Sequence record: OZ335962.1 | Reading direction: 5' to 3' (one strand) | DNA length: 64,000 nt | Source: a phage | In this document: in pieces, positions 1 to 64,000 of the stretch | Layout of the letters: every line of letters starts with the position of its first letter | Position numbering within the stretch: position 1 is the stretch's first letter | Made by a program: the position numbers and the translations under genes | Notes under the pieces: model-generated | What the model was told of the DNA's origin: nothing | Database searches by the model: none | Seen by the model: the letters and a program-made list of their open reading frames with translations, nothing else

Positions 1-369
1 GGAACGAAGATGCCGCTGAGACTCTGCTAACCCTGAACGGTCAAATTCATCAATAACGATTACTTTTTGACGACCATCAAATGAAGCTGCGCTAGCAAAA
101 TTAGTCAAAGGACCACGAACGAAATCAATTTTACAATCTGACCCATTTACAAACATCATATCAGCATTTACATCATGACACAATGCTTTTGCTACAGTTG
201 TTTTACCTGTTCCTGGAGAAGGAGAATGAAGAATAATATGTGGAATCTTACCTTTACTTGTAATAGATTTAAAGGTTTCTTTATCAAAGGCGGGAAGAAT
301 ACATTCATCGATAGTAGATGGACGATATTTCTGTTCAAGAATGTGTTCTTTTTCATTTACAGTAATCAT
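1..369 (-). CDS. 44: Clamp-loader subunit gp44 (AAA+ ATPase), N-terminal 123 codons; gene continues past window start
   Basis: ATG at 369-367 (rev); translation MITVNEKEHILEQKYRPSTIDEC... with P-loop SPSPGTGKTT and Walker B IVIDEFD; matches T4 gp44 as recalled; open to window edge. Confidence 0.85.
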   Translation of the reverse strand, partial: MITVNEKEHILEQKYRPSTIDECILPAFDKETFKSITSKGKIPHIILHSPSPGTGKTTVAKALCHDVNADMMFVNGSDCKIDFVRGPLTNFASAASFDGRQKVIVIDEFDRSGLAESQRHLRS

Positions 370-401
370 AATTTCCTCATTCAAGTTTTAGTGTAAATTA
401 T

Positions 402-419
402 AAAGGGCCGAAGCCCTTT
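402..419 (-). terminator. UUCG-tetraloop hairpin after gene 45 (terminator / stability element)
   Basis: RNA GGGC-UUCG-GCCC followed by U-rich tract. Confidence 0.45.
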
Positions 420-420
420 A

Positions 421-1107
421 TTAAAAATCGTGGGTAGAATCAGCTTCAAGAGCTACTACATAATTCGCATGTTCACCTTCAAATTTAGCAGCACCTTGTT
501 TACCTTTTGCCCAGAGCAGAAGTTTATAATTTCCTGGTTGCATTTTCATATTTGCCATATTGATAATGAAATTAAATGTATTTTCACCATCATAATCACC
601 AAGAGTCAAAGAATATTTAACACGGGTCAAAGCAGAATCTTCTACTTTGTTAAAACCGTTAATTACGATTTTACCTTCTTTTACTGTGATAGCAATTGTA
701 TCAATCTGCAGACCACGAGATACACGCAACAGCTGTTGAAGGTCTTCAGCTTTAATTTCGGTAACAACAGATGCTACCGGGAATGGAATTGGTTTATTAG
801 GAGCAACTACTGTACTTGGATCGGCTGCTGGCCAAAAAATTGTTGAACGAGCATCAGCAATTTTAATATTTCCATCTTCTGACTGGGAAATTTCTGCATC
901 GTCATTAACTAGGGACAGAATACCGAGAAAACCGTTCAAATCGTAAATTGCTACATCAAAATCAATAGTGTCAGAAATATTTGCTTCTGCATAAGTTGTA
1001 CCATTAACTGCGCGAGTCATAATAAATTGACCAGATTTAAGCATAATACCAGAGTTAATAGTAGCGAAATTTTTAAGCAGAGCAGTAGTATCTTTAGACA
1101 GTTTCAT
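421..1107 (-). CDS. 45: Sliding clamp gp45
   Basis: 228-aa ORF MKLSKDTTALLKNFATINSG...; length and sequence match recalled T4 gp45; SD gaagga upstream. Confidence 0.93.
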   Translation of the reverse strand: MKLSKDTTALLKNFATINSGIMLKSGQFIMTRAVNGTTYAEANISDTIDFDVAIYDLNGFLGILSLVNDDAEISQSEDGNIKIADARSTIFWPAADPSTVVAPNKPIPFPVASVVTEIKAEDLQQLLRVSRGLQIDTIAITVKEGKIVINGFNKVEDSALTRVKYSLTLGDYDGENTFNFIINMANMKMQPGNYKLLLWAKGKQGAAKFEGEHANYVVALEADSTHDF

Positions 1108-1136
1108 GTAATTTCCTTCAATTCAAATGAGATTTA

Positions 1137-1162
1137 ATTTTATAACTAATTTAATAAAGCAA
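1137..1162 (-). promoter_or_regulatory. Putative MotA-dependent middle promoter for gene 45
   Basis: Minus strand TTGCTTTA (MotA-box-like) - 12 nt - TAAAAT, about 30 nt upstream of gene 45 ATG. Confidence 0.45.
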
Positions 1163-1552
1163 TTAACGATTAAAATCGGCAGCAATTGTTTCCGCAACAA
1201 TTTGAGCAGCGACAATTAGGCGTTCATCTGCATTACCACAATAATCATCTTCAAGACGTTCACCGCATGAAGTCATAATAAATTTAGCACCAGCATTTAA
1301 AGATTCTGTCGTATGTTTGCGCATTAGTTCAATCCATTTATTGCTTACTTCACGATCGATAGCTTCATAATACGCATGACGAGCAGGTGCAGATTTAATT
1401 TTATTCTGAATAACTTCCATCGCGTTATCAGAAAGAGACAAAACCCATGCTCGACGAATTTTATTTTGATTTTGTGGATTTGATTCAGAACGCACGTGTT
1501 TTGGCTGAATATCTTTTACATCAACAGTATAATTCACAGTAATTTTAGTCAT
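1163..1552 (-). CDS. rpbA: RNA polymerase-binding protein RpbA
   Basis: 129-aa ORF directly upstream of gene 45; sequence and size as recalled for T4 RpbA. Confidence 0.8.
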
Positions 1553-1561
1553 AATACACCT

Positions 1562-1750
1562 TTAGTCATAATAATCAGTAACAGTCCAAGCTTCATTTCT
1601 GTTGGACATTATTTTCGTATATTCTGCTTTAAATGCATTCTTAAGCATAGATTCAGTAACTATATGCTCTTCATTAGAAAAATTATTTCTCAGAATATAT
1701 CGTTTTATTTCAGGAATAGTTAATAGATGCTGTCCAGTTGAATATTCCAT
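1562..1750 (-). CDS. Hypothetical protein (T4 45.2 position)
   Basis: 62-aa ORF, ATG start, 9 nt upstream of rpbA. Confidence 0.5.
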   Translation of the reverse strand: MEYSTGQHLLTIPEIKRYILRNNFSNEEHIVTESMLKNAFKAEYTKIMSNRNEAWTVTDYYD

Positions 1751-1805
1751 GTTTTTCCTCCATAGAGATTATACTCTAATAAATTAAAGCATAATCTCTT
1801 ATAAA

Positions 1806-3488
1806 TTAAACCATTACAGTAAATCGACCAACTTTCTTCATTTGAAGATGCTGACCATATGCTTGTGGGTCGTGGTCTCTATGTGAAATAACAAAAACAT
1901 TAGTATTTTTTAAACTATCTAAAATAGTTGAAATAGCTTTTACACCTTCAACGTCTGTTGCTGAATCAAAAACTTCATCAAGAATTAACGTGTTTATTTT
2001 AACACCTGAAACTTTTTCAGCAATATCACGCCAAGTAAATAAAAGAGCAATATCAATTCGTGCTTTTTCGCCTTGACTGAATGAAGCATAACTAAAATCT
2101 TCACGACCACGGGATTTAATTGTCTCATTAAATTCTTCATCTAATGTAAACACATAATCCGCTTCCATTATTTTAAGATAATGATTAATCTGCTTATTAA
2201 ATAACGGAATGTACTTTTTAATAATAGCACCTTTAATACCAGAATCTTTGAGCATATCAGTCAAAATTCCTCTGTGGTATTTTTCCATTACTAAATTAGT
2301 TTTTGTCTTAACAATTTTATCAAGTTCTTCTTGAAGCAGTGCTATTTCATCAGCATGGTCAATAAACTCGGATGATGCTTTTTCTATAGCCGCTTTAACT
2401 TTTTTAGCTTTATCTACCGTCGTGATTAGAGATTGCTTTTTATTGCGAATATCATTCGCCAACGTCTGCTGGGTTTTAATATTATCTCGGTATTCATCAA
2501 CAAGAACTTTTAAATTATCACGATGTGTTGAAAGCTGTTCGAACGAATGTGTGCATTCAGAAACTTTATCTTTAATTTTAGAAACAACTTTATCACCGGA
2601 ACTTAATTGTGACAAACAGGTTGGACATAATCCACCTTCGTGATACATATTAATGACTTTATTATACGAGTCAATTTTTGATTTAATTAAAAATGCTTCT
2701 TGACCGATTTTATTAAATGCATCAGTCGGGTCTTCATCCAAAACAATATTAACTAATCTTTCATTAGCTTCTTCTATTTCCGATTTTAACGTTCTAGCTT
2801 CTTTTGCCAAATCATCATACATATTCTGCAGACGAGTAAGGTTATCACCAGTTAATTTTTTCTGGCGTTCAACGTTATCATTATATATTTTAATTTGCTG
2901 GATAATACTATCTTTTTTAACATCAAGCACTTGGTTTTGTGAATTTAATTCACGTATTAGTGCTTTATTAAGCTTATCCATTTCAGCTAATGTTCCTACC
3001 TCGAGTAGGTCTTCGACGAGTTTTCTTCTTGCAGGAGTGGATAAGCCCATAAAAGGGGTATATCCAGCCGTGCCGAGTACGACGATCTGTTTGAAACTGG
3101 CGTATGACATTCCGATAAGCTGTTCAAATTCTGCTTGGAAATCTTTACTGCTGGCAGATTCATTAAGACGTGTACCGTTAACGGTGATTTCGAAAACATT
3201 CGGTTTTTGTCCTCTTTTGATATAGTACTTTTTCTCATCATATTCCATCCACAGTTCAACTAAAAGTTCTTTCTTATTTGTGCTGTTTATTAATTGACCT
3301 TTCTTTACATCACGAAATGGCTTGCCAAAAAGCCCAAATGTGATGGCTTCTAACATAGTAGACTTACCACCGCCATTTCGTCCAGTAATAAGAGTTTTTT
3401 GAACCTTATCTAGTTGAATGTCAATAGGATTTCCACCTACTGACATTATATTTTGATACCTAACTCGGTTTAGTTTAAAATTCTTCAC
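1806..3488 (-). CDS. 46: Recombination endonuclease subunit gp46 (SbcC/Rad50-like ATPase)
   Basis: 560-aa ORF, N-terminal P-loop GRNGGGKST, long coiled-coil middle, C-terminal Walker B LILDEVFD; GTG start at 3488-3486 preceded by SD aaggaa and overlapping upstream stop (GTGA). Confidence 0.9.
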   Translation of the reverse strand: MKNFKLNRVRYQNIMSVGGNPIDIQLDKVQKTLITGRNGGGKSTMLEAITFGLFGKPFRDVKKGQLINSTNKKELLVELWMEYDEKKYYIKRGQKPNVFEITVNGTRLNESASSKDFQAEFEQLIGMSYASFKQIVVLGTAGYTPFMGLSTPARRKLVEDLLEVGTLAEMDKLNKALIRELNSQNQVLDVKKDSIIQQIKIYNDNVERQKKLTGDNLTRLQNMYDDLAKEARTLKSEIEEANERLVNIVLDEDPTDAFNKIGQEAFLIKSKIDSYNKVINMYHEGGLCPTCLSQLSSGDKVVSKIKDKVSECTHSFEQLSTHRDNLKVLVDEYRDNIKTQQTLANDIRNKKQSLITTVDKAKKVKAAIEKASSEFIDHADEIALLQEELDKIVKTKTNLVMEKYHRGILTDMLKDSGIKGAIIKKYIPLFNKQINHYLKIMEADYVFTLDEEFNETIKSRGREDFSYASFSQGEKARIDIALLFTWRDIAEKVSGVKINTLILDEVFDSATDVEGVKAISTILDSLKNTNVFVISHRDHDPQAYGQHLQMKKVGRFTVMV

Positions 3489-3748
3489 AAAAGATTCCTT
3501 TTAATGTATCTTTTAGACCATTCTATCATATCATCATAATCTAAAAAGTATTCATCAAATTCAGCCATGCAAACAACACCTTGCGCTGCTTTTGATGTGA
3601 TATAAATTATTCCAACATATCTAGAATCTTCTTCGGTGTAATCAATATTTGCTATGAATTCATCGTTAATGTCAAATGTCGAAAACTTCACAGTATGCAT
3701 CCTTAATACAAGATACAGCCATATCTTGTAATGATTTAGGTGTGTCAT
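3485..3748 (-). CDS. Hypothetical protein (46.1 position)
   Basis: 87-aa ORF; stop overlaps gp46 start; true start uncertain (internal ATG at 3700 possible). Confidence 0.4.
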   Translation of the reverse strand: MTHLNHYKIWLYLVLRMHTVKFSTFDINDEFIANIDYTEEDSRYVGIIYITSKAAQGVVCMAEFDEYFLDYDDMIEWSKRYIKRNLL

Positions 3749-3935
3749 TATCTAAAATGTTGAAGTTAAAAGATACAGCCCAGTCAGTGCAGACCGTAAC
3801 CTTTTTAATACAATTATCTTCAACCTCTAGCGGTTCAAACCAATATTCAATAATTTCTTTATGCCCAATATCATCTTTTACTTCGCATTCAAAATGCTGA
3901 CTCATCATAACATTTTTAAATTCATCAAAAGTCAT
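3672..3935 (-). CDS. Hypothetical protein (46.2 position)
   Basis: 87-aa ORF between gene 47 and 46.1. Confidence 0.45.
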   Translation of the reverse strand: MTFDEFKNVMMSQHFECEVKDDIGHKEIIEYWFEPLEVEDNCIKKVTVCTDWAVSFNFNILDNDTPKSLQDMAVSCIKDAYCEVFDI

Positions 3936-4951
3936 TGTGTTGCCTCTACATATAACTGATTTGCATATTGAATAAGTGCTTCGCGGTCAGAATCAGTGAT
4001 GTCTGGAATTGCATTAATGTATTCTTCCATCAACGTCTGAAGAGATTGAACTTCAACTTCTTCACTATCATCTGACTCGACAGAGTTATCAATCTTTGAC
4101 ACAACTCGTAATGAATGCACAACTTTTTCTAGTTCAGATTCGAACTTCGTTAGATTTTTGTCTACTTCAGTTACTATAACACGTACTGATAGATTTGTAA
4201 AATCTTTATAGTCAATTTTTCCCTTAAATGGATATTGAATTCGACGATGCCAGGTGGTGTTGTTTGGAATAAATTCCATTCGTTCTGTTTCTGTATCAAA
4301 CATCCAGAACCCGCGAGGGTCATTCTCGTCACCTGCAGTTAGTGTCCATGGTGTCCCAATATATCTGACGTTAGCAGCCTCAGAGATAGTATGGAAGTGA
4401 CCAGACCACACCTCTTTATAAGTCTTAAGGAAATCAGGTTCAAGACCGTGAGATTTCATTCCTTTATAAAAATAAAATCCATTCAGTTCCCAGTGACCAA
4501 CACAAAAAGAAGCAGATGAAGTTTTGATGTGTTCAAGAATTTCACCAGTATTTTCTTCGCACATCCAAGGAATTAAATCAATCAAACATCCGTCAAAATC
4601 TACTGTAGTAGGCTTATCATATACTTTAACATTAGGATATTTAGCCAAAAGCTCAGTAGAAGCATTTGGAGTTAAAGTATTTTTAAAGTGCATATCATGG
4701 TTTCCTACAACAGTATGTAGGGTAATACCAGCATCATCAAGCATTTGAACTATTTCACGAGCGAACTCCATAGTTTTATGTGTGATTGCTTTTCGCACAT
4801 CAAAAATATCGCCGTATTGAATCCATGTAGTAATTCCGTTTTTCTTAGAATATTCTATTGCTTGTTTAATTCCATCCAACTGAATGGATTGAACCCACTC
4901 ATCATCAGCTTTAACACCTAAATGCCAATCACCTAAATTTAAAATTTTCAT
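3932..4951 (-). CDS. 47: Recombination exonuclease gp47 (SbcD/Mre11-like phosphoesterase)
   Basis: 339-aa ORF MKILNLGDWHLG... with calcineurin-like motifs GDWH, GDIFD, GNHD; matches T4 gp47 as recalled. Confidence 0.9.
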   Translation of the reverse strand: MKILNLGDWHLGVKADDEWVQSIQLDGIKQAIEYSKKNGITTWIQYGDIFDVRKAITHKTMEFAREIVQMLDDAGITLHTVVGNHDMHFKNTLTPNASTELLAKYPNVKVYDKPTTVDFDGCLIDLIPWMCEENTGEILEHIKTSSASFCVGHWELNGFYFYKGMKSHGLEPDFLKTYKEVWSGHFHTISEAANVRYIGTPWTLTAGDENDPRGFWMFDTETERMEFIPNNTTWHRRIQYPFKGKIDYKDFTNLSVRVIVTEVDKNLTKFESELEKVVHSLRVVSKIDNSVESDDSEEVEVQSLQTLMEEYINAIPDITDSDREALIQYANQLYVEATQ

Positions 4952-5088
4952 ATATCAAGAACCGTCATTGAAATGCAAAATAAAATTATTGAAATAAATC
5001 CATCTGGAGTGCTAAAGAACCCAATCCAACATGCTCTAGTGAATAGATAAAATGCGAGAAAAAGTATCACATATCCAAGAAATATCAT
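4948..5088 (-). CDS. Small hydrophobic protein (46 aa), not in ORF track
   Basis: ATG 5088-5086 with SD ggag 9 nt upstream; MIFLGYVILFLAFYLFTRACWIGFFSTPDGFISIILFCISMTVLDI; stop overlaps gene 47 start (ATGA). Confidence 0.35.
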   Translation of the reverse strand: MIFLGYVILFLAFYLFTRACWIGFFSTPDGFISIILFCISMTVLDI

Positions 5089-5111
5089 TATATCAAACTC
5101 CGTATAAAGCT

Positions 5112-5129
5112 AAAGGGCCGAAGCCCTTT
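5112..5129 (-). terminator. UUCG-tetraloop hairpin at a-gt stop
   Basis: Same GGGC-UUCG-GCCC module as 402-419. Confidence 0.45.
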
Positions 5130-6330
5130 ATTTTGTAATAATGTCAAACTGTTCTTTAAAGCAGAAGCTTGAATCTTGATGCTGATACAAAAATTCATAA
5201 GCTTTTTCGCGTTCACGGTCATAAAGAGCTCGGTCAGATGACAGTTCTTTAATACGTTCAAATGTTGATTCCATGTCATTTTCATCAAACCAAACGATAC
5301 CGCTATCATGTGAAATTAACGGAGTATTATCAACACGGAATTTTAAATTTTCACCAGTAGATTTCCAAAATACTGGAATTGTTCCACATGCACCAAGCTC
5401 GAGATGAGTATATTCTAAAGAACGCTGTAGATATTTTTTGTCCAACTTACTCAGCTGATAACCAAATCCGGATTTACTCATGCGTTCAAGCATTTCGCTA
5501 TTTACATAACGGTCAAGAATTTGCGTTGGCAAATTAGGAGCAATTTTAATTTGGTCTACTTGATGAAGACGATAATACTCATATGGAATTCCTTTTTCTT
5601 TAATAGGAATGAACGCTGGAGAACGTTCCAGACCTTCCATAATAGTACTTAGCCCAGCAGGTTTAAGATGTTTTTCGTGAAAATCAAACATCTGATAAAA
5701 ACCTTTCCATGTAGTCGTACGACCAATCCAACGGTTGACATTCATGTTAATTTCAGAAACATCTTTCCAGTAGGTTGATCGAACCTTAGCAATATCCATA
5801 GGAGGCTGAAAGTTGTATACAGTCGGTGCTTCTTCAATATCGTCAAACAGTGAAACAGTTTCTGGATACCATTCTTTCATCAGAACTTTATTAAAATCAC
5901 CATTATCAGAATGACTAAAAATAACATCAGCTCGGCGAACAGTTTCTTCTAATCCCAAATTTCGGCGCAAAGAAAGAGAAGAATGGTCATGTTGATAAAC
6001 TACAACACGAACCGAAGGTTTAATGTTATCAATAATTTTTTTATAGTTATTAATAGTGTCTTCTTCGACTGAAGTAGCAGGAACTGAATTGATAATTAGA
6101 ATATCACAATCATTTACCAGCTTAAGTGTTTTATCGTATTCTTTTGCCAATAAAACCGGAATTGAAAATGATTTATAATCATGCGCGCAATTACGGGTAA
6201 ATGATTTATCTTTAGCATAAACCAAAGTTACTTCATGACCATTTTTAATAAACCAATCACGTTGCTCAAGAGAAAATTTAGTTACGCCACAACCTTCAAG
6301 ACCTCGAGCCATAAAAATGCATACTTTCAT
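5128..6330 (-). CDS. a-gt: DNA alpha-glucosyltransferase
   Basis: 400-aa ORF MKVCIFMARGLEGCGVTKFSLEQRDWFIKNGHEV...; size and sequence match recalled T4 alpha-glucosyltransferase. Confidence 0.78.
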   Translation of the reverse strand: MKVCIFMARGLEGCGVTKFSLEQRDWFIKNGHEVTLVYAKDKSFTRNCAHDYKSFSIPVLLAKEYDKTLKLVNDCDILIINSVPATSVEEDTINNYKKIIDNIKPSVRVVVYQHDHSSLSLRRNLGLEETVRRADVIFSHSDNGDFNKVLMKEWYPETVSLFDDIEEAPTVYNFQPPMDIAKVRSTYWKDVSEINMNVNRWIGRTTTWKGFYQMFDFHEKHLKPAGLSTIMEGLERSPAFIPIKEKGIPYEYYRLHQVDQIKIAPNLPTQILDRYVNSEMLERMSKSGFGYQLSKLDKKYLQRSLEYTHLELGACGTIPVFWKSTGENLKFRVDNTPLISHDSGIVWFDENDMESTFERIKELSSDRALYDREREKAYEFLYQHQDSSFCFKEQFDIITK

Positions 6331-6380
6331 TTAATATCCTCATTGTTTTGGTTTATTTTACCAAAAATTTATAAAGCAAT

Positions 6381-6400
6381 ATAGGAGCCGAAGCTCCTAT
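6381..6400 (-). terminator. UUCG-tetraloop hairpin
   Basis: RNA GGAGC-UUCG-GCUCC. Confidence 0.4.
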
Positions 6401-6567
6401 CCGCATAATACACCATACAGAGGCTCATTAGAGCTTCTAAATTTTATGCGTTTATGTGTTATAGTTCCTGCTTTAGCTTTATCATGAGACTCTTTAAAGC
6501 GTCTCATCATTTCTACTTTAGAGGAACGAATTTTATTATAATCTATTTCACAAGTCTGGGCGTTCAT
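6397..6567 (-). CDS. Small basic protein (56 aa), not in ORF track
   Basis: ATG 6567-6565, 3 nt after upstream stop; MNAQTCEIDYNKIRSSKVEMMRRFKESHDKAKAGTITHKRIKFRSSNEPLYGVLCG; ends in hairpin 6384-6397. Confidence 0.3.
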   Translation of the reverse strand: MNAQTCEIDYNKIRSSKVEMMRRFKESHDKAKAGTITHKRIKFRSSNEPLYGVLCG

Positions 6568-6570
6568 CTT

Positions 6571-6777
6571 TCACAGTTGCCACCATTTTTTGACTTGATA
6601 GGAATCAACCCACACTTTCATATTAGGGTCTGCTCTTACAATAGGAGGATTAACTTCTTTAATTGAACTATCGTGGTATTCTTTTTCAGAAATTTTCACA
6701 CAAAGATGACCATTCAAAGATTCAGTAAATCCTGCATTAATTTTAAGACGCTTGAATTTTACGTGTGTAAGCATCAA
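6571..6777 (-). CDS. Hypothetical protein
   Basis: 68-aa ORF; overlaps upstream ORF by 35 nt, start uncertain. Confidence 0.35.
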   Translation of the reverse strand: MMLTHVKFKRLKINAGFTESLNGHLCVKISEKEYHDSSIKEVNPPIVRADPNMKVWVDSYQVKKWWQL

Positions 6778-7060
6778 TCATATCCTCAATCTGCGATCTA
6801 GTAGTCTTCCAAAGAATACTAATGAGTTCATCGTTATATGGCTGTTTTAGAATATCCCGACTTTTCTTGATAGCATATTCGTATTGAGCAAAATTATTGT
6901 TTTCAGCTGCAATCTGAGCGTGCTTATAAAGACGGTTCAGTTCGCGTTTGTTTTTAGACAATAACTTATTTGCTTTTCTTTCTGCTTCAAGACGGTTCTT
7001 TTCTTCAAGAGAAGAAATAAGCTTTTCCACTTCATCATTAATTTCGGGTTTATCAGTCAT
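6743..7060 (-). CDS. Hypothetical protein
   Basis: 105-aa ORF, charged/helical; 1-nt gap to upstream ORF. Confidence 0.5.
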   Translation of the reverse strand: MTDKPEINDEVEKLISSLEEKNRLEAERKANKLLSKNKRELNRLYKHAQIAAENNNFAQYEYAIKKSRDILKQPYNDELISILWKTTRSQIEDMIDAYTRKIQAS

Positions 7061-7061
7061 A

Positions 7062-7280
7062 TTATTTCTCTAATATAAAATAAAAATCATCATCTGTTAA
7101 ATGATACCGATAATTTAATTCTACACCGTTAGATTTAAAAGCGGTATCATACGGATTTTCTGGATCAATATCAATGTCAAGAGCTAAAACTTCCCTGAGA
7201 TACATTTTAAGTAAATAGGGAATAGCTTCAACTTCAGGTATTTCTTCCAAGAATCCGGAGAGGTTAATCGTTAGCCTCAT
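7062..7280 (-). CDS. Hypothetical protein
   Basis: 72-aa ORF immediately downstream of gene 55. Confidence 0.45.
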
Positions 7281-7821
7281 ATAAAAAATCCAAACTAGGA
7301 GAATCGTCTACAACACTTTTCTTTTCAGCCCCCGGTGTTCTATAGGTTGATTCTTCGTAATGCGTCATTTTATCGTAGATGTCTTGAATAAAAGTTTCAT
7401 CTACTAACGCAACCATATCGTCGTCACGACTGTCATAGACATTGTGAACGAAGTAACTATATTTCTTTGCAACTTCCTTACGTTCTTTTTTAATACGTTG
7501 GACGAATGCATTAAAACAAGCTTGAGTTATATATGCATGTGGGTTTTTATATTTCGTTTCATCAAAATTATGAAGCCCCTTAATAGAAGCTTCTATACCA
7601 TCTGCAATCATTTCTTGTTTCCAAGATTGGGTGTATCCTGAAAAGTTGAAACGTTTAGATAAGCCTTCTGCGATAAGCATAATGGCTAATCCGATAGTAT
7701 CATTCTGACGAACTACTTTATTTGGGTCTTTATTATTTGCTAATTCTGTTTTCCAATCAATAATAGCTTGTAAAAGCTCTTTATTGTTTACGTAATTATA
7801 TTTAGGCTTAGTTTCTGACAT
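7264..7821 (-). CDS. 55: Late-transcription sigma factor gp55
   Basis: ATG 7821-7819 with SD gaggtg; [24 protein letters not shown]...; 185 aa as recalled for T4 gp55 (ORF-track start at 7827 is GTG). Confidence 0.9.
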
Positions 7822-7842
7822 TTTCACCTCTTAGCTCAATTC

Positions 7843-7886
7843 ATAGATCTATTATATCATAATATTTGAAGATCTATCTTAAAGCA
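7843..7886 (-). promoter_or_regulatory. Possible MotA-box element plus 8-bp inverted repeat upstream of gene 55
   Basis: Minus strand TGCTTTA at 7886-7880; IR atagatct/agatctat (7843-7850 / 7870-7877); -10 spacing not ideal. Confidence 0.25.
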
Positions 7887-7899
7887 TAGAGGGTATCAG

Positions 7900-8169
7900 T
7901 TATCTAAGTAAGCAGTATGCTTGGAATACTTTCTCCATCATCTTTTTAAATTCATGAATATCTATATAATGACTAGTTAAATCAGCATGATATAAAAAGT
8001 CTAAAAACTTTTCATGTGTGCTAACATATTCACTTTCATTTAATTCAGAAACATGGCTTTCCCAATATCCAACACCAGTCTTATTTGGGAAAAATGAAAT
8101 TTTCATATATTGGTCAACATAGAAAATTCCATAATTTTCAATAGTAATAGAAATATTAATAAATTTCAT
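7900..8169 (-). CDS. Hypothetical protein (55.x)
   Basis: 89-aa ORF. Confidence 0.45.
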   Translation of the reverse strand: MKFINISITIENYGIFYVDQYMKISFFPNKTGVGYWESHVSELNESEYVSTHEKFLDFLYHADLTSHYIDIHEFKKMMEKVFQAYCLLR

Positions 8170-8387
8170 ACATTCATCAACTTAGCCGCTTCAAGAGCTG
8201 CATCTAACGAATCAAACTGGTCAACGTATTCAATCAATTCGCCATAATTAGCATATAACCACCATTGACTAAATTCATACTCAAGGATGAATCCATTTCC
8301 TTCAATTTGAGTTAAACCAATGCCGTTTGTATTTACTTCATATCCGGCAAGACGCAAATCGTTAATAAGAGCTTCGTTCATATTCAT
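8166..8387 (-). CDS. Hypothetical protein (55.x)
   Basis: 73-aa ORF; start overlaps upstream stop. Confidence 0.45.
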   Translation of the reverse strand: MNMNEALINDLRLAGYEVNTNGIGLTQIEGNGFILEYEFSQWWLYANYGELIEYVDQFDSLDAALEAAKLMNV

Positions 8388-8710
8388 ACCTTAGCAATTT
8401 TCAGGTCAGCAAATTTTTTCTTGCGTTGATTTTTCATACGACGAATAGTTTTATCAGAAATTTCATGCTTTTGATAAGCTTTAGATTCTACACCAAAAGC
8501 TTTAACATCAAATTCTGACAAGATATATTGAACCAACAATTCACGGACAGTATTGCGTCCAATTTTCTGATCATTCTGTTTCATCGTCTGATGAAGCTCT
8601 TTTTCCCATTTATCCAAAATTTGAGGAGTTACAATATCGCCTTTTTCTAGCAAAGAAACTACTTTATCATATGCGTAAGAATTGATGGCGTTTTTAATTT
8701 GAATAGTCAT
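8384..8710 (-). CDS. Hypothetical protein (55.x)
   Basis: 108-aa ORF, ATG at 8710-8708 downstream of terminator hairpin. Confidence 0.5.
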   Translation of the reverse strand: MTIQIKNAINSYAYDKVVSLLEKGDIVTPQILDKWEKELHQTMKQNDQKIGRNTVRELLVQYILSEFDVKAFGVESKAYQKHEISDKTIRRMKNQRKKKFADLKIAKV

Positions 8711-8747
8711 ACATTATCCTCAATTACATTAAAATTTTATTATCCAA

Positions 8748-8765
8748 AAAGGGCCGAAGCCCTTA
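8748..8765 (-). terminator. UUCG-tetraloop hairpin with U-run
   Basis: RNA GGGC-UUCG-GCCC followed by UUUUU. Confidence 0.5.
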
Positions 8766-8963
8766 GCTAAACTTTTTGGCACCCTTCCAGCCTTCGTACA
8801 TCATTGCGACTGACAATGACAAAGCTCCTTCACATGCTGTATACTTATTATTCCAGAACCAATTTAGAAAAACTTCATCCTCAATACCATTATGTTTCAT
8901 GTTCTGGAAAAATTTGGCACGTTCTTCAGCAATTCGTTGCGATAATTTAGATTCAGGATTCAT
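8763..8963 (-). CDS. Hypothetical protein (55.x)
   Basis: 66-aa ORF; stop embedded in hairpin 8748-8765. Confidence 0.4.
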   Translation of the reverse strand: MNPESKLSQRIAEERAKFFQNMKHNGIEDEVFLNWFWNNKYTACEGALSLSVAMMYEGWKGAKKFS

Positions 8964-9095
8964 TTAAATTTTCCAGTTACCATTTTCATCAATAAATTTA
9001 ATCCAGTCATTTACTGACCACTTGATCGTATCGCCCTTTGGAGCAACATTTAAAGTGTATAATCCTTGTTTAAAAAGCATGCGTTTGATATTCAT
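8964..9095 (-). CDS. Hypothetical small protein (43 aa)
   Basis: ATG 9095-9093 with SD gaggaa; ORF-track version 8964..9179 has an N-terminal extension overlapping the upstream gene. Confidence 0.35.
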   Translation of the reverse strand: MNIKRMLFKQGLYTLNVAPKGDTIKWSVNDWIKFIDENGNWKI

Positions 9096-9102
9096 ATTTT
9101 CC

Positions 9103-9396
9103 TCAGCTGTAACGATAGCACTCGTTTGATTTACGCTTAGCAACTCGTTGAGAAGTATTGTAATCAAAATCATCGTCAATGTAAACTGATTTTTTCAACT
9201 TTCTTACTTCACCGCGTAATTGGCGATTTAGCTCATCTTTAACTTCTGAATCAATGCCTTTCATTCTACGCCATTTATCAGAGCGAAAAATGTTTTCAAC
9301 CATATCTTTATGACTTACACCATCAGGAGCTTTACGCTTTCCGAAATAGTCATAATCACGAACTTTCAAGTCTTTACGACGATACGTTTTACCCAT
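9103..9396 (-). CDS. Hypothetical basic protein
   Basis: ATG 9396-9394 overlapping upstream stop; ORF-track start at 9441 is GTG. Confidence 0.45.
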   Translation of the reverse strand: MGKTYRRKDLKVRDYDYFGKRKAPDGVSHKDMVENIFRSDKWRRMKGIDSEVKDELNRQLRGEVRKLKKSVYIDDDFDYNTSQRVAKRKSNECYRYS

Positions 9397-9571
9397 GGAG
9401 TTTAATTTCCTTAGCAACTGAACTAAATACAGCACGGTCACAAATCATCTGTTTATGTAACTTGAGTATAAGATAATAAACTTCAAAACCGTTTACATAA
9501 GTAACACGAACAACATTACCATTAATAAAATAATATTGTCCCTTTTTAATTTCTTTATCAACCACAACCAT
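9389..9571 (-). CDS. Hypothetical protein (60 aa)
   Basis: ATG 9571-9569, SD gagga, downstream of early promoter 9602-9630. Confidence 0.45.
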   Translation of the reverse strand: MVVVDKEIKKGQYYFINGNVVRVTYVNGFEVYYLILKLHKQMICDRAVFSSVAKEIKLHG

Positions 9572-9601
9572 ATCAAATCCTCAAAGGCAATTCATATGTT
9601 A

Positions 9602-9630
9602 ATAATACCACAGTTTGAACTTCTTGTAAA
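9602..9630 (-). promoter_or_regulatory. Early sigma70-type promoter
   Basis: Minus strand TTTACA - 17 nt - TATTAT. Confidence 0.5.
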
Positions 9631-9710
9631 CAACTTTATGAAAATTATTTTAGGGAACGATAAGAAGGGAACGATAGCTTAGAATGGTAATATACAGAAT
9701 GTGAGAAAGA

Positions 9711-9727
9711 AAGGCCCAGAGGGCCCG
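9711..9727 (-). terminator. GC hairpin after nrdH
   Basis: gggcc...ggccc stem followed by U-rich tract. Confidence 0.45.
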
Positions 9728-9729
9728 TC

Positions 9730-10053
9730 TTAGTCTTCTATGATATCTCTATCATATCCAAGTGAAATGAGAGTTTCTTTGAAGTGTTTAATGTTCTTTT
9801 GTCTAGAATCATTAATGAAAATGACTGGATAACGAATATTAAGAGATGTGAATCCAGCGCGTTTAGCAAGAGATACAATCAGTGGACGATCATACTCAAT
9901 CTTACCATTATTTGTAAGAACTTTATAGAAAGTAAAAGGAGCATTGAGCTCCTTTAAAAGTTTTGTAACTGATTGACATCCAGGACAACGACCAACTTCA
10001 TCTGGAATTCCATAGACTTCAATCTTATTCTTTAAGTTCGAGTTTTGTTCCAC
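9730..10053 (-). CDS. nrdH: Glutaredoxin-like redoxin (NrdH-like, CPGC active site)
   Basis: KIEVYGIPDEVGRCPGCQSV... CxxC redoxin fold; GTG start 10053-10051 with SD aagga; ORF-track N-terminal extension overlaps upstream gene; sits between 55 and nrdG as in T4. Confidence 0.55.
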   Translation of the reverse strand: MEQNSNLKNKIEVYGIPDEVGRCPGCQSVTKLLKELNAPFTFYKVLTNNGKIEYDRPLIVSLAKRAGFTSLNIRYPVIFINDSRQKNIKHFKETLISLGYDRDIIED

Positions 10054-10336
10054 GAGAAATAATTCCTTGATAAGCCCAATATGGCGGATTAACAGAATCC
10101 TCACCAGAATTTTCTTCAGGAAAATAAACCTGGATAACAAATCCAGATGCATCAAAGGTAAAATAAACTGTAGGTAATTCACCTAACAATTCAGCACGAT
10201 TATTAATTTCTTCGAGTTCTCGTTCACGTCCGGCCCAAAAACTAGGATTTAGACTACATTCATAGAAATAATAGTCATTACCGAACATATCAAAACCTTT
10301 CCAACTCTCTACCACATATCGCTCAAAACTAATCAT
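10025..10336 (-). CDS. Hypothetical protein
   Basis: 103-aa ORF upstream of nrdH. Confidence 0.45.
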   Translation of the reverse strand: MISFERYVVESWKGFDMFGNDYYFYECSLNPSFWAGRERELEEINNRAELLGELPTVYFTFDASGFVIQVYFPEENSGEDSVNPPYWAYQGIISRGTKLELKE

Positions 10337-10338
10337 AA

Positions 10339-10554
10339 TTAAGCCTTTTTATCAAGAACAGCATTCAGCTTGTTAGTAATTTTATCCAGGCGCTCATTGA
10401 ACTCGCTAGAAGATAGACCTTTTTCTGGAGAAATCAAACTAATTACGAAAAATATAACAATAAAAGGAATAAGGAAAATAGCTCCAACTGCCATAAACAG
10501 AAAGAATGTTACAGTTGTAAGAAAATCAGCTAAACCTTTACGAAATTTATACAT
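10339..10554 (-). CDS. Small membrane protein (71 aa)
   Basis: Hydrophobic core VTFFLFMAVGAIFLIPFIVIFFVISL; ATG with SD. Confidence 0.5.
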   Translation of the reverse strand: MYKFRKGLADFLTTVTFFLFMAVGAIFLIPFIVIFFVISLISPEKGLSSSEFNERLDKITNKLNAVLDKKA

Positions 10555-10669
10555 ATTTTACCCTTAATTGATTAACCAAGCATTGATAAGCACTAAACTA
10601 TATTGCGAATAAAATTCTGGACCAAAATGAAAAATCATATCATTTATAGTGTCCATAATATAATTCAAT

Positions 10670-11140
10670 TTAATCATGTTTCCACACCCCATCGGTATTT
10701 GACCAAAGTCGCTGATTATCTGATCCTCGCCACAGCTTTTTGGTCGGAAGATTTTTCTCATACTTCCCATCAATAATAACATCAACATATTTAAGCATTT
10801 CTAGTTGTTTAATATCTTCAAACTTATATCCTGTCCACAACCAAATGCTTTTATTGGGATAAAGATTTTTTACTGTTTGAACAATGCAATGAATAACATC
10901 TCGGTTATCAGGATAAAGAGGGTCACCTCCAGTTATAGTTAATCCTTCTATATAATCATTATTCAAACATTCAATTAATTGTTCTAGTGTTTCACCAGTG
11001 AATGGAACGCCATTTCTAGCATTCCATGTTGATTTATTATAACACCCTTCGCATTTATGCAAACAACCTGTAACGAAAAGAACGACCCTGCATCCAGGGC
11101 CATTCACAAAATCGCAGGGATAAAATCTATCGTAATTCAT
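10670..11140 (-). CDS. nrdG: Anaerobic ribonucleotide reductase activating protein NrdG
   Basis: 156-aa ORF with radical-SAM cysteine cluster CLHKCEGC; matches recalled T4 NrdG. Confidence 0.9.
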   Translation of the reverse strand: MNYDRFYPCDFVNGPGCRVVLFVTGCLHKCEGCYNKSTWNARNGVPFTGETLEQLIECLNNDYIEGLTITGGDPLYPDNRDVIHCIVQTVKNLYPNKSIWLWTGYKFEDIKQLEMLKYVDVIIDGKYEKNLPTKKLWRGSDNQRLWSNTDGVWKHD

Positions 11141-12954
11141 TGGTGTTTAACCCTATGCATGATTTCTTTATTTTTGCCGAGATTAAATCCGCGTTCGTTC
11201 GGATTTCCCAAATAACCACAAGTTCTTCTTATTGTGTTCATCTTTTTAGGATCAGTTTCTCCACAAATAGAACAAACAAATCCGTTTTCAGTAGGAGTCA
11301 TTTCATGTGTACTTCCACACGTAAAACATTTATCTACTGGCATATTAACACCAAAATAATCTAAATGTTGTGCAGCATAATCCCATACAGCCTCAAGACC
11401 TTTTAGGTTATTTTTCATATCAGGAAGTTCAACATAAGAAATGTGACCACCTGTCGCAATGAAATGATATGGTGCTTCTCGAGAAATCTTTTCAAACGGA
11501 GTAATATTTTCTTCTACTGAAACGTGGAAACTATTAGTGTACCATCCTTTATCAGTAACATCTTTTACACTTCCATATTTCTCAGTATCAAGTTTACAGA
11601 AGCGATAGCACAGATTTTCAGCAGGTGTAGAATACAAACTAAAAGCAAAACCGGTTCTTTCAGTCCACTGTTTAAGACGAGCATTCATTTTAGTTAAAAT
11701 TTCCTGTCCAATATCACGACCGACAAGAATATTCAATTCGTGAATACCAATGTATCCTAAGGACACTGAACTTCTACCGTTTTTAAATAACTCAATTATG
11801 TCGTCATCAGGTTTAAGACGAACCCCGAATGCACCTTCTTGGTAAAGAATAGGAGCAACAATCGCTTTAACTCCTTTTAAGGAACTAATTCTACACATCA
11901 AAGCTTCAAAACACAAATCCATTCGTTCATTGAACAATTCGGCAAATTTCTGTTCATTGAATTGTGTTCCAATATAAGAATCTAACGCAATACGAGGAAG
12001 ATTCAGTGTTACAACACCAAGATTATTACGTCCATCAAGAATTTCATTACCAGTCGAATCTTTCCATACGCTTAAGAAACTACGGCAACCCATTGGAGAA
12101 ACAGGAATAGATGAACCGGTGATAGCTTTATTGTTCTTAGCTGAAATAATATCAGGATACATTCTTTTGCTTGCACACTCTAAAGCAAGCTGCTTAATAT
12201 CATAGTTCGGATCATCTTTATAAAGATTAACACCTTCTTCAACGAACATAACAAGTTTAGGGAAAATAGGAGTTATCCCATCGCGACCAAGGCCTTTAAT
12301 ACGATTTTTCAGAATTGCTTTCTGAATCATTCGTTCAGTCCAGTCAGTTCCAGTACCAAATGTAATTGTTACAAAAGGCGTTTGTCCGTTTGAACTAAAG
12401 AGAGTATTTACTTCATATTCATAAGCTTGGAATGCATCGTATACGTCTTTTTCTGTTTTAGATTGGGCGTAATTCAACGCATCAGCGATTTGCCATTTTT
12501 CTGCATCCTCAATATGTTTTGCATAGGTGCGTTTAACATAAGGAGAAAGTACTTTATCTACATTCGCAAAAGTCGTTCCACCATATTGATGAGAAGCAAC
12601 CTGCGCAGTAATTTGTGCCATAATTGCAGTAGCAACGCCGATTGATTTAGGAGTTTCAATCTGCGCATTACCGAGCTTAAATCCATTCTCAAGCATTCCT
12701 TTTAAATCTACTAAACAGCAATTAGTAAATGGAAGAGCAGGTGAATAATCAATATCATGGAAATGAATAATTCCGCTTTCATGCGCTTTCATAATAAAAG
12801 ACGGGACCATATTTTTGGCAATGTGTTTAGACACAATACCAGCCATAAGGTCCCGTTGAGTTGGAAAAACACGAGAATCTTTATTAGCATTCTCGTTTAA
12901 AAGGTCTTTATTAGTTTTATGAATCAATCCTTCAATTTCTTTTTCAATTGTCAT
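11137..12954 (-). CDS. nrdD: Anaerobic ribonucleoside-triphosphate reductase NrdD (uninterrupted, no intron)
   Basis: 605-aa continuous ORF; C-terminal glycyl-radical region RRTCGYLG and Zn-ribbon cysteines CFTCG...CSICG; length equals recalled T4 NrdD. Confidence 0.93.
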   Translation of the reverse strand: MTIEKEIEGLIHKTNKDLLNENANKDSRVFPTQRDLMAGIVSKHIAKNMVPSFIMKAHESGIIHFHDIDYSPALPFTNCCLVDLKGMLENGFKLGNAQIETPKSIGVATAIMAQITAQVASHQYGGTTFANVDKVLSPYVKRTYAKHIEDAEKWQIADALNYAQSKTEKDVYDAFQAYEYEVNTLFSSNGQTPFVTITFGTGTDWTERMIQKAILKNRIKGLGRDGITPIFPKLVMFVEEGVNLYKDDPNYDIKQLALECASKRMYPDIISAKNNKAITGSSIPVSPMGCRSFLSVWKDSTGNEILDGRNNLGVVTLNLPRIALDSYIGTQFNEQKFAELFNERMDLCFEALMCRISSLKGVKAIVAPILYQEGAFGVRLKPDDDIIELFKNGRSSVSLGYIGIHELNILVGRDIGQEILTKMNARLKQWTERTGFAFSLYSTPAENLCYRFCKLDTEKYGSVKDVTDKGWYTNSFHVSVEENITPFEKISREAPYHFIATGGHISYVELPDMKNNLKGLEAVWDYAAQHLDYFGVNMPVDKCFTCGSTHEMTPTENGFVCSICGETDPKKMNTIRRTCGYLGNPNERGFNLGKNKEIMHRVKHQ

Positions 12955-13424
12955 TTTAAACTCTTTCTAAGCTGCTTCTTAAATGAAGCTATTAATTGTG
13001 TTTTAGTGTCAGATTCATTATATTCAAATCCTCTTTGAAGCATCTCAGCCATCATTTCCTCTTTTCCTAAACGAGAAAATTCCTTTGATTTATCTCCAAC
13101 GAAGTTAGGGTGAATATTATTTTGGGTGTAATCGGATTTTAAATAAGTAAGTAAATTTTCTAACCATTCAAGATAATCAACGCCTTGTCCCTTTAAGCCA
13201 GAACGATTAAATTTGTGCTTCATTTGACCTTCCGCTGCATTGCAAAGATTACAGAGCAATCCACGTACCTTTCCTGCTTTTGGTCCATTTAATTCATGGT
13301 CATGGTCAAGGTGATTAGCTTGAACATCAGGATTTAGTTCTCGTTGGCAAATTAAGCATTTACCGTTTTGTGCGTTATAAAATTTTTGTTTTTCTTCTTT
13401 ATATAATTTGCCAGTCAATAACAT
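12951..13424 (-). CDS. 49: Endonuclease VII (Holliday-junction resolvase) gp49
   Basis: 157-aa ORF MLLTGKLYKEEKQKFYNAQNGKCLICQREL...HLDHDH; matches recalled T4 gp49. Confidence 0.9.
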   Translation of the reverse strand: MLLTGKLYKEEKQKFYNAQNGKCLICQRELNPDVQANHLDHDHELNGPKAGKVRGLLCNLCNAAEGQMKHKFNRSGLKGQGVDYLEWLENLLTYLKSDYTQNNIHPNFVGDKSKEFSRLGKEEMMAEMLQRGFEYNESDTKTQLIASFKKQLRKSLK

Positions 13425-13465
13425 AATAAACCCTTACCTTAAATAGATAAGGGTATTTATTATTT

Positions 13466-13642
13466 TCAAGTATTGTAAAACATTCGATGCAATCGCTTAT
13501 ATTGTCGAATCATCTTTTTAGTAGGACGAGAATAAGTTCCTACACAAGTGGTCATATTAGGGTCTGTAGAATTTCCTTTAATAAAAAGTTTCCAGACTTT
13601 ACCACCATTTAGCTTTTCAGTATAAATCAATTCAGTTTTCAT
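13466..13642 (-). CDS. Hypothetical small protein (58 aa), not in ORF track
   Basis: ATG 13642-13640 overlapping upstream stop (TAATG); MKTELIYTEKLNGGKVWKLF... Confidence 0.35.
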   Translation of the reverse strand: MKTELIYTEKLNGGKVWKLFIKGNSTDPNMTTCVGTYSRPTKKMIRQYKRLHRMFYNT

Positions 13643-14088
13643 TAGAATGGCCTATCAGAAAAAGAAATTTGAGTTTCAAGCCATTCAATATATTCTGCCG
13701 CAGCTTGCATCAAATTTCCTTCATAACCATCGTTATTTTCTTGTGCAGCTAATTTAGCTAATGCGTATGAAATGCGTTCACCTTGAAAAGCGGCTTTAGG
13801 TTTATGAATAACTTGATCAACTCGTTCTACAACTTCTTCAATTTCGCCATTTTCTGCTGATTCAGTATTCCACAAGCACCAATATGTAATTGGCTTATCA
13901 TAGATGTTAATAATCTTTCCATCAGAAAGTTCAATTTCAATAATTCCAGTATCAGGTTCTATGTCATCTTCACATTCTTTTACAAGTTCACGAACTTTAA
14001 AGACAGTACCTGCACTAAGTTCCGGCCAGTAATTACACAGCCCTTTATCAGCACGATTAATTCTAAACCACTTATCTACTGCAATCAT
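13642..14088 (-). CDS. Hypothetical protein
   Basis: ATG 14088-14086 with SD ggag 7 nt upstream, downstream of early promoter 14129-14157; ORF-track start 14106 is TTG. Confidence 0.5.
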   Translation of the reverse strand: MIAVDKWFRINRADKGLCNYWPELSAGTVFKVRELVKECEDDIEPDTGIIEIELSDGKIINIYDKPITYWCLWNTESAENGEIEEVVERVDQVIHKPKAAFQGERISYALAKLAAQENNDGYEGNLMQAAAEYIEWLETQISFSDRPF

Positions 14089-14128
14089 GTCCCATCTCCA
14101 TATCAATTAAGTCGTTTATCGTCGGTTC

Positions 14129-14157
14129 ATTATATACTGTTTCTTCATCAGTGTAAA
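14129..14157 (-). promoter_or_regulatory. Early sigma70-type promoter
   Basis: Minus strand TTTACA - 17 nt - TATAAT, 40 nt upstream of ATG 14088. Confidence 0.55.
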
Positions 14158-14211
14158 CCGGTTCTTCCGGCTCTGGCTCTACAGTTTCCCATCTAGCCGC
14201 CCACCAAGGTT

Positions 14212-14520
14212 TTATAGCGTAATCCATTCTCGTACTGTCTGAGTTACTACACGTTCACGGGGCTCGACTAGTTCAACAGTCGGAACTGCATAATACCAGT
14301 CAGAATGATAAGAACCTGAGCGAGATTCATTTACAGACACATGAACGTTATGTTTTGGACTAAAATAAATGCACTGCCGGTATTGACATTTGCCGTCTTG
14401 TACCCAATCTTCTATTTCGATAGGTTTAAGATAATCTGAAAAATCGAAATCATAATTTTCTGAAAATGCATCATGGTCTTCAATGATTTCACCCAGAACT
14501 GCATCAACATCGTAAATCAT
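14212..14520 (-). CDS. Hypothetical protein
   Basis: ATG 14520-14518, SD gggg; ORF-track extension overlaps upstream gene. Confidence 0.45.
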   Translation of the reverse strand: MIYDVDAVLGEIIEDHDAFSENYDFDFSDYLKPIEIEDWVQDGKCQYRQCIYFSPKHNVHVSVNESRSGSYHSDWYYAVPTVELVEPRERVVTQTVREWITL

Positions 14521-14522
14521 AT

Positions 14523-14738
14523 TTACCCCAGTTTGACCATACAATCGCCATATTTCCATTTAGAAATAGACTTTTCACCATTAAAATAATAAACTTCGAG
14601 TTTAGCACGATTATTTTTAATTTGAATAACCTTGGCTGTCATCAAAGTTCCATACCCATAATAAACTGCAACCTCATCACCTACATATACCGCGCTTCCG
14701 CGGTAGTCATGGATATAATCAGTTCCTTCGAGCATCAT
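14523..14738 (-). CDS. Hypothetical protein
   Basis: 71-aa ORF; start overlaps nrdC stop. Confidence 0.45.
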   Translation of the reverse strand: MMLEGTDYIHDYRGSAVYVGDEVAVYYGYGTLMTAKVIQIKNNRAKLEVYYFNGEKSISKWKYGDCMVKLG

Positions 14739-14998
14739 TTAAAATATTCCCGCAATTGGTCAAATCCACCAATATAACTTCCATCAGGAGCAAATACTTG
14801 TGGCATCGTCAAACCAATTTGAGTATCACGACCTAGTTTCGTCAGAAGCTCAGCGATTTTCTCATCATCAAAAACACCTTTTTCTGGCATAATGTTGATA
14901 AATTCAAACGGCTGTTTCTTCACAGCCAAAAGACGTTTTGCATTATCGCAATACACACATTTATGGATACTGCTATCATAACCATATACTTTAAACAT
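14735..14998 (-). CDS. nrdC: Thioredoxin/glutaredoxin NrdC
   Basis: 87-aa ORF MFKVYGYDSSIHKCVYCDNAK... with CVYC active site; matches recalled T4 NrdC. Confidence 0.9.
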   Translation of the reverse strand: MFKVYGYDSSIHKCVYCDNAKRLLAVKKQPFEFINIMPEKGVFDDEKIAELLTKLGRDTQIGLTMPQVFAPDGSYIGGFDQLREYFK

Positions 14999-14999
14999 A

Positions 15000-15257
15000 T
15001 TATTCCTTAATTCCTAGTACTTGTTTAAAAGTCTCGTCGTAATCAAGACTTTGGCCCGTTTGTTCTTTATGTTTGTATATAATATCACTTATTTCTGATA
15101 GCATATTTTTATATGAACGAGTTAAAGCAGATTTAAGCACGCTGTATCTATCAGGAAATTTACCGTGTTCATTATAATACGCTATTGCTAATTCACGGAC
15201 TGCCTTTTCAGCAATCTCCATATATTCTTTACGCTTGGTCATTTTCTTCTCGGTCAA
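15000..15257 (-). CDS. Hypothetical protein (nrdC.1 position)
   Basis: 85-aa ORF. Confidence 0.5.
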
Positions 15258-15546
15258 ATCGGTGTTTGCAATGACGGCATTTATAACGAAGATTACTAGT
15301 CTGCCAATGAACTAATTGTACCTGTTCAGTACCGCATTCAGGACAATTAGGAACGTTTTTAGAAGCCCTTTCGCGACGTTCAACCATAGCCATAATGGCA
15401 TCCCAAGCTGGAGGTTTAAAATCTAAATCGTCACAACCATGAATCTTTCCACGCATTTCCAGATCGTCTTCTTCACCAGCCATAATAATTTTAATTAGAC
15501 TGGAATTACTTGAAGCTGCAATATCTTCTAATAGACGCTTTTTCAT
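15229..15546 (-). CDS. Hypothetical zinc-ribbon protein (nrdC.2 position)
   Basis: 105-aa ORF with CPECG...CRHC C4 motif. Confidence 0.5.
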
Positions 15547-16472
15547 TTCAGCACCTCAATAGCATTACGTAAACCATTTGCTTTTGCATTAAGAGCTTTT
15601 AACAATTTGGTGTGTTCGGCAATCTGGGCTTCAACTTCAATCAAACGAGCATTGAGATATTCACGTTCTTCGCTCAAGTTATCAATCTTTTCTACTTTAG
15701 GCTCTTTTACAACTGTCTTATATGTATTAGGGTTCTTCAGTTTAATTAGAATGCGTGAACTGTATAACATTGAACCATTATCTTCGGTTTCGTCATACAT
15801 TTCTACTACGTCCATGATTTTTAACATCATGCGAAGTTTATAAGACAACGAACGAATAGTTTTGTTGTGCTTATTAATTTCTTTAGAGTTCATGGTGCCG
15901 AGATTACGTGAGTAATAATAAGGAACCTGGATATTAATTAATACTGATGAACCACCTGGCTTGTGTGTTACTTCATCAGCAATAACCCAGTCCTTAACAT
16001 GAACTGTATTTGTACGGTCATCACCCGCGGTAAACAGTTTGCGAGCATGCTTAAAAAGCATATTCACTTGGGTATTGAATTGACAAGCAAATTTATCAGC
16101 AAATTTAGTTTCAGGAATGGTAGATAGCCAATCAGCTAAATGGGTCTTTTTAACATCGTTAACAATAGTAAATTCAACCAAATCGGTTATAGATGTCGCA
16201 GATTTAATGAAGCTCGGCTTCATAAAGTTTTTAATGTTATCACGAGCTACAGTAGAAGATAACATACGAGAACGTTTAAACCATTCAAGCAAATTGCCTA
16301 ATGAATGAGAATAGGCGTTCTGAGTATCTTTACAGATATGATTTTCCTGGCCAACATATTGAAGGAAATCACGAAGAATATTATTGATTACTGCTCTGTG
16401 TCCGATCTGATAATTACGATGTTTAGTAATAAGACTGTCAAAATAATCAATATAATGTTTACGAGTTTTCAT
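15543..16472 (-). CDS. Hypothetical protein, member 1 of coiled-coil paralog array
   Basis: 309-aa ORF; C-terminal ~50-aa amphipathic coiled coil. Confidence 0.55.
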   Translation of the reverse strand: MKTRKHYIDYFDSLITKHRNYQIGHRAVINNILRDFLQYVGQENHICKDTQNAYSHSLGNLLEWFKRSRMLSSTVARDNIKNFMKPSFIKSATSITDLVEFTIVNDVKKTHLADWLSTIPETKFADKFACQFNTQVNMLFKHARKLFTAGDDRTNTVHVKDWVIADEVTHKPGGSSVLINIQVPYYYSRNLGTMNSKEINKHNKTIRSLSYKLRMMLKIMDVVEMYDETEDNGSMLYSSRILIKLKNPNTYKTVVKEPKVEKIDNLSEEREYLNARLIEVEAQIAEHTKLLKALNAKANGLRNAIEVLK

Positions 16473-16524
16473 GTTCTTCTCACTTGGTTAATGATTTATG
16501 CTCCGAGCCATCCTTGGCTTTAAA

Positions 16525-17526
16525 TTACTTAATTAATTGTAAAGCTTGTTCAAGACGATCTAGGCGATTAACAGATTCTTCCCAAATCCTTTTAGCCTGC
16601 TCATAATCTTTCTGCGCTTTATTAGAAATTTCTAGAACTTCTTTATAAGCTTTTTCTAGTGCAATAACTTCTGGACGAATTTCTACCGGTTCAGGTGAAT
16701 CGTCAAGACATTCCATTAGTTCCTCAAGGGTAGTTTCTTCTTTAGGAGTATTCACAATTTCATCACATTTTTGTTGGTAAATTTCTTTATCAGTCGGTGA
16801 GTACGCACACTTTACTTCACGGAGACTAACTACAATTTTATATCCTTCCCAACCGCATATATTCTTAAAAGGATAAGTATGAATATTTTCTACTGTTTCC
16901 ATACAAAGTAATGCGGTCTCTAACTGACGAGTTATATCGCTAGCAATTGAGAAAAATTTATTAATGTTCTTTTGATTAGCTTCTGGTGTAAAAAATTCAT
17001 AATTCACAAAAATAGCTGCTTTATTTTTATCAAGCTCATATTCTTTTATGATAATCATATCAGAAGCCCAAGGATGGATTTGACGATAATCACCATAGCA
17101 TAATTTAGAAGCTGATTTTAGAAGTTGCTTCTTGAAAAGTCTGAAATTACTAATCCAACGACGAGTAAAAATATTCTCAGGGTCTTCTTTATTATTAAGA
17201 TGATAAGAATTAACATCACCGAACCAATTATATCCTACTACATCTTTAGTTCGTTTAATTTCTTTCCCAAATTTACTAAGAATATCTCTGTTGACTAAGT
17301 ATGAAAGAAGACGAGAACCTTTAAAGGTTTCCTTAATATCATCTTTATATTCGCAACTAGAAATTTTATGAACTTCATGAATAAATTTGTCGGAAGAAAC
17401 AATACTTGCATCAGTATTGTTGAGCCACTGATTGATAATAGAAAGAACACTATTCTGACTAGACATAGATTTAACTTTATCATCAATAACGCTATTGAAT
17501 GATTTGATATATTCGTTACGAGTCAT
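16525..17526 (-). CDS. Hypothetical protein, member 2 of coiled-coil paralog array
   Basis: ATG 17526-17524 with SD gaggag; ORF-track start 17556 lies inside the -10 of promoter 17555-17583; C-terminal coiled coil. Confidence 0.55.
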   Translation of the reverse strand: MTRNEYIKSFNSVIDDKVKSMSSQNSVLSIINQWLNNTDASIVSSDKFIHEVHKISSCEYKDDIKETFKGSRLLSYLVNRDILSKFGKEIKRTKDVVGYNWFGDVNSYHLNNKEDPENIFTRRWISNFRLFKKQLLKSASKLCYGDYRQIHPWASDMIIIKEYELDKNKAAIFVNYEFFTPEANQKNINKFFSIASDITRQLETALLCMETVENIHTYPFKNICGWEGYKIVVSLREVKCAYSPTDKEIYQQKCDEIVNTPKEETTLEELMECLDDSPEPVEIRPEVIALEKAYKEVLEISNKAQKDYEQAKRIWEESVNRLDRLEQALQLIK

Positions 17527-17554
17527 ATTAATCTCCTCAGTAGAAAGTAAGAAC

Positions 17555-17583
17555 ATTATACCACATCCTTGTGGCGAAGTAAA
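17555..17583 (-). promoter_or_regulatory. Early sigma70-type promoter
   Basis: Minus strand (G)TTTACT - 17 nt - TATAAT. Confidence 0.55.
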
Positions 17584-18609
17584 CTAGTTTAGTGCATTTA
17601 GTGCATTGTTCAGTTTAGAACGTTGCTTCGTGAGATTTTTGACTTTTTCTTGAGCTTTTTCTAGTATCTTTTCAGCTTCTAACACTTCATTAGTTGCTTT
17701 AATGAGTTCATCATCTACTGCCTTGATAGACTTCTCAATCGCATCTGCATGCCATTTTTCAACAGGTTTAAGACTCGGATTTTCAACAGGAAGAAAATTC
17801 GCTTTATTGAATTTCCATGCATCCTTATTACCTGAACTATACATCCAAAATTTAGGATCGTTTGATGAGTAATTGGATAAATTTAAGTTATAGTTATCTT
17901 GTACTTCCTGCTTTTTCTCTTGCGGGATTTCGTCCTTTCTCAAAAAATCATATTTAAATGAAACGATCATATCAAGTTCATACGTTGTTGTATGTTCCCA
18001 ATTTCGCTCAAAATGAGGTAAAATCTTAGACTGAACCGCGGCAACTACATCCATATACTTAAATGCTTCTGTCAACTGTGATTTAAGGCATTCACAAATT
18101 GAAAGAGAATTTTTTGTATTAGGTTTAAAGCTAATTCGTGCAGTTCTGTTATTTTCTTTTAATGGTCTTACTTCCATCTGAAGAGTATAACCATCAAATT
18201 TCAGATTCTTTAAGTTAATATCAGAACCTTTTAATCGACTCGCAATTGATAAAATTTGTTTTAATTGTTTACGGAATAGAGCAATAAATCTCCATTCAAT
18301 ACGATAATGATTTGGATTGAAAAATCCAGATGATAAATCGACCTTACTTTGACCAACGCCTTGAACAAATAGAGGATTTTTATAATCAATAGTTTTACAG
18401 AAATCGGTGAGCTGCTCACGAGCAGTCATTTGTGTAATATACCCCGCTTTACTAAAATGACGTAACCATTCACTGCTATTCATATATTTAAAGTGAATAT
18501 CACTATTAACTTTATCAGGGTCTAAATTATTTTGACACAAAAATGTCATAACATCACGAGTATAGCTGGCATTACGAACCATATCTTCAATTTGAGAACG
18601 AGTTTTCAT
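17584..18609 (-). CDS. Hypothetical protein, member 3 of coiled-coil paralog array
   Basis: 341-aa ORF, SD aaggaa; C-terminal coiled coil. Confidence 0.55.
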   Translation of the reverse strand: MKTRSQIEDMVRNASYTRDVMTFLCQNNLDPDKVNSDIHFKYMNSSEWLRHFSKAGYITQMTAREQLTDFCKTIDYKNPLFVQGVGQSKVDLSSGFFNPNHYRIEWRFIALFRKQLKQILSIASRLKGSDINLKNLKFDGYTLQMEVRPLKENNRTARISFKPNTKNSLSICECLKSQLTEAFKYMDVVAAVQSKILPHFERNWEHTTTYELDMIVSFKYDFLRKDEIPQEKKQEVQDNYNLNLSNYSSNDPKFWMYSSGNKDAWKFNKANFLPVENPSLKPVEKWHADAIEKSIKAVDDELIKATNEVLEAEKILEKAQEKVKNLTKQRSKLNNALNALN

Positions 18610-18617
18610 GGTGTTCC

Positions 18618-19508
18618 TTAAGATTTAAGTAAATCAACAATTTTAATTAACTTTTCACGCTCAGATTTAGCTTTACTACTCAGTCCAGATAGTCTGAAAA
18701 TTTCATCATCATATTGTTGAATGGAAATATTCAGCTCTTCAATCTGTTTATTAAAATAATCAATTTGTTCAGAATGTTTTTCGTTACTACGAACTGGTAC
18801 AGGTTTCGTAGGCAATGTAGTTGAACTGGATTCATCCGGGCGATAAATTAAAATACAACTTGAACCAATAGGGCATTTTGCACCAGATGAATATTCTAAT
18901 GTTCCAGCTTCTTTTAAAACTTCAAAAGCTAAACAGAGATGATGCCCCATATTAACATAATCTGTGGAGCGAGCTCTGATGTAATAATCATCGCCACGAA
19001 TACTAAATTTAAAGCATTTAAGGTCTTCCGTATTATTGGTCTTAAAAATCATTTGTTTATCTAGACCTTTAGCTAATCGAGCGCCTAATGCTAATAATCG
19101 TCGTTGATTTTCCCACAAATCCACAATCATTTGATCGAATGATAATTTCGGCATTAGTCGACCATAAAGGTCATATCCTTTATTATAATTACGAAGGATT
19201 TCACTCGCGTTAATACGAGACAATGCTCCAATTTTATTAAGAGCTTTCATAATGCGATTAGATAAACTCATTCCAGACCCATTTGTTCGCTGTAAATGTT
19301 TTTCTAATCCAAATCCAATATCAACTTTAAACTTATCTAAAATTTCTGCATGAACATCTCTGTCGATAACATTCAAATCCAAAGTTGGGTTAAATCTATG
19401 AAAAAATTTATCTGGCTCTGCACTGCGAAATACAGTCCATTCATTCATCATTTTTTTATTAACTAAAGATTTAATTACTGCATTGACATTATTAATTACT
19501 ACTGACAT
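18618..19508 (-). CDS. Hypothetical protein, member 4 of coiled-coil paralog array
   Basis: ATG 19508-19506 with SD gaggaa (ORF-track start 19529 is TTG); C-terminal coiled coil. Confidence 0.55.
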   Translation of the reverse strand: MSVVINNVNAVIKSLVNKKMMNEWTVFRSAEPDKFFHRFNPTLDLNVIDRDVHAEILDKFKVDIGFGLEKHLQRTNGSGMSLSNRIMKALNKIGALSRINASEILRNYNKGYDLYGRLMPKLSFDQMIVDLWENQRRLLALGARLAKGLDKQMIFKTNNTEDLKCFKFSIRGDDYYIRARSTDYVNMGHHLCLAFEVLKEAGTLEYSSGAKCPIGSSCILIYRPDESSSTTLPTKPVPVRSNEKHSEQIDYFNKQIEELNISIQQYDDEIFRLSGLSSKAKSEREKLIKIVDLLKS

Positions 19509-19515
19509 ATTTTCC

Positions 19516-19923
19516 TCACTCAATTTCAATTTTACTAAATATACAGAATAAGATGGAACAGACTATATAAGCACCACACACAGATTGAACTAATACCATT
19601 CCAAAGAACCAAACAATATTATCAAACAATGTCTGTTTTACGTCGAAAGGACGTAAACTTACAGTAATATTATCACCTTTTTCTATTGAAGAATACATCT
19701 CTGGGGAAATATATTCACTAAATCTATAACCGTCTTTGAGTTCATATACGGCAATAAACGATAAACTAGACCCTTTTCCTTGCGTTCCTGTAATGGTATT
19801 AACTACAGTAACATCATAATCTTTATAATGCATATAATCATTAATTGCGTAATAACCATATGCAATTACTACACATAAACAACATATCAATAAATTCAAT
19901 CTTTTAATTATCAACTGTTTCAT
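19516..19923 (-). CDS. Membrane protein (N- and C-terminal TM helices)
   Basis: 135-aa ORF; LLICCLCVVIAYGYYAI and WFFGMVLVQSVCGAYIVCSILFCIF. Confidence 0.5.
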   Translation of the reverse strand: MKQLIIKRLNLLICCLCVVIAYGYYAINDYMHYKDYDVTVVNTITGTQGKGSSLSFIAVYELKDGYRFSEYISPEMYSSIEKGDNITVSLRPFDVKQTLFDNIVWFFGMVLVQSVCGAYIVCSILFCIFSKIEIE

Positions 19924-19952
19924 AATAATCTCAATTAAAAGGGCTTAGAACC

Positions 19953-19961
19953 ATTATACCA
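19953..19961 (-). promoter_or_regulatory. Possible extended -10 promoter (TGGTATAAT), weak -35
   Basis: Minus strand tggTATAAT about 30 nt upstream of ATG 19923. Confidence 0.3.
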
Positions 19962-19978
19962 TCCTTGGTATAAAGCGG

Positions 19979-20506
19979 TTATGCGAGTACCGTCTTTAAC
20001 CGTTCTTCAAACTTCCGAAGAGTATTTTGGCGTTCAGCTCTTTGCTTTTTGTAAGTTTCAATACGCTCTGAAATGAGAGTGTATCGTTCATTTACTGATT
20101 CTTTCATAAAATCAGGAATTTCACGAGAAGCTTTAATCTCGTCAAATTTATCAATAACAGCTTGCTCTTCAGCAATTAAGTTATCATACATTAAAATATC
20201 TTTCTTGATGAACTCAATATCTTCTTGAGTTACACGAGATAATTTAGATGCTTTATCCTTTTTGTACTGTTCGTTAGTATCACGAGACCAGTGTAATGTA
20301 CGATTTTTATTCGTATTTTTGTAAATTTCTACAATACCGATCTCATCAATAATAACGATCCAATTCCAACGGGATTTGTAAATTTGTCCTCCATCAACAG
20401 TGATTTCACCTCCGATTGAGATGTCATTAAAGAACTTGCTTTGTGCCTCAGATTTAAATTTACCATCGTTGTAATTTACCAAGTTGAAAATATCTTTAGC
20501 GTTCAT
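19979..20506 (-). CDS. Hypothetical protein
   Basis: 175-aa ORF, SD ggagg, downstream of promoter 20535-20563. Confidence 0.55.
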   Translation of the reverse strand: MNAKDIFNLVNYNDGKFKSEAQSKFFNDISIGGEITVDGGQIYKSRWNWIVIIDEIGIVEIYKNTNKNRTLHWSRDTNEQYKKDKASKLSRVTQEDIEFIKKDILMYDNLIAEEQAVIDKFDEIKASREIPDFMKESVNERYTLISERIETYKKQRAERQNTLRKFEERLKTVLA

Positions 20507-20534
20507 TTTCTGTTCCTCCGTAGTTGATAGGGTA

Positions 20535-20563
20535 ATAGTACCACAGAGGAACAGTCTTGTAAA
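20535..20563 (-). promoter_or_regulatory. Early promoter in inverted repeat
   Basis: Minus strand TTTACA - 17 nt - TACTAT; 9-bp IR ctgttcctc/gaggaacag (20510-20518 / 20546-20554) brackets the -10. Confidence 0.55.
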
Positions 20564-20566
20564 CCA

Positions 20567-20881
20567 CTAAAAGAAACTTCTTTCACAATTTTTTCCACTG
20601 AACCATGCACTCACTGCTTTCTTAGTCTCAGGAGCAGTGTTATCCATAAACCATTCAAAGGCAGCCTTTTTATGATTCTGGAGGGCTTCTCGGGCTTTAA
20701 TCTGCTCACGGTCTATTAACACTAACATATGAGCCTTTCTTGTCACCATGGGCTTCTTATGATTTTTTGAATACTCCCAGTCATTTGTCCATCGCATTGT
20801 CGTTGCGAACTTAAATACTTCTTCTTTAATTTTAGTTTCGTAAATTTCACGAGCCTTTGAGTATAACATCATTACCTCCAT
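20567..20881 (-). CDS. Hypothetical protein
   Basis: 104-aa ORF; alternative ATG at 20869 with better SD spacing. Confidence 0.45.
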   Translation of the reverse strand: MEVMMLYSKAREIYETKIKEEVFKFATTMRWTNDWEYSKNHKKPMVTRKAHMLVLIDREQIKAREALQNHKKAAFEWFMDNTAPETKKAVSAWFSGKNCERSFF

Positions 20882-20970
20882 TCACCAGTTTAATTCTAGT
20901 CATCTTTTTAATGGCAGTCCATATAATCTATTTCTGAACTGCCTTTTTGTCATAGAAGTCCTCTTATGAA

Positions 20971-21939
20971 TTATTTCAGAAGAGTAACCTCAGCGATTTC
21001 TTCCCAACCGTTTTTGTCGGTCATAATAAAGTCAGCAAGATAAAGAGCAGTACGCAGTGAAACATTGCGTAAACGATTAACATTAACTTTCATCCATGAT
21101 AATGCTTTATAAGTTTCTTCATCAGAAAGACCGCGCTTTTGCATCATGTCAGTTGAAAGAATAACATCTTCAACCCTGACCATAATTTCTTCATTAGTAT
21201 GAACACCCAAATCCAAATAAACTGAGCGGGACACTAATGCTTGTAAATGTGGAGCAAGTTTAGTACCGCGGTCTAATTCGCGGTCAATGTCAACGTTTGT
21301 GATAAAAACAATCGTTCCTTTAAATTCAAACTCACGCTCAATGCCTTTTTCTTCTAAGTAAGAAGACGCAGTGCTCCAGCAGACTTTACGGGTCTCTCCA
21401 GTGTCCAGAGCGGCTTTTAGAAGATTAAGAATGTCCATATCAGAGAAAACATCCACATCATCAATCAAAAGGACAGAATTCTCTTCACGATTATTCCAAA
21501 GCTGCTCATAAAGACCAATACCAGAGATTTTACCATTAATGCTTTTATATTCAATGTATCCAATATCATTTGCTTTATTCAAAGCTTTATCTAAAGAATA
21601 CGTTTTACCAATACCTGCTGCACCAGAGATAATCAATGAACGAATATTTCCATTAATAATACCATTCGTCATCATTCCCATAACATTAAATCTTTTATTA
21701 ATGCGGGTTTTCATATCTTCATACGATTCTTTAACTTCTTCAACTTTTACACCATCATATGAAATATCTGATTTGTAAACCCAAACACCGCGACGTTTAC
21801 CGTCAATTTCAACAAAAACTTTACCATCTCCTTGTGCATCTACCGGAGCATTATCTGGGAACCATTCGCCTAAGAGCTCAAAAGTTCCAGAGATTTCTTT
21901 ACCGAAGTAGATACCCTTATTGATAGTTACAGTTTTCAT
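20971..21939 (-). CDS. P-loop NTPase (Walker A GAAGIGKT, Walker B LLIDDVD)
   Basis: ATG 21939-21937 with SD ggag downstream of promoter 21976-22004 (ORF-track start 21957 is GTG); N-terminal ~110-aa domain then ATPase core. Confidence 0.6.
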   Translation of the reverse strand: MKTVTINKGIYFGKEISGTFELLGEWFPDNAPVDAQGDGKVFVEIDGKRRGVWVYKSDISYDGVKVEEVKESYEDMKTRINKRFNVMGMMTNGIINGNIRSLIISGAAGIGKTYSLDKALNKANDIGYIEYKSINGKISGIGLYEQLWNNREENSVLLIDDVDVFSDMDILNLLKAALDTGETRKVCWSTASSYLEEKGIEREFEFKGTIVFITNVDIDRELDRGTKLAPHLQALVSRSVYLDLGVHTNEEIMVRVEDVILSTDMMQKRGLSDEETYKALSWMKVNVNRLRNVSLRTALYLADFIMTDKNGWEEIAEVTLLK

Positions 21940-21975
21940 TTTATTCTCCAATTTCACATTTGTTTTGATAGGGTA

Positions 21976-22004
21976 ATAGTATCACACTACTACCCTACTG
22001 TAAA
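21976..22004 (-). promoter_or_regulatory. Early promoter in inverted repeat
   Basis: Minus strand (G)TTTACA - 17 nt - TACTAT; IR agggta/taccct around -10. Confidence 0.55.
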
Positions 22005-22008
22005 CAAT

Positions 22009-22272
22009 TTATTTTAATGTTTGCCAAATTTTTACTGCTTCGCGACGAGATACTTCTACAGCTCCAAGTTCTACGGCTTTTTGGCGTCGGCGAGCATGTA
22101 AGTCATAATGTTTAATGCGTTTATCTTGAAACCAAGAACGTTTCATTCCTATTGCTTCTGCCATTTTATGAAGCTCTTCAATATCTCCATCAGTGAACAT
22201 ATGACAATTTTTAGTTGGATGACCGCGAAGTTTCCATCCATGATTCATTAAAACATCTACGTAAACTGTCAT
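22009..22272 (-). CDS. Hypothetical protein
   Basis: 87-aa ORF, basic C-terminus. Confidence 0.45.
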   Translation of the reverse strand: MTVYVDVLMNHGWKLRGHPTKNCHMFTDGDIEELHKMAEAIGMKRSWFQDKRIKHYDLHARRRQKAVELGAVEVSRREAVKIWQTLK

Positions 22273-22418
22273 TGATTCTGCTCCAAATATGTTTCTATAA
22301 TTTTCTGAGCGAGATAAACTGCGTTATCTTCAGTTGCATCTTCTAAGAAATTTTCAAAATAAGCTGAAATTTCTTCTGTATCAATCAACTTTTTTACTTC
22401 AATTAACGTAGTTTTCAT
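22269..22418 (-). CDS. Small acidic protein (49 aa), not in ORF track
   Basis: ATG 22418-22416 with SD ggggaa, downstream of promoter 22453-22481; stop overlaps next start (ATGA). Confidence 0.45.
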   Translation of the reverse strand: MKTTLIEVKKLIDTEEISAYFENFLEDATEDNAVYLAQKIIETYLEQNQ

Positions 22419-22452
22419 TTTATTCCCCAAATCCGTATCAGTTGATAGTTGT

Positions 22453-22481
22453 ATAGTACCATAAAGCTTTATGCTTGTAAA
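22453..22481 (-). promoter_or_regulatory. Early promoter
   Basis: Minus strand (G)TTTACA - 17 nt - TACTAT; spacer contains palindrome cataaagctttatg; shares 25-nt upstream block gtaaaccgttttgtgaaaaaatttt with promoter 37450-37478. Confidence 0.55.
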
Positions 22482-22512
22482 CCGTTTTGTGAAAAAATTT
22501 TGAAATAAAAAA

Positions 22513-22530
22513 GGGAGCCCGAAGGCTCCC
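22513..22530 (-). terminator. Intrinsic terminator after nucleotidyltransferase gene
   Basis: RNA GGGAGCC-UUCG-GGCUCCC followed by UUUUUUAUUU. Confidence 0.6.
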
Positions 22531-22532
22531 TA

Positions 22533-23546
22533 TCATTTATAATAACTTCGATGGTTTTCAAGATAAATCCTCTCAAGGAAGTCATCCCAGAAACCCATGT
22601 CTACTTTTTGCTGCATACCGTTCTTAGAAGCTTCAATGGAAGCTGCTTCTACTTGATCGACTACATCTTCCAAAAACTCTTGAACAGTTTTAAATGGATG
22701 TTTACCCAACTTCACGTCGAGAATAAATGGAGCATCTTGAAGTGGATAGACTAAGTCACCAGTTTTGTAAATTTCCAATAGTTGGAGTCCACCACGGCAA
22801 GCATGACTCAGAGCTTTCCAGTCAATGCCCTCATTAGCTTCGGCCTTACGAGCGCGTTCGCCGTATTCAGCATCAAGTTTATTCAAAGATTGCTTAAGCT
22901 CGATAAGAGAAAGCGTTGTTTGATATTTACGACCCAACACGGTGTAGAACGTTTGTGGTCCTGTTTTCTCATGATTATGGAATACCCATTCACAGAATTC
23001 GTTCTCTGGAAGACGATGCTTAATATCTTCAACTTTAGTTCGACGCTGCTTAATGGAACCGTCTTCTTGGTAATCAACCCATTGCTCAGGGATTTGATTA
23101 ACTACTTTCAATACATCACGTAATGCGGCCAAACGAGAACCCTTGACACCATATTTAGAAGCTTGCTTGCGAACATATCCTAAATAGGATTTCATGTTAG
23201 TCGTATAAAAACGAGAACGATTGTCTTGAATAAACTTCCATACATCAGGCAAATCAGATTTAACTACCAGTTCAGGTGGAGTATGGAGCATATCCAATGC
23301 TACAGTTTCACCATCTGCTGCTAATTTAAAGAAATACTTAAGACTGTATAGTTCATGGTCAATATCATCTTTAGTGTTTTTAGATGATGTGTTGTTAGTG
23401 TTTTTACTCATATGCTCTTTAACATTTCCGATAAGAATATCACGAGCAGGAGGAACAAAGATTTCTTTAAAATCTACATCAGATTCTGGAGTAGAAGTTC
23501 CATAAAGATGACTACCAAAATAGCTTTTCATTACTGTTTTCATCAT
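22533..23546 (-). CDS. Pol-beta-superfamily nucleotidyltransferase-like protein
   Basis: N-terminal motif FGSHLYGTSTPESDVDF fits the GS-x(9-13)-DxD nucleotidyltransferase signature; remainder helical; followed by UUCG terminator hairpin. Confidence 0.55.
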   Translation of the reverse strand: MMKTVMKSYFGSHLYGTSTPESDVDFKEIFVPPARDILIGNVKEHMSKNTNNTSSKNTKDDIDHELYSLKYFFKLAADGETVALDMLHTPPELVVKSDLPDVWKFIQDNRSRFYTTNMKSYLGYVRKQASKYGVKGSRLAALRDVLKVVNQIPEQWVDYQEDGSIKQRRTKVEDIKHRLPENEFCEWVFHNHEKTGPQTFYTVLGRKYQTTLSLIELKQSLNKLDAEYGERARKAEANEGIDWKALSHACRGGLQLLEIYKTGDLVYPLQDAPFILDVKLGKHPFKTVQEFLEDVVDQVEAASIEASKNGMQQKVDMGFWDDFLERIYLENHRSYYK

Positions 23547-24004
23547 TCAGCCTTATATTCAATAACAGGACATACTTTAGCTTTACGCGCTTTTAAAAAT
23601 TCGACGATAATAGATTTCTTGGGTTGAATAGGAGGTAAACCTTTATACGCCCTATCAATATTTTCTACATGTAAAGCATAATCCTTTTTCCATTTATAAT
23701 CTTTATATTTTTCATGCAGTTGTGCAGGAATAACAAATGAACCAATAATAAGTAAAACAAGCAAAATGGCAAGTATAAATGCTGATGGAATAAGAGTCCA
23801 TAAACTACCAAAAATAAGCCATTTCTGTATGATTTCTGCACAGATAATAGTTAGACCTGCGAGTATAGTACATCCGAAAAAAGAAACGAAAAATGCAGGG
23901 ATAACAATAGACCAAAAATATGCACAAAGTGTCTTAGGTCGTTTCCATTCGTCGTTAAACATTTTGAATAATTTATAATGCCAAGAGTTTTCATTAATAA
24001 TCAT
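23543..24004 (-). CDS. Membrane protein (3-4 TM helices)
   Basis: 153-aa ORF, SD aagga; hydrophobic segments IVIPAFFVSFFGCTILAGLTIICA and LWTLIPSAFILAILLVLLIIGSFVIPA. Confidence 0.5.
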   Translation of the reverse strand: MIINENSWHYKLFKMFNDEWKRPKTLCAYFWSIVIPAFFVSFFGCTILAGLTIICAEIIQKWLIFGSLWTLIPSAFILAILLVLLIIGSFVIPAQLHEKYKDYKWKKDYALHVENIDRAYKGLPPIQPKKSIIVEFLKARKAKVCPVIEYKAE

Positions 24005-24006
24005 AA

Positions 24007-24528
24007 TTATCCTTTCATTGAAGGTGTAACAGTTGTTAAATACTTAATCATAGCTTCAGCTTCTGATTTTGATAATGAAATTTCTCCATTATTTTGACGA
24101 ATAGAAATAAAATCCGGATGACGGTCACCACCAGCTTTTAAAACACACATATAAGTATCAGTTTCATCTTCAATATTTGAAATGATTGAAGCAGTTCCAC
24201 ATGAATGTGGTTTTTGATAAACTAATACAGCTTTTCTTCCACCGTTTGACTGTTCATAAACTTTTAATACATCAAACAAATCACTTCTTTTATCAATAGC
24301 TAAGATGTTGTTTTCATCTTCAATGTTAAATCCTTCGGATACTTCATAAAGTGTCACCCATAAATCGCCAATATCAATAACAGCGTTCACTTTTCCATGA
24401 CTTTCAAGAGCATGACAAATTTTCTTGATTTCATCATAACTCATTTTAATAATATCATCTCCTTGAATAAGAAAGATGTCATTTTTAAATTCAACACGAA
24501 TTAAACCGCTTTCACTTGAAATAAACAT
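24007..24528 (-). CDS. Hypothetical protein (paralog of 24535..25092)
   Basis: 173-aa ORF, SD gaggaa; C-terminal region ...ISIRQ...KSEAEAMIKYLTTVTPSM resembles the neighbour. Confidence 0.5.
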   Translation of the reverse strand: MFISSESGLIRVEFKNDIFLIQGDDIIKMSYDEIKKICHALESHGKVNAVIDIGDLWVTLYEVSEGFNIEDENNILAIDKRSDLFDVLKVYEQSNGGRKAVLVYQKPHSCGTASIISNIEDETDTYMCVLKAGGDRHPDFISIRQNNGEISLSKSEAEAMIKYLTTVTPSMKG

Positions 24529-24534
24529 ATTTCC

Positions 24535-25092
24535 TCACTTTGAAATCATAGTTGGAATGACAGAATCAAGATAAGTCTTTAGCGCAATAGCTTCGTCTTT
24601 GGTAAATGTGACAATATGTGATCGAAAATCATCAATTTGACGAATAGTTAAGACATCTCCATCTTCATAACATTTTGATAAATTTAAAACAGTTTCATCA
24701 TTTTGATTGCAAGCGTTAGTAATAATAGCATTGCAATTTTTGAGCCATTTTAAACTATGTTTTCTTTCATTAGAATAATAAAAATATTTAATCTTATCTA
24801 TAAAACTATCCCAATGGATAACTGATAAACACATTGACTCACTTTTAATATTAAATCCTGGGCATGAAGAATAAAAATGAATTTTGTGCTCATCATTGAT
24901 GCTTACTATTTTATCAGTATAAGGATATTCAATTTGGGTTAAATGAATGATTTCACTAGGCGTAAAATATAGCATATCGTCTTCTTGTGTCAAACGATAC
25001 ATATTATTTACTTTTTCTATAGCTAATTCACCAAAAAGCGGACTAACTTCTAATACTAATCGTTTCATATTGATTCTCTTCGACTCACTCAC
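24535..25092 (-). CDS. Hypothetical protein (paralog of 24007..24528)
   Basis: GTG start 25092-25090 with SD aaggag 9 nt upstream (alternative ATG at 25068); C-terminus ...TIRQ...KDEAIALKTYLDSVIPTM. Confidence 0.45.
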   Translation of the reverse strand: MSESKRINMKRLVLEVSPLFGELAIEKVNNMYRLTQEDDMLYFTPSEIIHLTQIEYPYTDKIVSINDEHKIHFYSSCPGFNIKSESMCLSVIHWDSFIDKIKYFYYSNERKHSLKWLKNCNAIITNACNQNDETVLNLSKCYEDGDVLTIRQIDDFRSHIVTFTKDEAIALKTYLDSVIPTMISK

Positions 25093-25094
25093 AA

Positions 25095-25199
25095 TTACAT
25101 ACTCCTTTGAATAATATCAATAATGTTGTTCACCAGATTATAAGTAAACATTGGATAATTATATTGAATCATCACATACACAACAAACAAAACTTTCAT
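25095..25199 (-). CDS. Small hydrophobic peptide (34 aa), not in ORF track
   Basis: ATG 25199-25197 with SD aaggag, downstream of promoter 25228-25256; MKVLFVVYVMIQYNYPMF... Confidence 0.3.
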   Translation of the reverse strand: MKVLFVVYVMIQYNYPMFTYNLVNNIIDIIQRSM

Positions 25200-25227
25200 T
25201 CTCTTCTCCTTGGCAGTTGACAAGATT

Positions 25228-25256
25228 ACTATATCATAACCTTGCCAACTTGTAAA
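25228..25256 (-). promoter_or_regulatory. Early promoter
   Basis: Minus strand TTTACA - 17 nt - TATAGT. Confidence 0.5.
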
Positions 25257-25259
25257 CCA

Positions 25260-25433
25260 TTAAATGACGTTTTCAATAAAATTCTGAAGCTTTGTGTGAG
25301 CATCAACCATGATTTTCATTTCTTCCTTTGCGAAAGCTGTACCTCTTTCCCTAGCAGAATACTCATAGTCAGAAACTGCGTTAGCATATTCTTCAATTAG
25401 CTTCATTAAAAACATCTGCTTTTCAGTTTTCAT
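25260..25433 (-). CDS. Hypothetical small protein (57 aa), not in ORF track
   Basis: ATG 25433-25431 overlapping upstream stop (ATGA). Confidence 0.35.
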   Translation of the reverse strand: MKTEKQMFLMKLIEEYANAVSDYEYSARERGTAFAKEEMKIMVDAHTKLQNFIENVI

Positions 25434-25617
25434 TATTCCACCTAATCATTTCAAGATATTGAACTAACTTAGCTTTGGATTTATCCAAATCCTTTTTAGC
25501 TGCTTCTATACCATCGTATGAGTATCCTTCACAATGCTCAACTGCTAATTGATATGAATCTATTTCAACATCACGTGCTAATTTAATAATTTTTTCAAAC
25601 TGTTCACGTGTTAGCAT
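25423..25617 (-). CDS. Hypothetical protein
   Basis: 64-aa ORF, 2 nt after upstream stop. Confidence 0.45.
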   Translation of the reverse strand: MLTREQFEKIIKLARDVEIDSYQLAVEHCEGYSYDGIEAAKKDLDKSKAKLVQYLEMIRWNNEN

Positions 25618-25619
25618 AC

Positions 25620-25823
25620 TTAAACTCTCGTATTATGATCGATAATTTCATCAAGAAACATATCTAAAGCTTCTACAGCATTATCAACTTTAGCTTCAAA
25701 TTTTTCAATACCTTTATTTGCAATGCCTGCCGAAAACCAAGCAAAGTCACTAAGTTCCTCATCTGCTTTGCGAATTAAAGCTACCAATTCTTTAATTTTA
25801 TCTGCTTGTTCAATTCTAGTCAT
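25620..25823 (-). CDS. Hypothetical protein
   Basis: ATG 25823-25821 overlapping upstream stop (TAATG); ORF-track extension rejected. Confidence 0.45.
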   Translation of the reverse strand: MTRIEQADKIKELVALIRKADEELSDFAWFSAGIANKGIEKFEAKVDNAVEALDMFLDEIIDHNTRV

Positions 25824-26011
25824 TATTCCACCACATATGAAAGAGAGAATATTGCACACGCCATATGAGTTGCAGCTTCATCACACATATCATAACGTTT
25901 CTTAAGAAGTTCTACAAGTTCTTCACTAGTAACTTCATCCATGTCGACGAAAAAATCACCATTAATGATGACATAGATATTTCCTTCTTGATTGAGTGCT
26001 TCAATTTTCAT
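25823..26011 (-). CDS. Hypothetical protein
   Basis: ATG 26011-26009 with SD aggag, downstream of promoter 26040-26068. Confidence 0.5.
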
Positions 26012-26039
26012 GATGTTCTCCTCTTTATCCGATGGTTGT

Positions 26040-26068
26040 ATAGTATCACAGCTCAAATTGAAAGTAAA
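26040..26068 (-). promoter_or_regulatory. Early promoter
   Basis: Minus strand (G)TTTACT - 17 nt - TACTAT. Confidence 0.55.
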
Positions 26069-26085
26069 CCGGTAAAATGAAAAAA

Positions 26086-26101
26086 GTCTCCCGAAGGAGA
26101 C
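26086..26101 (-). terminator. Intrinsic terminator after rI operon
   Basis: RNA GUCUCC-UUCG-GGAGAC followed by UUUUUU. Confidence 0.6.
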
Positions 26102-26106
26102 TAATG

Positions 26107-26493
26107 TTATTCGAGGGAAAGAAGATATTTACTCTGGTAAAACATCCCAGTGATATCATCTATCGTGCTTTGAATGGCTGGAGGCATTTCTTTATAAATG
26201 CTGTTAGATTGATCTAGTATGTGATCAATCATTTTAATTGTATCGGTAGGAAGTTTACTGGCGTCTGGAATAGAAGGCGTGTATTTTCTACCAGAATACC
26301 CTAAATATTGCTCACCAAATTTATCAATCAAATCTGGCAATTCAGAGAAAATAAAATCGTATGCTTTGTGTCTAGCATAACTTTTAGTTTCAAAATGTGC
26401 AGAATGAAAATAAGCTTGTGCAGCCATTAATAAACCTAAGTATTCATCTGCCTTTGAAGGTTTTCCACTTTGTGAAAAGTCGCTGAATTTCAT
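26107..26493 (-). CDS. Hypothetical protein upstream-adjacent to rI (rI.-1 position)
   Basis: 128-aa ORF followed by UUCG hairpin terminator. Confidence 0.55.
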
Positions 26494-26783
26494 TCAGTCT
26501 CCAATTTAATGTTCATAATTCTAGCGTATGATTGTGCCATCTCCGCGCCTCGCTCTATACATTCAAAATCGGAAGAGCACGGGTCATTTTTATAAGTCGT
26601 TCGCATAAAACTATAGAACTGTTCAGATGATTCTACGCTTTTATTTTCAAAAAGCATATAAACGTGTCTAATACCAGATTCCATAAATTTATCAAAATGA
26701 GGATCGACATTCGCTTCAATTGGTGGAGATAAAGCAAACGCTAATCCTAGCATGGCAAATAGTGCCGTTGCTTTTAAGGCCAT
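26490..26783 (-). CDS. rI: Lysis-inhibition regulator rI (periplasmic antiholin)
   Basis: 97-aa ORF MALKATALFAMLGLAFALSPPIEA... with N-terminal signal-anchor; matches recalled T4 RI. Confidence 0.85.
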   Translation of the reverse strand: MALKATALFAMLGLAFALSPPIEANVDPHFDKFMESGIRHVYMLFENKSVESSEQFYSFMRTTYKNDPCSSDFECIERGAEMAQSYARIMNIKLETE

Positions 26784-26795
26784 AAAGGCCTCCTA

Positions 26796-27008
26796 TCATT
26801 TTTGTCCTGTATTTACTTTATGCCGATGCACGGCCTTAACTTTATCAAGGTATTTTTCAAAATTTCGCAATCTAGTATAGTCTGCCGGAGATTGGTTGAG
26901 TGATACTTCTCGACGCAAAGCTGAAATGATATTTCCAACTTCCCTACGAATTTCATCTAATTGAAGAACAGTAAGATTGCGAAGTTGCTTTTCAGTTAAT
27001 TGTAGCAT
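26796..27008 (-). CDS. Hypothetical protein (rI.1 position)
   Basis: 70-aa ORF; late promoter TATAAATA 26 nt upstream. Confidence 0.5.
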
Positions 27009-27033
27009 ATATACCCCTTTAGTTAGATAAACC

Positions 27034-27041
27034 TATTTATA
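27034..27041 (-). promoter_or_regulatory. Late promoter (TATAAATA) upstream of rI.1/rI
   Basis: Exact TATAAATA on minus strand 26 nt upstream of ATG 27008. Confidence 0.45.
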
Positions 27042-27050
27042 ACTTTTGCA

Positions 27051-27632
27051 CTAACCGAGCTTTTTAGTTAATTCATTCCAATGTTTTCTACACAAAGAAA
27101 CATAAATTTCATCACCAATACAGATTTGATTACCTTCTTTAACCGGTGTTCCATCTTCCATTAATCGAGCTGTCATAATAGCCTTTTTACCACAATGACA
27201 AACTGCCTTTAGTTCAATAAGTTTATCTGCAATCGCCAAAAGTTCTTTAGAACCTTCAAATAATTTTCCAGCGAAATCAGTCCTTAGTCCATAAGCCATA
27301 ACAGGAACACTATATGTATCAACAATTCGGCTTAATTGATGCACCTGTTTAGTTTTTAAAAACTGGGCTTCATCTACAAATACACAATGAATATCTTTTT
27401 GTGCTTCAGCCCATTTATAGAACTCAAAAATATCCATATCATCCGTAATAATATTCGCTTCCTGCTTAATTCCAATGCGAGAAACGACTTCACAGACAGA
27501 ATCACGAGTATCAATAGCAGGCTTAAGAACTAATACACCCATTCCGCGTTCTTTATAATTATGTGCAGCAGTCAAAAGAGAAGCAGATTTTCCAGCATTC
27601 ATTGCTGCGTAAGTAAAAATTAAACTCGCCAT
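27051..27632 (-). CDS. tk: Thymidine kinase
   Basis: 193-aa ORF, P-loop AMNAGKSASLL, Zn-ribbon cysteines CHCG...C; matches recalled T4 Tk. Confidence 0.92.
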   Translation of the reverse strand: MASLIFTYAAMNAGKSASLLTAAHNYKERGMGVLVLKPAIDTRDSVCEVVSRIGIKQEANIITDDMDIFEFYKWAEAQKDIHCVFVDEAQFLKTKQVHQLSRIVDTYSVPVMAYGLRTDFAGKLFEGSKELLAIADKLIELKAVCHCGKKAIMTARLMEDGTPVKEGNQICIGDEIYVSLCRKHWNELTKKLG

Positions 27633-27641
27633 ATCACCTTC

Positions 27642-27827
27642 TTAAAGCGTATTCACATAAGCTATTAATTCGTTTTCTTTCTTATCAAACCGATCAGCAA
27701 ATTCTTCTTGCTGATCGGGAGATAGCGGGCCGTATTCATCATAAAAGGTGTTTGCTTCTGTATGCTCATCTAGAAGTTCATGGATAAGCTCAAACAATTT
27801 ATCTTTTTGTTCTTTACTCAGACTCAT
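27642..27827 (-). CDS. Hypothetical acidic protein (tk.1 position)
   Basis: 61-aa ORF. Confidence 0.45.
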   Translation of the reverse strand: MSLSKEQKDKLFELIHELLDEHTEANTFYDEYGPLSPDQQEEFADRFDKKENELIAYVNTL

Positions 27828-27997
27828 ATATTAATTTCCAGGAGTTTTAAAATAATTCGCTTTTGCTTAAATATTTCCATAGTTAAATGACCAGTATCTT
27901 TTTGACCGATTCCAATGGCAAAACCTTTATTGACAGCGAGTTCAATTAAATTATCAAGCTCACGTAACACTTCATATTGTAACTCAAAACTATTCAT
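27824..27997 (-). CDS. Hypothetical small protein (57 aa), not in ORF track
   Basis: ATG 27997-27995; start and stop both overlap neighbours (ATGA). Confidence 0.35.
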   Translation of the reverse strand: MNSFELQYEVLRELDNLIELAVNKGFAIGIGQKDTGHLTMEIFKQKRIILKLLEINI

Positions 27998-28200
27998 TTC
28001 GGTTTACCTTCTTTAACGAAATCGGGATAAGGATAAAATCCTGAATAAAATCCTTCACCTTTATGATTGATGCATCCTTTATTAGAACAATAGCACCAAT
28101 AATCGAAATCACAAGCCATTTCATCATTACATAAAGCAAAAACAACTGGCCATTCACACTTTTCGCAGTGGGCATTTTTAAGAATACTTGTTTGGCTCAT
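27994..28200 (-). CDS. Cysteine-rich small protein
   Basis: ATG 28200-28198 overlapping upstream stop; CEKCEW...C..C..C.C...C cluster. Confidence 0.45.
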   Translation of the reverse strand: MSQTSILKNAHCEKCEWPVVFALCNDEMACDFDYWCYCSNKGCINHKGEGFYSGFYPYPDFVKEGKPK

Positions 28201-28409
28201 AACCATGTAACCTTTAAACAATATTCTTCTACGTGTTGTTTACGACCTTTCTTATCAATAAAGGTATATTCAACGAATGTTCCAATATAGTCTTTATCTA
28301 CACCATGTGGACTATTAATTGGGCATTTAGTACGGCAAATGCGTTCCCATTGACGAATAATTTCCACTTTGTTTTTAGGATCAAACGGATGCGGGTAATG
28401 TACTTTCAT
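28197..28409 (-). CDS. Hypothetical protein
   Basis: 70-aa ORF overlapping both neighbours. Confidence 0.4.
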   Translation of the reverse strand: MKVHYPHPFDPKNKVEIIRQWERICRTKCPINSPHGVDKDYIGTFVEYTFIDKKGRKQHVEEYCLKVTWL

Positions 28410-28860
28410 AATCCATCACTATTAAATCAATATCAGGAGTAAACATGTCGATTAATTTAGAAACCTTATCCCAATCGCCGCCAGCAATACCGCAACCTAT
28501 ACGTGGAATGTAAATTACTGGTTTAAACAAAAGGGTTTCTGCCTGTAGATTTAATTCTATCATGCAGTTTACTAAAGCACCATAATCAAGATTAGGACCC
28601 GGTTCGTATTGTGTATACAGGTTATAGCATATACCAAATCCCGTAGGGCTATGTTTAAAAACAATAGACATATCGCCTAATTTATCACGAGAACCGTACT
28701 CGGTAGTGGTTTTATCTATTTCTAAAATTTTGGGATAGGCTCTTGCTAATTGACCCGCTACGCCAGAGCCCATTGTGTGGAAGCAATTGCACCCGTGCGC
28801 AATAATATTACCTTGAAGAAATAGGGCGACAATATCGCCCTTGATATATTTTACAATCAT
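28381..28860 (-). CDS. Macro-domain protein (putative ADP-ribose-binding/processing enzyme)
   Basis: 159 aa; IKGDIVA...AHGCNCFHTMGSGVAGQLARAYP and IPRIGCGIAGGDWD resemble macro-domain motifs. Confidence 0.6.
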   Translation of the reverse strand: MIVKYIKGDIVALFLQGNIIAHGCNCFHTMGSGVAGQLARAYPKILEIDKTTTEYGSRDKLGDMSIVFKHSPTGFGICYNLYTQYEPGPNLDYGALVNCMIELNLQAETLLFKPVIYIPRIGCGIAGGDWDKVSKLIDMFTPDIDLIVMDYESTLPASV

Positions 28861-29204
28861 CTAGTACTCAATCCTCGATTATAAGAATCTACTAAACGGT
28901 CAACCATTGAATGACAAGCGGCTTTATCTTTCTCCTCCGCAACTGAACATTCTAAAGTATTCCACTTTTTAGCATATCGTTTTAACAATGTATCATTTTT
29001 GTATCTGCTTGATTTATCTCTTTCTCCGTCTTTATATGCATATATTAATTTCTGCGCAAATTCAGCTTGGCATGCTTTATTTTTCCCACAATAATCCGCG
29101 GCAGTACGGTTTACATACTCTCTAATTTCAGTATATGATGTATCTGCTAACGCAGAAGCAGAAAATGAAATTAATCCTATACATAAAACCAAAATTTTAG
29201 TCAT
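28857..29204 (-). CDS. Predicted exported small protein (signal peptide, 4 Cys)
   Basis: 115-aa ORF; N-terminus MTKILVLCIGLISFSASALA; at the position of T4 vs. Confidence 0.5.
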   Translation of the reverse strand: MTKILVLCIGLISFSASALADTSYTEIREYVNRTAADYCGKNKACQAEFAQKLIYAYKDGERDKSSRYKNDTLLKRYAKKWNTLECSVAEEKDKAACHSMVDRLVDSYNRGLSTR

Positions 29205-29742
29205 TTACTATTTCCAAAAGTTTATTATTTTTAAGGTAATTAGCCTTTTCTAGGACTTCAGAAGCATATTTAGAACCTGCTTTAACATTCCATCCCGAAT
29301 TATAAGAGGATATCGCCTTTCTTATATCGCCCTTATGTATATTTAACCAATAAGAAAGTTCAATGTACGCCCAGGAAGCTGAATTGGACCGTTTATTCAA
29401 CATTCTTTTTATTTCAGCATCGGTCATATTATAACCAAGTTCCTTAACTCTTGCTCGCATAGTAGGCAAATAATTTTGGAACATTCCATAGGCATGATGC
29501 TTTGGTTTAGATTTTAAATTAACTCCGGCAGAGCTTTCTTGCCATAAAATAGCAGCCATTATATGACCTAATCCGCTCTTGTGGATATTTTTGTGTGTTT
29601 TATATTTTCCATCCTTAGAAAATTGTTCCCCGAATTGATACGCGTAACGCATGTTATCGAGTTGGACATTACTGAAAGTATGCTCGGAGCTATGCGCCAT
29701 CATTGAAATGGCCAATAGACCAGCGAGTAGTGCTTTTCTCAT
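29197..29742 (-). CDS. Exported lytic transglycosylase-like protein
   Basis: Signal peptide MRKALLAGLLAISMMAHS; SLT-like catalytic region LWQESSAG...AYGMFQ; position of T4 vs.1. Confidence 0.6.
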   Translation of the reverse strand: MRKALLAGLLAISMMAHSSEHTFSNVQLDNMRYAYQFGEQFSKDGKYKTHKNIHKSGLGHIMAAILWQESSAGVNLKSKPKHHAYGMFQNYLPTMRARVKELGYNMTDAEIKRMLNKRSNSASWAYIELSYWLNIHKGDIRKAISSYNSGWNVKAGSKYASEVLEKANYLKNNKLLEIVND

Positions 29743-29749
29743 GCTTACC

Positions 29750-30211
29750 TCATTGAGTTTTAATTACTGCTTTAGAAGCCTTTCCTGGTAAACGACGACT
29801 GTTGATAATTGCCATCCTGCATTGAAGCGACGGGTCTTTGAACTTCGCATTAGGTTTACAAACTGTAAATCCAAGCCAAAGATTTCCATCTGTGATTTCT
29901 AAACGTCCAGGACGGTATTCAACCCCATCAATAAAATCCTCATCAATGTCAGGACGCGGAGGCATACTCAGGAATTCATTAACTTCTAAAACATGGTCTT
30001 TTATTTTGTGGAATAATTCAAAAACATATGTCTCATCAATCTCCCGTTGAATTGCACGATCAAGAAGATGCTGAGAATATTTTAGATGAAACGATGAGAC
30101 CCCTGCTGCTTTTGATGCCTCACGAATCTCATTGTTAATTTGACGAAACTCCGACTCAAAGTGACGACGAAGCTTATTTCGACGGATAAAAACTTCTGTG
30201 TTGATAGTCAT
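29750..30211 (-). CDS. regB: Endoribonuclease RegB
   Basis: 153-aa ORF MTINTEVFIRRNKLRRHFESEFRQINNEIREASKAAG...; matches recalled T4 RegB; own early promoter 30239-30267. Confidence 0.88.
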   Translation of the reverse strand: MTINTEVFIRRNKLRRHFESEFRQINNEIREASKAAGVSSFHLKYSQHLLDRAIQREIDETYVFELFHKIKDHVLEVNEFLSMPPRPDIDEDFIDGVEYRPGRLEITDGNLWLGFTVCKPNAKFKDPSLQCRMAIINSRRLPGKASKAVIKTQ

Positions 30212-30238
30212 GTTATTCTCCTCTTAACTGATAGAAAA

Positions 30239-30267
30239 ATTATACCACAGTCAAGAGGAAAAGTAAA
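30239..30267 (-). promoter_or_regulatory. Early promoter of regB
   Basis: Minus strand (G)TTTACT - 17 nt - TATAAT, 28 nt upstream of regB ATG. Confidence 0.55.
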
Positions 30268-30270
30268 CAG

Positions 30271-30549
30271 TTATTCTTTAAATCTAATCAATTTATTCAT
30301 AGACTTTGAAACTTCTGCACGGACCTCATGTAGGTTTTTAAGCTGTTCAAGACGCTGCTCATAGTAAGCAATTTCATCTTCTTCGAGACAGTCCTGTGAA
30401 TCTTCTTTAAGATAACGTGCATAGTCCTGGAAAGCTTTACGGACTACTTCTTGGAAGTCATCAAGACTTTGAATTTTCTTAGGAGCAACAGATACACGAC
30501 GAGGGGCAGTATAATACTCATAACCAAACCCTGCGCTTAATTGAGCCAT
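30271..30549 (-). CDS. Hypothetical protein (vs.3 position)
   Basis: ATG 30549-30547 overlapping upstream stop (TAATG); ORF-track start 30591 is GTG. Confidence 0.45.
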
Positions 30550-30815
30550 TAATATTTTTCCTCTGGTTGGAACACAGCACGACAAGCCCACATACTAGCT
30601 TCTTTGAGTTTCGTTTTAGCAATAGTTAACTGATCGAGGCTTTCAGCATAATTCTTTGCGAATTCGTAGTCTTCACAATTATCTAGTGCTTCCCAGAATT
30701 CATCATATAAAGCGTCAAAGATAAGTCCTAAACGAACTTCAGCGTCTTTGATAGCATTCACTTTATCGATTTTCTCTTCAGTGTGCGGCTTATAACCTTT
30801 AATATCTTCAATCAT
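30549..30815 (-). CDS. Helical small protein at the T4 vs.4 position (candidate Acb2-type cyclic-nucleotide sponge)
   Basis: ATG 30815-30813 with SD gaggaa 7 nt upstream; 88 aa; assignment by position and size only. Confidence 0.4.
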
Positions 30816-31029
30816 ATTTGACTTCCTCGCCCGTTCCCAAATCATATTCAACTAAACGAATAGGTTCATGAATGCCATATCCCTGAACAGAAATTTCTGT
30901 CGTAGGATAAATTCCACTAATATCACCCATATTCCACGCTTCATTAAATTGCTGTTCGCCTGAATTACTAAACCATTCTGCGAAAGCATTTAACACATCT
31001 TTAGAACCTTCAATAATTATCTTTGCCAT
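30808..31029 (-). CDS. Hypothetical protein (vs.5 position)
   Basis: 73-aa ORF; TAATG overlap with upstream gene. Confidence 0.45.
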   Translation of the reverse strand: MAKIIIEGSKDVLNAFAEWFSNSGEQQFNEAWNMGDISGIYPTTEISVQGYGIHEPIRLVEYDLGTGEEVKYD

Positions 31030-31391
31030 TACAAGCTCTCAGTAAAGGTACGAGCGATAACGTCGCGCTGCTGTTCCGGAGTCAGAGAGTTAAAGCGAAC
31101 TGCATAACCGGATACACGGATGGTCAGCTGCGGATATTTTTCCGGATGCTTAACTGCATCTTCCAGAGTTTCACGACGCAGAACGTTAACGTTCAGGTGT
31201 TGACCACCCTCAATTTTAACTGTAGGTTGTGTTTCAATTTCAATTTCACGGGCATGCAAACCATAGAAAATTTCTGGGTCTACAAAAGAGTCCTCTTTAA
31301 AGGTTTTAGAGACAATAATTCGTGCTTGAATACCATCTTCAAAATAAATAGTACCTCTATGTGTGCCTTCAAGAATTTGATATGCTTTCAT
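31029..31391 (-). CDS. grcA: Autonomous glycyl-radical cofactor (GrcA/YfiD-like)
   Basis: 120 aa; C-terminal half [59 protein letters not shown] is the glycyl-radical domain with RVSGY motif. Confidence 0.85.
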
Positions 31392-31397
31392 ATAACC

Positions 31398-31727
31398 TCA
31401 ATTAGAAAATAAATTTATCCAAGATTGTTCTTTAATTAAAAATGGCTCAGAATCATATGCCATTAAACTTTGTGTGATTAGTCCTTTAAAAGGCCCATCA
31501 ATAAATTCCATAGTAAAATATGGAATTTTATTCATTAGTCGTGCATTAGGAGCAGTGCACAAAACTCTGCATCCTTTGAATACGCCTTTTTGTAATTTGT
31601 ACTGCTTAGGATAAAATTCGCTCAAGACGTTATTATTTGCCAAAATTTCAAAATGATTCACCAACTTATTTTTAATAGTTTTTGGTGAAAAATAAAGATA
31701 TTCGAAAAGCTGTGTGTCTGTCATCAT
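31398..31727 (-). CDS. Hypothetical protein (vs.7 position)
   Basis: ATG 31727-31725 overlapping upstream stop (ATGA); ORF-track extension overlaps upstream gene by 55 nt. Confidence 0.45.
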   Translation of the reverse strand: MMTDTQLFEYLYFSPKTIKNKLVNHFEILANNNVLSEFYPKQYKLQKGVFKGCRVLCTAPNARLMNKIPYFTMEFIDGPFKGLITQSLMAYDSEPFLIKEQSWINLFSN

Positions 31728-32311
31728 TGCATTCCAATCACAAAAAATTGAGGACGAGTAATACCGCCAATGCAGCATTTACTGTTGCAGCAGTGTTGCA
31801 CAGTTTCAATATGAATATCATAAATTTTATCCATATCAGGAGATTTAACAGGCTCATCGATTATATACAAGATTCGAGAAAGCGATAAACCTCTGAACTT
31901 GCTACCTCTATTACCAATAAAACTACGGACAGAATCGGTAAATAAGCGGAATCGGATATCATCGCTAGAATAACGAGAAAATTCTTTTTTAATGTGGCCT
32001 GCAGAAATTTTAGCGTAAGCTGAAGTGTTAGAAAGAACAATAACTGTTCCACCATCATACAGCCAATTAGCAGCAAAATTAGTCACAGCAGTTGATTTAC
32101 CGGATTGACGTCCACCATCTAGTCGAAGTGTACAATACTGTTTGAGCAAGTCTTCAAATGGTAGGATATAATCGTTTTTACAAATTTCTTCTACTCTAGC
32201 ATCAGAATGGTGTGTAAAAGCATTCATCAGGGATAGATAAGGACCAGTTAAAAATGTTCTCATTTTATTCTCTCTAAATTTGGGCCATTCCATGGCGCGT
32301 GAATTGTCCAT
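31724..32311 (-). CDS. P-loop NTPase-like protein (vs.8 position)
   Basis: 195-aa ORF with GGRQSGKST Walker A and ILYIIDEP Walker B-like; start uncertain. Confidence 0.5.
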   Translation of the reverse strand: MDNSRAMEWPKFRENKMRTFLTGPYLSLMNAFTHHSDARVEEICKNDYILPFEDLLKQYCTLRLDGGRQSGKSTAVTNFAANWLYDGGTVIVLSNTSAYAKISAGHIKKEFSRYSSDDIRFRLFTDSVRSFIGNRGSKFRGLSLSRILYIIDEPVKSPDMDKIYDIHIETVQHCCNSKCCIGGITRPQFFVIGMQ

Positions 32312-32416
32312 TTCTGTATTTACCCATTACCGCACTTGGGCTCGACCTTATTACAGGTTGGCGGGAATCCCTCATAGAATCATGAAGTCCAGCTTGTTCC
32401 CATATTTCTTATTTGC

Positions 32417-32890
32417 TTATTTGAATGATTTGACGTACTGAATAGAGCCTTTGCTATTCACGAAAGCGATTTTACCATTTTTGTTATACATGGTAGCAGT
32501 ACGCTGATAGCCATAAGTTTGCTTACCAGATTGATAACCAACTAGTGCGAAATTATCTTCACCCATTTTATTCTGCTTAGCGCGGATACGTTCATGACCG
32601 TGCGCCATAAGAACCTTAGCATCACCAGTTGCAATGGATCTACGAGTTTTTTCATCTTCAACTGTATTAACAAAGTCGTCAAATGAATCAAATTTAGCAT
32701 GAGATTTATTATACAGTTTTCCATCTACTGCATAATTATATCCCTGTACATCCATCTCAACTTCTGTACCATCATCTAATACAGCAGTGATTTTTTGACC
32801 TTTTTTAAATTTCAAAAGATCAGTAAAAGATTCAGCAATAATTTGAGAATTAATAGCTGCTTCAGTGATAAATTCTTGATATGTTTTCAT
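32417..32890 (-). CDS. Internal-protein-like protein with N-terminal capsid-targeting sequence
   Basis: 157 aa beginning MKTYQEFITEAAINSQIIAE (T4 internal-protein CTS consensus MKTYQEFIAE; I/L-x-E cleavage sites); late promoter TATAAATA 35 nt upstream. Confidence 0.6.
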   Translation of the reverse strand: MKTYQEFITEAAINSQIIAESFTDLLKFKKGQKITAVLDDGTEVEMDVQGYNYAVDGKLYNKSHAKFDSFDDFVNTVEDEKTRRSIATGDAKVLMAHGHERIRAKQNKMGEDNFALVGYQSGKQTYGYQRTATMYNKNGKIAFVNSKGSIQYVKSFK

Positions 32891-32899
32891 GTGTTTCCT

Positions 32900-33316
32900 T
32901 TAAATGTAAATATTTTTGCCGTAGTATTTATACCAGTGTGGCTTCATTAAAATTTTTTCATCGAGTCGTTGTTGACTCAATTTAATAGCCGATTTGCATT
33001 GGTTATAATCATTTTTCCATTCTGCTGGAATATCGCTGATGTCAGGAACTTCAGTATCTTTTATACTAAACCCACGTTTTAAGCATTCCGCTATAATGTC
33101 TGATTGACGCTTTCGCAAAAATTCTAACTTATCATAAAAGAACGTAACATGACCAGAACCTAAAATAAACTCGGAAGATATTTTAAAATCTTTAACCCGC
33201 TTACCATTTGCCACATGTTTACGAACTATACCAAAAACACGTGGCAATTCACGGTATTCTGCGATTAAATGTTGATCAGCAAGTTCAGATACTAAAGTCA
33301 AATTAATACGAGTCAT
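32900..33316 (-). CDS. denV: Endonuclease V (pyrimidine-dimer DNA glycosylase) DenV
   Basis: 138-aa [32 protein letters not shown]...; matches recalled T4 DenV. Confidence 0.9.
32925..32932 (-). promoter_or_regulatory. Late promoter (TATAAATA) for internal-protein-like gene 32417..32890
   Basis: Exact TATAAATA on minus strand, inside the 3' end of denV, 35 nt upstream of ATG 32890. Confidence 0.5.
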
Positions 33317-33340
33317 TTTATCCCTCCTAGAATTGTGAAT

Positions 33341-33369
33341 ATACTATCACAATTCTAGGAGAAAGTAAA
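33341..33369 (-). promoter_or_regulatory. Early promoter of denV inside a 15-bp perfect inverted repeat
   Basis: Minus strand (G)TTTACT - 17 nt - TAGTAT; IR ctcctagaattgtga (33324-33338) / tcacaattctaggag (33347-33361) flanks the -10. Confidence 0.55.
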
Positions 33370-33374
33370 CAACT

Positions 33375-33905
<531 letters not shown>

Positions 33906-34361
33906 TTAAAAGAGGCTGTTCATTATTCGGTAAAGTGAAGGACCCATCACATATTGCCACTGAGTACGAGGAATAAGAGCAAAAGCATCCATCTCTGGAA
34001 TCATAACGCCATCTTTATTTTCAAAATAAGACTCGCAATGGCAATTTCTAAACATCTCATGCTCTACTGGAATCGTATAATAAAATAACTGTAAGTCTTT
34101 ATTACTAGAATATTTAAATACACCTAAGTCTTCTAGAAGGTCTGGATTATAATCGATAAAACCAGTCTCTTCTGAGCATTCTCTTTTTGCAGCTTCCAGT
34201 GCATTCAAATCAGAACTTTCTACACGCCCCTTTGGAATATCCCAGCGATGTGCCATCATTCCAGGTTTACGAGAACCGGTAACTCGTCCCATAAATAAAT
34301 CTTTATCTTCTGTCATAAAGATAATACCAGCTGATAATGTTTTCATTTTAATTTCCTGCAT
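33906..34361 (-). CDS. nudE: Nudix hydrolase NudE
   Basis: 151 aa with Nudix box GRVESSDLNALEAAKRECSEETG. Confidence 0.8.
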   Translation of the reverse strand: MQEIKMKTLSAGIIFMTEDKDLFMGRVTGSRKPGMMAHRWDIPKGRVESSDLNALEAAKRECSEETGFIDYNPDLLEDLGVFKYSSNKDLQLFYYTIPVEHEMFRNCHCESYFENKDGVMIPEMDAFALIPRTQWQYVMGPSLYRIMNSLF

Positions 34362-34831
34362 TCAGTGATAAAATTATTTAAATTTTGAGCATATTTCTTT
34401 TCATCAAAAATCTTTTGTTGTCTGCGCATCCGCCATGGCATTTCAATGAACATGTACCATATTCCTGATAATATTGATGCTGTAAAAATATTAACAAGTA
34501 TAATTAAAAGAATCCAATCTCCCGTTCTGCCTACTGGACTTTCTCCAAAGAAGCAAAATACAAATGATGTCACAGGAAAACTAATAATATACCACAGAAT
34601 CATAATCTTATCTGTGAACCAATCAGCGTTCGTTAATTTAGCGCGACCGTTTCGAATACACACGAATTTATCATCTGTCGCAGTAGATGGCTTAGCTGCT
34701 TGATATCCCATTCTAAACTCCCTAATTAATCGTTTCTTTGTATCTTCAGAACAGCCGCTCCAGTCAACTCTATCAACTGAAATGCCATCGTCCCCATCAT
34801 CTAAATCATACCAGCGAGTTTTTAAAATCAT
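34343..34831 (-). CDS. Membrane protein (soluble N-domain plus 2 TM helices); full-length copy of a tandemly duplicated gene start
   Basis: 162-aa ORF; first 82 codons identical to 34832..35086. Confidence 0.5.
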   Translation of the reverse strand: MILKTRWYDLDDGDDGISVDRVDWSGCSEDTKKRLIREFRMGYQAAKPSTATDDKFVCIRNGRAKLTNADWFTDKIMILWYIISFPVTSFVFCFFGESPVGRTGDWILLIILVNIFTASILSGIWYMFIEMPWRMRRQQKIFDEKKYAQNLNNFITECRKLK

Positions 34832-35093
34832 TTAATTTATAATATACCACAGAATCATAATCTTATCTGTGAACCAATCAGCGTTCGTTAATTTAGCGCG
34901 ACCGTTTCGAATACACACGAATTTATCATCTGTCGCAGTAGATGGCTTAGCTGCTTGATATCCCATTCTAAACTCCCTAATTAATCGTTTCTTTGTATCT
35001 TCAGAACAGCCGCTCCAGTCAACTCTATCAACTGAAATGCCATCGTCCCCATCATCTAAATCATACCAGCGAGTTTTTAAAATCATTTAATTT
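34584..35093 (-). repeat. Perfect head-to-tail tandem duplication, 2 x 255 bp (34584-34838 and 34839-35093)
   Basis: Base-by-base comparison: both copies identical; flanks diverge on both sides; unit = 7 nt leader + first 82 codons of gene 34343..34831. Confidence 0.9.
34832..35086 (-). CDS. Truncated duplicate (N-terminal domain only, 84 aa) created by 255-bp tandem duplication
   Basis: Identical to the N-terminus of 34343..34831 then IIN-stop at the repeat junction; has the original SD aggaaa. Confidence 0.4.
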   Translation of the reverse strand: MILKTRWYDLDDGDDGISVDRVDWSGCSEDTKKRLIREFRMGYQAAKPSTATDDKFVCIRNGRAKLTNADWFTDKIMILWYIIN

Positions 35094-35445
35094 TCCTACA
35101 ATCACTCACAAACTCTTCCATTGATTCTTTTTCAATATAAGACATATAGCTATTATATTCCTTTAATTGTATTTTGTAATCCTTTTTTCTTTGCCAATTT
35201 ATTTTAAAATTATCATAATGAAAATATAACATGGTACCAAAGAATGAAAATAATGAAATCGCTATAGTAAAACGAAGTTCACTCCAAACCTCTATTATAA
35301 TTACTGTGCCGTCGATGTTTAAAATAAAACAGTCAATTAACAATCCAATAAGACTACCCGCAAGAGCTGCAAATACTGATACAGCAAGAATTAATAGTGC
35401 CTCAGGAAACGAATATTTGACTTTATTTAGTTTTGGCTTTTGCAT
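35083..35445 (-). CDS. Membrane protein (2 TM helices)
   Basis: 120-aa ORF, SD aaggaa. Confidence 0.5.
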   Translation of the reverse strand: MQKPKLNKVKYSFPEALLILAVSVFAALAGSLIGLLIDCFILNIDGTVIIIEVWSELRFTIAISLFSFFGTMLYFHYDNFKINWQRKKDYKIQLKEYNSYMSYIEKESMEEFVSDCRKIK

Positions 35446-35840
35446 CGTGATTCCTTAACAAATTTCATAATTTCATCAAATTCATACATATCTAGCTTAA
35501 GCTGGTGTTCCTTTTTAATCTTTTTACACTGAGCTTTCCAATCACGTACACGTTTACGATAATGTCTTCCTTGATACCAGTATCCTACCCAATTTACAGG
35601 TACTAATAAAAGCGGAACTACCAATGGAAGAATTAGTGTTGCTCCAAATATTACACCAGATTCAATATCAGTCATAACGTCTATAACCATTCCAGCAATC
35701 ACCAAAATCACAAATGATACAGCTACCACAGGACCTATTAACACATCAGTAGAAATTAGCTGACGCTTTGGTTCATACTTCACAGGTTTACTTGGAAGGT
35801 ATAGTGATGGCTTTGACATATTCTCTACATTCCTTAACAA
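35427..35840 (-). CDS. Membrane protein (2 TM helices)
   Basis: 137-aa ORF; start uncertain. Confidence 0.45.
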   Translation of the reverse strand: MLRNVENMSKPSLYLPSKPVKYEPKRQLISTDVLIGPVVAVSFVILVIAGMVIDVMTDIESGVIFGATLILPLVVPLLLVPVNWVGYWYQGRHYRKRVRDWKAQCKKIKKEHQLKLDMYEFDEIMKFVKESRCKSQN

Positions 35841-36402
35841 ATTTTTCTAATAATAAATCACTTTCAAAATTGGGATTTTCTACGAATTTATCAAAAAGAT
35901 CATCAACAATAGTTAAGATATTCTTTTTACTAAGAATACGCTTATTTTCATATTTTGTTTCAGAGTCAACTATAAGAGTAAAGAAATATTTCTTTCCCTG
36001 AAATTTTACCGTAGTATCAATATAAAATAAATTTGATTTTTGTAAATTACGTTTAAACCATGCATCACTTAAACTATAAACGCCAAGATAATCATAATCG
36101 TCGTTTAAATAACAAACCGTCCATTCAGGAGAAATGAAATCAGTAAATTCAACATCAAAATCACACGTCAATGAATGAATTGATTCAATACTGTTAATGA
36201 GTATTCCAGGACGTATTAAAGACTTTTTACCTCTAGAAAATCTTCCGGAAAGGCTTTCATCAGTTTCATATGAAGACCCCCAATAGTAATTACGTCCTTC
36301 TGCCATGCGTTTAAGAGCATTTAGTAATTGGTCTGGAACATCAACCTGTCTTTGGAACTCTTCAAACATTGAATTGAAATCACTTTGCATTTTCATTTTC
36401 AT
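35788..36402 (-). CDS. Hypothetical protein
   Basis: 204-aa ORF, SD ggag. Confidence 0.5.
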   Translation of the reverse strand: MKMKMQSDFNSMFEEFQRQVDVPDQLLNALKRMAEGRNYYWGSSYETDESLSGRFSRGKKSLIRPGILINSIESIHSLTCDFDVEFTDFISPEWTVCYLNDDYDYLGVYSLSDAWFKRNLQKSNLFYIDTTVKFQGKKYFFTLIVDSETKYENKRILSKKNILTIVDDLFDKFVENPNFESDLLLEKFVKECREYVKAITIPSK

Positions 36403-36421
36403 TCCTATTTACTCCAAGTAT

Positions 36422-36440
36422 AAGGGGCCGAAGCCCCTTA
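36422..36440 (-). terminator. UUCG-tetraloop hairpin
   Basis: RNA GGGGC-UUCG-GCCCC; no clear U-run. Confidence 0.4.
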
Positions 36441-36443
36441 TCA

Positions 36444-37037
36444 TTATTTCAGAGAATTAATGTATTCCTGAACATCGGCAGAGGTAGTTTCAACCCCAGA
36501 AATATTACCATTAAAGGTTTCAACTCGAGCAAGGGTATCTTCAATATCAACCTTAGTCAGTGCTGCAATTTCAACTACATCATCGGCAGTACTAATTCCA
36601 AGGGCATTTGCCGCACGAGTTTCACGGATATATTCCAATTTAACTGCAAGCTCTTGACGAGCATCATCTAACTCAACTACTTTCTTGGCGATTTCAATTC
36701 GCATTTCAGCATAACCGTCAGCCTTAGTAGTCAACTGCTCAGCTGTTCGACGATATAGTAAACCGAGTTTAGCATGCATTGTTACATCTTGGCCTTCGGA
36801 AAGAAGTTTACGAATTTCACGCTCTTTTGATTCGGCCTGTCGATTCTTTTCGATAACAAGTTCACGAATACGTTTTTCTTCGTTAATAGATTTAACAGAA
36901 GCAGTTTTTAGATCTTTAATTTTATCAAGTAGTTTTGCTGCTGCAGCAGTATACTGTTCTTCGACAGATAGATTTTTAGCCATAGCAGAACCAAGTTTAG
37001 TGCGAATAAACTCAACAATTTTCTTCAGTGTGTTCAT
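36444..37037 (-). CDS. Coiled-coil protein (weak PspA/IM30-like pattern)
   Basis: 197 aa, predominantly amphipathic helices; own early promoter 37112-37140; UUCG hairpin after stop. Confidence 0.5.
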
Positions 37038-37111
37038 AGTATTTCCTTAGGTTGATTAAGATTTAAAATCCGTAAAAGTAGTATTATACTCTATCATCAA
37101 GTTACAGGCTC

Positions 37112-37140
37112 ATAATATCTCAATCATGAGCCTATGTAAA
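37112..37140 (-). promoter_or_regulatory. Early promoter with inverted repeat
   Basis: Minus strand TTTACA - 17 nt - TATTAT; 8-bp IR aggctcat/atgagcct (37106-37113 / 37126-37133). Confidence 0.5.
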
Positions 37141-37141
37141 C

Positions 37142-37405
37142 TTATTTCATATTATTGAAATATTCTTCTGCGATTTCGTCGTTATCGTGGTAAACTTTAG
37201 AAGACAGTTTAACATAACCTTCTGCTGTGAACATATTAATCACAACCTTTACAGTATACCACTGTCCGTCTTCATTACCCATTACTGCGTAAGTTTCAAA
37301 CATCGGATGGTCAGGACCGATAACTTTAATATCATTCACTGTACGACCGAAATCTTCTGAAACGCATTTCATAAAGAAGTTGAACAGTTCGCCGTAATTA
37401 TCCAT
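37142..37405 (-). CDS. Hypothetical protein
   Basis: ATG 37405-37403 with SD ggag, downstream of promoter 37450-37478; ORF-track start 37459 lies upstream of the predicted start site. Confidence 0.5.
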   Translation of the reverse strand: MDNYGELFNFFMKCVSEDFGRTVNDIKVIGPDHPMFETYAVMGNEDGQWYTVKVVINMFTAEGYVKLSSKVYHDNDEIAEEYFNNMK

Positions 37406-37449
37406 TTCATTCTCCAAGTTGTTTTTCTGTATCAGTAGTTGATAGTTGT

Positions 37450-37478
37450 ATAGTACCATGGAAGAACAGGGATGTAAA
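37450..37478 (-). promoter_or_regulatory. Early promoter
   Basis: Minus strand (G)TTTACA - 17 nt - TACTAT. Confidence 0.55.
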
Positions 37479-37612
37479 CCGTTTTGTGAAAAAATTTTTA
37501 AAAAGTTTTATGGAATTCTGGGGCAGGGAGGGGCAATTAAAAGGTAGGATAATATATTATAAAGGGTATAAACTAAATGATGCCTAGAGAGGCCCGGAAA
37601 GGCCTAGATACC

Positions 37613-37640
37613 AAAAAGCCCCAACCTTTTGGTCGGGGTT
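37613..37640 (-). terminator. Intrinsic terminator (copy 1 of direct-repeat pair)
   Basis: RNA AACCCCGACC-AAAA-GGUUGGGGC + UUUUU; near-identical to 38172-38198. Confidence 0.6.
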
Positions 37641-37647
37641 AAGAATG

Positions 37648-38121
37648 TTATTTGATTTGTTTAGCAGACCAAATGCGGTCTTTAATAATTTTTTGAATGT
37701 CTTCAACATACTCAAGAGAGTGAACGTGTGGATTATCTTTGAAACTATAAGCACGGGCTAACTTTTGGCCTTCGGTTTTGATTACTAAAAGCTCTTTAAG
37801 GATAGCTTCATATTTAGCGATAATTCCTTTAACGATATTTTTTTCTTGTGCCGCTTTAGGATCTGCTTTAGGAGCAGGTTTACCCGAAGGCTTTGCAAAA
37901 GCAGCTCCAGTAGCAACTAAACTTTTCCAGGCCATACTAACTGCATTTCCCGTAAATCCTTCTGCTTTCATGTCGCGAGCAAATTGGAATCGTGATTCGT
38001 CAGAAGCATCTTTATAGGAATATTTACCCGCTGCAATGGCTGCTTTTGCGACAGCTTGAATTTCGGTGCTAGATGCTTCATTTAACACCGCTTCATTTAA
38101 AAATTGAGCATATGATTTCAT
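37648..38121 (-). CDS. Internal-protein-like protein (CTS-like N-terminus) in terminator-flanked cassette
   Basis: 157 aa beginning MKSYAQFLNEAVLNEASSTE; late promoter TATAAATA 38169-38162 and SD aggaa; Ala/Lys-rich. Confidence 0.55.
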   Translation of the reverse strand: MKSYAQFLNEAVLNEASSTEIQAVAKAAIAAGKYSYKDASDESRFQFARDMKAEGFTGNAVSMAWKSLVATGAAFAKPSGKPAPKADPKAAQEKNIVKGIIAKYEAILKELLVIKTEGQKLARAYSFKDNPHVHSLEYVEDIQKIIKDRIWSAKQIK

Positions 38122-38161
38122 CTTATTTCCTGTTTTAATTCGTGGATTTAATATACTACTA

Positions 38162-38169
38162 TATTTATA
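38162..38169 (-). promoter_or_regulatory. Late promoter (TATAAATA) for internal-protein-like gene 37648..38121
   Basis: Exact TATAAATA on minus strand immediately after terminator 38172-38198, 41 nt upstream of ATG 38121. Confidence 0.5.
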
Positions 38170-38171
38170 CT

Positions 38172-38198
38172 AAAAAGCCCCAACCTTTCGGTCGGGGC
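38172..38198 (-). terminator. Intrinsic terminator ending the tRNA/stable-RNA operon (copy 2)
   Basis: RNA GCCCCGACC-GAAA-GGUUGGGGC + UUUUU. Confidence 0.6.
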
Positions 38199-38505
38199 TA
38201 AGCCTTGCGGCAACCTTGTCGGGGTTCCACCTGCTAAGGCAAGTGTTTGTACGAAACGCCGGGATTCGAACCCGGTTATTAAGTAGTTGACGCTACTCAA
38301 TATTTTTAAAAGGCCATATCTCGACCATATCCGAACGTTCCGTCAAAAACGCTACTCGGCTTACGGCAAAGATATTTCCTCGAATCGATAATTCGGTGCG
38401 CCGTTTCAGCTGTGATAGTAAAGAACCAGAACACAGTAAAACTGTGGGAGGAACTATACTCCAGGGAACATCAGTCCGACGACTTACCGGTAACGACCCG
38501 GTTTC
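38199..38505 (-). ncRNA. Candidate stable/structured RNA region with a tRNA-like element (about 38252..38342) ending at an intrinsic terminator
   Basis: Non-coding 300 nt downstream of the tRNA operon; T-arm-like ccgggttcgaatcccgg with flanking pairable acceptor-like strands cggaacg/cgtttcg; no convincing anticodon arm; T4 has species 1/2 RNAs at the equivalent place (recalled). Confidence 0.3.
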
Positions 38506-38856
38506 TTAATATTCTTTTAAAGTATCAATCTGTTCACGACGTTTACGCCATAAATCAATTGCTTCATACGCAGATTCAGCATTTCTAATTAGTCGGCATT
38601 TGTGTAAAGACTTATGATTTTGATATTGTGTAGATAACGGAATTTTATCTAAAAGGTCTTTACGTTCAAAGTATTCATAACCATCTAAGCCAAATGAACG
38701 ATTTTTAAGAAATTGCCAATGACCGTATTCGTTTTCGACATAAACATAATCTGCGTGCTGATAAAGCAAATTAATTACACGTTCAGAAATAACAGTGTCA
38801 TTATGATTAAAATAGAATGTTAAATCATGAACTACTAAATAAACATTACCTTTCAT
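38506..38856 (-). CDS. Hypothetical protein between tRNA cluster and stable-RNA region
   Basis: 116-aa ORF, ATG 17 nt downstream of tRNA-Arg 3' end. Confidence 0.5.
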   Translation of the reverse strand: MKGNVYLVVHDLTFYFNHNDTVISERVINLLYQHADYVYVENEYGHWQFLKNRSFGLDGYEYFERKDLLDKIPLSTQYQNHKSLHKCRLIRNAESAYEAIDLWRKRREQIDTLKEY

Positions 38857-38872
38857 ATTTTCCTCACTTAAT

Positions 38873-38948
38873 TGGTCGAGGCAGTAGGGATCGAACCTAC
38901 GACCCAGGACTTAGAAGGTCCTTGCTCTTCCTTCTGAGCTATGCCTCG
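38873..38948 (-). tRNA. tRNA-Arg (anticodon UCU)
   Basis: 76-nt cloverleaf read by hand: acceptor cgaggca/tgcctcg, anticodon loop cuUCUaa, T-loop ttcgatc, encoded CCA. Confidence 0.85.
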
Positions 38949-38952
38949 GATT

Positions 38953-39027
38953 TGGCGGACGTGATAGGATTCGAACCTATAACCAATCGCTTAACAGGCG
39001 ATCGCTCTGCCATTGAGCTACACATCC
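38953..39027 (-). tRNA. tRNA-Asn (anticodon GUU)
   Basis: 75 nt: acceptor ggatgtg/cacgtcc, anticodon stem atcgc/gcgat loop cuGUUaa, T-loop ttcgaat, encoded CCA. Confidence 0.8.
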
Positions 39028-39031
39028 AAAT

Positions 39032-39118
39032 TGGTGGGGAGTGATGGAGTCGAACCACCCGAGTCGCAATGACAATGGATTTACAGTCCACACCGCTACC
39101 TCTACGGGATAACTCCCC
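39032..39118 (-). tRNA. tRNA-Tyr (anticodon GUA), class II with long variable arm
   Basis: 87 nt: acceptor ggggagt/actcccc, anticodon stem gtgga/tccat loop cuGUAaa, 15-nt variable arm, T-loop ttcgact, encoded CCA. Confidence 0.75.
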
Positions 39119-39127
39119 AAATTAATT

Positions 39128-39202
39128 TGGTGGCCCTGGGTGGAATTGAACCACCATCTGGCGATTATGAGTCGCTTGCTTGAACCTTCCAGCTACAGGG
39201 CC
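39128..39202 (-). tRNA. tRNA-Ile/Met (anticodon CAU)
   Basis: 75 nt: acceptor ggccctg/cagggcc, anticodon loop cuCAUaa, T-stem ggtgg/ccacc, encoded CCA; T4 homolog reads AUA after lysidine modification. Confidence 0.8.
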
Positions 39203-39203
39203 T

Positions 39204-39279
39204 TGGTGCTGATTGACGGAATCGAACCGCCGACCTTCTCATTACAAGTGAGTTGCTCTACCTACTGAGCTAAATCAGC
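39204..39279 (-). tRNA. tRNA-Thr (anticodon UGU)
   Basis: 76 nt: acceptor gctgatt/aatcagc, D-stem gctc/gagc, anticodon loop cuUGUaa, T-loop ttcgatt, encoded CCA. Confidence 0.85.
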
Positions 39280-39284
39280 AAAAC

Positions 39285-39374
39285 TGGCGGAGGCGATAGG
39301 ATTTGAACCTATGAGTCGCCGGAGCGACTGCCGGTTTTCAAGACCGGTGCATTAAACCACTCTGCCACGCCTCC
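39285..39374 (-). tRNA. tRNA-Ser (anticodon UGA), class II
   Basis: 90 nt: acceptor ggaggcg/cgcctcc, anticodon stem ccggt/accgg loop cuUGAaa, long variable arm, T-loop ttcaaat, encoded CCA. Confidence 0.85.
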
Positions 39375-39376
39375 AG

Positions 39377-39450
39377 TCTCCATACAAGGATTTGAACCTT
39401 GGACCTCCTGATCCCAAATCAGGCGCTCTACCAAACTGAGCTACACGGAG
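39377..39450 (-). tRNA. tRNA-Pro (anticodon UGG), CCA not encoded
   Basis: 74 nt to discriminator: acceptor ctccgtg/tatggag (two G-U pairs), anticodon stem cctga/tcagg loop uuUGGga, T-loop ttcaaat; 3' flank is ctg, not CCA. Confidence 0.8.
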
Positions 39451-39460
39451 TAAATTAAAT

Positions 39461-39534
<74 letters not shown>

Positions 39535-39539
39535 AAATT

Positions 39540-39626
39540 TGGTGCGAGAAGTGGGACTCGAACCCACAAGGAAATCATTCCGCAGCATTTTAAGTGCTGT
39601 GCCTTTACCAATTTGACCATTCTCGC
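39540..39626 (-). tRNA. tRNA-Leu (anticodon UAA), class II
   Basis: 87 nt: acceptor gcgagaa/ttctcgc, anticodon stem cagca/tgctg loop cuUAAaa, long variable arm, T-loop ttcgagt, encoded CCA. Confidence 0.85.
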
Positions 39627-39627
39627 G

Positions 39628-39700
39628 CTGGGAATAAAGGACTCGAACCTTTGCATCCTGGAATCAAAATCCAGTGCCTTACCAACTTGGCTAATTCCCA
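39628..39700 (-). tRNA. tRNA-Gln (anticodon UUG), CCA not encoded
   Basis: 73 nt to discriminator: acceptor tgggaat/attccca, anticodon stem ctgga/tccag loop uuUUGau, T-loop ttcgagt; abuts tRNA-Leu 5' end. Confidence 0.8.
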
Positions 39701-39786
39701 ATTATTAACAAAGGCTCTTAAGCAAGAACCCTTGATGATAGAGGGTATTAATCAGTGCGATATGAGTTAATAATAACAAATAATTC

Positions 39787-40302
39787 TTAAAGCAAATTAA
39801 ACATTTTAACGGTCGGCAAAACAATTTCTTCTTCTATATAAGAGTATTTAACACTCTCAACTACACGCAAAAAATCATAATCATAATACTCAGAAGCATT
39901 ACCTAAAATATTAATAAGTCCTTCAAGCACTTTATTACCATTCACAAAAAATAAGTCAAATACACGTTCTTCATCTTCTTCAGATTTATTACCAAGATCA
40001 ACTTCTATGCGAAAGACCTTTTTAATGAATTCTGGATAAAGCTGGTCTGAGAACAGTCCTTCAACCAAGTATTCATAAATAAAAAGAGATTGCTCGCTGA
40101 ACAAACCATTACCGCAATAGCGCTCAATTTTAGTACTAGAATATCTGCTTTTAAATTTCTTTAAAAGATACTGAAATTGTAAGATTTCATGCTCTTCTAC
40201 GCCAAACAGTGTTTTAGTTTTATAGTTGTCACCATCATTTTCCCAGGTAGTGACATCAATTACGTAGCCCTGCGGAATTGTAGTACCTAAACAAATATTC
40301 AT
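39787..40302 (-). CDS. Hypothetical protein
   Basis: 171-aa ORF upstream of tRNA cluster. Confidence 0.5.
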   Translation of the reverse strand: MNICLGTTIPQGYVIDVTTWENDGDNYKTKTLFGVEEHEILQFQYLLKKFKSRYSSTKIERYCGNGLFSEQSLFIYEYLVEGLFSDQLYPEFIKKVFRIEVDLGNKSEEDEERVFDLFFVNGNKVLEGLINILGNASEYYDYDFLRVVESVKYSYIEEEIVLPTVKMFNLL

Positions 40303-40305
40303 TTT

Positions 40306-40596
40306 TCACCACGCTGCGTTAATGTAAGTATATTTAATACATTCAAGACCCAAAGGATTCTTGAAAATATCATATTCAAGAGGACCTTTTTCTGTTTCAA
40401 TAAAGAAATCAAAATTTACTGTATTAAATTTACGTTCTTCCTTCACTAATTTAACTTGAGAAGATGAACGGTCAATGTAAACCTTTTCAACTTCAAAACA
40501 TGTTAAAATGCCATAATCATCAATCAAAGCTTTAGCCGCGTCTTGATCATATTTATATCCATTTTCAATGGATGATACTTTCGCATAAAGAATCAT
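40306..40596 (-). CDS. Hypothetical protein
   Basis: 96-aa ORF. Confidence 0.5.
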   Translation of the reverse strand: MILYAKVSSIENGYKYDQDAAKALIDDYGILTCFEVEKVYIDRSSSQVKLVKEERKFNTVNFDFFIETEKGPLEYDIFKNPLGLECIKYTYINAAW

Positions 40597-40598
40597 TA

Positions 40599-40997
40599 TC
40601 AGCCTTCATCAACAATAGTGTGAGTATTGGCATTTACGATTTGCCACCAATCAAAGCGATTAGAATCCATCGGTTTGTTTTCATTTTCTTTGATAATGTC
40701 ACGGAGTTCATCTTCAGAGAATGCTTTAGCAATTAAATCGGTATACCCACCACGGGGATAATAATTATCACCTGCAAACAAAAGGAAATTTACCTTCCCG
40801 GAAGGAACATATGCTTCCTTAGGATACTTGTTTCCTGCGTGGTCAACCACTTCAATATAACGGTAAGGAATATCGGTTCTTTCAACCCATTGCCATGCCG
40901 CTGCAGGGGAATCGAAAGCATCTACACCTAAACGATTATCTTCATCTTTAGACGGATTATTTTCGTAATCCGCATATACATAATATTCAACGTTCAT
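40599..40997 (-). CDS. Hypothetical protein
   Basis: 132-aa ORF. Confidence 0.5.
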   Translation of the reverse strand: MNVEYYVYADYENNPSKDEDNRLGVDAFDSPAAAWQWVERTDIPYRYIEVVDHAGNKYPKEAYVPSGKVNFLLFAGDNYYPRGGYTDLIAKAFSEDELRDIIKENENKPMDSNRFDWWQIVNANTHTIVDEG

Positions 40998-41182
40998 TAT
41001 TCACCTTTAGAAATTTTATCCATAACAATAGCAATTAAACCAATTAAAAATGCTACTACAAGTGAAAAAACATTTTCTGCCGTAGTCAATAATCCGCATA
41101 TAAATCCAACAAACATTGAAAAACTGAAAGCGGAAGCAGAAATTGCAATAGCAACATTTCGAATTAATTCACAACGTTTCAT
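40997..41182 (-). CDS. Small membrane protein (2 TM helices, 61 aa)
   Basis: ATG 41182-41180 with SD gaggag, downstream of promoter 41211-41239; ORF-track extension overlaps upstream gene. Confidence 0.5.
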   Translation of the reverse strand: MKRCELIRNVAIAISASAFSFSMFVGFICGLLTTAENVFSLVVAFLIGLIAIVMDKISKGE

Positions 41183-41210
41183 TTTATTCTCCTCAGTAGT
41201 TGATAGGGTA

Positions 41211-41239
41211 ATAGTATCACTACCCCATCTAAAAGTAAA
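41211..41239 (-). promoter_or_regulatory. Early promoter
   Basis: Minus strand TTTACT - 17 nt - TACTAT; IR gggta/taccc around -10. Confidence 0.55.
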
Positions 41240-41240
41240 T

Positions 41241-41474
41241 TTATTTTTTACGAAAAATTGATTTATTTTCTGCTGCCCATTTTTCAATAACTGCAGCAGG
41301 ACCAGTAACAACAATTTTATCACCGTAATCTTCTGCGGCGAGTTGACCGAAATTATCTAATGCATCACGAAGAACTCCATGAGGCATTTCACCCATTTTA
41401 TCTTTCTTGCCGGTGTAAATAAACTCAACTTTTACATCAGAAGATTCAGCGATAAATTCTTGATAAGTTTTCAT
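41241..41474 (-). CDS. Internal-protein-I-like small protein with CTS
   Basis: Begins MKTYQEFIAESSDVKVE; ATG 41474-41472 (alternative ATG 41486 adds METK); ORF-track start 41543 lies upstream of promoter 41512-41540. Confidence 0.55.
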   Translation of the reverse strand: MKTYQEFIAESSDVKVEFIYTGKKDKMGEMPHGVLRDALDNFGQLAAEDYGDKIVVTGPAAVIEKWAAENKSIFRKK

Positions 41475-41511
41475 TTTAGTTTCCATTCGATTGTTTTGTT
41501 TTGATAGGGTA

Positions 41512-41540
41512 ATAGTATCACAACTAAAACCGTATGTAAA
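41512..41540 (-). promoter_or_regulatory. Early promoter
   Basis: Minus strand (G)TTTACA - 17 nt - TACTAT; shares 30-nt upstream block gtaaacaactttgtgaaattattttaaatc with promoter 41842-41870. Confidence 0.55.
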
Positions 41541-41553
41541 CAACTTTGTGAAA

Positions 41554-41811
41554 TTATTTTAAATCTTCTAATCGTTTCTTCATCTTAGAACCATTTTTAG
41601 CAATTTCTCCTGCATCGGAGCATAATGCTAAAAGTGCTTTAACTTTCGTTTGGTCTCCTTTAAAAGATGAAGGATCTACTGCAGCAGCAAGTTCTTTAAT
41701 ACGAGAGAAAAGACGCTCAGCTTCAGCTAAAGCCATTCCAAGCTTTACTTCCATACCGTGGGAAGATTCAGTGATAGTAGTTTTTGCAGCAAACTCTTTG
41801 AAAGTTTTCAT
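41554..41811 (-). CDS. Internal-protein-like small protein with CTS-like N-terminus
   Basis: 85 aa beginning MKTFKEFAAKTTITESSHGMEV; SD aggaaa; own promoter 41842-41870. Confidence 0.5.
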   Translation of the reverse strand: MKTFKEFAAKTTITESSHGMEVKLGMALAEAERLFSRIKELAAAVDPSSFKGDQTKVKALLALCSDAGEIAKNGSKMKKRLEDLK

Positions 41812-41841
41812 TTTATTTTCCTAATTAATTTTGATGAGGTA

Positions 41842-41870
41842 ATAGTATCACTACCTCATCAGCATGTAAA
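41842..41870 (-). promoter_or_regulatory. Early promoter inside a 10-bp perfect inverted repeat
   Basis: Minus strand (G)TTTACA - 17 nt - TACTAT; IR tgatgaggta (41832-41841) / tacctcatca (41852-41861) with -10 in the loop. Confidence 0.55.
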
Positions 41871-41883
41871 CAACTTTGTGAAA

Positions 41884-42568
<685 letters not shown>

Positions 42569-42569
<1 letters not shown>

Positions 42570-43294
42570 TATAGTACCTTTAGTGTATTTTTAATTTTAG
42601 AAAAAAGTTCTTCAAGAGAACCATCGTTTGTAATTACTAAATCGCCATCACGAATTGGCAATCCAGCTTCTGTAATATGAGTATCATTGGATTTTTGACC
42701 AGGACGAACTACATGAATTACTGTAGCACCCATCGCCCTAGCCGCATCCATTTCATGATCTTGACGAGTATCAGGAACGATATAATAATCATAACCTGAG
42801 TTAAATTTATCAAGATAATCTAAAGCAAATAATTTTACCCAATACATGCGGTCGAAGTTATTAACAATCAAATCCGTACCTAGGGCTTGCATCAGACGAC
42901 GGATTGACCATTGATCTTCAATATTATTTATAACGTCAGCAATCTTGTTAAATGCTACGAAATTAACTGATTCTTTTCCTTCGTCATCAAAAACAAACAC
43001 ACCTTTAATTGGGCTTTTACTATTAAGATAGCAAAATGCTTGTTCCATAATCGTAATTACTTCTAATTTAGTCAGATTTAAATTAGTCTCACGATCATAG
43101 TCAATTCCTTCAAACTCTCTACGAGTTAAGCAAGGATAGTCAGTGTTTGCTGCAAATACAGACCATGCATAAGCCAATGCATCCTTAATAGGACCAGCAA
43201 GTTGATATTTAACTGCAGAATAATTATTCATGATAAAATCTGCAGTAGTATCTTTTCCACTACGCTTTACACCACTTAAAAAGATTAGTTTCAT
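42569..43294 (-). CDS. 1: Deoxynucleoside monophosphate kinase gp1
   Basis: 241-aa ORF MKLIFLSGVKRSGKDTTADF... (P-loop); matches recalled T4 gp1. Confidence 0.9.
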
Positions 43295-43343
43295 ATGTTT
43301 CTCCTCAAATTTAGTTAAGATTATAACACATGAAACTGAAGCA

Positions 43344-43874
43344 TTAAACTTCTGCTATAATTTTACCATCTTTTTCTACTTGAAAATACGTATAAGGAAT
43401 CGTTGCTGTGCATACTAAAGCTGGGTCTGAATCTTCCGTGTAGCTGAATTCTACTTCAGATAGGTCAGAAACCCAGGGCTTATAAAAATTTATTGACATC
43501 ACGATTTCAGTTTTACTATTATCTAAAATGTAAAGCGTAATGTATTCAGGACCTGTTTTTTGGGCAGTATTTTCACCTGTAAGATAGTTACTAGTTCCTA
43601 GCATCCATTCATACATTCCTATCCACGACTTAAGCTCTTCATCAACTATAAATCTCACGATGAGTGGATCGTACTCAAATGTAACTCCTGGACGTTGTGC
43701 TCTACCTAGTCCAAACGGCCCAGTCACGGTATCAGTAACAGGTATCCTAATTCCTGGAATAGGAACTGACTGAGCATTTAAAGTAAAAGCAGATGTAGTA
43801 TTACTATGCGGTATTGATACTACAAAGTTAGTTGTATTTGCTTGGTTAAAAATTTGTTGTAGTGCTTGCGACAT
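43344..43874 (-). CDS. 3: Tail tube terminator / sheath stabiliser gp3
   Basis: ATG 43874-43872 with SD gaggaa gives 176 aa (T4 gp3 length as recalled); ORF-track N-terminal extension rejected. Confidence 0.75.
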   Translation of the reverse strand: MSQALQQIFNQANTTNFVVSIPHSNTTSAFTLNAQSVPIPGIRIPVTDTVTGPFGLGRAQRPGVTFEYDPLIVRFIVDEELKSWIGMYEWMLGTSNYLTGENTAQKTGPEYITLYILDNSKTEIVMSINFYKPWVSDLSEVEFSYTEDSDPALVCTATIPYTYFQVEKDGKIIAEV

Positions 43875-43980
43875 ATATTCCTCATAATGCTTCATAAATG
43901 TTGGTGGTATAATGGGTCTAAGTCCCTTCCATTCAATTCCAATTAGAACAAACAATAGAAAAGAATGGAAGATAATAGAA

Positions 43981-44805
43981 TTAGATATTTGACCAGACTT
44001 TGTTTGCAGAGAAACGTTTTCCTTTTGAAACGAACTGCTGAAGTGGCATTAACACAACGTTCGCCCAGTCTTTCGGGGCGATTTCAACAAGGCTACCCAT
44101 AATATTACCGGGTATATATGCCTTAATCATTTGGTCTGCACCCCTAAATCCTTTCACTTGACTCCAATCAATTTTTAATTTCGTTTTATTAGTAATAGTA
44201 GGCGTATTTGAATATTGCTTTAAAAGCTCTTCTAGAAACTGTTGACGAGCTTTAGGTGGAATATAGTGCAAGTTCAATCCATACATTAAATTGTGTTTAC
44301 CTAAACCGAGGTAAATTATCAAAGGAAATTTATCCCAATAAGGAAGAGTTTCCTTGTGTTTAGCATCATAAGCAAAAGCATATATTCGTCCCGGCTGCGG
44401 GCGAACAACTTTGTGTCCTTTTACTTGCTTGATAGTTTCAGCAAACCACTTTCTGGTTTTATTATTAATTGCTGCGCCTTCATTACGAATTTTATCACGC
44501 AATGTTTGCCTGAATGAATTTATCATAAGCAGTTGTCTTTCTTGCTTATTGAGTTTATTCATTGGTTTTGATTCAAGCTTTTGAATCTTTTCAGCTGTTT
44601 TAATTCCTGAAGCATATTTTGACATTGCTGAAGTAAACGTAGAGTATTTGATTCCTCTTTCTTCGGCAAATTGCTTTCCTGTCATTCCTTTTGCTTTGGC
44701 CTTTTTGTATTCAAGACCTATCTGAATCCATTTCTTTTCGTTTAATGATTGCTTAACCTTTGGAACTTGGGGAGTGCTTTCATTAATTATTTGAAAAATA
44801 GCCAT
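43981..44805 (-). CDS. 2: DNA end-protector protein gp2
   Basis: 274-aa ORF; TAATG overlap with gene 4. Confidence 0.8.
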
Positions 44806-45257
44806 TATGCCCCCTTAAAGCCAAGAGCTCGTAATCCATCTTCTGTTAAAATTCTAAATTTTATTCCACGCTTTTCAGCTAAAGATTGCGCTGCTTTCCA
44901 TTTGTCAGTATTAACGGAATATGTATAAATTTCATTCATAAATCTTTTCTTCGCTGCAGTTGTTAGATGTGCCGGTTTAACTGGTGGTTGTGTTTCTTTT
45001 TTAGGTTTTATTTCAATAAAAAATTCTTGTCCAGAAGAATCTTTCATCCAAATATCCATGAAGTATCTACGTTTTTTCCCTTCTGCATTACAAAAATAAG
45101 GAATTACTGCTGTTTCACTACCCCATGCAATAATTTCTGGATTTTTATCTAACCATTCAAAAAAGAATTTTTCCCAATTTGATCTATACGTAATTTTTTT
45201 AGGGTCACCTCTATATTTTGATATATTTTTAGGAACCCATTTTCCAGAATATGCCAT
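44805..45257 (-). CDS. 4: Head completion protein gp4
   Basis: 150-aa [24 protein letters not shown]...; late promoter TATAAATA 45291-45284 and SD aaggag upstream. Confidence 0.85.
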
Positions 45258-45268
45258 TGGATTCTCCT

Positions 45269-45276
45269 TATAAATA
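45269..45276 (+). promoter_or_regulatory. Late promoter (TATAAATA) for gene 53 and downstream baseplate genes
   Basis: Exact TATAAATA on plus strand 28 nt upstream of gene 53 ATG; divergent from 45284-45291. Confidence 0.6.
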
Positions 45277-45283
45277 GATAATA

Positions 45284-45291
45284 TATTTATA
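45284..45291 (-). promoter_or_regulatory. Late promoter (TATAAATA) for genes 4-2-3
   Basis: Exact TATAAATA on minus strand 27 nt upstream of gene 4 ATG. Confidence 0.6.
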
Positions 45292-45304
45292 AACAGGAGG
45301 GCCC

Positions 45305-45895
45305 ATGCTCTTTACATTTTTTGATCCGATTGAATATGCGGCCAAAACGGTGAATAAAAACGCGCCGACTATTCCTATGACAGATATTTTTAGAAACTAT
45401 AAAGACTATTTCAAACGTGCTCTTGCAGGATACCGCTTACGCACTTATTATATTAAAGGTTCACCACGTCCGGAAGAATTAGCAAATGCTATATATGGAA
45501 ATCCGCAGTTGTATTGGGTTTTATTGATGTGTAATGATAATTATGATCCGTATTATGGATGGATTACTTCGCAAGAAGCTGCTTATCAAGCATCTATACA
45601 AAAATACAAAAACGTAGGTGGAGACCAAATAGTATATCATGTGAATGAGAACGGTGAAAAATTTTATAATTTAATATCATACGATGATAATCCATATGTT
45701 TGGTATGACAAAGGCGATAAAGCTAGAAAATATCCTCAATATGAAGGAGCACTTGCTGCGGTCGATACGTATGAAGCTGCTGTTCTTGAAAATGAAAAAC
45801 TTCGTCAAATAAAAATAATAGCAAAATCAGACATCAATTCATTTATGAACGACCTTATACGTATAATGGAGAAATCTTATGGAAATGATAAGTAA
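45305..45895 (+). CDS. 53: Baseplate wedge protein gp53
   Basis: 196-aa ORF; late promoter TATAAATA 45269-45276 and SD caggaggg upstream. Confidence 0.85.
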   Translation: MLFTFFDPIEYAAKTVNKNAPTIPMTDIFRNYKDYFKRALAGYRLRTYYIKGSPRPEELANAIYGNPQLYWVLLMCNDNYDPYYGWITSQEAAYQASIQKYKNVGGDQIVYHVNENGEKFYNLISYDDNPYVWYDKGDKARKYPQYEGALAAVDTYEAAVLENEKLRQIKIIAKSDINSFMNDLIRIMEKSYGNDK

Positions 45896-47606
45896 TAACC
45901 TTAATTGGTTTGTTGGTGTTGTTGAAGATAGAATGGACCCATTAAAATTAGGTCGTGTTCGTGTTCGTGTAGTTGGTCTGCATCCACCTCAAAGAGCACA
46001 AGGCGACGTAATGGGTATTCCAACTGATAAATTACCATGGATGTCAGTTATTCAACCTATAACTTCTGCAGCAATGTCTGGAATTGGAGGCTCCGTTACT
46101 GGTCCGGTAGAAGGAACTAGAGTCTATGGTCATTTTTTAGACAAATGGAAAACTAACGGAATTGTCCTTGGCACGTATGGTGGAATAGTTCGCGAAAAAC
46201 CTAATAGACTTGAAGGATTTTCTGATCCGACTGGACAGTATCCTAGACGTCTAGGAAATGATACTAACGTATTAAACCAAGGCGGAGAAGTAGGATATGA
46301 TTCGTCTTCTAATATTATCCAAGATAGCAATCTAGACACTGCGATAAATCCTGATGATAGACCGCTATCAGAAATTCCAACTGATGATAATCCAAATATG
46401 TCAATGGCTGAAATGCTTCGCCGCGATGAAGGATTAAGACTAAAAGTTTATTGGGATACTGAAGGATATCCGACAATTGGTATTGGTCATCTTATCATGA
46501 AGCAGCCAGTGCGTGATATGACCCAAATTAATAAAGTTTTATCAAAACAAGTTGGTCGTGAAATTACCGGAAATCCAGGTTCTATTACAATGGAAGAATC
46601 GGTAACTTTATTTGAACGCGATTTGGCTGATATGCAACGTGACATTAAATCACATTCTAAAGTTGGCCCAGTTTGGCAAGCAGTTAATCGTTCTCGTCAA
46701 ATGGCATTAGAAAATATGGCATTTCAGATGGGCGTTGGCGGTGTAGCTAAATTTAACACAATGTTAACTGCTATGTTAGCCGGAGATTGGGAAAAGGCAT
46801 ATAAAGCTGGTCGTGATTCATTGTGGTATCAACAAACAAAAGGCCGTGCATCTCGTGTTACCATGATTATTCTTACAGGTAATTTGGAATCATACGGTAT
46901 TGAAGTGAAAACACCGTCTAGGTCTTTGTCAGCAATGGCTGCTACTGTAGCAAAGTCTTCTGATCCAGCTGACCCTCCTATTCCGAATGATTCGAGAATT
47001 TTATTTAAAGAACCTGTTTCTTCATATAAAGGTGAATATCCGTATGTTCATACAATGGAAACTGAAAGCGGTCATATTCAGGAATTTGATGATACCCCTG
47101 GGCAAGAACGATACAGATTAGTTCATCCGACTGGAACATATGAGGAAGTATCACCCTCAGGAAGAAGAACAAGAAAAACTGTTGATAATTTGTATGATAT
47201 AACAAATGCTGATGGTAATTTTTTGGTAGCCGGTGATAAAAAGACTAACGTCGGTGGGTCAGAAATTTATTACAACATGGATAATCGTCTCCACCAAATA
47301 GATGGAAGCAATACAATATTTGTACGTGGCGATGAAACTAAGACGGTTGAAGGTAATGGAACTATCCTAGTCAAAGGTAATGTTACTATTGTAGTTGAAG
47401 GTAATGCTGACATTACAGTTAAAGGAGATGCTACCACTTTAGTTGAAGGAAATCAGACTAATACAGTAAATGGAAATCTTTCTTGGAAAGTTGCTGGTAC
47501 AGTTGATTGGGACGTTGGTGGTGATTGGACAGAAAAAATGGCATCTATGAGTTCTATTTCATCTGGTCAATACACAATTGATGGATCGAGGATTGACATT
47601 GGCTAA
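45879..47606 (+). CDS. 5: Baseplate hub/central spike with lysozyme domain gp5
   Basis: 575 aa; OB-fold N-terminus, lysozyme domain AEMLRRDEGLRLKVYWDTEGYPTIGIGHL (paralog of e), C-terminal VxGxxxxx beta-helix repeats. Confidence 0.95.
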   Translation: MEMISNNLNWFVGVVEDRMDPLKLGRVRVRVVGLHPPQRAQGDVMGIPTDKLPWMSVIQPITSAAMSGIGGSVTGPVEGTRVYGHFLDKWKTNGIVLGTYGGIVREKPNRLEGFSDPTGQYPRRLGNDTNVLNQGGEVGYDSSSNIIQDSNLDTAINPDDRPLSEIPTDDNPNMSMAEMLRRDEGLRLKVYWDTEGYPTIGIGHLIMKQPVRDMTQINKVLSKQVGREITGNPGSITMEESVTLFERDLADMQRDIKSHSKVGPVWQAVNRSRQMALENMAFQMGVGGVAKFNTMLTAMLAGDWEKAYKAGRDSLWYQQTKGRASRVTMIILTGNLESYGIEVKTPSRSLSAMAATVAKSSDPADPPIPNDSRILFKEPVSSYKGEYPYVHTMETESGHIQEFDDTPGQERYRLVHPTGTYEEVSPSGRRTRKTVDNLYDITNADGNFLVAGDKKTNVGGSEIYYNMDNRLHQIDGSNTIFVRGDETKTVEGNGTILVKGNVTIVVEGNADITVKGDATTLVEGNQTNTVNGNLSWKVAGTVDWDVGGDWTEKMASMSSISSGQYTIDGSRIDIG

Positions 47607-48135
47607 TATACTTCCAATGAGCGCTGATTTAGGAGAATCCATGGAAGGTTCTTCTATCGACGTCACCTTTACTGCTCAATTAGAAACAGGTGAAACGTTA
47701 GTATCTATAAATATAACTAGTTACGAAGAAACTCCTGGGGTTTTAGTAGAAGAAAATCGTTTATATGGAACGTATGAATCCGTGTTTGGATTCGGAAATG
47801 ATGCGTTGAAATATCGTTTAGATAATGAATTTAAAACCGCTGCTTCATGGGAAGACCTTCCAACTGATTCTAATACTCAGTTATATTTATGGAAAGCTCC
47901 TCAGAACCTCCAGAAGACATTCACTTACGAAGTAACATTAATATATGACTACCAAGAACAAAGTGAATCTGGAGGTTCTGGCAGTAATTCTAGGTCATCT
48001 TCTGATACTACTGAACCAACGGATCCTCCTGCTCCAATAAGAAAAACTCTTGTTAAAAATTACACAAAAACTATAGTTGGAAATTGGAGTCGTTGGGCTA
48101 ATAAATTGAGAAGCTACGTATATGAGAGGCAATAA
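47581..48135 (+). CDS. 5.1: Baseplate-associated protein gp5.1
   Basis: ORF overlapping gp5 end; start uncertain (ATG 47581 or 47617; ORF-track start 47578 is TTG). Confidence 0.5.
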   Translation: MDRGLTLANILPMSADLGESMEGSSIDVTFTAQLETGETLVSINITSYEETPGVLVEENRLYGTYESVFGFGNDALKYRLDNEFKTAASWEDLPTDSNTQLYLWKAPQNLQKTFTYEVTLIYDYQEQSESGGSGSNSRSSSDTTEPTDPPAPIRKTLVKNYTKTIVGNWSRWANKLRSYVYERQ

Positions 48136-48429
48136 ATGTCAGGATTAAGTTATGATAAGTGTGTTACTGCTGGCCATGAAGCATGGCCTCCAACAGTTGT
48201 GAATGCTACACAAAGTAAAGTATTCACTGGAGGAATTGCTGTTCTCGTAGCAGGTGATCCAATTACGGAACATACAGAAATTAAAAAGCCATATGAAACA
48301 CATGGCGGAGTGGCACAACCTAGAACTTCTAAGGTATATGTCACTGGAAAGAAAGCTGTTCAAATGGCTGATCCAATATCATGCGGTGATACTGTGGCTC
48401 AGGCATCATCTAAAGTATTCATTAAATAG
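48136..48429 (+). CDS. 5.4: PAAR-repeat spike-tip protein gp5.4
   Basis: 97 aa, Gly/Val-rich PAAR-like; same size as recalled T4 gp5.4. Confidence 0.75.
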
Positions 48430-48437
48430 GATTTAAA

Positions 48438-50420
48438 ATGGCAAATACCCCTGTAAATTATCAATTAACAAGAACAGCAAATGCTATTCCCGAGATATTC
48501 GTCGGGGGTACATTTGCTGAAATAAAACAAAACCTCATTGAATGGCTTAATGGCCAAAATGAATTTTTGGATTATGATTTTGAAGGCTCAAGATTAAACG
48601 TTCTGTGTGACCTTTTGGCTTATAATACATTGTACATTCAGCAGTTTGGTAATGCTGCCTTGTATGAAAGCTTTATGCGTACTGCTAATTTGCGTAGTTC
48701 AGTAGTTCAAGCTGCACAAGATAATGGATATTTACCTACTTCAAAATCAGCTGCTCAAACTGAAATTATGCTAACTTGCACAGACGCATTGAATAGAAAT
48801 TACATTACTATTCCTCGCGGTACTCGCTTTTTAGCATATGCAAAAGATACTTCCGTTAATCCTTATAACTTTGTATCTACTGAAGATGTTATTGCTATTC
48901 GCGATAAAAATAACCAATATTTTCCGCGTTTAAAATTAGCCCAGGGGCGTATAGTAAGAACTGAAATCATTTATGATAAATTAACACCTATTATCATTTA
49001 TGACAAAAATATAGATAGAAACCAAGTTAAGCTGTATGTTGATGGAGCAGAATGGATTAACTGGACAAGAAAGTCAATGGTTCATGCTGGTTCTACATCA
49101 ACAATTTACTACATGCGTGAAACTATTGATGGAAATACTGAGTTTTATTTTGGCGAAGGCGAGATTTCTGTTAATGCGGCAGAAGGAGCATTGACTGCTA
49201 ATTATATTGGAGGTCTTAAACCTACCCAGAACTCTACGATTGTTATTGAGTACATCAGTACTAACGGTGCAGATGCGAATGGCGCAGTCGGATTTTCATA
49301 TGCAGATACATTAACAAATATAACTGTCATCAACATTAATGAAAATCCAAACGACGACCCAGATTTTGTTGGAGCAGACGGCGGCGGTGACCCAGAAGAT
49401 ATTGAGCGTATTCGCGAATTGGGTACTATTAAACGCGAAACCCAACAACGCTGCGTAACTGCGACTGATTATGATACATTCGTTTCAGAGAGATTTGGTT
49501 CTATTATTCAAGCAGTTCAGACGTTCACTGATTCTACAAAACCCGGTTATGCATTTATTGCTGCTAAACCTAAATCAGGTCTGTATTTAACTACTGTACA
49601 GCGTGAAGATATTAAAAATTATCTCAAAGACTATAATTTAGCTCCTATTACACCATCAATTATTTCTCCTAATTACCTTTTTATTAAGACTAATTTAAAA
49701 GTCACATATGCTTTAAATAAGCTGCAAGAATCTGAACAGTGGCTTGAAGGTCAAATAATTGATAAAATTGATCGTTATTATACCGAAGACGTAGAAATTT
49801 TTAACTCATCTTTCGCTAAATCTAAGATGTTGACATATGTAGATGATGCAGATCATTCTATCATTGGCTCATCAGCGACAATTCAAATTGTTCGTGAAGT
49901 ACAAAACTTCTATAAAACGCCTGAAGCAGGTATTAAATACAATAATCAAATAAAAGACCGTTCTATGGAATCTAATACGTTTTCATTTAATTCTGGACGA
50001 AAGGTTGTAAATCCTGATACTGGTTTAGAAGAAGATGTATTATATGACGTTCGCATAGTATCAACAGACCGAAATTCTAAAGGAATTGGTAAAGTTATTA
50101 TTGGTCCATTTGCTTCTGGCGATGTTACAGAAAATAAAAACATTCGTCCATATACAGGCAACGATTTTAATAAATTAGCAAATTCTAGTGGACGCGACAA
50201 ATACTATGTTATCGGTGAAATAAATTATCCAGCTGATGTGATTTATTGGAATATCGCTAAAATTAATTTAACATCTGAAAAATTTGAAGTTCAGACTATT
50301 GAATTATATTCTGACCCAACCGATGATGTTATCTTTACTCGCGATGGTTCACTGATTGTATTTGAAAATGACTTACGTCCACAATACTTAACTATCGATT
50401 TGGAGCCTATATCACAATGA
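48438..50420 (+). CDS. 6: Baseplate wedge protein gp6
   Basis: 660-aa ORF, size and order as T4. Confidence 0.85.
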   Translation: MANTPVNYQLTRTANAIPEIFVGGTFAEIKQNLIEWLNGQNEFLDYDFEGSRLNVLCDLLAYNTLYIQQFGNAALYESFMRTANLRSSVVQAAQDNGYLPTSKSAAQTEIMLTCTDALNRNYITIPRGTRFLAYAKDTSVNPYNFVSTEDVIAIRDKNNQYFPRLKLAQGRIVRTEIIYDKLTPIIIYDKNIDRNQVKLYVDGAEWINWTRKSMVHAGSTSTIYYMRETIDGNTEFYFGEGEISVNAAEGALTANYIGGLKPTQNSTIVIEYISTNGADANGAVGFSYADTLTNITVININENPNDDPDFVGADGGGDPEDIERIRELGTIKRETQQRCVTATDYDTFVSERFGSIIQAVQTFTDSTKPGYAFIAAKPKSGLYLTTVQREDIKNYLKDYNLAPITPSIISPNYLFIKTNLKVTYALNKLQESEQWLEGQIIDKIDRYYTEDVEIFNSSFAKSKMLTYVDDADHSIIGSSATIQIVREVQNFYKTPEAGIKYNNQIKDRSMESNTFSFNSGRKVVNPDTGLEEDVLYDVRIVSTDRNSKGIGKVIIGPFASGDVTENKNIRPYTGNDFNKLANSSGRDKYYVIGEINYPADVIYWNIAKINLTSEKFEVQTIELYSDPTDDVIFTRDGSLIVFENDLRPQYLTIDLEPISQ

Positions 50421-53400
50421 CAGTAAAAGCACCTTCAGTCACTAGTCTCAGAATTTCCAAGTTATCCGCAAATCAGGTGCAAGTACGCTGGGATGACGTT
50501 GGTGCTAATTTCTACTATTTTGTAGAAATCGCTGAGACAAAAACAAACTCGGGGGGAAATCTCCCGAGTAATCAATACCAATGGATTAACTTAGGATATA
50601 CTGCAAATAACAGCTTCTTTTTTGATAATGCTAATCCATTGACATCGTACATTATTAGAGTAGCTACAGCTGCGCAGGATTTTGAGCAATCTGATTGGAT
50701 TTATACCGAAGAGTTTGAAACTTTTGCTACAAACGCTTATACATTTCAAAACATGATTGAAATGCAATTAGCTAATAAATTCATTCAGGAAAAATTTACT
50801 CTTAATAATTCTGACTATGTTAATTTTAATAATGACACTATAATGGCTGCATTGATGAATGAATCATTCCAATTCAGCCCATCATATGCTGATGTTTCAT
50901 CAATAAGTAATTTTATTATTGGTGAAAATGAGTATCATGAAATACAAGGTTCTATTCAGCAAGTATGTAAGGATATTAACCGAGTTTATTTGATGGAATC
51001 AGAAGGGATTCTATATCTTTTTGAGCGCTATCAGCCTGTAGTTAAAGTATCCAATGATAAAGGACAAACCTGGAAAGCTGTAAAGCTCTTCAATGACCGT
51101 GTAGGATATCCTTTATCTAAGACTGTATATTACCAATCTGCGAGCACAACATATGTTCTAGGATACGACAAGATTTTCTATGGCCGCAAATCTACTGATG
51201 TTAGATGGTCAGCTGATGATGTCAGATTTAGTTCGCAGGACATAACATTCGCTAAACTTGGTGATCAACTTCATTTGGGATTTGATGTTGAAATCTTTGG
51301 TACTTATGCTACATTACCTGCAAATGTGTATCGTATAGCTGAAGCTATTACTTGCACCGATGATTACATTTACGTTGTCGCCAGAGACAAAGTTAGATAT
51401 ATAAAAACGAGCAATGCACCTATAGATTCTGATCCATTATCTCCAACATATTCAGAAAGGCTATTTGAACCTGATACAATGACTATAACTGGAAATCCTA
51501 AAGCAGTATGCTATAAAATGGATTCTATTGGTGATAAAGTTTTTGCTCTTATTATCGGTGAAGTTGAAACATTAAATGCTAATCCTAGAACGTCAAAAAT
51601 AATTGATTCTGCTGATAAAGGAATATATGTTTTAAATCATGACACAAAAACGTGGAAAAGAGTTTTTGGCAACACTGAAGAAGAAAGAAGACGTATTCAA
51701 CCTGGGTATGCGAATATGTCAACTGATGGTAAATTAGTTTCTCTATCTTCGAGTAATTTTAAATTTTTAAGTGATAATATTGTTAATGACCCTGAAACTA
51801 TAGCAAAATATCAGTTAATCGGTGCCGTTAAATATGAATTTCCTCGTGAATGGTTAGCTGATAAGCATTATCATATGATGGCATTTATAGCAGATGAAAA
51901 GTCTGATTGGGAAACCTTTGCTCCACAACCAATGAAATATTATGCTGAACCTTTCTTTAACTGGTCTAAAAAGTCTAATACACGGTGCTGGATAAACAAC
52001 TCTAATAGGGCTGTGGTAGTTTATGCAGATTTAAAATATACTAAAGTTATTGAAAATTTTCCAGAAACATCGCCAGATAGATTAGTTCATGAATACTGGG
52101 ATGACGGCGATTGCACTATAGTAATGCCAAACGTTAAATTCACGGGATTTAAAAAATATGCGTCTGGGATGCTTTTTTATAAATCCTCTGGTGAAATAAT
52201 TTCTTATTATGATTTTAACTATCGAGTGAGAGACACGGTTGAAATAATTTGGAAGCCAACTGGAATATTTTTAAAAGCATTTTTACAAAACCAAGAGCAT
52301 GAAACTCCTTGGTCACCAGAAGAAGAGCATGGATTAGCTGACCCTGATTTAAGACCATTGATTGGCACAATGATGCCTGATTCTTATTTACTGCAAGATT
52401 CGAATTTTGAGGCATTTTGCGAAGCATATATTCAGTATCTTTCTGATGGATATGGAACTCAGTATAACAATTTACGAAATTTAATTCGTAACAAATATCC
52501 ACGAGAAGAGCATGCATGGGAATATTTGTGGTCAGAGATATATAAAAGAAACATTTATTTAAATGCTGACAAACGTGATGCTGTTACAAGATTTTTCGAA
52601 TCACGTAGCTATGATTTTTATTCTACTAAAGGAATTGAAGCATCATACAAATTTCTTTTTAAAGTTCTTTATAATGAAGAGGTTGAAATTGAAATCGAAT
52701 CTGGGGCTGGTACTGAATATGATATAATCGTTCAATCTGATTCTTTGACTGAAGACTTAGTAGGACAAACGATTTATACGGCTACGGGAAGATGTAATGT
52801 TACTTATATAGAAAGAAGCTATTCTAATGGTAAATTGCAATGGACCGTAACTATTCATAATCTTTTGGGAAGATTAATTGCTGGTCAAGAAGTTAAAGCA
52901 GAAAGACTTCCGAGTTTTGAAGGCGAAATTATTCGTGGGGTTAAAGGAAAGGATTTGCTTCAAAATAATATAGACTATATTAATAGAAGCCGATCATATT
53001 ATGTAATGAAAATTAAATCCAATTTACCTTCTTCCCGCTGGAAATCTGACGTTATTCGTTTTGTTCATCCAGTAGGATTTGGATTTATAGCAATTACCCT
53101 TTTAACGATGTTTATTAATGTTGGTTTAACTCTTAAACATACAGAGACTATAATTAATAAATATAAAAACTACAAATGGGATTCTGGATTGCCTACTGAA
53201 TATGCTGATAGAGTAGCTAAATTGACTCCAGCTGGTGAAATTGAACATGATTCAGTAACAGGCGAAGCAATTTATGAACCTGGCCCAATGGCTGGTGTAA
53301 AATATCCTCTTCCTGATGACTATAATGCTGAAAATAATAATTCAATATTTCAAGGTCAATTGCCTTCTGAACGACGCAAATTAATGAGTCCTCTATTTGA

Positions 53401-53515
53401 CGCATCTGGAACAACATTTGCACAGTTTAGGGATTTAGTTAATAAACGTCTAAAAGATAATATAGGAAATCCAAGAGACCCTGAAAATCCAACACAGGTT
53501 AAAATAGATGAATGA
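50417..53515 (+). CDS. 7: Baseplate wedge protein gp7
   Basis: 1032-aa ORF, ATGA overlap with gp6. Confidence 0.85.
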   Translation: MTVKAPSVTSLRISKLSANQVQVRWDDVGANFYYFVEIAETKTNSGGNLPSNQYQWINLGYTANNSFFFDNANPLTSYIIRVATAAQDFEQSDWIYTEEFETFATNAYTFQNMIEMQLANKFIQEKFTLNNSDYVNFNNDTIMAALMNESFQFSPSYADVSSISNFIIGENEYHEIQGSIQQVCKDINRVYLMESEGILYLFERYQPVVKVSNDKGQTWKAVKLFNDRVGYPLSKTVYYQSASTTYVLGYDKIFYGRKSTDVRWSADDVRFSSQDITFAKLGDQLHLGFDVEIFGTYATLPANVYRIAEAITCTDDYIYVVARDKVRYIKTSNAPIDSDPLSPTYSERLFEPDTMTITGNPKAVCYKMDSIGDKVFALIIGEVETLNANPRTSKIIDSADKGIYVLNHDTKTWKRVFGNTEEERRRIQPGYANMSTDGKLVSLSSSNFKFLSDNIVNDPETIAKYQLIGAVKYEFPREWLADKHYHMMAFIADEKSDWETFAPQPMKYYAEPFFNWSKKSNTRCWINNSNRAVVVYADLKYTKVIENFPETSPDRLVHEYWDDGDCTIVMPNVKFTGFKKYASGMLFYKSSGEIISYYDFNYRVRDTVEIIWKPTGIFLKAFLQNQEHETPWSPEEEHGLADPDLRPLIGTMMPDSYLLQDSNFEAFCEAYIQYLSDGYGTQYNNLRNLIRNKYPREEHAWEYLWSEIYKRNIYLNADKRDAVTRFFESRSYDFYSTKGIEASYKFLFKVLYNEEVEIEIESGAGTEYDIIVQSDSLTEDLVGQTIYTATGRCNVTYIERSYSNGKLQWTVTIHNLLGRLIAGQEVKAERLPSFEGEIIRGVKGKDLLQNNIDYINRSRSYYVMKIKSNLPSSRWKSDVIRFVHPVGFGFIAITLLTMFINVGLTLKHTETIINKYKNYKWDSGLPTEYADRVAKLTPAGEIEHDSVTGEAIYEPGPMAGVKYPLPDDYNAENNNSIFQGQLPSERRKLMSPLFDASGTTFAQFRDLVNKRLKDNIGNPRDPENPTQVKIDE

Positions 53516-54512
53516 TTCAAGTGTTATCTATCGTGCGATAGTTACTTCAAAATTTAGAACAGAAAAAATGTTGAATTTTTATAATTCAATTGGGAGTGGT
53601 CCGGATAAAAACACTATCTTTATCACATTTGGAAGATCAGAACCGTGGTCATCAAATGAAAATGAGGTGGGCTTTGCTCCACCTTATCCAACTGATTCTG
53701 TATTGGGTGTAACTGACATGTGGACTCATATGATGGGAACCGTAAAGGTTCTTCCATCTATGCTTGATGCGGTTATTCCTCGTAGAGATTGGGGAGATAC
53801 TAGATATCCGGATCCATACACATTTAGAATTAACGATATTGTAGTGTGTAACTCAGCTCCTTACAATGCTACTGAATCAGGCGCAGGCTGGCTAGTATAT
53901 CGTTGTTTAGATGTTCCTGACACAGGAACATGCTCAATAGCATCTTTGACTGACAAGGATGAATGTATTAAGTTAGGTGGAAAATGGACTCCTTCTGTTA
54001 GGTCAATGACTCCTCCTGAAGGTCGAGGAGACGCGGAAGGAACAATCGAACCTGGAGACGGATATGTTTGGGAATATCTTTTTGAGATTCCGCCTGATGT
54101 ATCTATAAATAGATGCACAAATGAATATATCGTAGTTCCTTGGCCTGAGGAATTAAAAGAAGACCCAACTAGATGGGGGTATGAAGATAATCTCACTTGG
54201 AAACAAGATGATTTTGGATTAATTTATCGCGTTAAGGCAAACACTATACGTTTTAAAGCATATTTAGATTCAGTTTACTTTCCTGATGCTGCATTACCGG
54301 GAAATAAAGGATTTAGACAAATATCAATAATCACCAATCCTCTTGAAGCTAAAGTTCATCCAAATGACCCAAACGTTAAAGCTGAAAAGGATTATTATGA
54401 TCCGGAAGATTTAATGAGGCATTCGGGCGAAATGATTTATATGGAAAATAGGCCACCTATTATCATGGCAATGGATCAAACAGAAGAAATCAATATTCTG
54501 TTTACATTTTAA
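53508..54512 (+). CDS. 8: Baseplate wedge protein gp8
   Basis: 334-aa ORF; strong terminator after stop. Confidence 0.85.
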   Translation: MNDSSVIYRAIVTSKFRTEKMLNFYNSIGSGPDKNTIFITFGRSEPWSSNENEVGFAPPYPTDSVLGVTDMWTHMMGTVKVLPSMLDAVIPRRDWGDTRYPDPYTFRINDIVVCNSAPYNATESGAGWLVYRCLDVPDTGTCSIASLTDKDECIKLGGKWTPSVRSMTPPEGRGDAEGTIEPGDGYVWEYLFEIPPDVSINRCTNEYIVVPWPEELKEDPTRWGYEDNLTWKQDDFGLIYRVKANTIRFKAYLDSVYFPDAALPGNKGFRQISIITNPLEAKVHPNDPNVKAEKDYYDPEDLMRHSGEMIYMENRPPIIMAMDQTEEINILFTF

Positions 54513-54517
54513 ATTAA

Positions 54518-54541
54518 GGGAGCCCATAGGCTCCCTTTTTT
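54518..54541 (+). terminator. Intrinsic terminator after gene 8
   Basis: GGGAGCC-CATA-GGCTCCC followed by TTTTTTCTTT. Confidence 0.7.
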
Positions 54542-54544
54542 CTT

Positions 54545-54552
54545 TATAAATA
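54545..54552 (+). promoter_or_regulatory. Late promoter (TATAAATA) for gene 9
   Basis: Exact TATAAATA directly after the gene 8 terminator, 25 nt upstream of gene 9 ATG. Confidence 0.6.
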
Positions 54553-54576
54553 CTATAAACTCATAAGGAAACCGCT

Positions 54577-55443
54577 ATGTTCATTCAAGAACCAAAGAAA
54601 TTGATTGATACCGGCGAAATTGGTAACGCTTCTACTGGTGATATCTTATTCGACGGTGGTAATAAAATTAATAGTGATTTTAACGCAATTTATAATGCGT
54701 TTGGCGATCAGCGCAAAATGGCAGTAGCAAATGGCACTGGAGCAAATGGCCAAATTATCCATGCTACTGGATATTATCAAAAGCACTCTATAGCAGAGTA
54801 TGCAACTCCAGTAAAAGTTGGCACTAGACATGATATTGATACCTCTACTGTAGGTGTTAAAGTTATCATTGAAAAAGGCGAACTTGGCGACTGTGTTGAA
54901 TTTATTAACTCAAATGGGTCAATATCAGTTACTAATCCTTTAACAATTCAGGCTATTGATTCAATCAAAGGTGTTTCGGGTAATTTGGTAGTAACTAGCC
55001 CATATAGTAAAGTTACTTTACGATGTATTTCATCTGATAATTCTACGTCTGTTTGGAATTATTCTATTGAAAGTATGTTTGGCCAAAAGGAATCACCGGC
55101 CGAAGGTACATGGAATATTTCTACGTCTGGATCAGTTGACATTCCGCTATTTCATCGTACTGAATATAATATGGCTAAATTGTTAGTTACATGCCAATCA
55201 GTAGATGGAAGAAAAATTAAAACAGCAGAAATAAATATTCTTGTAGATACTGTTAATTCAGAGGTCATTTCTTCTGAATATGCTGTCATGCGAGTTGGGA
55301 ATGAAACTGAAGAAGACGAAATCGCTAATATTGCATTTAGTATTAAAACAAATTATGTAACAGCGACTATAAGTTCTTCAACTGTCGGTATGAGAGCAGC
55401 AGTTAAAGTTATCGCTACGCAGAAAATCGGGGTGGCTCAATAA
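54577..55443 (+). CDS. 9: Baseplate wedge protein gp9 (long-tail-fibre socket)
   Basis: 288-aa ORF; late promoter TATAAATA 54545-54552. Confidence 0.85.
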   Translation: MFIQEPKKLIDTGEIGNASTGDILFDGGNKINSDFNAIYNAFGDQRKMAVANGTGANGQIIHATGYYQKHSIAEYATPVKVGTRHDIDTSTVGVKVIIEKGELGDCVEFINSNGSISVTNPLTIQAIDSIKGVSGNLVVTSPYSKVTLRCISSDNSTSVWNYSIESMFGQKESPAEGTWNISTSGSVDIPLFHRTEYNMAKLLVTCQSVDGRKIKTAEINILVDTVNSEVISSEYAVMRVGNETEEDEIANIAFSIKTNYVTATISSSTVGMRAAVKVIATQKIGVAQ

Positions 55444-57248
55444 TGAAACAAAATATTAATATCGGTAATGTTGTTGATGATGGTACCGGTGACTACCTGC
55501 GTAAAGGTGGTATAAAAATAAATGAAAACTTTGATGAACTTTATTATGAACTCGGTGATGGAGATGTTCCATATTCAGCCGGTGCCTGGAAAACTTATAA
55601 TGCTTCATCTGGTCAAACACTAAAAGCTAAGTGGGGAAAATCATACGCTATTAATACCTCTTCTGGAAGAGTAACTTTACAACTTCCTAAAGGAACTGTT
55701 AATGATTATAATAAAGTAATTAGAGCTAGGGATGTATTTGCAACATGGAACATTAATCCAGTTACTTTAGTAGCTGCTTCTGGAGATACAATTAAAGGGT
55801 CGTCATCGTCAGTTGAAATTAATATTCAATTTAGTGATTTAGAGCTCGTTTATTGCGCACCAGGACGTTGGGAGTATGTCAAAAACAAACAAATTGATAA
55901 AATTATTAGTTCAGATATTAGTAATGTAGCTCGCAAAGAATTTTTAGTAGAAGTTCAAGGACAAACTGACTTTTTAGATATTTTCCGTGGAACTAGTTAT
56001 AATGTTAATAACATAAGAGTAAAACATCGCGGTAACGAATTATATTACGGCGATGTATTTAGTGAAAACAGTGACTTTGGCTCTCCAGGGGAAAATGAAG
56101 GTGAATTAATTCCTCTTGATGGATTTAATATTAGGTTAAGACAGCCTTGTAATATTGGTGACACTGTTCAAATTGAAACATTTATGGATGGTGTATCACA
56201 ATGGAGAAGTTCATATACAAGACGCCAAATAAAAGTACTAGATTCAAAACTAACATCAAAGACTTCTTTAGAAGGAAGCATTTATGTTACTGATTTATCG
56301 GCGATGAAATCAATTCCATTTTCTGCATTTGGATTAATTCCTGGTGAACCCATTAATCCTAATTCTCTTGAGGTTCGTTTTAATGGAATTTTACAGCAGC
56401 AGGCTGGAACAGCTGGATATCCTCTGTTTTTGTGCGAAGGCGCTAATTCAGATACGCAAGAAGGATGTATATCTCTTGGTGGCGAATGGAAAGAATCAAA
56501 CACCGATTATTCTATAGAATATGAAGACGGAAAACCTATCAGTCTTTTATTTGATAGAAAATTTGAATCCGGCGACATTATCGTTATAACATGGTTCAAT
56601 AACGATTTAGGAACTCTTTTAGAAAAAGATGACATCATTGAATTGACTGATGACCGTTATGTTAGCAAAGGATCATCTACCGAGGTTACTGGTGATGTAG
56701 CCTTAACGGATTTTGATAAAATTGGTTGGCCAAATGTTGAAAAAGTTGATTCTTATACTAGAACGTATAATTCAATATCATCTATTTTCGACAGCATTTA
56801 TCCAGTTGGTTCAATTTATGAAAATGCTATAAACCCAAATAATCCAGTGACTTATATGGGATTTGGTTCGTGGAAATTATTTGGTAAAGGACAAGTTTTA
56901 GTAGGATGGAACGATGATGTTACAGATCCAAACTTTGCATTAAACAATAATGATTTAGATTCTAGCGGAAATCCTTCACATACTGCAGGTGGAACAGTTG
57001 GAACAACATCAGTAACGCTTGAAAACGCAAATCTTCCTGCGACTAAAACTGATGAAAGAGTTTTAATTGAAGACGAAAATGGATCAGTTATTATTGGAGG
57101 TTGTCAATATGACCCAGATGAAACTGGTCCTATATATACAAAATATCGTGAAGACTACGCAACAACAAACTCTTCACATACTCCTCCTGCTAATATTAGT
57201 AATATTCAACCATCTATTACTGTATACCGTTGGATAAGGATTGCATAA
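55443..57248 (+). CDS. 10: Baseplate wedge protein gp10
   Basis: 601-aa ORF, TAATG overlaps at both ends. Confidence 0.85.
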
Positions 57249-57907
57249 TGAGTTTACTTAATAATAAAGCGGGAGTTATTTCCCGCTTAGCGGATTTTCT
57301 TGGTTTTAGAACTAAGAAAAATGATATTTCGGTTATGAATAATCAACCAGTAGGCGCTGTAACAATTTCACAAATATCAAAAGGTTTTTATGATTCAAAT
57401 GTAGAATCTGCTATCAATGATGTTAGAAATATGGCAGAGCAACAGGTTGGAGCTGTATTAGTTAATATAAGTGGCGTATCTCCTACTGGTGTGCAACAAA
57501 CAGATTATTGGTCATTTGAAGGAACTGTTACTGATACTTCAGCAAAACCGGGTGACCCAGTTATTGTTAACATGTTTGGTATTCCAGTTAAAGCTACTAA
57601 TGGAATGACTTCAATTGAATTCACAAGTGCCGTTAGAATAGCTCTACAGGAAATGGTTGTAAAATTTATCGCAATTGATTCATTTGAAGACCATCCTACC
57701 ATAGGAAATAAAATACAAGTTAAGTATTTAGATAACCAAGAACATATCTTAGAACAATACTCTGATAAAGGAATTACTTTCAAACAAGAAATAATTTCTC
57801 CTTCTAAACCTGGGTATGGAACTTGGCAATTATTAGGTGCGCAAACTGTTACGCTAGATAGTCACACACAACCTACAGTATTTTATTATTTTGAGAGAAT
57901 AGCATGA
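57248..57907 (+). CDS. 11: Baseplate wedge protein gp11 (short-tail-fibre connector)
   Basis: ATG 57248 overlapping gp10 stop gives 219 aa (T4 gp11 length as recalled); ORF-track start 57230 is TTG. Confidence 0.8.
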
Positions 57908-59454
57908 GTAACAATACATATCAGCACGTATCAAATGAATCAAAATATGTTAAATTCGATCCAGTAGGATCGAATTTTCCTGACACTGTCACGACAGTGC
58001 AATCTGCATTGTCAAAAATAAGTAATATTGGCGTAAATGGTATTCCTGATGCAACTATGGAAGTTAAAGGAATAGCAATGATTGCGTCAGAGCAAGAGGT
58101 TTTAGATGGAACTAATAATTCTAAAATCGTTACACCAGCTACATTAGCAACAAGATTATTGTATCCAAATGCTACTGAAACTAAGTATGGTTTAACGCGC
58201 TATTCAACAAATGAAGAAACTTTAGAAGGCTCAGATAATAATTCGTCAATAACTCCACAAAAATTGAAATACCATACTGACGATGTATTCCAAAACAGGT
58301 ATTCATCTGAATCATCAAATGGAGTTATTAAAATATCATCTACACCTGCGGCTTTGGCAGGTGTAGATGATACTACAGCGATGACTCCATTAAAAACCCA
58401 AAAACTTGCAATAAAATTAATTTCACAAATAGCTCCTTCCGAAGATACTGCATCAGAATCTGTGAGAGGTGTAGTTCAGTTATCAACTGTCGCTCAAACT
58501 CGTCAAGGAACTCTTCGCGAAGGATATGCAATTTCCCCATATACCTTTATGAATTCTGTTGCAACACAAGAATATAAGGGTGTTATACGTTTAGGAACGC
58601 AGTCGGAAATTAACAGTAATTTGGGGGATGTTGCAGTAACAGGTGAAACACTAAATGGTCGAGGAGCTACTGGTTCTATGCGTGGAGTAGTTAAATTAAC
58701 GACGCAGGCCGGTATTGCCCCTGAAGGTGATAGTTCTGGAGCATTAGCATGGAACGCGGATGTAATTAATACTCGTGGTGGACAAACTATTAATGGTTCT
58801 TTAAATTTAGACCATCTTACAGCAAATGGAATTTGGTCACGCGGTGGAATGTGGAAAAATGGCGATCAGCCAGTTGCGACAGAACGTTATGCGTCCGAAA
58901 GAATTCCAGTTGGGACTATTATGATGTTTGCAGGTGATTCAGCACCTCCTGGTTGGCTTATGTGCCATGGTGGAACCGTGTCAGGTGACCAATTTCCTGA
59001 TTATAGAAACGTAGTTGGAACGAGATTTGGTGGGGATTGGAATAATCCAGGGATTCCTGATATGCGAGGTCTTTTCGTCAGAGGAGCTGGCACAGGCGGT
59101 CATATTTTAAATCAACGAGGACAAGATGGTTATGGAAAGGATAGACTTGGCGTAGGATGTGACGGAATGCATGTTGGTGGTGTCCAGGCGCAACAAATGT
59201 CATACCATAAACACGCCGGTGGTTGGGGGGAATATAACAGAGGTGAAGGCCCATTTGGCGCGTCAGTTTATCAAGGATATCTTGGAACTAGAAAATATTC
59301 CGATTGGGATAATGCTTCATACTTCACTAATGATGGATTTGAATTAGGTGGACCGAGAGACGCTCATGGTACACTTAATCGTGAAGGATTAATTGGTTAT
59401 GAAACTAGACCATGGAATATATCATTAAACTATATTATTAAAGTTCATTACTAA
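57904..59454 (+). CDS. 12: Short tail fibre protein gp12
   Basis: 516-aa ORF; C-terminus ...[15 protein letters not shown] as recalled for T4 gp12. Confidence 0.85.
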
Positions 59455-60921
<1,467 letters not shown>

Positions 60922-60924
60922 CAT

Positions 60925-60940
60925 GGGGCCGCAAGGCCCC
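60925..60940 (+). terminator. GNRA-tetraloop hairpin after wac (weak terminator / processing element)
   Basis: GGGGCC-GCAA-GGCCCC; no U-run. Confidence 0.35.
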
Positions 60941-60952
60941 AAAGGATTTTAA

Positions 60953-62654
<1,702 letters not shown>

Positions 62655-62695
62655 TAAATATTATAAACTAATTAAAGCCCAGATTAGGAGAAATC

Positions 62696-64000
<1,305 letters not shown>

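Follow-up and report, generated by a model that had tools for sequence, protein, structure and literature searches.

Four diverged tandem paralogs, nrdC.3 to nrdC.6, in a T4-like phage and their probable role as inhibitors of host immune sensors

Among lytic phages T4 is the best studied, and yet three of the roughly 300-residue genes in its nrdC.3-nrdC.6 run are without a function, while the fourth has a phenotype. The question that this locus raises is whether the four genes are copies of one another and, if so, what the phenotype of one of them says about the rest. We examined the orthologous locus in a 64,000-nucleotide stretch of phage DNA (record OZ335962.1, hereafter the window), which comes from a Tequatrovirus, that is, a T4-like phage. 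The orthologs of nrdC.3, nrdC.4, nrdC.5 and nrdC.6 are four consecutive ORFs, all on the minus strand, and lie exactly where a first-pass annotation, made from the sequence alone, had placed them:

15229..15546, minus strand: nrdC.2, a zinc-ribbon gene by weak zinc-ribbon Pfam matches
15543..16472, minus strand: nrdC.3 ortholog (309 aa), paralog A; an ORF named from the T4 annotation
16525..17526, minus strand: nrdC.4 ortholog (333 aa), paralog B; an ORF, also identified from the T4 annotation
17584..18609, minus strand: nrdC.5 ortholog (341 aa), paralog C; 92% identical to T4 nrdC.5, Pfam DUF7235
18618..19508, minus strand: nrdC.6 ortholog (296 aa, full length), paralog D and the most divergent of the four; match to phrog_2257

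nrdC.2 and the 3' end of nrdC.3 share a 4 nt overlap. The start codons first chosen for nrdC.4 and nrdC.6 are also right, since each is preceded by a Shine-Dalgarno sequence and agrees with the T4 annotation; for nrdC.4 the shorter start is preferred because the longer ORF would begin upstream of the -10 hexamer of a promoter described below.

By sequence comparison nrdC.3 and nrdC.4 are clear paralogs. They align over 226 aa in BLASTP (26%) and over residues 2-231 in hhalign (98%, E 6e-14), and both match PHROG 1435, the NrdC.3/NrdC.4 family, along their full length (E 1e-116 and 3e-164, respectively). The link to nrdC.5 runs through nrdC.4 (hhalign 81%, E 1e-5, 230 columns), and nrdC.5 aligns with both in full-length MAFFT register. 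At the level of family labels the copies are separate. nrdC.5 matches Pfam DUF7235 (PF23882) over its full length with 410 bits (E 9e-123, gathering threshold 30 bits), a model to which nrdC.3, nrdC.4 and nrdC.6 have no match; unlike T4 NrdC.5, those three fall in other Pfam and PHROG families, with homologs of nrdC.4 bearing the precomputed label PF26897, and nrdC.5 and nrdC.6 themselves are assigned to PHROGs 2351 and 2257. The homology had originally been judged by eye, with the caution that it could be weaker than it looked and the suggestion of pairwise HMM-HMM comparison. That comparison shows it to be stronger than feared for nrdC.3, nrdC.4 and nrdC.5, whereas nrdC.6 gives nothing significant when compared directly with the other three and can be placed only with profiles and intermediates.

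It could be argued that only nrdC.3, nrdC.4 and nrdC.5 are paralogous, nrdC.6 being an unrelated protein that resembles them by chance in size and in its C-terminal coiled coil. Direct hhalign of nrdC.6 against nrdC.3, nrdC.4 and nrdC.5 yielded 5.8%, 0.7% and 4.7%, BLASTP found no match between nrdC.6 and the other three, a combined nrdC.3, nrdC.4 and nrdC.5 profile searched against 1.84 billion proteins did not recover the nrdC.6 family at E <= 0.001, and both PHROGs and Pfam keep nrdC.6 in a separate family (its homologs bear the precomputed label PF26899). However, the weak alignments with nrdC.4 and nrdC.5 both match nrdC.6 residues 87-152 to one and the same homologous block in those proteins, so that the register of nrdC.6 is transitively consistent. 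Single-copy homologs from Enterobacter phage IME523 (family E) and Klebsiella phage F48 (family F) served as intermediates and gave an hhalign chain from nrdC.6 to the IME523-like family (84% over 156 columns, the non-coil core motif included), from there to the F48 family (97%), and from the F48 family to nrdC.4 (90%). Against a merged profile of nrdC.3, nrdC.4, nrdC.5 and the two intermediate families, the nrdC.6 family scored 62 (95%, E 3.6e-8, 271 columns), far above the reversed nrdC.6 (19) and 20 column shuffles (at most 21.5), and no unrelated ORF of the window exceeded 6%. When the IME523 family, the closest intermediate, was left out of the merged profile, the match stood at 76% over nrdC.6 residues 6-161, comprising 142 N-terminal columns free of the coil.

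Predicted structures are consistent with this. AlphaFold2 models of nrdC.5 and nrdC.6, both of medium confidence (mean pLDDT 72 and 77), have an identical order of secondary-structure elements, and in Foldseek they share matches to Mineola A0A2Z4QAR2 (E 6e-7 for nrdC.5, 4e-4 for nrdC.6) and to PS2 A0A023W506, the nrdC.6 model additionally matching the IME523 protein (E 2e-6). TM-scores of these models, which cover two of the four proteins, to the common matches stay at a low 0.3-0.48, which we ascribe to the multi-domain build and long helices of the proteins. Membership of nrdC.6 rests on the intermediates, the merged profile and the predicted structures, since the profiles of the other three do not detect it directly; given this evidence we regard an unrelated nrdC.6 as unlikely, and read the locus, as first proposed, as a tandem run of diverged paralogs that share an architecture.

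That architecture consists of a helical N-terminus, a beta-beta-alpha-beta-beta unit with a 'QL..AL..M.VV' helix, a flexible linker that opens with a P-V-E/P motif, and a terminal heptad helix. The faint core motif noticed at first sight (L..h..M-D/E-V) is real: it occupies one aligned column block in both MAFFT and hhalign and forms the helix of the beta-beta-alpha-beta-beta unit in the nrdC.5 and nrdC.6 models. The proposed C-terminal coiled coil of about 50 aa was borne out as well. In each of the four proteins an a/d heptad pattern runs without a break through the final 49 residues (its score was reached by no more than 5 of 2000 shuffles), in a register that is identical relative to the terminal LLK-type motif, and long helices are modelled there in nrdC.5 (residues 285-340) and nrdC.6 (246-272 and 278-295). 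Most likely, this helix of about 50 residues drives oligomerisation. A search with the PADLOC defence models returned a single match, between BrxC and the coiled coil of nrdC.4 (12 bits, E 0.008), which we dismissed as a coiled-coil artefact.

How widely the family occurs was assessed by searching 1.84 billion representative proteins. This gave 17 matches only; each full-length match that was traced to its origin came from a T4-like phage, and on these sequence data the family is confined to that group. Phages of the genera Kanagawavirus, Marfavirus, Jiaodavirus and Gelderlandvirus have a single copy, Mosigvirus, Dhakavirus and Gaprivervirus have three, and Tequatrovirus has four; presence, absence and copy number differ even between close relatives, and the family includes one natural fusion and one internal duplication. 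The single copy of the distant genera adjoins nrdC.2, which lies downstream of the family as a conserved neighbour at every locus examined, with nrdC.2 homologs directly after a family member in VR25, IME08, RB69, IME523, F48, FRZ284 and CGG4-1 (phmmer E 1e-16 to 7e-49). The description of the paralogs as rapidly diverging is borne out here for nrdC.3 only. This copy is 61% identical to that of T4 (25-55% in its central part) between neighbouring genes at 91-99%, and it occurs in two allele classes across phage records, with the N-terminal 70 or so residues and the C-terminal coil conserved and the centre hypervariable. nrdC.6 varies rather little across Tequatrovirus (mostly 95-99% identity), and for this copy the pattern is not what an arms race would be expected to leave.

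When the genes are expressed bears on what they may do, and the window contains two predicted promoters in the array and upstream of it:

17555..17584, minus strand: early-type promoter before nrdC.4; GTTTAC, 17-nt spacer, TG-TATAAT, a consensus match
19953..19976, minus strand: putative middle-type promoter before nrdC.7-nrdC.6-nrdC.5; MotA-box-like GCTTTA 12 nt upstream of TATAAT

The first, whose -35 hexamer overlaps the stop codon of nrdC.5, scored 10/12 in a consensus scan and has an extended TG. The second is assigned by its similarity to middle promoters, among which T4 PnrdC.7 is listed (PMC2988021). Thus, the expectation of early promoters stands for nrdC.4, while nrdC.7-nrdC.6-nrdC.5 appear to be under middle-type control.

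The first-pass annotation guessed at anti-defence and knew of no assigned function. The latter is wrong for nrdC.5, for which anti-Dsr1 activity was published in 2022: T4 nrdC.5 restores plating on cells with the SIR2 defence gene dsr1, and NrdC.5 expressed alone is sufficient for the rescue (Srikant, Guegler and Laub 2022, PMC9391042). Dsr1 is an NAD+-depleting SIR2 protein that senses the major capsid protein, a trigger made late (PMC12803255). The guess is borne out for one of the four, T4 nrdC.5, to which the copy in the window is 92% identical, and since nrdC.5 disarms Dsr1 and the four are paralogs, nrdC.3, nrdC.4 and nrdC.6 are good candidates for action against other bacterial defences. 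On the mechanism of NrdC.5, we found nothing published in the searchable literature.

Another way to view these genes is as servants of phage physiology, in nucleotide or redox metabolism or in DNA or RNA binding, with the Dsr1 effect of NrdC.5 a side effect. They do sit among nrd genes, many GenBank records call them 'thioredoxin', and residues 30-86 of nrdC.3 weakly resemble the N-terminal DNA-binding domain of XerD-type recombinases (NCBIfam E 0.001, Pfam 0.07), far below cutoffs. However, Pfam and NCBIfam searches detected no thioredoxin or glutaredoxin family at E <= 1, nor any other enzymatic domain, in any of the four. The thioredoxin label, which we reject, is unfounded, being inherited from the gene name, and this widespread annotation should not be propagated. 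Also at odds with a physiological role, all four genes are non-essential on E. coli K-12, they come and go between close relatives, and NrdC.5 by itself suffices for the rescue on dsr1 cells. We consider a purely physiological role very improbable.

Our preferred reading, which we hold to be probable when taken as a whole, is that tandem duplication of a single ancestral gene, followed by divergence, gave rise to the four, within a family found in T4-like phages only, and that the array most likely provides coiled-coil oligomeric inhibitors of host immune sensors, one target each. They would be stoichiometric protein inhibitors produced before the late proteins, every one binding its own host immune sensor or effector and keeping that protein inactive. 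Besides the NrdC.5 phenotype, this is favoured by the neighbouring inhibitors of OLD and Septu, by the dispensability of all four genes on K-12, by predicted early- and middle-type promoters where the Dsr1 trigger is late, and by the divergent nrdC.3, the changing copy number and the narrow distribution, which have the look of accessory genes in an arms race. The conserved ends would be a scaffold and oligomerisation module, and the variable centre the specificity surface, which makes the central domain the likely place to seek specificity. In the simplest model, NrdC.5 would occupy the TPR sensor with which Dsr1 otherwise detects the major capsid protein. What we infer here is that binding is direct and where it takes place, that the proteins oligomerise, and that NrdC.3, NrdC.4 and NrdC.6 have any anti-defence role. 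One of the four has an experimental function, and NrdC.5 could act indirectly.

The working analogy for NrdC.5 on Dsr1 is DSAD1 of an SPbeta-like phage, which neutralises the SIR2-type NAD+-depleting DSR2 by binding its sensor region in competition with the structural-protein trigger (PMC10973363, PMC10981675, PMC11087589). The likeness would be one of mechanism. DSAD1 differs in host, in phage lineage and in target, does not belong to a tandem array of paralogs and has no sequence relationship to the family; profiles of both our alignments, run against the sequences of all PDB chains (DSR2-DSAD1 complexes should be among them), did not find the DSAD1 chain at E <= 10. More generally, profile and structure searches of the family found no similarity to known anti-defence proteins or solved structures.

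The proteins might instead act on the phage side, by binding or masking phage-made triggers such as the capsid protein or nucleic-acid intermediates rather than host immune proteins. That Dsr1 senses the capsid protein would fit, as would Foldseek matches between the alpha/beta unit of the nrdC.5 model and proteins of the tail completion and tail terminator kind, from which one might suspect that NrdC.5 binds or mimics virion proteins; these matches are weak, however (E 0.01-0.06). Early- and middle-type promoters would have the genes transcribed before capsid protein accumulates, and stoichiometric masking would be costly because that protein is made in very large amounts. We give phage-side action little credence, although the present evidence does not tell it apart from direct inhibition.

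A bolder version of the inhibitor reading, which we consider doubtful at this point, is that nrdC.3-nrdC.6 are paralog-expanded immune-sensor blockers on a modular scaffold, each copy or nrdC.3 allele class neutralising a different Dsr1/Avs7-type capsid-sensing TPR receptor or other host sensor through its trigger-binding site, with the coil setting an oligomeric state that matches the receptor. If so, the array would be the phage counterpart to host sensor diversification and a ready toolkit for finding cognate defence systems. With one family shown, the NrdC.5-Dsr1 result in any case extends to a prediction: the three other genes, and both nrdC.3 allele classes, should each counter a particular host defence. 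T4 NrdC.5 (DUF7235) is like the other three in length class, domain order, P-V-E linker motif and C-terminal heptad helix, and has the motifs 'SR.LS..A...L..F', 'F..F.....IL..A.+L..G' and 'QL..AL..M.V' in common with them, and the family is a clean example of counter-defence gene expansion through tandem duplication.

The array both resembles and departs from known T-even anti-defence islands, namely dmd-tifA-adfA (the 'anti-TA island'), gp49.2, which inhibits OLD (PMC13096335), and nrdC.1, which inhibits Septu (bioRxiv 2025.11.20.689424). Like nrdC.3-nrdC.6, these are clustered early or middle accessory genes that are dispensable on laboratory hosts, vary between close relatives and are lost or amplified by microhomology recombination. 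The island inhibitors, however, are small (about 80-115 aa), mutually unrelated and single-copy, whereas the nrdC array is built from one gene of about 300 aa in up to four copies. Two of them are also close neighbours, the array lying 0.3-1.3 kb from nrdC.1 and gp49.2.

The 5-kb stretch round the four genes matches many Tequatrovirus (T4-like) genomes at 96-97% identity, and, judged by position and sequence against the T4 record NC_000866, the four minus-strand genes are orthologs of T4 nrdC.3, nrdC.4, nrdC.5 and nrdC.6. The array is flanked by nrdC.2, nrdC.1 and nrdC on one side and by nrdC.7-nrdC.11 on the other. We recovered the four reading frames at the coordinates proposed in the first-pass annotation, and its start codons are preceded by Shine-Dalgarno sequences and agree with the T4 annotation.

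Members of the array
15543-16472, minus strand: nrdC.3 ortholog (A), 309 aa
16525-17526, minus strand: nrdC.4 ortholog (B), 333 aa
17584-18609, minus strand: nrdC.5 ortholog (C), 341 aa
18618-19508, minus strand: nrdC.6 ortholog (D), 296 aa

All four are already known as annotated T4 genes, one of them with a published function; that they form one family is a statement we did not find in the searchable literature. Pfam and PHROGs each split them into three families, and PADLOC and NCBIfam gave nothing usable for the four proteins. In many GenBank phage records the name 'thioredoxin' is attached to nrdC.3-nrdC.6 and even to nrdC.11. This label was passed on from the gene name; nrdC.3-nrdC.6 contain no thioredoxin domain. 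A resemblance of nrdC.3 residues 30-86 to XerD/Phage_int_SAM_1 falls far below cutoffs and was taken as probable chance.

The first-pass annotation had judged the four proteins to be paralogs by eye, and for three of them profile-profile comparison bears this out. nrdC.3 and nrdC.4 have one PHROG in common and are 26% identical over 226 residues by BLASTP, with an hhalign probability of 98% (E 6e-14), while nrdC.5 aligns with nrdC.4 over 230 columns (81%, E 1e-5). The hhalign A-C and A-D alignments are confined to the coil. MAFFT alignment places the nrdC.3, nrdC.4 and nrdC.5 families in a single register, starting with M-[KT]-T-R at the N-terminus and ending with the terminal L..AL..LK, and we regard the homology of A, B and C as very nearly certain.

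The proposed C-terminal coiled coil is present as an unbroken a/d heptad pattern in the last 49 residues of all four proteins, with a score reached by at most 5 of 2000 shuffles and a register relative to the C-terminus that is common to all four. Long terminal helices appear in the AlphaFold2 models of nrdC.5 (mean pLDDT 72) and nrdC.6 (mean pLDDT 77). The faint core motif noted earlier (QLTEAFKYMDVV, QLETALLCMETV, KLRMMLKIMDVV, HLCLAFEVLKEA) falls within one aligned block and, in both models, makes up the helical element of a beta-beta-alpha-beta-beta unit. In NC_000866 itself, T4 nrdC.6 (L001 12067-12894) has 275 aa and a different C-terminal tail, …ELIFLFNNMMMKFSDYLD, and has apparently lost the coiled coil to a frameshift. 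The gene is full length in the window (296 aa) and in the T4 annotation of the HIDEN-SEQ study (891 nt), and the short version reflects either variation between strains or a sequencing mistake in the reference record.

For nrdC.6, direct comparison did not support the claimed relationship: BLASTP against nrdC.3, nrdC.4 and nrdC.5 gave nothing above chance, hhalign found no significant match of D to A, B or C, and a search of 1.84 billion representative proteins with the A+B+C profile did not return the nrdC.6 family among its 17 matches. Support came instead through intermediates, the merged profile and the models. Both weak alignments, B-D and C-D, put D 87-152 on a single block that is homologous between B and C, which makes the register transitively consistent. 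Single-copy homologs from more distant T4-like phages, namely families from Enterobacter phage IME523 (E) and Klebsiella phage F48 (F), connect the two sides: D-E gave 84% over 156 columns, among them the N.R..L.LG.RL..G core outside the coil, and the chain continues with E-F at 97% and F-B at 90%. Against a merged A+B+C+E+F profile, the nrdC.6 family profile reached 95% (E 3.6e-8, 271 columns, score 62), compared with scores of 19 for reversed nrdC.6 and at most 21.5 for 20 column shuffles, and a probability of 6% for the best unrelated ORF of the window. When family E was left out, 76% was retained over the N-terminal 142 columns, where there is no coil.

In the nrdC.5 and nrdC.6 models the elements also follow one another in the same order, from helices through a short beta stretch, a pair of helices, beta-beta, helix and beta-beta to a disordered linker and the terminal helix, and Foldseek searches of BFVD took both models to overlapping sets of uncharacterised T4-like phage proteins of ~300-370 aa, including Klebsiella phage Mineola A0A2Z4QAR2 and Serratia phage PS2 A0A023W506; the nrdC.6 model also matched the IME523 protein itself. 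Taken together, these results make it likely that D is homologous to A, B and C. Foldseek matches between tail completion or tail terminator proteins and the alpha/beta unit of nrdC.5 (E 0.01-0.06) were too weak to retain.

The family is taxonomically narrow. The A+B+C search returned only 17 proteins, of which the full-length ones whose origin was checked belong to T4-like phages, the other matches being short fragments; the origin check covered full-length ones.

Copy number of the family in the phages examined
1 copy, in each case immediately upstream of the zinc-ribbon gene nrdC.2: IME523 (Kanagawavirus), F48 (Marfavirus), FRZ284 (Jiaodavirus), CGG4-1 (Gelderlandvirus)
3 copies: RB69, IME08, VR25
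4 copies: Tequatrovirus

By hhalign, neither the ~260-aa genes upstream of the single-copy members nor the ORFs of Aes012 (301 aa) and ZZ1 (293 aa and 386 aa) were detected as family members. In every genus examined, a nrdC.2 homolog directly follows a family member, and in the window nrdC.2 (15229-15546, minus strand) and the end of nrdC.3 share 4 nt. This gene order suggests that the ancestral unit was the pair of family member and nrdC.2, whose products may work together.

The nrdC.3 proteins of the window and T4 are only 61% identical, against 91-99% for neighbouring genes, with conservation in the first 70 residues and in the coil, and 25-55% identity in the centre; two allele classes of nrdC.3 occur across phage records, and nrdC.6 is fairly conserved within the genus. 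A natural nrdC.5::nrdC.3 fusion (P0119, on a 167-kb contig) joins the genes middle to middle with nrdC.4 deleted, the junction lying where the two are briefly similar (KFNKANFL in nrdC.5, QFNTQVNMLF in nrdC.3), and P0121 of Shigella phage Sf25 (378 aa) is a nrdC.6 in which ~80 internal residues are tandemly duplicated. P0235 (L019 120-641, 173 aa), in which an unrelated N-terminus precedes a nearly identical copy of the last ~60 residues of nrdC.5, could reflect module shuffling or an assembly chimera; it is known from a single 803-bp metagenome contig and was set aside.

In the slot of T4 49.3 (window 14523-14738, minus strand) lies a different gene, of 71 aa vs 102 aa in T4 and 27% identical, between genes 92-98% identical to T4; this is a gene replacement within the accessory island that holds the array. 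On the other side, nrdC.10 (20971-21957, minus strand) encodes an AAA/STAND-like P-loop ATPase with weak Pfam matches to AAA_14, AAA_22 and nSTAND3, and nrdC.11 (22533-23546, minus strand), a nucleotidyltransferase in other annotations, is conserved in ~1500 phage records, some of them from Vibrio and Aeromonas phages, a much broader range than that of the nrdC.3-nrdC.6 family.

By consensus match, a textbook T4 early-type promoter (GTTTAC, 17 nt, TG-TATAAT) immediately precedes nrdC.4 and overlaps the stop codon of nrdC.5, and one MotA-box-like GCTTTA, 12 nt from TATAAT, lies ahead of nrdC.7, nrdC.6 and nrdC.5; the GCTTTA/TATAAT element agrees with the listed T4 middle promoter PnrdC.7 (PMC2988021). 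Upstream of both nrdC.3 (16508-16517, minus strand) and nrdC.7 (19959-19968, minus strand), the spacer region contains the decamer CCAAGGATGG; the nrdC.4 promoter contains the related CACAAGGATGTGG. We rejected CCAAGGATGG as a shared promoter motif, since its count in the window with at most one mismatch (5 matches vs 1.9 expected, 5 being reached in 3 of 100 shuffles) is not clearly above chance; the two sequences may be a remnant of promoter-plus-gene duplication.

The earlier remark that no function had been assigned does not hold for nrdC.5. An evolved T4 that lacked a block of accessory genes failed to infect E. coli ECOR17 because of the SIR2-domain defence gene dsr1 (PMC9391042), and expression of T4 nrdC.5 by itself was enough to restore plating on dsr1-bearing MG1655 (Srikant, Guegler and Laub, eLife 2022, PMC9391042). 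That paper gives no mechanism for NrdC.5, our literature searches found no follow-up on one, and for nrdC.3, nrdC.4 and nrdC.6 they found nothing beyond gene lists. Two genes surrounding the array also encode inhibitors: T6 gp49.2 blocks OLD (PMC13096335) and T4 nrdC.1 blocks Septu (bioRxiv 2025.11.20.689424). Transposon data show all four array genes to be non-essential on E. coli K-12 (bioRxiv 2025.11.20.689424). We class nrdC.3-nrdC.6 as putative phage counter-defence proteins related to NrdC.5.

The most likely mode of action is that these proteins, whose synthesis precedes that of the late structural proteins, use the C-terminal helix to form oligomers and act as stoichiometric binders of host immune proteins. 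According to a 2026 preprint (PMC12803255), phage major capsid proteins are recognised by the TPR sensor domain that Dsr1 shares with Avs7. In the simplest model NrdC.5 would occupy this sensor, such that capsid protein could not switch on NAD+ hydrolysis, a known parallel being the action of the phage inhibitor DSAD1 on DSR2 (PMC10981675, PMC11087589). The nrdC.3, nrdC.4 and nrdC.6 proteins would have other targets, with specificity presumably residing in the variable centre. In Aeromonas phage Aes012, where no family member was detectable between nrdC.11 and gene 49, that interval holds a nicotinamide phosphoribosyltransferase gene (L018 12204-13676), which would counter NAD+-depleting defences by another route, NAD+ resynthesis, from the same genomic slot.

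What the first reader, a model, noticed from the sequence alone, without database searches (positions are those of the whole stretch)
28381..28860. Macro-domain protein in the tk-regB early region
The 159-aa product has the macro-domain hallmarks in order: GDIV near the N-terminus, H-G-C-N-C in place of the N-A-A-N motif, MGSGVAGQ (ADP-ribose diphosphate-binding loop) and IPRIGCGIAGG (second glycine-rich loop). Macro domains bind or hydrolyse ADP-ribose adducts. T-even phages encode ADP-ribosyltransferases (Alt, ModA, ModB), and several bacterial defences act through ADP-ribosylation or NAD-derived signals, so a phage macro domain is a plausible counter-defence or regulatory enzyme.
Basis: partly seen in the sequence, partly recalled or inferred. 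Interest (0 to 1): 0.55.

Follow-up and report, generated by a model that had tools for sequence, protein, structure and literature searches.

The report
Phage tk.4/adfM macrodomain, anti-DarTG2 gene

Summary

The window is a Tequatrovirus. The gene lies between vs and tk.3, so it is the orthologue of T4 tk.4. That gene has carried an "A1pp phosphatase motif" note for about 20 years. A November 2025 preprint (HIDEN-SEQ) found tk.4 to be the only T4 gene needed on DarTG2 hosts, confirmed this with a clean knockout, and named it adfM.

I therefore read it as a DNA ADP-ribosylglycohydrolase that removes DarT2's ADP-ribose from thymidine. Two nuances:
- **Active site.** It is Gln-type (invariant Gln84, Ala126), like SCO6735, not the Lys-type of DarG and TARG1.
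- **Allele.** It is only 56-57% identical to T4's, although the flanking genes are 98-99% identical.

The main rival is the activity of a 39%-identical homologue. Vibrio phage Adpp shares the same key residues and is a proven ADPR-1''-phosphate phosphatase, but it works with NARP1, which I did not find in this window. Already known; low interest.

The parts
28381..28860 (-). tk.4 / adfM coding sequence, 159 aa, a stand-alone macro domain with a TGA stop at 28381-28383
28783..28797 (-). Codons for H22-G23-C24-N25-C26, the equivalent of the macrodomain 'NAAN' stretch. N25 is the conserved catalytic-site Asn.
   Evidence: H22, G23, N25 and C26 are invariant in 110 family members. BLASTP aligns N25 with PhiKZ AdfM N23, and the N23A mutation reduces that enzyme's DNA de-ADP-ribosylation (PMC13309987). 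I infer from numbering that H22 and N25 correspond to SCO6735 H24 and N27, where N27S almost abolishes activity (PMC9411070).
28750..28773 (-). Codons for M30-G-S-G-V-A-G-Q37, the first glycine-rich (phosphate-binding) loop
   Evidence: Motif position. G33 and A35 are invariant, M30 and G31 are >=90% conserved.
28609..28617 (-). Codons for Y82-T83-Q84. Gln84 occupies the position of the catalytic Lys of TARG1 (K84) and DarG (K80).
   Evidence: The family-profile alignment to TARG1 places Q84 on K84 and A126 on D125. Q84 is present in 110 of 110 family members, never Lys. SCO6735 has Gln85 at this position and Q85A is inactive (PMC9411070).
28477..28509 (-). Codons for I118-P-R-I-G-C-G-I-A-G-G128, the second glycine-rich loop
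   Evidence: Checked by reverse-complementing the bases shown. P119, G122, G124 and W130 are invariant. The stretch is almost identical to SCO6735 'PRIGCGLAGGTW' and BT1257 'PRIGCGLAGGKW'.
28857..28860 (-). ATGA overlap of the vs stop codon and the tk.4 start codon, suggesting translational coupling
   Evidence: The plus strand reads tcat at 28857-28860. Coupling is an inference.
28381..28409 (-). 29-nt overlap between the 3' end of tk.4 and the start of tk.3. T4's tk.4 is 4 codons shorter and overlaps tk.3 by only 4 nt.
30239..30267 (-). Sigma-70-like promoter match (TTTACT, 17 nt, TATAAT, preceded by TG) just upstream of regB. It is a candidate early promoter for the tightly packed regB, vs.1, vs, tk.4, tk.3 string.
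   Evidence: Pattern match only. The total number of such matches in the region is not above the shuffled expectation, so this is weak evidence. No MotA-box match lies between regB and tk.4.

Best explanation
The gene is this phage's orthologue of T4 tk.4, now called adfM (anti-DarT factor, macrodomain). It encodes a stand-alone macrodomain of the TARG1/DarG/SCO6735/Poa1p ('ALC1-like') class. The gene order suggests it is made from the regB, vs.1, vs, tk.4 gene string. When a host DarT2 toxin ADP-ribosylates thymidines in single-stranded phage DNA (TNTC motifs) and blocks replication, the protein binds the ADP-ribose through its two glycine-rich loops. It then cleaves the ribose-thymine bond, releasing ADP-ribose and restoring unmodified DNA. 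In effect it acts as an orphan antitoxin. The active site is the lysine-independent Gln type described for SCO6735. There, Gln (Gln84 in this protein) is held by the conserved Asn (Asn25 in this protein) and positions the distal ribose for a water-mediated reaction. Shown here: the ORF, the macro fold, class membership, the Gln84/Ala126 active-site type, and synteny with 56-57% identity to T4 tk.4. Shown by others: T4 tk.4 is required to resist DarTG2, SCO6735 hydrolyses dT-ADPr, and PhiKZ AdfM removes DarT2 marks from DNA. Inferred: that this divergent allele does the same, that protection is enzymatic rather than by binding DarT2, and the timing of expression.
For: Identity and fold. Orthology: the gene sits between vs and tk.3 exactly as in T4 and in annotated relatives, with BLASTP E 3e-70 and 57% identity to T4 Tk.4. 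Genetics in T4: tk.4 was the single HIDEN-SEQ hit on DarTG2, and a clean knockout was sensitised. Earlier work showed that T4 lacking adfA and adfN stays DarTG2-resistant, so another factor had to exist. Active-site type: Q84 is invariant in 110 of 110 members and aligns with TARG1 K84, and A126 aligns with D125. SCO6735 has the same Gln, cleaves thymidine-linked ADP-ribose on DNA, and Q85A and N27S lose activity. Class precedent in phages: PhiKZ AdfM removes DarT2 ADP-ribose from an oligonucleotide and rescues DarT2 toxicity. The best NCBIfam and PADLOC hits are the macro part of DarG.
Against: No biochemistry exists for any Tk.4 protein in the papers I found. The T4 evidence is genetic only. 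This allele is only 56-57% identical to the tested T4 protein and has not itself been tested. A 39%-identical homologue with the same H..N / Q / GCG-AGG-DW residues, Vibrio phage Adpp, is a proven ADPR-1''-phosphate phosphatase, so the residue signature does not fix the substrate. The two SCO6735 lysines that position DNA (K34, K89) have no obvious counterparts (position 32 is Ser/Ala and positions 86-90 are E-P-G-P-N), though I had no residue-level alignment to confirm this. Catalytically dead SCO6735 also inhibits DarT by binding, so hydrolysis need not be the only mode of action.
Confidence: 0.72

Rival explanations
1. It is mainly an ADP-ribose-1''-phosphate phosphatase (Poa1p/Adpp-like), as the database label 'phosphatase' says. 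It would convert ADPR-1''-P, for example the product of RES-domain NAD+ phosphorolysis by the aRES defence, into ADP-ribose.
Against: Adpp is useful only because Adps and Namat then turn ADPR into NAD+. The window has no Adps or Namat. The spread sample of Namat/NAMPT homologues showed no Tequatrovirus-sized Escherichia phage. A phosphatase activity does not explain why T4 tk.4 is needed specifically on DarTG2. The window protein is closer, and syntenic, to T4 AdfM (57%) than to Adpp (39%). This remains plausible as a second, side activity.
Confidence: 0.12
2. It protects mainly by binding and blocking DarT2, as a stoichiometric antitoxin mimic like AdfA or AdfB, and not by hydrolysing modified DNA.
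For: Catalytically dead SCO6735 (Q85A), DarG (K80A) and TARG1 (K84A) all inhibit DarT in vitro, and SCO6735 inhibits most strongly. Sharp allele divergence between 98-99%-identical flanks is what one might expect at a protein-protein interface under arms-race selection.
Against: The protein lacks the C-terminal DarT-binding domain of DarG. It is 159 aa and matches only model positions 2-143 of 338. Every catalytic-site residue is invariant across 110 diverse homologues, which argues for retained catalysis. PhiKZ AdfM is catalytic.
Confidence: 0.08
3. It is a regulatory eraser for the phage's own ADP-ribosylation (Alt, ModA, ModB, including RNAylation) or a general protein or RNA de-ADP-ribosylase, and not a counter-defence enzyme.
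For: TARG1-class enzymes including SCO6735 also act on Glu-linked protein ADP-ribose and on uracil-ADP-ribose in RNA.
Against: Alt and Mod enzymes modify arginine, a linkage reversed by ARH/DraG-type hydrolases rather than TARG1-class macrodomains (my own knowledge, not tested here). tk.4 is dispensable under standard conditions, and its only reported phenotype is on DarTG2. Homologues occur in many phage groups outside the T4-like phages, such as Felix O1, Pseudomonas and Vibrio phages. I did not check whether those phages encode Alt or Mod.
Confidence: 0.04
4. It degrades or sequesters NAD-derived immune signals (Thoeris gcADPR-type molecules) or O-acetyl-ADP-ribose.
Against: The nearest neighbours are DNA and protein glycohydrolases and Poa1p, not signal binders. 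NCBIfam O-acetyl-ADP-ribose deacetylase scores only 15.7 bits against a 291-bit cut-off.
Confidence: 0.03

Closest known systems
T4 Tk.4 / AdfM (anti-DarT factor Macrodomain; bioRxiv 10.1101/2025.11.20.689424)
   Same: Same locus between vs and tk.3. Same length class (159 vs 155 aa). 56-57% identity at E 3e-70. Identical N-terminal 13 residues and identical HGCNCFHTMGSGVAGQL and NLYTQ motifs.
   Different: The allele is strongly diverged although the flanks are 98-99% identical. The second loop reads IGCGIAGGDW against T4's IGAGIGKGNW. It has 4 extra C-terminal residues and a 29-nt overlap with tk.3. This allele has not been tested on DarTG2.
SCO6735 of Streptomyces coelicolor (PDB 5e3b) and BT1257 (2afc/2fg1): stand-alone Gln-type TARG1-like macrodomains
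   Different: They are bacterial chromosomal proteins, not phage proteins, and identity is only about 26-29%. SCO6735's DNA-positioning lysines K34 and K89 are not evidently conserved.
DarG antitoxin of DarTG2 (Thermus aquaticus 5m31/5m3e, M. tuberculosis 5m3i)
   Different: There is no C-terminal DarT-binding domain and no adjacent darT gene. Gln84 replaces the catalytic Lys80. The NCBIfam DarG equivalog scores 27.7 bits against a 250-bit cut-off.
PhiKZ gp104 AdfM (Cell Rep 2026, PMC13309987)
   Same: A phage-encoded stand-alone macrodomain that counters DarTG2. The conserved Asn aligns: N25 here with N23 there.
   Different: There is almost no sequence similarity: BLASTP aligns only 23 residues at E 0.001. 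The PhiKZ sequence contains 'PTKDNW', which by eye looks like a DarG-like Lys, but no reliable alignment confirmed this. The PhiKZ protein is imported into the phage nucleus. The two proteins that share the name AdfM therefore look like separate branches of the class.
Adpp of Vibrio phage Gary (NARP1-AP; bioRxiv 10.64898/2026.01.28.702374) and yeast Poa1p
   Different: Adpp is encoded between Adps and Namat and feeds NAD+ reconstitution. This gene has no such partners in the window and sits in the tk-regB block.
Human TARG1 (C6orf130/OARD1)
   Same: Top Foldseek hit at E 5e-10 and TM 0.72-0.81. Same fold and same ADP-ribose loops.
   Different: The TARG1 catalytic dyad K84/D125 is replaced by Q84/A126.

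Membership tests
Macro domain (Pfam PF01661) | Profile match above the curated gathering score over the whole domain | tested here: met
   32 bits against a cut-off of 22, E 1.3e-7, profile positions 2-117 of 118.
Macro domain (Pfam PF01661) | Three-layer alpha/beta/alpha macro fold | tested here: met
Macro domain (Pfam PF01661) | Binding of ADP-ribose | not testable with these tools
   Both glycine-rich loops are present and conserved. Binding itself needs ITC, a thermal-shift assay or a co-crystal.
ALC1-like / TARG1-like macrodomain class (TARG1, DarG, SCO6735, Poa1p) | Closest structural and sequence neighbours are class members, clearly separated from MacroD and viral macrodomains | tested here: met
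DarG antitoxin (NCBIfam NF048014) | Equivalog score at or above the cut-off | tested here: not met
   27.7 bits against a cut-off of 250. Only model positions 2-143 of 338 are matched. PADLOC DarG scores 27.4 bits on the macro part only.
DarG antitoxin (NCBIfam NF048014) | C-terminal DarT-binding domain and an adjacent darT toxin gene | tested here: not met
   The protein is 159 aa, a single domain. Its neighbours are vs and tk.3.
DarG antitoxin (NCBIfam NF048014) | Catalytic lysine (Taq DarG K80) | tested here: not met
   Gln84 occupies the position that aligns with TARG1 K84, which PMC9411070 equates with DarG K80. Gln is present in 110 of 110 homologues.
TARG1 | Catalytic Lys84/Asp125 dyad | tested here: not met
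   Q84 and A126 occupy the aligned positions.
SCO6735/BT1257-like Gln-type hydrolases | Gln at the catalytic-Lys position, a conserved Asn that locks it, and a GCG-x-AGG-x-W loop | tested here: met
   Q84, N25, G122, G124 and W130 are invariant, and A126, G127 and G128 are >=90% conserved. BT1257 'NMIGQH' and SCO6735 'PRIGCGLAGGTW' align. The roles of SCO6735 Q85 and N27 are described.
SCO6735/BT1257-like Gln-type hydrolases | Hydrolysis of thymidine-linked ADP-ribose on ssDNA | not testable with these tools
   Needs a gel-shift de-ADP-ribosylation assay on a DarT2-modified oligonucleotide.
T4 Tk.4 / AdfM orthologous group | Same genomic position (between vs and tk.3) and clear full-length homology to T4 Tk.4 | tested here: met
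   Gene order. 57% identity over 155 aa with no gaps, E 3e-70.
T4 Tk.4 / AdfM orthologous group | Required for plating on DarTG2-expressing hosts | not testable with these tools
   Shown for T4 only. Not tested for this allele.
Adpp (NARP1-AP ADPR-1''-P phosphatase) | Encoded within or next to an Adps-Namat (NARP1) operon | tested here: not met
   No Adps or Namat homologue in the 64-kb window: tblastn gives only noise at E>0.2. The Chester and Gary homologue lies between the two genes.
Adpp (NARP1-AP ADPR-1''-P phosphatase) | ADPR-1''-phosphate phosphatase activity | not testable with these tools
   Homology to Adpp is 39% with shared residues. The activity needs an LC-MS assay like the one.

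The most novel reading that the evidence does not exclude
T-even AdfM would not be a captured DarG antitoxin. It would belong to the lysine-independent, Gln-type SCO6735/BT1257/Adpp branch, and one active site would serve two counter-defence chemistries: thymidine-ADP-ribose glycohydrolase against DarTG2, and ADPR-1''-phosphate phosphatase against RES-type NAD+ phosphorolysis. The sharply diverged alleles kept at one locus in otherwise 98-99%-identical Tequatrovirus genomes would then reflect selection by different DarT2 or other ADP-ribose-based defences.
Probability: 0.25. Interest if true: 0.45.

Novelty: already known. Interest (0 to 1): 0.22.

Why it matters
DarTG2 blocks phage replication by ADP-ribosylating thymidines. 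T-even phages were known to resist it by an unknown factor (PMC11257639), and tk.4/adfM fills that gap. For genome annotation, hundreds of T4-like phage records label this gene 'phosphatase' or 'hypothetical protein', and it should be read as an anti-DarTG2 macrodomain. The open points are modest: the enzymology of the Gln-type site on DNA, whether the protein also has Adpp-like phosphatase activity, and whether the two very different Tequatrovirus alleles differ in which DarT2 variants they neutralise. That last point bears on host-range prediction for therapeutic T4-like phages.

Tried and rejected
1. A four-sequence MAFFT alignment of window Tk.4, T4 Tk.4, PhiKZ gp104 and TARG1 was unreliable in the middle of the domain. 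I did not use it for residue equivalences and used the 110-sequence profile against PDB chains instead.

2. My first family alignment (A1) used coordinates that cut off the start codon, so its numbering was shifted by one. I redid it as A2.

3. I tried to get a residue-level alignment to SCO6735 around Gln85 by searching with the C-terminal fragment. Only the second loop aligned. The Q84 = Q85 equivalence therefore rests on the TARG1 K84 alignment plus the paper's statement.

4. DarG membership is rejected: score far below cut-off, no C-terminal domain, no catalytic Lys.

5. Membership of the TARG1 catalytic type is rejected: Q84/A126 in place of K84/D125.

6. I considered a NARP1-associated Adpp role for this gene and ranked it low, because the window has no Adps or Namat.

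7. I looked for a MotA-type middle promoter upstream of tk.4 and found none between regB and tk.4. The only nearby match lies inside tk.4 and is absent from T4's region, so it was not used.

8. The general sigma-70 and terminator scan was not enriched over shuffles. It gives only a weak hint of an early promoter before regB.

Full report
**Observation.** The ORF is real. The ORF listing gives an ATG-started ORF of 159 aa at 28381..28860 on the minus strand. The start ATG overlaps the stop of the upstream gene as ATGA. The 3' end overlaps the next gene by 29 nt.

**What the window is.** A 3.3-kb stretch around the gene is 99.5% identical to Escherichia phage vB_Eco_ZCEC15. It is 95-99% identical to several hundred Tequatrovirus records. 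In records that use T4 gene names, the ORF is tk.4. The order is regB, vs.1, vs, tk.4, tk.3, two small ORFs, tk.2, tk, which is the T4 order apart from those small ORFs.

**Is it a macro domain?** Yes, by several independent measures.
- Pfam Macro scores 32 bits against a gathering score of 22, over essentially the whole profile.
- PDB sequence searches hit BT1257, Poa1p, SCO6735, the M. tuberculosis DarG macrodomain and TARG1. E-values reach 3.7e-10 with the single sequence and 3.4e-19 with a 110-sequence family profile.
- An AlphaFold2 model built on that alignment has mean pLDDT 94.3 and pTM 0.89.
- Foldseek returns TARG1, Poa1p, BT1257 and DarG as top hits.

The protein therefore belongs to the TARG1/DarG/SCO6735/Poa1p ("ALC1-like") class, not the MacroD/YmdB class.

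**What is already known.**
- The T4 RefSeq record calls tk.4 "phosphatase; contains A1pp phosphatase motif".
- A 2006 comparative paper already reported A1pp-domain matches for tk.4 orthologues (PMC1524935).
- In 2024-25 the Laub/LeRoux work showed that T4 lacking adfA and adfN is still resistant to DarTG2, and concluded that another factor must exist (PMC11257639).
- The HIDEN-SEQ preprint of November 2025 then screened a saturated T4 transposon library on a DarTG2 host. It found tk.4 as the single significant hit, confirmed it with a clean knockout, noted the structural similarity to DarG, and named the gene adfM.
- A 2026 Cell Reports paper independently gave the name AdfM to PhiKZ gp104. 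It showed biochemically that gp104 removes DarT2-installed ADP-ribose from DNA, with an Asn-to-Ala mutant impaired (PMC13309987).

**Active-site type.** In the 110-sequence family alignment the invariant residues are H22, G23, N25, C26, G33, A35, D49, N80, Y82, Q84, P119, G122, G124 and W130. The profile alignment to TARG1 puts Q84 on the catalytic K84, and A126 on D125. All 110 sequences have Gln there and none has Lys.

PMC9411070 states that SCO6735 has Gln85 at the position of TARG1 K84 and DarG K80. It reports that Q85A and Q85E are inactive, and that N27 locks Gln85 in place. Despite lacking the lysine, the enzyme cleaves thymidine-linked ADP-ribose on DNA and neutralises DarT. BT1257 also has the Gln. 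SCO6735's second loop, PRIGCGLAGGTW, is almost identical to this protein's.

So Tk.4 is a Gln-type enzyme. It fails the DarG membership tests on four counts:
- the NCBIfam equivalog scores 27.7 bits against a 250-bit cut-off;
- there is no C-terminal DarT-binding domain;
- there is no adjacent darT gene;
- there is no catalytic Lys.

PhiKZ AdfM is barely alignable to this protein. Its sequence contains 'PTKDNW', which by eye looks like a DarG-like Lys, but I had no reliable alignment to confirm this. The two proteins called AdfM therefore appear to be separate branches of one class.

**A divergent allele.** The window's protein is only 56-57% identical to T4 Tk.4. Its neighbours are far closer to their T4 counterparts: vs 99.1%, vs.1 99.4%, regB 99.3%, tk 97.9% and tk.3 91.4%.

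Nucleotide identity to T4 falls to 43-77% in 60-nt blocks between about 28384 and 28790, and recovers to 98% from 28851. About 312 phage records carry this allele over at least 80% of its length. T4, T6 and RB68-type records match only the first 150 nt of the gene. This looks like allele replacement at a counter-defence locus. I could not test whether it changes specificity.

**A second documented function in the same family.** One homologue, gp175 of Vibrio phage Chester, lies between genes annotated ribose-phosphate pyrophosphokinase and nicotinate phosphoribosyltransferase. It is 98.7% identical to the corresponding protein of Vibrio phage Gary.

A January 2026 preprint shows that the Gary protein (Adpp) is a Poa1p-like ADPR-1''-phosphate phosphatase. 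It lets the NARP1 NAD+-rebuilding pathway overcome the RES-domain defence aRES. Chester gp175 is 39% identical to the window protein and shares the H..N, Q and GCG-AGG-DW residues.

Two things follow. The old "phosphatase" label is not baseless. And the residue signature alone cannot say which substrate this protein prefers.

Against the phosphatase role for this gene:
- the window has no Adps or Namat;
- no Tequatrovirus-sized Escherichia phage appeared in the spread sample of Namat/NAMPT homologues;
- a phosphatase would not explain the DarTG2-specific phenotype of T4 tk.4.

I keep it as the main rival and as a possible second activity.

**Mechanism proposed.** The tight packing of regB, vs.1, vs, tk.4 and tk.3 suggests co-transcription. 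The ATGA overlap with vs points the same way, as does a single good sigma-70-like match just upstream of regB. This is pattern-level evidence only.

The protein would bind the ADP-ribose placed by DarT2 on thymidine in single-stranded phage DNA and hydrolyse the ribose-base bond using the Gln84/Asn25 site. That would free the DNA for replication. The steps resting on papers are the DarTG2 phenotype in T4 and the chemistry in SCO6735 and PhiKZ AdfM. That this allele behaves the same way, and that catalysis rather than DarT2 binding is what protects, are inferences.

**Verdict.** What remains open is modest: the Gln-type enzymology, a possible dual activity, and the meaning of the allele dimorphism.

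Noticed in passing
window 28384-28790 (within tk.4): Allele replacement. tk.4 is 56% identical to T4's protein, while tk, vs, vs.1 and regB are 98-99% identical. About 312 phage records share this allele, and the T4/T6/RB68 type shares only the first 150 nt of the gene.
   Followed up: partly
window 27642-28221: T4's tk.1 is missing. tk.2 is only 54% identical to T4's. Two small ORFs sit between tk.2 and tk.3: 27824-27997 (57 aa) and 27994-28221 (75 aa, Cys-rich). They are called RB32ORF110c and RB32ORF111c in LR746311, where the second is annotated from an internal start.
   Followed up: no
window 28554-28579, minus strand: A MotA-box/middle-promoter-like match (TGCTTTA, 13 nt, TAGAAT) lies inside the tk.4 coding sequence, facing tk.3-tk. 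The window has 15 such matches against 2.2 expected. T4's corresponding 9-kb region has none, so this one may be allele-specific or chance.
   Followed up: partly
window 28823-28841: A palindromic G+C-rich hairpin (AGGGCGATATTGTCGCCCT, 8 pairs) lies 20-38 nt downstream of the tk.4 start codon. The terminator scan flagged it on both strands. It encodes the conserved KGDIVAL and may simply reflect the coding sequence.
   Followed up: no
L003:3132-6138 (Vibrio phage Chester): A Tk.4 homologue (gp175) is encoded between an Adps-like 'ribose-phosphate pyrophosphokinase' and a Namat-like 'nicotinate phosphoribosyltransferase'. This is the NARP1-AP operon, whose Macro protein Adpp is a proven ADPR-1''-P phosphatase.
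   Followed up: yes
window 32900-34361: denV (32900-33316) is followed directly by lysozyme e (33375-33869), with no room for ipII or ipIII, which lie between them in T4 (T4 gene order from my own knowledge). A Nudix hydrolase (nudE-like) follows at 33906-34361. T4 NudE is reported to hydrolyse ADP-ribose (my own knowledge), the product AdfM would release. Any link is speculative.
   Followed up: no
window 38873-39700, minus strand: A cluster of 10 tRNA genes: Arg, Asn, Tyr, Met(CAT), Thr, Ser, Pro, Gly, Leu, Gln. That is two more than the eight I recall for T4, with Asn and Tyr as the extras.
   Followed up: no
window 28857-29204 (vs): The adjacent vs gene is translationally coupled to tk.4 by ATGA. 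The same HIDEN-SEQ preprint reports it as the T4 gene most depleted in minimal medium.
   Followed up: no

Follow-up and report, generated by a model that had tools for sequence, protein, structure and literature searches.

In phage T4, the internal proteins (IPs) reach the scaffolding core by means of a capsid-targeting sequence (CTS) of about 10 residues, which can take even foreign proteins there and is trimmed by gp21; each IP, in hundreds of copies, remains with the DNA and is injected (PMC9958956, PMC3012670). In the T4 record X04567, residues -10 to -1 of both IPII and IPIII are annotated as the removed peptide. Several of these proteins counter host restriction: IPI* inhibits the GmrSD of strain CT596, and Ip2 and Ip3 act on one further GmrSD variant each, with no cross-protection (PMC12373910). 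IPIII is active in the cytoplasm even without a CTS (PMC9391042). An earlier sequence-only reading of the DNA considered here described the IPs as a poorly characterised class, a description that is partly outdated now that each of Ip1, Ip2 and Ip3 has a GmrSD target (PMC12373910). The same reading placed ipII and ipIII between denV and e in T4, and the T4 reference agrees.

The window analysed here is the whole 64,000-nucleotide stretch taken from the phage record OZ335962.1. It is a Tequatrovirus mosaic, with 96–98% identity to several T2/RB-type phages over 24 kb. An IP gene lies in it within the T4 ipII/ipIII locus, which runs from e to vs.8 and is one of two polymorphic IP loci. The features of this region, in ascending order of coordinates, are as follows:

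31724..32311, minus strand: vs.8-like gene (phrog_1488), the downstream boundary of the IP locus
32417..32890, minus strand: coding sequence of ip4, a 157-aa precursor, from the ORF list (DUF7412, PHROG 3155)
32417..32830, minus strand: codons 21–157 and stop, the part predicted to fold, basic (pI 9.3, 15.5 kDa) and without a solved structural relative in the comparisons below
32831..32860, minus strand: codons 11–20, AAINSQIIAE, a linker with a second possible gp21 site, I-A-E↓S, recognised by its motif
32861..32890, minus strand: codons 1–10, MKTYQEFITE, the putative capsid-targeting sequence/propeptide with a gp21-type site, I-T-E↓A, recognised by comparison with T4 IPII/IPIII
32894..32900, minus strand: AAGGAAA, the Shine-Dalgarno/ribosome-binding site for ip4, which overlaps the stop codon of denV (from the sequence)
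32900..33316, minus strand: denV (endonuclease V), directly upstream of ip4 (Pfam Pyr_excise, phrog_1183)
32925..32932, minus strand: TATAAATA, the T4 late-promoter consensus, in the denV codons for W-Y-K-Y (from the sequence)
33321..33364, minus strand: hairpin with a perfect 18-bp stem in the e-denV spacer (RNA fold -32.5 kcal/mol, z = -8.4)
33375..33869, minus strand: e (lysozyme; Pfam and PHROG matches)

The ORF at 32417..32890 is intact, lies on the minus strand, which the earlier reading had left unstated, and encodes 157 aa with MKTYQEFITEAAINSQIIAE as its first residues, and its proposed identity as a CTS-bearing internal-protein gene is borne out: databases hold it as ip4 or as an internal virion protein, and its leader, MKTYQEFITE as against MKTYQEFIAE in T4 IPII and IPIII, is identical at nine of ten residues. 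What did not hold was the further statement that the 157-aa body lacks recognisable similarity, as the product is matched over its full length both by PF24183 (DUF7412; E 6e-96, 319 bits versus a cut-off of 27, residues 1–157 on a 158-position model) and by phrog_3155, "internal virion protein" (E 6e-102); NCBIfam and PADLOC scans gave no match above their cut-offs. By tblastn, Ip4 is found in 471 of 50,697 phage records, 291 of which carry copies at least 99% identical, with T2, RB18 and RB33 encoding a protein that is 100% identical. The proteins of RB51 (99.4% identity) and ime09 (98.7%) are annotated Ip4, and the same annotation appears in RB32 (NC_008515), Shfl2 and KP182, with the RB32 and Shfl2 copies at the ip4 family position. 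The corresponding record counts are 261 for T4 IPIII and 198 for T4 IPII, making Ip4 the commonest of the three compared IPs at the e-vs.8 locus; in T2, which lacks Ip2 and Ip3, it is the IP that this locus encodes. In BFVD the sole significant match is UniProt Q38388, "Ip4 [Enterobacteria phage K3]", at 99% identity and a TM of 0.96. Q38388 is an old accession that presumably derives from the 1994 T-even IP-locus survey of Repoila et al. Across the T-even phages K3, RB32, RB51, ime09 and Shfl2, Ip4 shows 99–100% full-length identity to the window copy, the same size of 157 aa and the same leader, and the copies of other T-even phages differ from it in nothing material except the neighbouring gene. 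What the ORF encodes is Ip4, one of the named T-even IPs, and it sits in the polymorphic IP locus from e to vs.8; databases and the literature already contained the gene under this name, as well as its class and the shuffling at its locus. Its value as a discovery is small, being that of a named and widely annotated gene re-found in a locus known to be prone to shuffling.

Compared to the T4 reference order of vs.8-denV-ipII-ipIII-e, the window has vs.8-ip4-denV-e: as the sequence-only reading had it, denV and e are adjacent, separated by a 58-nt spacer, and ip4 lies beyond denV. The DNA past the ip4 stop aligns with that past the T4 denV stop, and the junctions are clean. This arrangement is common to at least 165 records that cover at least 80% of a 1.9-kb query extending from vs.8 to e. 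In 20 IMG/VR T4-like loci oriented on denV, genes with an MKT(Y/F)xEF leader lie in the e-denV interval, in the denV-vs.8 interval or in both, with 0–3 on each side. The comparison with T4-like ipII/ipIII loci that the earlier reading had recommended, extended to about 25 related loci, points the same way: the number of CTS genes varies, they may be upstream of denV, downstream of it or both, and in most loci they flank it, as befits a known polymorphic locus. The gene preceding ip4 also varies, being e in T2 and Roth16, ipIII in ECML-134, and denV in the window, BW-1 and the related locus L003. Examples of the orders encountered are:

T2: e-ip4-vs.8, no denV
ECML-134: e-ipIII-ip4-vs.8, no denV
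Klebsiella phage Roth16: e-ip4-like-ipIII-like
UGKSEcP2: e-ipII-denV-vs.8
Lutter: e-IP-denV-IP fragments-ipIII
NC-G: e-IP-ipIII-ipII-denV-IP

The position of ip4 is unusual relative to T4 and ordinary for the family. The claim that it occupies a different place from ipII and ipIII stands as a comparison with T4; the place itself is not a new one, since related loci vary around denV. Plasticity of the IP locus has been documented since the 1990s, and the window arrangement fits that record. Two side observations concern denV itself. It is missing from the locus in L197 (T2, PV648364.1, 2413..2501), L200 (ECML-134), L202 (MN04) and L203 (Roth16). In another locus, L004 (IMGVR_UViG_2974787500_000001, 2860..3015), an ip4-type denV C-terminus, KNIYI, is followed by the start of the ip4 leader, with the ip4 ORF absent; the junction, TTTAAATAACATGGGAA, resembles a precise deletion between short TTTAAA/TTCAAA repeats.

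The variability just described is one of gene content. Ip4 has 13 close homologues at 61–82% identity; against the T2 copy, dS is 0.24 and dN is 0, and dN/dS is 0.10 against Roth16 and 0.135 against L016, which carry Klebsiella-/Salmonella-type orthologues. The gene is real and constrained, with Ip4 under strong purifying selection. Hypervariability, which had been ascribed to the internal proteins as such, is a property of the gene content of the locus and not of the Ip4 protein.

The N-terminal leader is the part of Ip4 that most directly recalls the T4 proteins. A gp21-type (L/I)-x-E↓ site is present as a sequence motif at its end, and [LIM]xE motifs occur at residues 8–10, 18–20 and 109–111. 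E10 is kept in at least 90% of 15 aligned homologues, and both E10 and E20 are invariant among the 13 close ones; the AlphaFold model has low confidence over residues 1–20, with pLDDT <50 at residues 10–18. To judge from the motifs, gp21 likely cleaves Ip4 after E10 and perhaps after E20 too, which by computation would reduce the 17.8-kDa precursor to 16.5 or 15.5 kDa, respectively. The trimmed product would have a predicted pI of 9.1–9.3 versus ~9.6 for T4 IPII/IPIII, all three being basic. A profile searched against 1.84 billion representative proteins returned only seven matches, three of them at 34–36% identity. Two of these three distant homologues start with MNF(E/K)(Q/D)FLNES, a related leader that ends in Glu, and their retention of it suggests that the Ip4 body and a cleavable N-terminal leader travel together. 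Only three ORFs in the 64-kb window bear such a leader, namely ip4 and two others, also on the minus strand, at 41241..41474 and 41554..41811. These two CTS-type ORFs, one of 77 aa that begins with MKTYQEFIAESSD... and one of 85 aa that begins with MKTFKEFAAKTT..., lie ~8.5 kb from ip4 in what is presumably the ipI-type locus, and neither has an NCBIfam match. The 85-aa ORF has no Glu at position 10, and its cleavage site would therefore differ.

How ip4 is expressed is less straightforward than a dedicated late promoter would make it. The minus-strand DNA before the gene reads ...TGG TAT AAA TAC TAC GGC AAA AAT ATT TAC ATT TAA AGGAAACAC ATG, and an exact TATAAATA is indeed present, as had been noted earlier, at 32932..32925 within the 3' end of denV, 34 nt upstream of the ip4 ATG. 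It is part of TGGTATAAATAC, which the window, BW-1 and L003, with ip4 directly after denV, all carry. TATAAATA is not enriched, with 13 copies in the AT-rich window versus 10.7 ± 2.8 expected; two of the motifs lie just upstream of e, at 33883..33890 and 33896..33903. The corresponding denV site is changed to TACAAATA in T4 (in the context TGGTACAAATAC) and to TATAAGTA in L004 (in the context TGGTATAAGTAT), and both lack a downstream IP gene; L004 shares the window's denV C-terminus, with ip4 apparently deleted precisely. A further locus, L014, has the motif in denV and no downstream IP gene, and TATAAATA is absent within 120 nt upstream of ip4 in T2, ECML-134, Roth16 and L016. The motif does not travel with ip4 and is therefore an extra promoter at best: of the late promoter claimed for ip4, the motif stands, and its absence upstream of the gene in these four phages tells against a promoter dedicated to ip4. 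A candidate explanation, that the synonymous TAT codon of denV is kept as an ip4 promoter, has T4 and L004 in its favor, and is weakened by L014 and the four ip4 phages that lack the motif. At most, the TATAAATA inside denV is a possible extra start site for ip4, and, on sequence grounds, the usual route of ip4 expression is plausibly read-through from promoters farther upstream, such as the two motifs before e. The DNA immediately before the gene is more constant: TTTAAAGGA(A/T)A(C/T)ACATG directly precedes ip4 in T2 and ECML-134, and the leader TTTACATTTAAAGGA...ATG is found before ip4 regardless of the upstream gene, encoding the last denV codons in the window. A distant metagenomic homologue, P0015, has two TATAAATA motifs directly upstream, which agrees with late expression of the Ip4 family; a PHROG scan of its neighbour genes yielded no match. 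A DNA-pattern scan of metagenomes for the denV 3' end (TGGTAYAAATACTACGG) gave 120 mostly chance matches, with denV encoded at two loci only.

A second candidate for control elements is the hairpin that lies between e and denV. Its sequence overlaps a promoter-like site, GTTTAC-N17-TAGTAT, and is predicted to sequester the ribosome-binding site of denV. At the equivalent spot between e and denV, T4 carries a hairpin of another sequence, and T2 has a cut-down copy of the hairpin upstream of ip4 that retains the 5' arm and the promoter-like site. In PMC2839356 (Arbiol et al. 2010, citing Repoila et al. 1994), a passage on the IP loci describes promoter/stem-loop cassettes that are proposed to drive the shuffling, and the hairpin in the window is probably a counterpart of these. 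The cassette bears on the question of whether Ip4 is packaged at all. If the CTS-like N-terminus were a relic, Ip4 could be an unpackaged cytoplasmic accessory made early from the cassette before denV. Consistent with this, in the 90 nt upstream of T2 ip4 no promoter-like element other than the cassette can be recognised, with no TATAAATA, and IPIII functions in the cytoplasm without its CTS. However, the leader and both Glu cleavage positions are kept even in the 34–36% identical homologues, ip4 is found only in the IP locus, a CTS alone suffices to load foreign proteins into T4 heads (PMC9958956, PMC3012670), and one distant homologue has two late-promoter motifs upstream. We consider a relic leader very improbable.

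A concrete route for a packaged Ip4 can be sketched by analogy with T4. The gene would be transcribed with the e-denV block, from candidate promoters that include the late ones upstream of e, the cassette before denV and possibly the TATAAATA inside denV. MKTYQEFITE would then carry the 17.8-kDa precursor into the scaffolding core of the prohead, where the gp21 prohead protease would remove the leader by cutting after E10, and possibly after E20 as well. What is left, a basic product of 15.5 to 16.5 kDa, would stay with the DNA in the head and be injected at infection, where it would most probably neutralise a first-line host defence. The leading candidate for its target would be a modification-dependent type IV restriction enzyme of the GmrSD family that attacks glucosyl-hmC DNA, because T4 Ip1, Ip2 and Ip3 each block a different GmrSD variant. 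Packaging, cleavage, injection and an anti-defence function are what we infer for Ip4 from the T4 proteins, our literature search having found no paper that shows Ip4 in virions or injected, nor any on Ip4 genetics, and none of relevance under "Ip4" or "DUF7412".

How far the analogy extends depends on which part of the protein is compared. Ip4 and T4 IPII/IPIII share the 10-residue CTS leader with its Glu site, the e-vs.8 locus and a small basic product; they differ in that their bodies are unrelated, with no similarity past the leader, in that Ip4 is encoded on the other side of denV, and in that GmrSD targets are identified for Ip2 and Ip3 and none for Ip4. IPI* is likewise of the CTS-bearing IP class, and its reported fold, like that modelled for Ip4, is without obvious relatives; it differs from Ip4 in belonging to the other (ipI) locus, in showing no sequence or fold match to it, and in that its GmrSD inhibition is proven by experiment. 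Similarity of Ip4 to the proven GmrSD inhibitors was not found in either comparison made, with IPII/IPIII past the leader or with PDB chains at a significant level. AlphaFold with a 15-sequence alignment gave a mean pLDDT of 83.8 and a pTM of 0.78; with the 13 close homologues only, the mean pLDDT was an unusable 50.4, and the higher value was reached after the three 34–36% identical homologues were added. The Ip4 body is confidently modelled as a compact alpha/beta domain. A Foldseek search of this model against the PDB returned nothing at E <= 0.001, and a PDB sequence search with Ip4 gave noise, the top match being a designed propeller (E 6e-4) with no stretch that passes alone. As modelled, the Ip4 fold is without a solved structural relative in these PDB comparisons.

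Because the body resembles neither IPII, nor IPIII, nor any solved structure, the argument for an anti-GmrSD role is one of analogy alone. Other observations count against the proposed explanation of ip4. Within Tequatrovirus the amino acid sequence is almost completely conserved, which would be unusual for an arms-race protein and speaks against Ip4 being one, and a dedicated late promoter that is not conserved, with a motif that is not enriched, also weighs against it. Moreover, when "ip4-10" from T4-like phages were tried on the active GmrSD variants, none inhibited them reproducibly (PMC12373910, Supplementary Fig. 9), with the proviso that the ip4 of that study may differ from this one; the GmrSD panel used there samples a very diverse family sparsely. 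Even so, we regard it as quite probable that ip4 is a member of the IP set whose product is packaged, trimmed and injected, with inhibition of a GmrSD-family enzyme as its most plausible function. Two departures from this account keep the injection and change the target. One, which we entertain tentatively as possible though doubtful, is that Ip4, once injected, acts as an effector whose fold has not been seen before and whose target lies beyond the GmrSD variants tested, be it an uncharacterised type IV clade or another first-line defence; if so, its near-invariance across T2-like phages would stem from a host target that is itself conserved and not from an arms race. The other, which appears rather unlikely, is that the packaged and injected protein acts on neither GmrSD nor any type IV enzyme, and instead on another early host function or defence, or on the DNA itself in condensation or ejection. 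Given its confident model without a structural relative and its strong purifying selection, Ip4 is a reasonable candidate for anti-defence screening.

Some features of the surrounding DNA may be recorded in their own right. Between ip4 and vs.8 (32312..32416), about 90 nt are conserved at the DNA level even in distant T4-like phages, with the core AAGGTCGAGCCCAAGTGCGGTAA. The T4 annotation assigns it to vs.8, there 219 aa long, as the 5' end of the gene; in the window, a minus-strand ORF of 33 aa at 32274..32375 is out of frame with the 195-aa vs.8. The conserved spacer folds no better than shuffled sequence, and an Rfam scan of 31500..34000 returned only a sub-threshold chance match to a snoRNA. 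On the other side of the locus, 34579..35088 consists of two tandem 255-nt copies, 99% identical, that repeat the 5' part of a membrane-protein gene, and the ORFs at 34343..34831 and 34832..35086 have an identical 83-residue N-terminal stretch (MILKTRWYDLDDGDD...). The duplication may be genuine or may have arisen in the assembly; at the matching place, BW-1 has a single annotated membrane-protein gene of 489 nt.

Follow-up and report, generated by a model that had tools for sequence, protein, structure and literature searches.

The window, by which we mean the whole analysed stretch of 64,000 nucleotides from the phage sequence record OZ335962.1, contains the e / nudE / e.2 / e.3 / e.4 / e.5 block of Tequatrovirus (T4-like) phages. 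All of these genes lie on the minus strand, and their names were taken from the annotated records LR746311 and T4 NC_000866. The 3.2 kb surrounding the repeat described below have matches of 90-98% identity in about 600 phage records, and the best phage matches across 24 kb reach 96-98%. This layout of open reading frames (ORFs) agrees with the original prediction, made from the letters of the sequence, which had placed a tandem duplication near e/nudE of a T4-like genome. The features of the locus are as follows:

33375-33869, minus strand: e (lysozyme), 164 aa
33906-34361, minus strand: nudE, 151 aa
34343-34831, minus strand: full-length e.2, 162 aa (from the ORF table)
34584-34838, no strand assigned: repeat copy 1, the 5' part (leader and about 82 2/3 codons) of the intact full-length e.2 (from Tandem Repeats Finder, TRF, and string identity)
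34829-34849, minus strand: novel joint, TGGTATATTAT followed by AAATTAAATG, the junction falling between positions 34839 and 34838, TAA at 34832-34834 and ATG at 34829-34831
34832-35086, minus strand: truncated ORF e.2', 84 aa, ending in WYIIN and a stop (from the ORF table)
34839-35093, no strand assigned: repeat copy 2, nearly all of the truncated e.2' ORF and the native 7-nt spacer after the Shine-Dalgarno sequence (from TRF and string identity)
35083-35445, minus strand: e.3, 120 aa; its last codons, C-R-K-I-K-stop, hold the Shine-Dalgarno sequence, and its TGA overlaps the e.2' ATG
35094-35097, minus strand: Shine-Dalgarno sequence AGGA, directly outside the repeat and serving the upstream (truncated) copy only (read from the minus-strand sequence)
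35427-35840, minus strand: e.4, 137 aa as listed (TTG start), or 130 aa from the ATG at 35819 according to the BW-1 and T4 annotation
35788-36402, minus strand: e.5, 204 aa

The gene in which the repeat lies, e.2, encodes a protein which in its full-length form matches PHROG 2203, 'membrane protein', over residues 1-160 (E=2e-77). Its homologues form 51 clusters with 79-93% identity, all of them with PF26896 (Phage_T4_Y06M) and all from Tequatrovirus. The position of e.2 between nudE and e.3 is also conserved, as seen from the synteny with LR746311, OR125554, PP418987 and T4, and both the full-length similarity and this position place the protein in the PF26896 family; a local Pfam search with e.2 gave only sub-threshold noise. 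According to hydropathy, e.2 has two predicted transmembrane (TM) helices, at residues ~76-96 and ~106-128, and a strongly basic C-terminal tail, so that by the positive-inside rule both termini are predicted to be cytoplasmic. In an AlphaFold2 model built with 26 homologues the quality was too low for a domain to be recognised (mean pLDDT 51, pTM 0.27).

Shorter forms of this protein are found in nature. The T4 reference e.2 (NP_049738) is annotated with 102 aa, which results from two compensating frameshifts, -1 and +1, separated by about 77 nt. When T4 NC_000866 1473-1968 is compared with positions 34343-34838 of the window and with BW-1, a 1-nt deletion is seen in an A-run after codon 96, followed by a 1-nt insertion; between them they scramble the loop together with the first part of the second TM helix and introduce a stop. 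These frameshifts could be real or could be an old sequencing error. Forms of 102 aa and 122 aa exist in other phages, the 102-aa form in fPS-2-like phages. In Escherichia phage vB_EcoM-UFV05, a protein of 106 aa consists of the N-terminus of e.4 (MSKPSLYLPSEPVKYE...) fused to e.2 from about residue 86, an arrangement which implies a putative deletion of e.3 together with the N-terminal part of e.2. The joint of this fusion is only about three codons from the left breakpoint of the 255-bp duplication. The truncated and fused forms in these genomes demonstrate the natural plasticity of the e.2 locus; loss or truncation of the gene is tolerated, and its full-length form is dispensable.

The array at 34584-35093 is the sole one that TRF reported (period 255, 2.0 copies, 100% matches, 0 indels, score 1020). 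By direct string comparison, 34584-34838 and 34839-35093 agree at 255 of 255 nt, head to tail, at exactly the predicted coordinates, and the copy number is exactly two. A perfect repeat of 255 nt is beyond the reach of chance. It also stands alone in the 64-kb window: all other repeats that we found there, whether tandem or dispersed, do not exceed 71 nt, and their families consist of short gene-start motifs and of early-promoter regions of the T4 type. On the minus strand, the unit comprises a 7-nt leader (AAATTAA) and 248 nt of e.2, that is 82 codons and 2 nt (82 2/3 codons), which bears out its earlier description as 7 nt of leader plus the first 82 codons of the gene. The break falls at residue 83, within the predicted TM helix 1, and e.2' consequently ends in an 8-residue hydrophobic stub, IMILWYII. 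At the breakpoints, the exact shared homology is 0 nt on both sides.

In codons of the minus strand the joint reads ...TGG TAT ATT AT/A AAT TAA ATG..., the slash marking the junction, with ...AAAATCATTTAATTT on one side of it and ATAATATACCACAG... on the other. The direct succession of TAA and ATG was predicted correctly. The TAA is indeed in frame, because 255 is a multiple of 3, but it belongs to the native leader and is not a creation of the joint, as had been claimed. The e.2' ORF has 83 native residues and an Asn before the TAA, and it keeps the native Shine-Dalgarno sequence and the ATGA stop/start overlap with e.3; the native e.3/e.2 junction on the minus strand is ...TGT AGG AAA ATT AAA TGA..., where the TGA of e.3 overlaps the ATG of e.2. 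The upstream copy had been described as a soluble N-terminal domain of 84 aa with the original Shine-Dalgarno sequence. Its length and its initiation signal hold, but its product would not be purely soluble, the break being inside TM helix 1. The downstream copy does encode the full-length protein, with an intact ORF of 162 aa, to which we add the refinement that it has no Shine-Dalgarno sequence: only AAATTAA stands ahead of its ATG, and the 20 nt before the ATG are CTGTGGTATATTATAAATTAA. Since the AGGA lies outside the unit, full-length e.2 is left without a ribosome-binding site of its own, and its translation would be possible only by re-initiation after the abutting TAA.

In phage operons, stop/start coupling takes the form of ATGA or TAAATG. 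The native e.3/e.2 and e.2/nudE junctions are of this kind, with ATGA following AGGA, and the TAA-ATG of the new joint resembles them. It differs from the usual coupling in the absence of a Shine-Dalgarno sequence upstream, so that re-initiation alone would have to serve. The genes e.3, e.2 and nudE follow each other in series through one linking module, in which the codons of the protein tail F-x-x-x-C-R-K-(I/L)-K give the AGGA, followed by the ATGA overlap. The module is present at 34343-34361 and 35083-35100 of the window and at the 3' ends of e.4 and e.5; protein tail and translation-initiation signal are here the same sequence. We considered whether paralogy of e.2 with e.3 and e.4 might have provided a substrate for recombination and rejected this, as only the F-x-x-x-C-R-K-(I/L)-K tail is common to them and it is not at the breakpoints. 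RNA structure at the two start sites was not significant (z = +0.3 and -0.6). A scan of the unit revealed no sigma-70-type promoter-like or terminator-like site, and promoter-like sites over the surrounding 5.5 kb were no more frequent than in shuffled sequences. The exact late promoter TATAAATA is absent from the unit. The joint itself, TATAAATT, matches a late promoter in 7 of 8 positions; we set this candidate aside, as a start from it would be expected at or after the ATG.

Is the duplication found in any other phage? Comparison with related T4-like genomes had been proposed as a check on the prediction, and it showed e.2 at a single place in all of the related phage records (448/448), and the DNA of the window's e.2 is at least 4% different from that of every one of them. 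A query that covered the joint matched as two pieces that span 255 bases of the record in 40 of the 40 records listed, and it had a second place in none of the 441 matching records. In the alignment to BW-1 and vB_SsoM_113, these relatives are without exactly 255 nt, which appear as a clean gap. The joint was searched for with exact and degenerate patterns in viral, metagenome and genome contigs, and with megablast in phages, E. coli genomes and plasmids. It was absent from phages, IMG/VR, JGI metagenomes, GTDB genomes, E. coli genomes and plasmids, a lone 22-nt match in a metagenome contig being dismissed as unrelated AT-rich sequence. The exact proteins of 84 aa and 162 aa have no entry in the protein or gene indexes, including the Logan/ENA/NCBI gene index. 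The nudE protein is identical in phage UPWr_E4 (PP418987), although the DNA of that phage is only 94-96% identical and holds one e.2 copy. Our search of the literature found no report of an e.2 duplication or of tandem duplications in Tequatrovirus genomes.

The relatives also allow the event to be ordered in time. Inside e.2 there is a mosaic boundary, at about 34694 of the window in one copy and 34949 in the other. To the right of ~34950 and through e.3 the window is identical to BW-1 and vB_SsoM_113, whereas to the left of the boundary, in the 3' two-thirds of e.2, it diverges from both by about 10%. Both copies carry the same boundary, so the duplication must be later than that exchange. 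Taken together, these alignments indicate that the duplication occurs in the window sequence alone and would be much younger than the divergence of at least 4% which separates this e.2 from its nearest relative. A mis-assembly of mixed strains was ruled out by the identity of the copies and their common mosaic boundary.

How, then, did the repeat arise? According to the original prediction, the duplication was either very recent or the product of an assembly error, and both possibilities have survived our tests. The evidence tilts to assembly error in view of the missing microhomology, the length of 255 and the uniqueness of the repeat among relatives. We consider it probable that the repeat is an untrimmed overlap of contig ends, which would lie outside the true phage chromosome, and the history of the assembly that we infer is the following. 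T4-like genomes are circularly permuted and come out of assembly as a circle. A graph assembler puts out such a circle as a linear contig, both ends of which repeat one stretch as long as the final k-mer. If the contig was then given a new starting point, for instance to match the gene order of T4, and its former ends were pasted together untrimmed, a perfect repeat of two copies would result at an arbitrary position, which would here be the 5' half of e.2.

Several observations favour such an artefact. The copies are 100% identical, against a DNA distance of at least 4% to all 448 related e.2 genes; the breakpoints show no microhomology; and the joint is absent from every relative and collection searched. 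The unit comprises only half of a gene, with neither a promoter nor a Shine-Dalgarno sequence, unlike a target of dosage selection. The length of the repeat is exactly 255, or 2^8-1. The largest k which MEGAHIT accepts is 255, and a circular contig from a de Bruijn graph run at k=255 has an end overlap of about that length. The setting '--k-max 255' is in published use, including in a phage virome study. The repeat would agree in length with the overlap of a circular contig if the final k-mer was 255, a value in practical use (MEGAHIT --k-max 255). If the duplication were genuine, a length of exactly 255 would be a coincidence. SPAdes, the commonest assembler, uses k of at most 127, into which 255 does not fit, and this speaks against an artefact, as does the fact that k=255 runs are uncommon and 255 is outside the common default values of k. 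Microhomology is expected to be absent (0 nt) from around half of random joints, and it is absent from some genuine events of illegitimate recombination as well, so that this feature provides only a modest likelihood ratio.

Artefacts of a similar kind have been described in phage genomes. Repeat regions of ~79 bp were present in 7 of 10 short-read phage assemblies, sometimes within the re-oriented genome, and Sanger sequencing showed that most of them were assembly artefacts (PMC10438801). The e.2 repeat is like these przondovirus artefacts in its perfect identity, its two copies, its arbitrary place with respect to genes, its lack of microhomology and its absence from relatives. Other points count against an assembly error. 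Tandem repeats are collapsed by assemblers more often than they are created. The window is clean, with no ambiguous bases, and its large structural and replication ORFs, which we take to be counterparts of T4 genes from their position and length, have the length expected from T4. The natural plasticity of the e.2 locus, with its truncated and fused forms, also argues against an artefact.

Could the duplication nevertheless be genuine? It is possible, though we hold it for the less probable explanation, that the repeat is a very recent tandem duplication which arose by illegitimate recombination or replication slippage, was fixed by the bottleneck of plaque purification and is neutral or mildly deleterious. 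Very active homologous recombination in T4 should remove a direct repeat of 255 bp at a measurable rate, and a perfect repeat of this length should therefore be unstable in a hyper-recombinogenic phage unless it is selected. On the other side, tandem duplications and amplifications arise readily in T4, and a gain of 255 bp is trivial against a terminal redundancy of ~3.3 kb (figure in PMC9391042). The 102-aa form of T4, the 102-aa and 122-aa forms elsewhere and the e.4::e.2 fusion of UFV05 indicate that full-length e.2 may be dispensed with, and the arrangement in the window, which retains an intact e.2 copy and stop/start coupling, should be tolerated. The common mosaic boundary of the two copies against BW-1 is what would be expected of a late event in the lineage, and base-level quality across the window is good. 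Against this, the feature is confined to one genome and was not met again in any of the collections searched, and the unit has no complete gene and hence nothing selectable for dosage.

The best characterised events with which such a duplication can be compared are those of the T4 dmd-tifA 'accordion', a microhomology-mediated tandem segmental amplification with 6-10 bp at the boundaries (Srikant et al. 2022, PMC9391042). As read in the sequence of the record, the e.2 repeat shares with the accordion, and with the older duplication genetics of rII, a direct head-to-tail repeat, a location in a non-essential accessory region of a Tequatrovirus, and young, identical copies. In the accordion events, however, the 6-10 bp of microhomology are accompanied by whole genes with a promoter, several copies and a known selection, whereas the e.2 repeat has 0 nt of microhomology and two copies, and its unit holds half a gene with neither promoter nor Shine-Dalgarno sequence. 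Among the hallmarks of T4 amplification, flanking homology of 6-10 bp with one copy left at the joint is absent here, and so is a unit containing a complete gene with its expression signals.

If the duplication is nevertheless real, ribosomes coupled to e.3 would translate e.2' at the native rate and so make a cytoplasmic fragment of 84 aa from the N-terminal part of e.2. A fraction of them would re-initiate at the abutting ATG, and the amount of full-length e.2 would probably be reduced, its Shine-Dalgarno sequence being missing. T4-type recombination would delete one copy at a measurable rate, and the duplication would be transient unless selected. It may be asked whether such selection exists, with either the separate N-terminal fragment or the lowered amount of full-length e.2 being advantageous on some host. 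We think this very improbable. N-terminal-only e.2 proteins do occur naturally, T4 included, which shows that the N-terminal part can outlast the remainder of the protein, and selected amplification is a documented route in T4. The truncated e.2 of T4 (NP_049738) and of fPS-2-like phages is similar to e.2' in being an N-terminal product made from the native start coupled to e.3. It differs in that its frameshift comes after residue 96, TM helix 1 is whole and no intact e.2 stands behind it, whereas e.2' stops at residue 83 and is followed by an intact copy. The natural 102-aa forms thus retain the entire helix inside which e.2' ends. Selection also inherits every argument against a real duplication, there are only two copies, and the AlphaFold model (mean pLDDT 51) shows no domain. 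Under selection, e.2 would have been split into a separately translated N-terminal fragment and a membrane protein dependent on re-initiation, as a case of gene fission or as the beginning of a gene accordion, which we regard as highly unlikely. The weights that we give to an artefact, a neutral duplication and a selected one are a judgement and were not computed.

What would follow from either outcome is limited. If the repeat is an artefact, which we think probable, 255 bp would have to be taken out of the record, and the spurious 84-aa "gene" should stay out of protein databases. A real repeat would add to the young tandem duplications for which this phage family is known, an ordinary one affecting a non-essential gene, and would be a mildly useful natural case for studying stop/start re-initiation without a Shine-Dalgarno sequence and the rate of repeat collapse. 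Neither outcome is new in kind, and the weight for biology is small.

Other features of the window deserve brief mention. The minus strand at 38873-39700 holds a cluster of 10 tRNA genes (Arg, Asn, Tyr, Met(CAT), Thr, Ser, Pro, Gly, Leu and Gln). T4 itself has 8, and the comparison points to extra Asn and Tyr tRNAs in the phage of OZ335962.1. On the plus strand, 47350-47453 contains degenerate 24-nt tandem repeats with 71-81% identity inside a 575-aa ORF (45879-47606), which presumably corresponds to gp5, as it resembles that protein in position and length; the 24-nt period would fit 8-residue beta-helix repeats. Two 36-nt copies which are 92% identical, 37608-37643 and 38167-38202, lie on either side of a 157-aa ORF (37648-38121), and in each of them the minus strand can form a strong hairpin resembling a terminator (stems 37619-37638 and 38176-38199). 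They could have arisen by duplication of a terminator, or they could mark where a gene cassette was inserted, as its two ends. Finally, a 71-nt repeat family occurs on the plus strand at seven sites within 9589-41899. Read on the minus strand, it appears to be the T4 early-promoter region (of the GTTTACA ... TATTAT type) upstream of early genes, and two of its copies, at 41499 and 41829, share 86% identity at a distance of 330 nt.

Follow-up and report, generated by a model that had tools for sequence, protein, structure and literature searches.

Accessory genes that travel between conserved neighbors have been described in several kinds of phage, and three of these systems come close to the locus considered here. 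The morons of lambdoid phages (Hendrix and colleagues) are single accessory genes with their own promoter and terminator, located between two conserved genes. Their movement is ascribed to illegitimate recombination, with no conserved flanks involved, and their expression to prophages. In PeSL cassettes, a terminator hairpin and a promoter flank a variable ORF (Arbiol et al. 2010, PMC2839356; Comeau et al. 2014, PMC4122927). They are known from RB49/phi1-type phages, where ORF shuffling by these elements is established (PMC2839356). The third system comprises the internal proteins (Ips) of T4, namely IPI, IPII and IPIII, together with IpIV-IpVI/Ip7 of its relatives, whose genes have late promoters and whose products begin with an N-terminal capsid-targeting sequence (CTS) containing an L/I-x-E site for the gp21 protease (Black; Repoila et al. 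1994; PMC12373910). Experiments with IPIII assigned targeting to CTS positions 4 and 7 and processing to positions 8 and 10 (PMC9026906), and the lack of similarity among Ips beyond the leader is the norm for the class (PMC12373910). In 2025, T4 Ip1, Ip2 and Ip3 were shown to inhibit three different Type IV restriction enzymes of the GmrSD type, one each (Silas et al. 2025, PMC12373910), results that turned the diverse Ip genes of T-even phages, most of them uncharacterised, into an obvious place to look for new anti-defence proteins. The same study speaks of "the two Ip loci".

The window analysed here, a 64-kb stretch of phage DNA (64,000 nucleotides; OZ335962.1), is a Tequatrovirus (T4-like) genome. 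On its (-) strand, between the terminator of the stable RNA gene rnaC and the gene e.8, lies a 157-aa gene, here called gene A, that in our judgement is probably a packaged, CTS-bearing internal-protein gene in a cassette shuffled by recombination. This reading is based on the gene itself, its motifs, the repeats around it, the states of the locus in other phages, purifying selection and synteny. Judged against the T4 annotation, the gene order on the (-) strand runs from ten tRNA genes through a 116-aa ORF and the rnaD and rnaC homologues to the cassette, and from there to e.8, e.6 and e.5. The homologues of rnaC and rnaD form the left-hand border (38250..38505, (-) strand, approximate coordinates transferred from the T4 annotation). 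The right-hand border, recognized by comparison with T4, is e.8 (37142..37405, (-) strand), which has a sigma-70-like promoter of its own at ~37478-37450 (-). Approximately 1.1 kb around the cassette has matches in 743 phage records, nearly all of them Tequatrovirus, at up to 98.5% identity.

The neighborhood contains further variable features. The tRNA cluster (38873-39700, (-) strand) has 10 genes (Arg, Asn, Tyr, Met, Thr, Ser, Pro, Gly, Leu and Gln) and lacks the homing endonuclease gene segB, compared with 8 tRNAs plus segB in T4. The 116-aa ORF between rnaD and tRNA-Arg (38506-38856, (-) strand; PHROG 3355, unknown function) has no counterpart at that place in T4 and is also found in T2, DalCa and RB69 (RB69ORF150c). 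Gene e.7 is missing (37037-37142), leaving a gap of only ~104 nt between e.6 (36444-37037) and e.8. This interval is another variable slot, occupied in relatives by T4 e.7 or by genes of the RB32ORF130c or RB14ncORF134c type. The e.2-like gene contains two tandem copies, 99% identical, of a 255-nt unit (34579-35088), which results in ORFs at 34343-34831 and 34832-35086 with identical 80-residue N-termini; the duplication may be genuine or may have arisen in assembly.

A preliminary description of this DNA, made from the sequence, had placed an internal-protein-like gene at 37648..38121. The gene is there, on the (-) strand, starting MKSYAQFLNEAVLNEASSTE and assigned to PHROG 2280, with a Shine-Dalgarno sequence, AGGAAA, visible 4 nt ahead of the ATG (38126..38131, (-) strand). 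It was found in 512 phage records, and its orthologues include fD1 g140, fPS-2 g131c and RB32ORF133c, the last at 96% identity (GenBank DQ904452, Karam laboratory annotation). Against five orthologues, dN/dS is 0.05-0.11, evidence of purifying selection from which we conclude that gene A encodes a functional protein. The predicted mature product is small and basic (pI ~9.6), like IPII and IPIII. It combines a Lys/Pro/Ala-rich linker (KPSGKPAPKADPKAAQEK) with long helices, the latter taken from an AlphaFold2 model that is all-helical and of moderate confidence (mean pLDDT 74.5). Every database record examined labels the protein hypothetical, and none annotates it as an Ip.

The claimed resemblance of the N-terminus to the CTS of T4 internal proteins is borne out. 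The leader MKSYAQFLNE resembles MKTYQEFIAE, the start of T4 IPII and IPIII, and all four of the critical residues are present (Tyr4, Phe7, Leu8 and Glu10). Under the CTS rules (PMC9026906), codons 1-15 (38077..38121, (-) strand) specify a predicted capsid-targeting propeptide, MKSYAQFLNE followed by AVLNE, with a putative cut after each. Two L-x-E sites for the prohead protease gp21, recognized from the sequence, end at these points (L-N-E at Glu10 and again at Glu15), and the mature protein is accordingly predicted to begin at Ala11 (AVLNEASSTEIQAVAK) or Ala16 (ASSTEIQAVAK). PST IpIV likewise has two such sites; the RB27 allele of gene A has M-T-E, not L/I-x-E, at the predicted cleavage site. 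In a six-frame translation of the window, the pattern MK.[YF]..[FLIM][ILVM].E occurs 3 times against an expectation of 0.05, the remaining two occurrences being an IpIV-like and an IpVI-like gene. Moreover, gene A orthologues in four genera keep the motif, including those in which another sequence has taken the place of the C-terminal half of the protein. When gene A is compared with the named Ips by BLASTP and hhalign, only the first ~12-23 residues align and the mature part shows no similarity; the named Ips fall into PHROGs 3155, 8111 and 3499. Because the known Ips lack mutual homology, homology to a named Ip is not a strict requirement for membership of the class.

Other Ip-like genes occur elsewhere in the window. 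At 32417-33869 on the (-) strand, the lysozyme gene e is directly followed by denV and then by the IpIV-like gene (157 aa, DUF7412/PHROG 3155), whose own TATAAATA (32932-32925) is embedded in the 3' end of denV; T4 genes ipII and ipIII are absent. At the ipI locus (41200-41900, (-) strand) there are an IpV-like gene (41554-41811; MKTFKEFAAKTTITE) and the IpVI-like gene (41241-41474; MKTYQEFIAE). Each is preceded by a near-identical early-promoter block of ~60 nt (AATTTCACAAAGTTGTTTACAT...GTGATACTATTACC), with a third, partial copy before the next ORF, and these repeated blocks resemble PeSLs.

The late promoter proposed for gene A is confirmed as an exact match to the T4 type, TATAAATA, 40 nt upstream of the ATG (38169..38162, (-) strand). 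In this AT-rich window TATAAATA by itself is not enriched (13 observed, 10.7 expected), so the promoter call rests on position and on conservation in relatives. It is kept in 9/9 other Tequatrovirus carriers examined and even in the Klebsiella Jiaodavirus KpV477; Dhakavirus and Mosigvirus carriers have AATAAATA at this position.

Promoter and gene are enclosed by two direct repeats. These had been reported as 30 bp long, with three differences, and as complete intrinsic terminators; the differences and the terminators stand, and the length is 36 nt (33/36 identical). The upstream copy, T (38167..38202, (-) strand), defined by alignment, folding and the junctions of empty sites, is the intrinsic terminator of the tRNA/rnaD/rnaC unit. 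Its counterpart T' (37608..37643, (-) strand), defined by repeat and terminator analysis, is the terminator of gene A. Both scored as (-) strand terminators; each has a 4-nt loop and a CTTTTT tail, the stem lengths are 10 and 8 bp, and the fold energies are -24.9 and -17.3 kcal/mol. Identity between the two reaches past the stem into non-structural flanks (TTA upstream, GGTAT downstream). Given that the first three bases of TATAAATA (TAT) lie inside the end of T, the junction of the cassette falls within the promoter box. A 31-nt core pattern, with Y at the two differing positions, was found only at T and T' in the 64-kb window when <=3 mismatches were allowed. With an expectation of 0.00 in shuffled sequence, a chance repeat was rejected.

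The preliminary description suggested comparing T4-like phages for the presence or absence of the cassette. This comparison reveals four states of the locus: empty, A, B and A+B. T4, T2, T6 and Yersinia phage PST are empty. When T4 is aligned with the window, both flanks match and 559 bp are lacking, which is exactly one repeat plus gene A plus the promoter. The T4 junction, which T2, T6 and PST share, reads ...GGTTGGGGCTTTTTGGTAT followed immediately by CTAAGCC..., and the single terminator of T4 lies ~50 nt past the 3' end of rnaC. It had been considered that the repeats might be present in all relatives regardless of gene content, an objection that fails: the four phages without the gene have exactly one terminator copy, and T' occurs only where gene A occurs. 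In RB32, RB27, fPS-2, ECp13 and most isolates, gene A lies between two terminator copies; RB32, RB27 and fPS-2 have A only. RB14 and RB69 have only a different gene, B, and DalCa, F25 and others have A followed by B. Of the records with the best junction matches, those in the single-copy (empty) form were mostly re-sequenced stocks of T2, T4 and T6. The frequencies of the locus states are estimates from sampled rows, and IMG/VR, searched by the rnaC anchor, yielded just 6 loci.

Gene B encodes 187 aa, starts MKTYAEFLTE and is found in 165 records. Upstream it has a late box with one mismatch, (A/G)ATAAATA, and downstream a hairpin that differs from T but has the same GGGCTTTTTGGTAT tail. In A+B genomes the T'-to-B junction is exactly the T-to-B junction of RB14, and all junctions occur at GGGGCTTTTT(G/A)GTAT, in other words at the terminator tail plus late-promoter motif. 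PHROG 2280 matches both A (E=2e-60) and B (E=2e-53) over their full length. However, BLASTP and hhalign align A with B only in the leader (first ~12-23 residues), and for this reason we treat the two genes as otherwise unrelated; PHROG 2280 may group heterogeneous proteins that have the CTS in common. Cassette genes are in decay in some genomes: a frameshift divides gene B in RB69 (ORF148c/149c; 905-1467 of the RB69 locus), and the gene A homologue of KpV477 is a pseudogene with a premature stop (2495-3030 of the KpV477 locus). At the same terminator site, a Gaprivervirus-like contig (IMGVR_UViG_2706795408) has a late-promoter-driven ORF for a 184-aa DUF7338 membrane protein directly after T; in VR25, a relative of this contig, the site is empty, and Dhakavirus IME341 has a decayed remnant of the DUF7338 ORF beside gene A.

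Looking beyond Tequatrovirus, gene A occupies the same position in Mosigvirus APCEc01, Dhakavirus IME341 and Klebsiella Jiaodavirus KpV477, following the terminator that closes the stable-RNA unit and with the same junction of terminator and late promoter. The gene is thus syntenic in four Tevenvirinae genera. The junction GGGGGCTTTTTAGTATAAATA is kept in KpV477 though the stem differs, and the Jiaodavirus gene A has a different downstream terminator. The shared position indicates that gene A is old at this site. The junctions taken alone fit either insertion or deletion, but given this age the empty allele is more plausibly the product of deletion between T and T' than the ancestral state. 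Tequatrovirus copies are of either the CCCCGACC or the CCCCAGCC type, and the types at T and T' are variously combined; in Mosigvirus and Dhakavirus both have CCCCTTCC. Such lineage-wise co-variation, seen in the aligned sequences, points to continuing exchange between the copies by recombination. The earlier view of the repeats as a footprint of cassette insertion or exchange therefore gains from the locus states, the junctions and this co-variation, with the amendment that the empty state is likelier a deletion than an ancestral condition. Mobility by a transposon or homing endonuclease was rejected: neither kind of gene is present in the cassette, and a target-site duplication would be shorter than 36 bp.

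Taken as a packaged internal-protein gene in a shuffled cassette, gene A would be a self-contained late transcription unit consisting of late promoter, gene and terminator. Late in infection, gp55-RNA polymerase would start just downstream of TATAAATA, the adjoining terminator of the tRNA/rnaC operon would block read-through from upstream, and the transcript would end at the second terminator copy. The 10-residue N-terminal CTS would carry the protein into the scaffolding core of the prohead. There gp21 would cut after Glu10, and probably Glu15, to leave a basic protein of ~142-147 aa (pI ~9.6) in the head, and this processed form would probably be ejected with the DNA. By analogy with Ip1-Ip3, its likeliest job would be to neutralise a host defence as the DNA enters. 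For the locus itself, the recombination system of the phage could use the near-identical terminators as homology to delete the cassette, take it up again and combine it with gene B, with a polymorphic third Ip locus as the outcome.

Support for a place in the virion comes from Yersinia phage fD1, in which g140 (157 aa, 67942-68415), 96.8% identical to the gene A product, is listed as particle-associated by LC-MS/MS of purified virions (PMC8309999, Table S3). The specificity of this dataset is low, as 113-137/277 phage proteins and 672 host proteins were called particle-associated (PMC8309999). Because about half of the phage proteins are flagged, we regard the detection as weak-to-moderate support. 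It could be due to carry-over from the lysate, in which case gene A would be an ordinary unpackaged late gene and its CTS-like start a coincidence or a relic. Arguing for this, the particle-associated set includes apparently non-structural neighbors such as e.6, and family and fold searches with gene A gave no lead. Counter to this, the CTS pattern is far above chance expectation (0.05), the leader with Tyr4, Phe7, Leu8 and Glu10 all retained is conserved across four genera despite replacement of the C-terminal half, and the unrelated neighboring cassette B bears the same signal. We consider the unpackaged alternative very improbable. Somewhat less improbable, though still unlikely, is that the protein enters the head for a structural purpose, as an accessory of the head core or scaffold or to condense DNA; it would then be targeted and cleaved like gp67, gp68 or IPIII and act in head assembly or DNA packing, not against host defences. 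IPIII mutants show aberrations of head assembly (PMC9026906), and a basic protein with a Lys/Pro/Ala-rich linker, long helices and strong purifying selection would suit such a role. Yet gene A is dispensable, being absent in T2, T4, T6 and PST and a pseudogene in KpV477. Accessory genes for counter-defence typically show such presence/absence polymorphism and cassette exchange, here with an unrelated CTS gene, and defence targets are now known for all three T4 Ips (PMC12373910).

The other question concerns the repeats. T and T' could each be a terminator needed in its own right, their likeness due to one old duplication or to convergence, with no part in the gain or loss of genes. Every late unit needs a terminator, the Jiaodavirus gene A ends at a different one, and cassette B uses an unrelated stem, all of which is in keeping with independence. 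Against it stand the identity beyond the stem in non-structural flanks, the empty genomes that carry the exact single-copy product, and the junction between T' and B in A+B genomes that equals the one between T and B in B-only genomes. T and T' also share lineage-specific stem variants. Further, homologies of <50 bp suffice for T4 recombination, and mini-circles are formed by the ORFs between PeSLs, an analogous case (PMC2839356). Independent terminators thus seem to us an improbable explanation, and we retain the reading of gene A as an internal-protein gene in a cassette that recombines through its terminators.

The function of the gene A product is approached here by analogy. Searches gave only a sub-threshold match in Pfam, no matches in NCBIfam or PADLOC, nothing below E=0.5 in a PDB sequence search and, for a Foldseek comparison of the model with BFVD and PDB, only the protein's own family, with nothing else below E=1. 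An exhaustive profile search over 1.84 billion representatives placed 13 proteins in the family; with so few, the family appears confined to T4-like phages and offers no functional lead. Based on the behavior of characterised Ips, we put an anti-defence role for the gene A product at about even odds, and a GmrSD-type target specifically would be a rather doubtful guess.

Recognition of A and B as CTS-bearing, late and probably injected proteins provides two concrete anti-defence candidates. By the sampled-row estimate, gene A is present in most sequenced wild Tequatrovirus isolates and missing from the laboratory phages T2, T4 and T6, and gene B shows the same pattern in fewer genomes. The annotation of ~500 genomes, many of them from candidate phages for therapy or biocontrol, should improve as a result. 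The naturally empty site of T4 and T2 makes knock-in of A or B straightforward. More generally, the locus, with its empty, A, B and A+B forms, is a clean natural example of short regulatory repeats driving gene shuffling in virulent phages.

Three points appear to be new: that A and B are CTS-bearing late genes, that the locus has four states, and that the shuffling motif has a late-promoter version. A literature search by locus tag found no relevant paper. The original ip catalogue is reportedly that of Repoila et al. from 1994, and gene A may be listed there. The interval between rnaC and e.8 would be a third Ip locus, one that has apparently gone unrecognised. In a wider and more tentative proposal, which we think possible but hold with less than even confidence, this third locus would have been overlooked because T2, T4 and T6 are empty, A (157 aa) and B (187 aa) would be injected inhibitors of host defences other than the GmrSD variants that Ip1-3 inhibit, and the terminator hairpin with TATAAATA would be a late-promoter analogue of the PeSL and the recombination module that shuffles genes for injected proteins among the Tevenvirinae.

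Compared with the known systems, gene A has much in common with the T4-type Ips, from IPI, IPII and IPIII to IpIV-IpVI/Ip7. It shares their leader with its L/I-x-E gp21 site and their late promoter, and like them its product is small, basic, non-essential, variably present and without likeness beyond the leader. Unlike the named Ips, to which it is non-homologous, it is sited between the rnaC terminator and e.8, outside the two Ip loci of the literature. The RB32ORF133c record (DQ904452) describes the same gene and notes that it is 'flanked by 34 bp imperfect direct repeat', but is silent on the CTS, the late promoter, the terminator nature of the repeat and the polymorphism of the locus. The likeness to PeSLs lies in the retention of a single motif by empty genomes, in a unit with its own expression signals and in a stem of the GGGG...CCCC type. 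The PeSL promoter, by definition, is sigma-70-like and early (PMC2839356), whereas that of gene A is gp55-dependent and late, of the TATAAATA type, and the repeated part at this locus is essentially the terminator, unlike that of PeSLs. In layout, gene A also resembles a moron, from which it differs by its homologous flanks and by its residence in a virulent phage.
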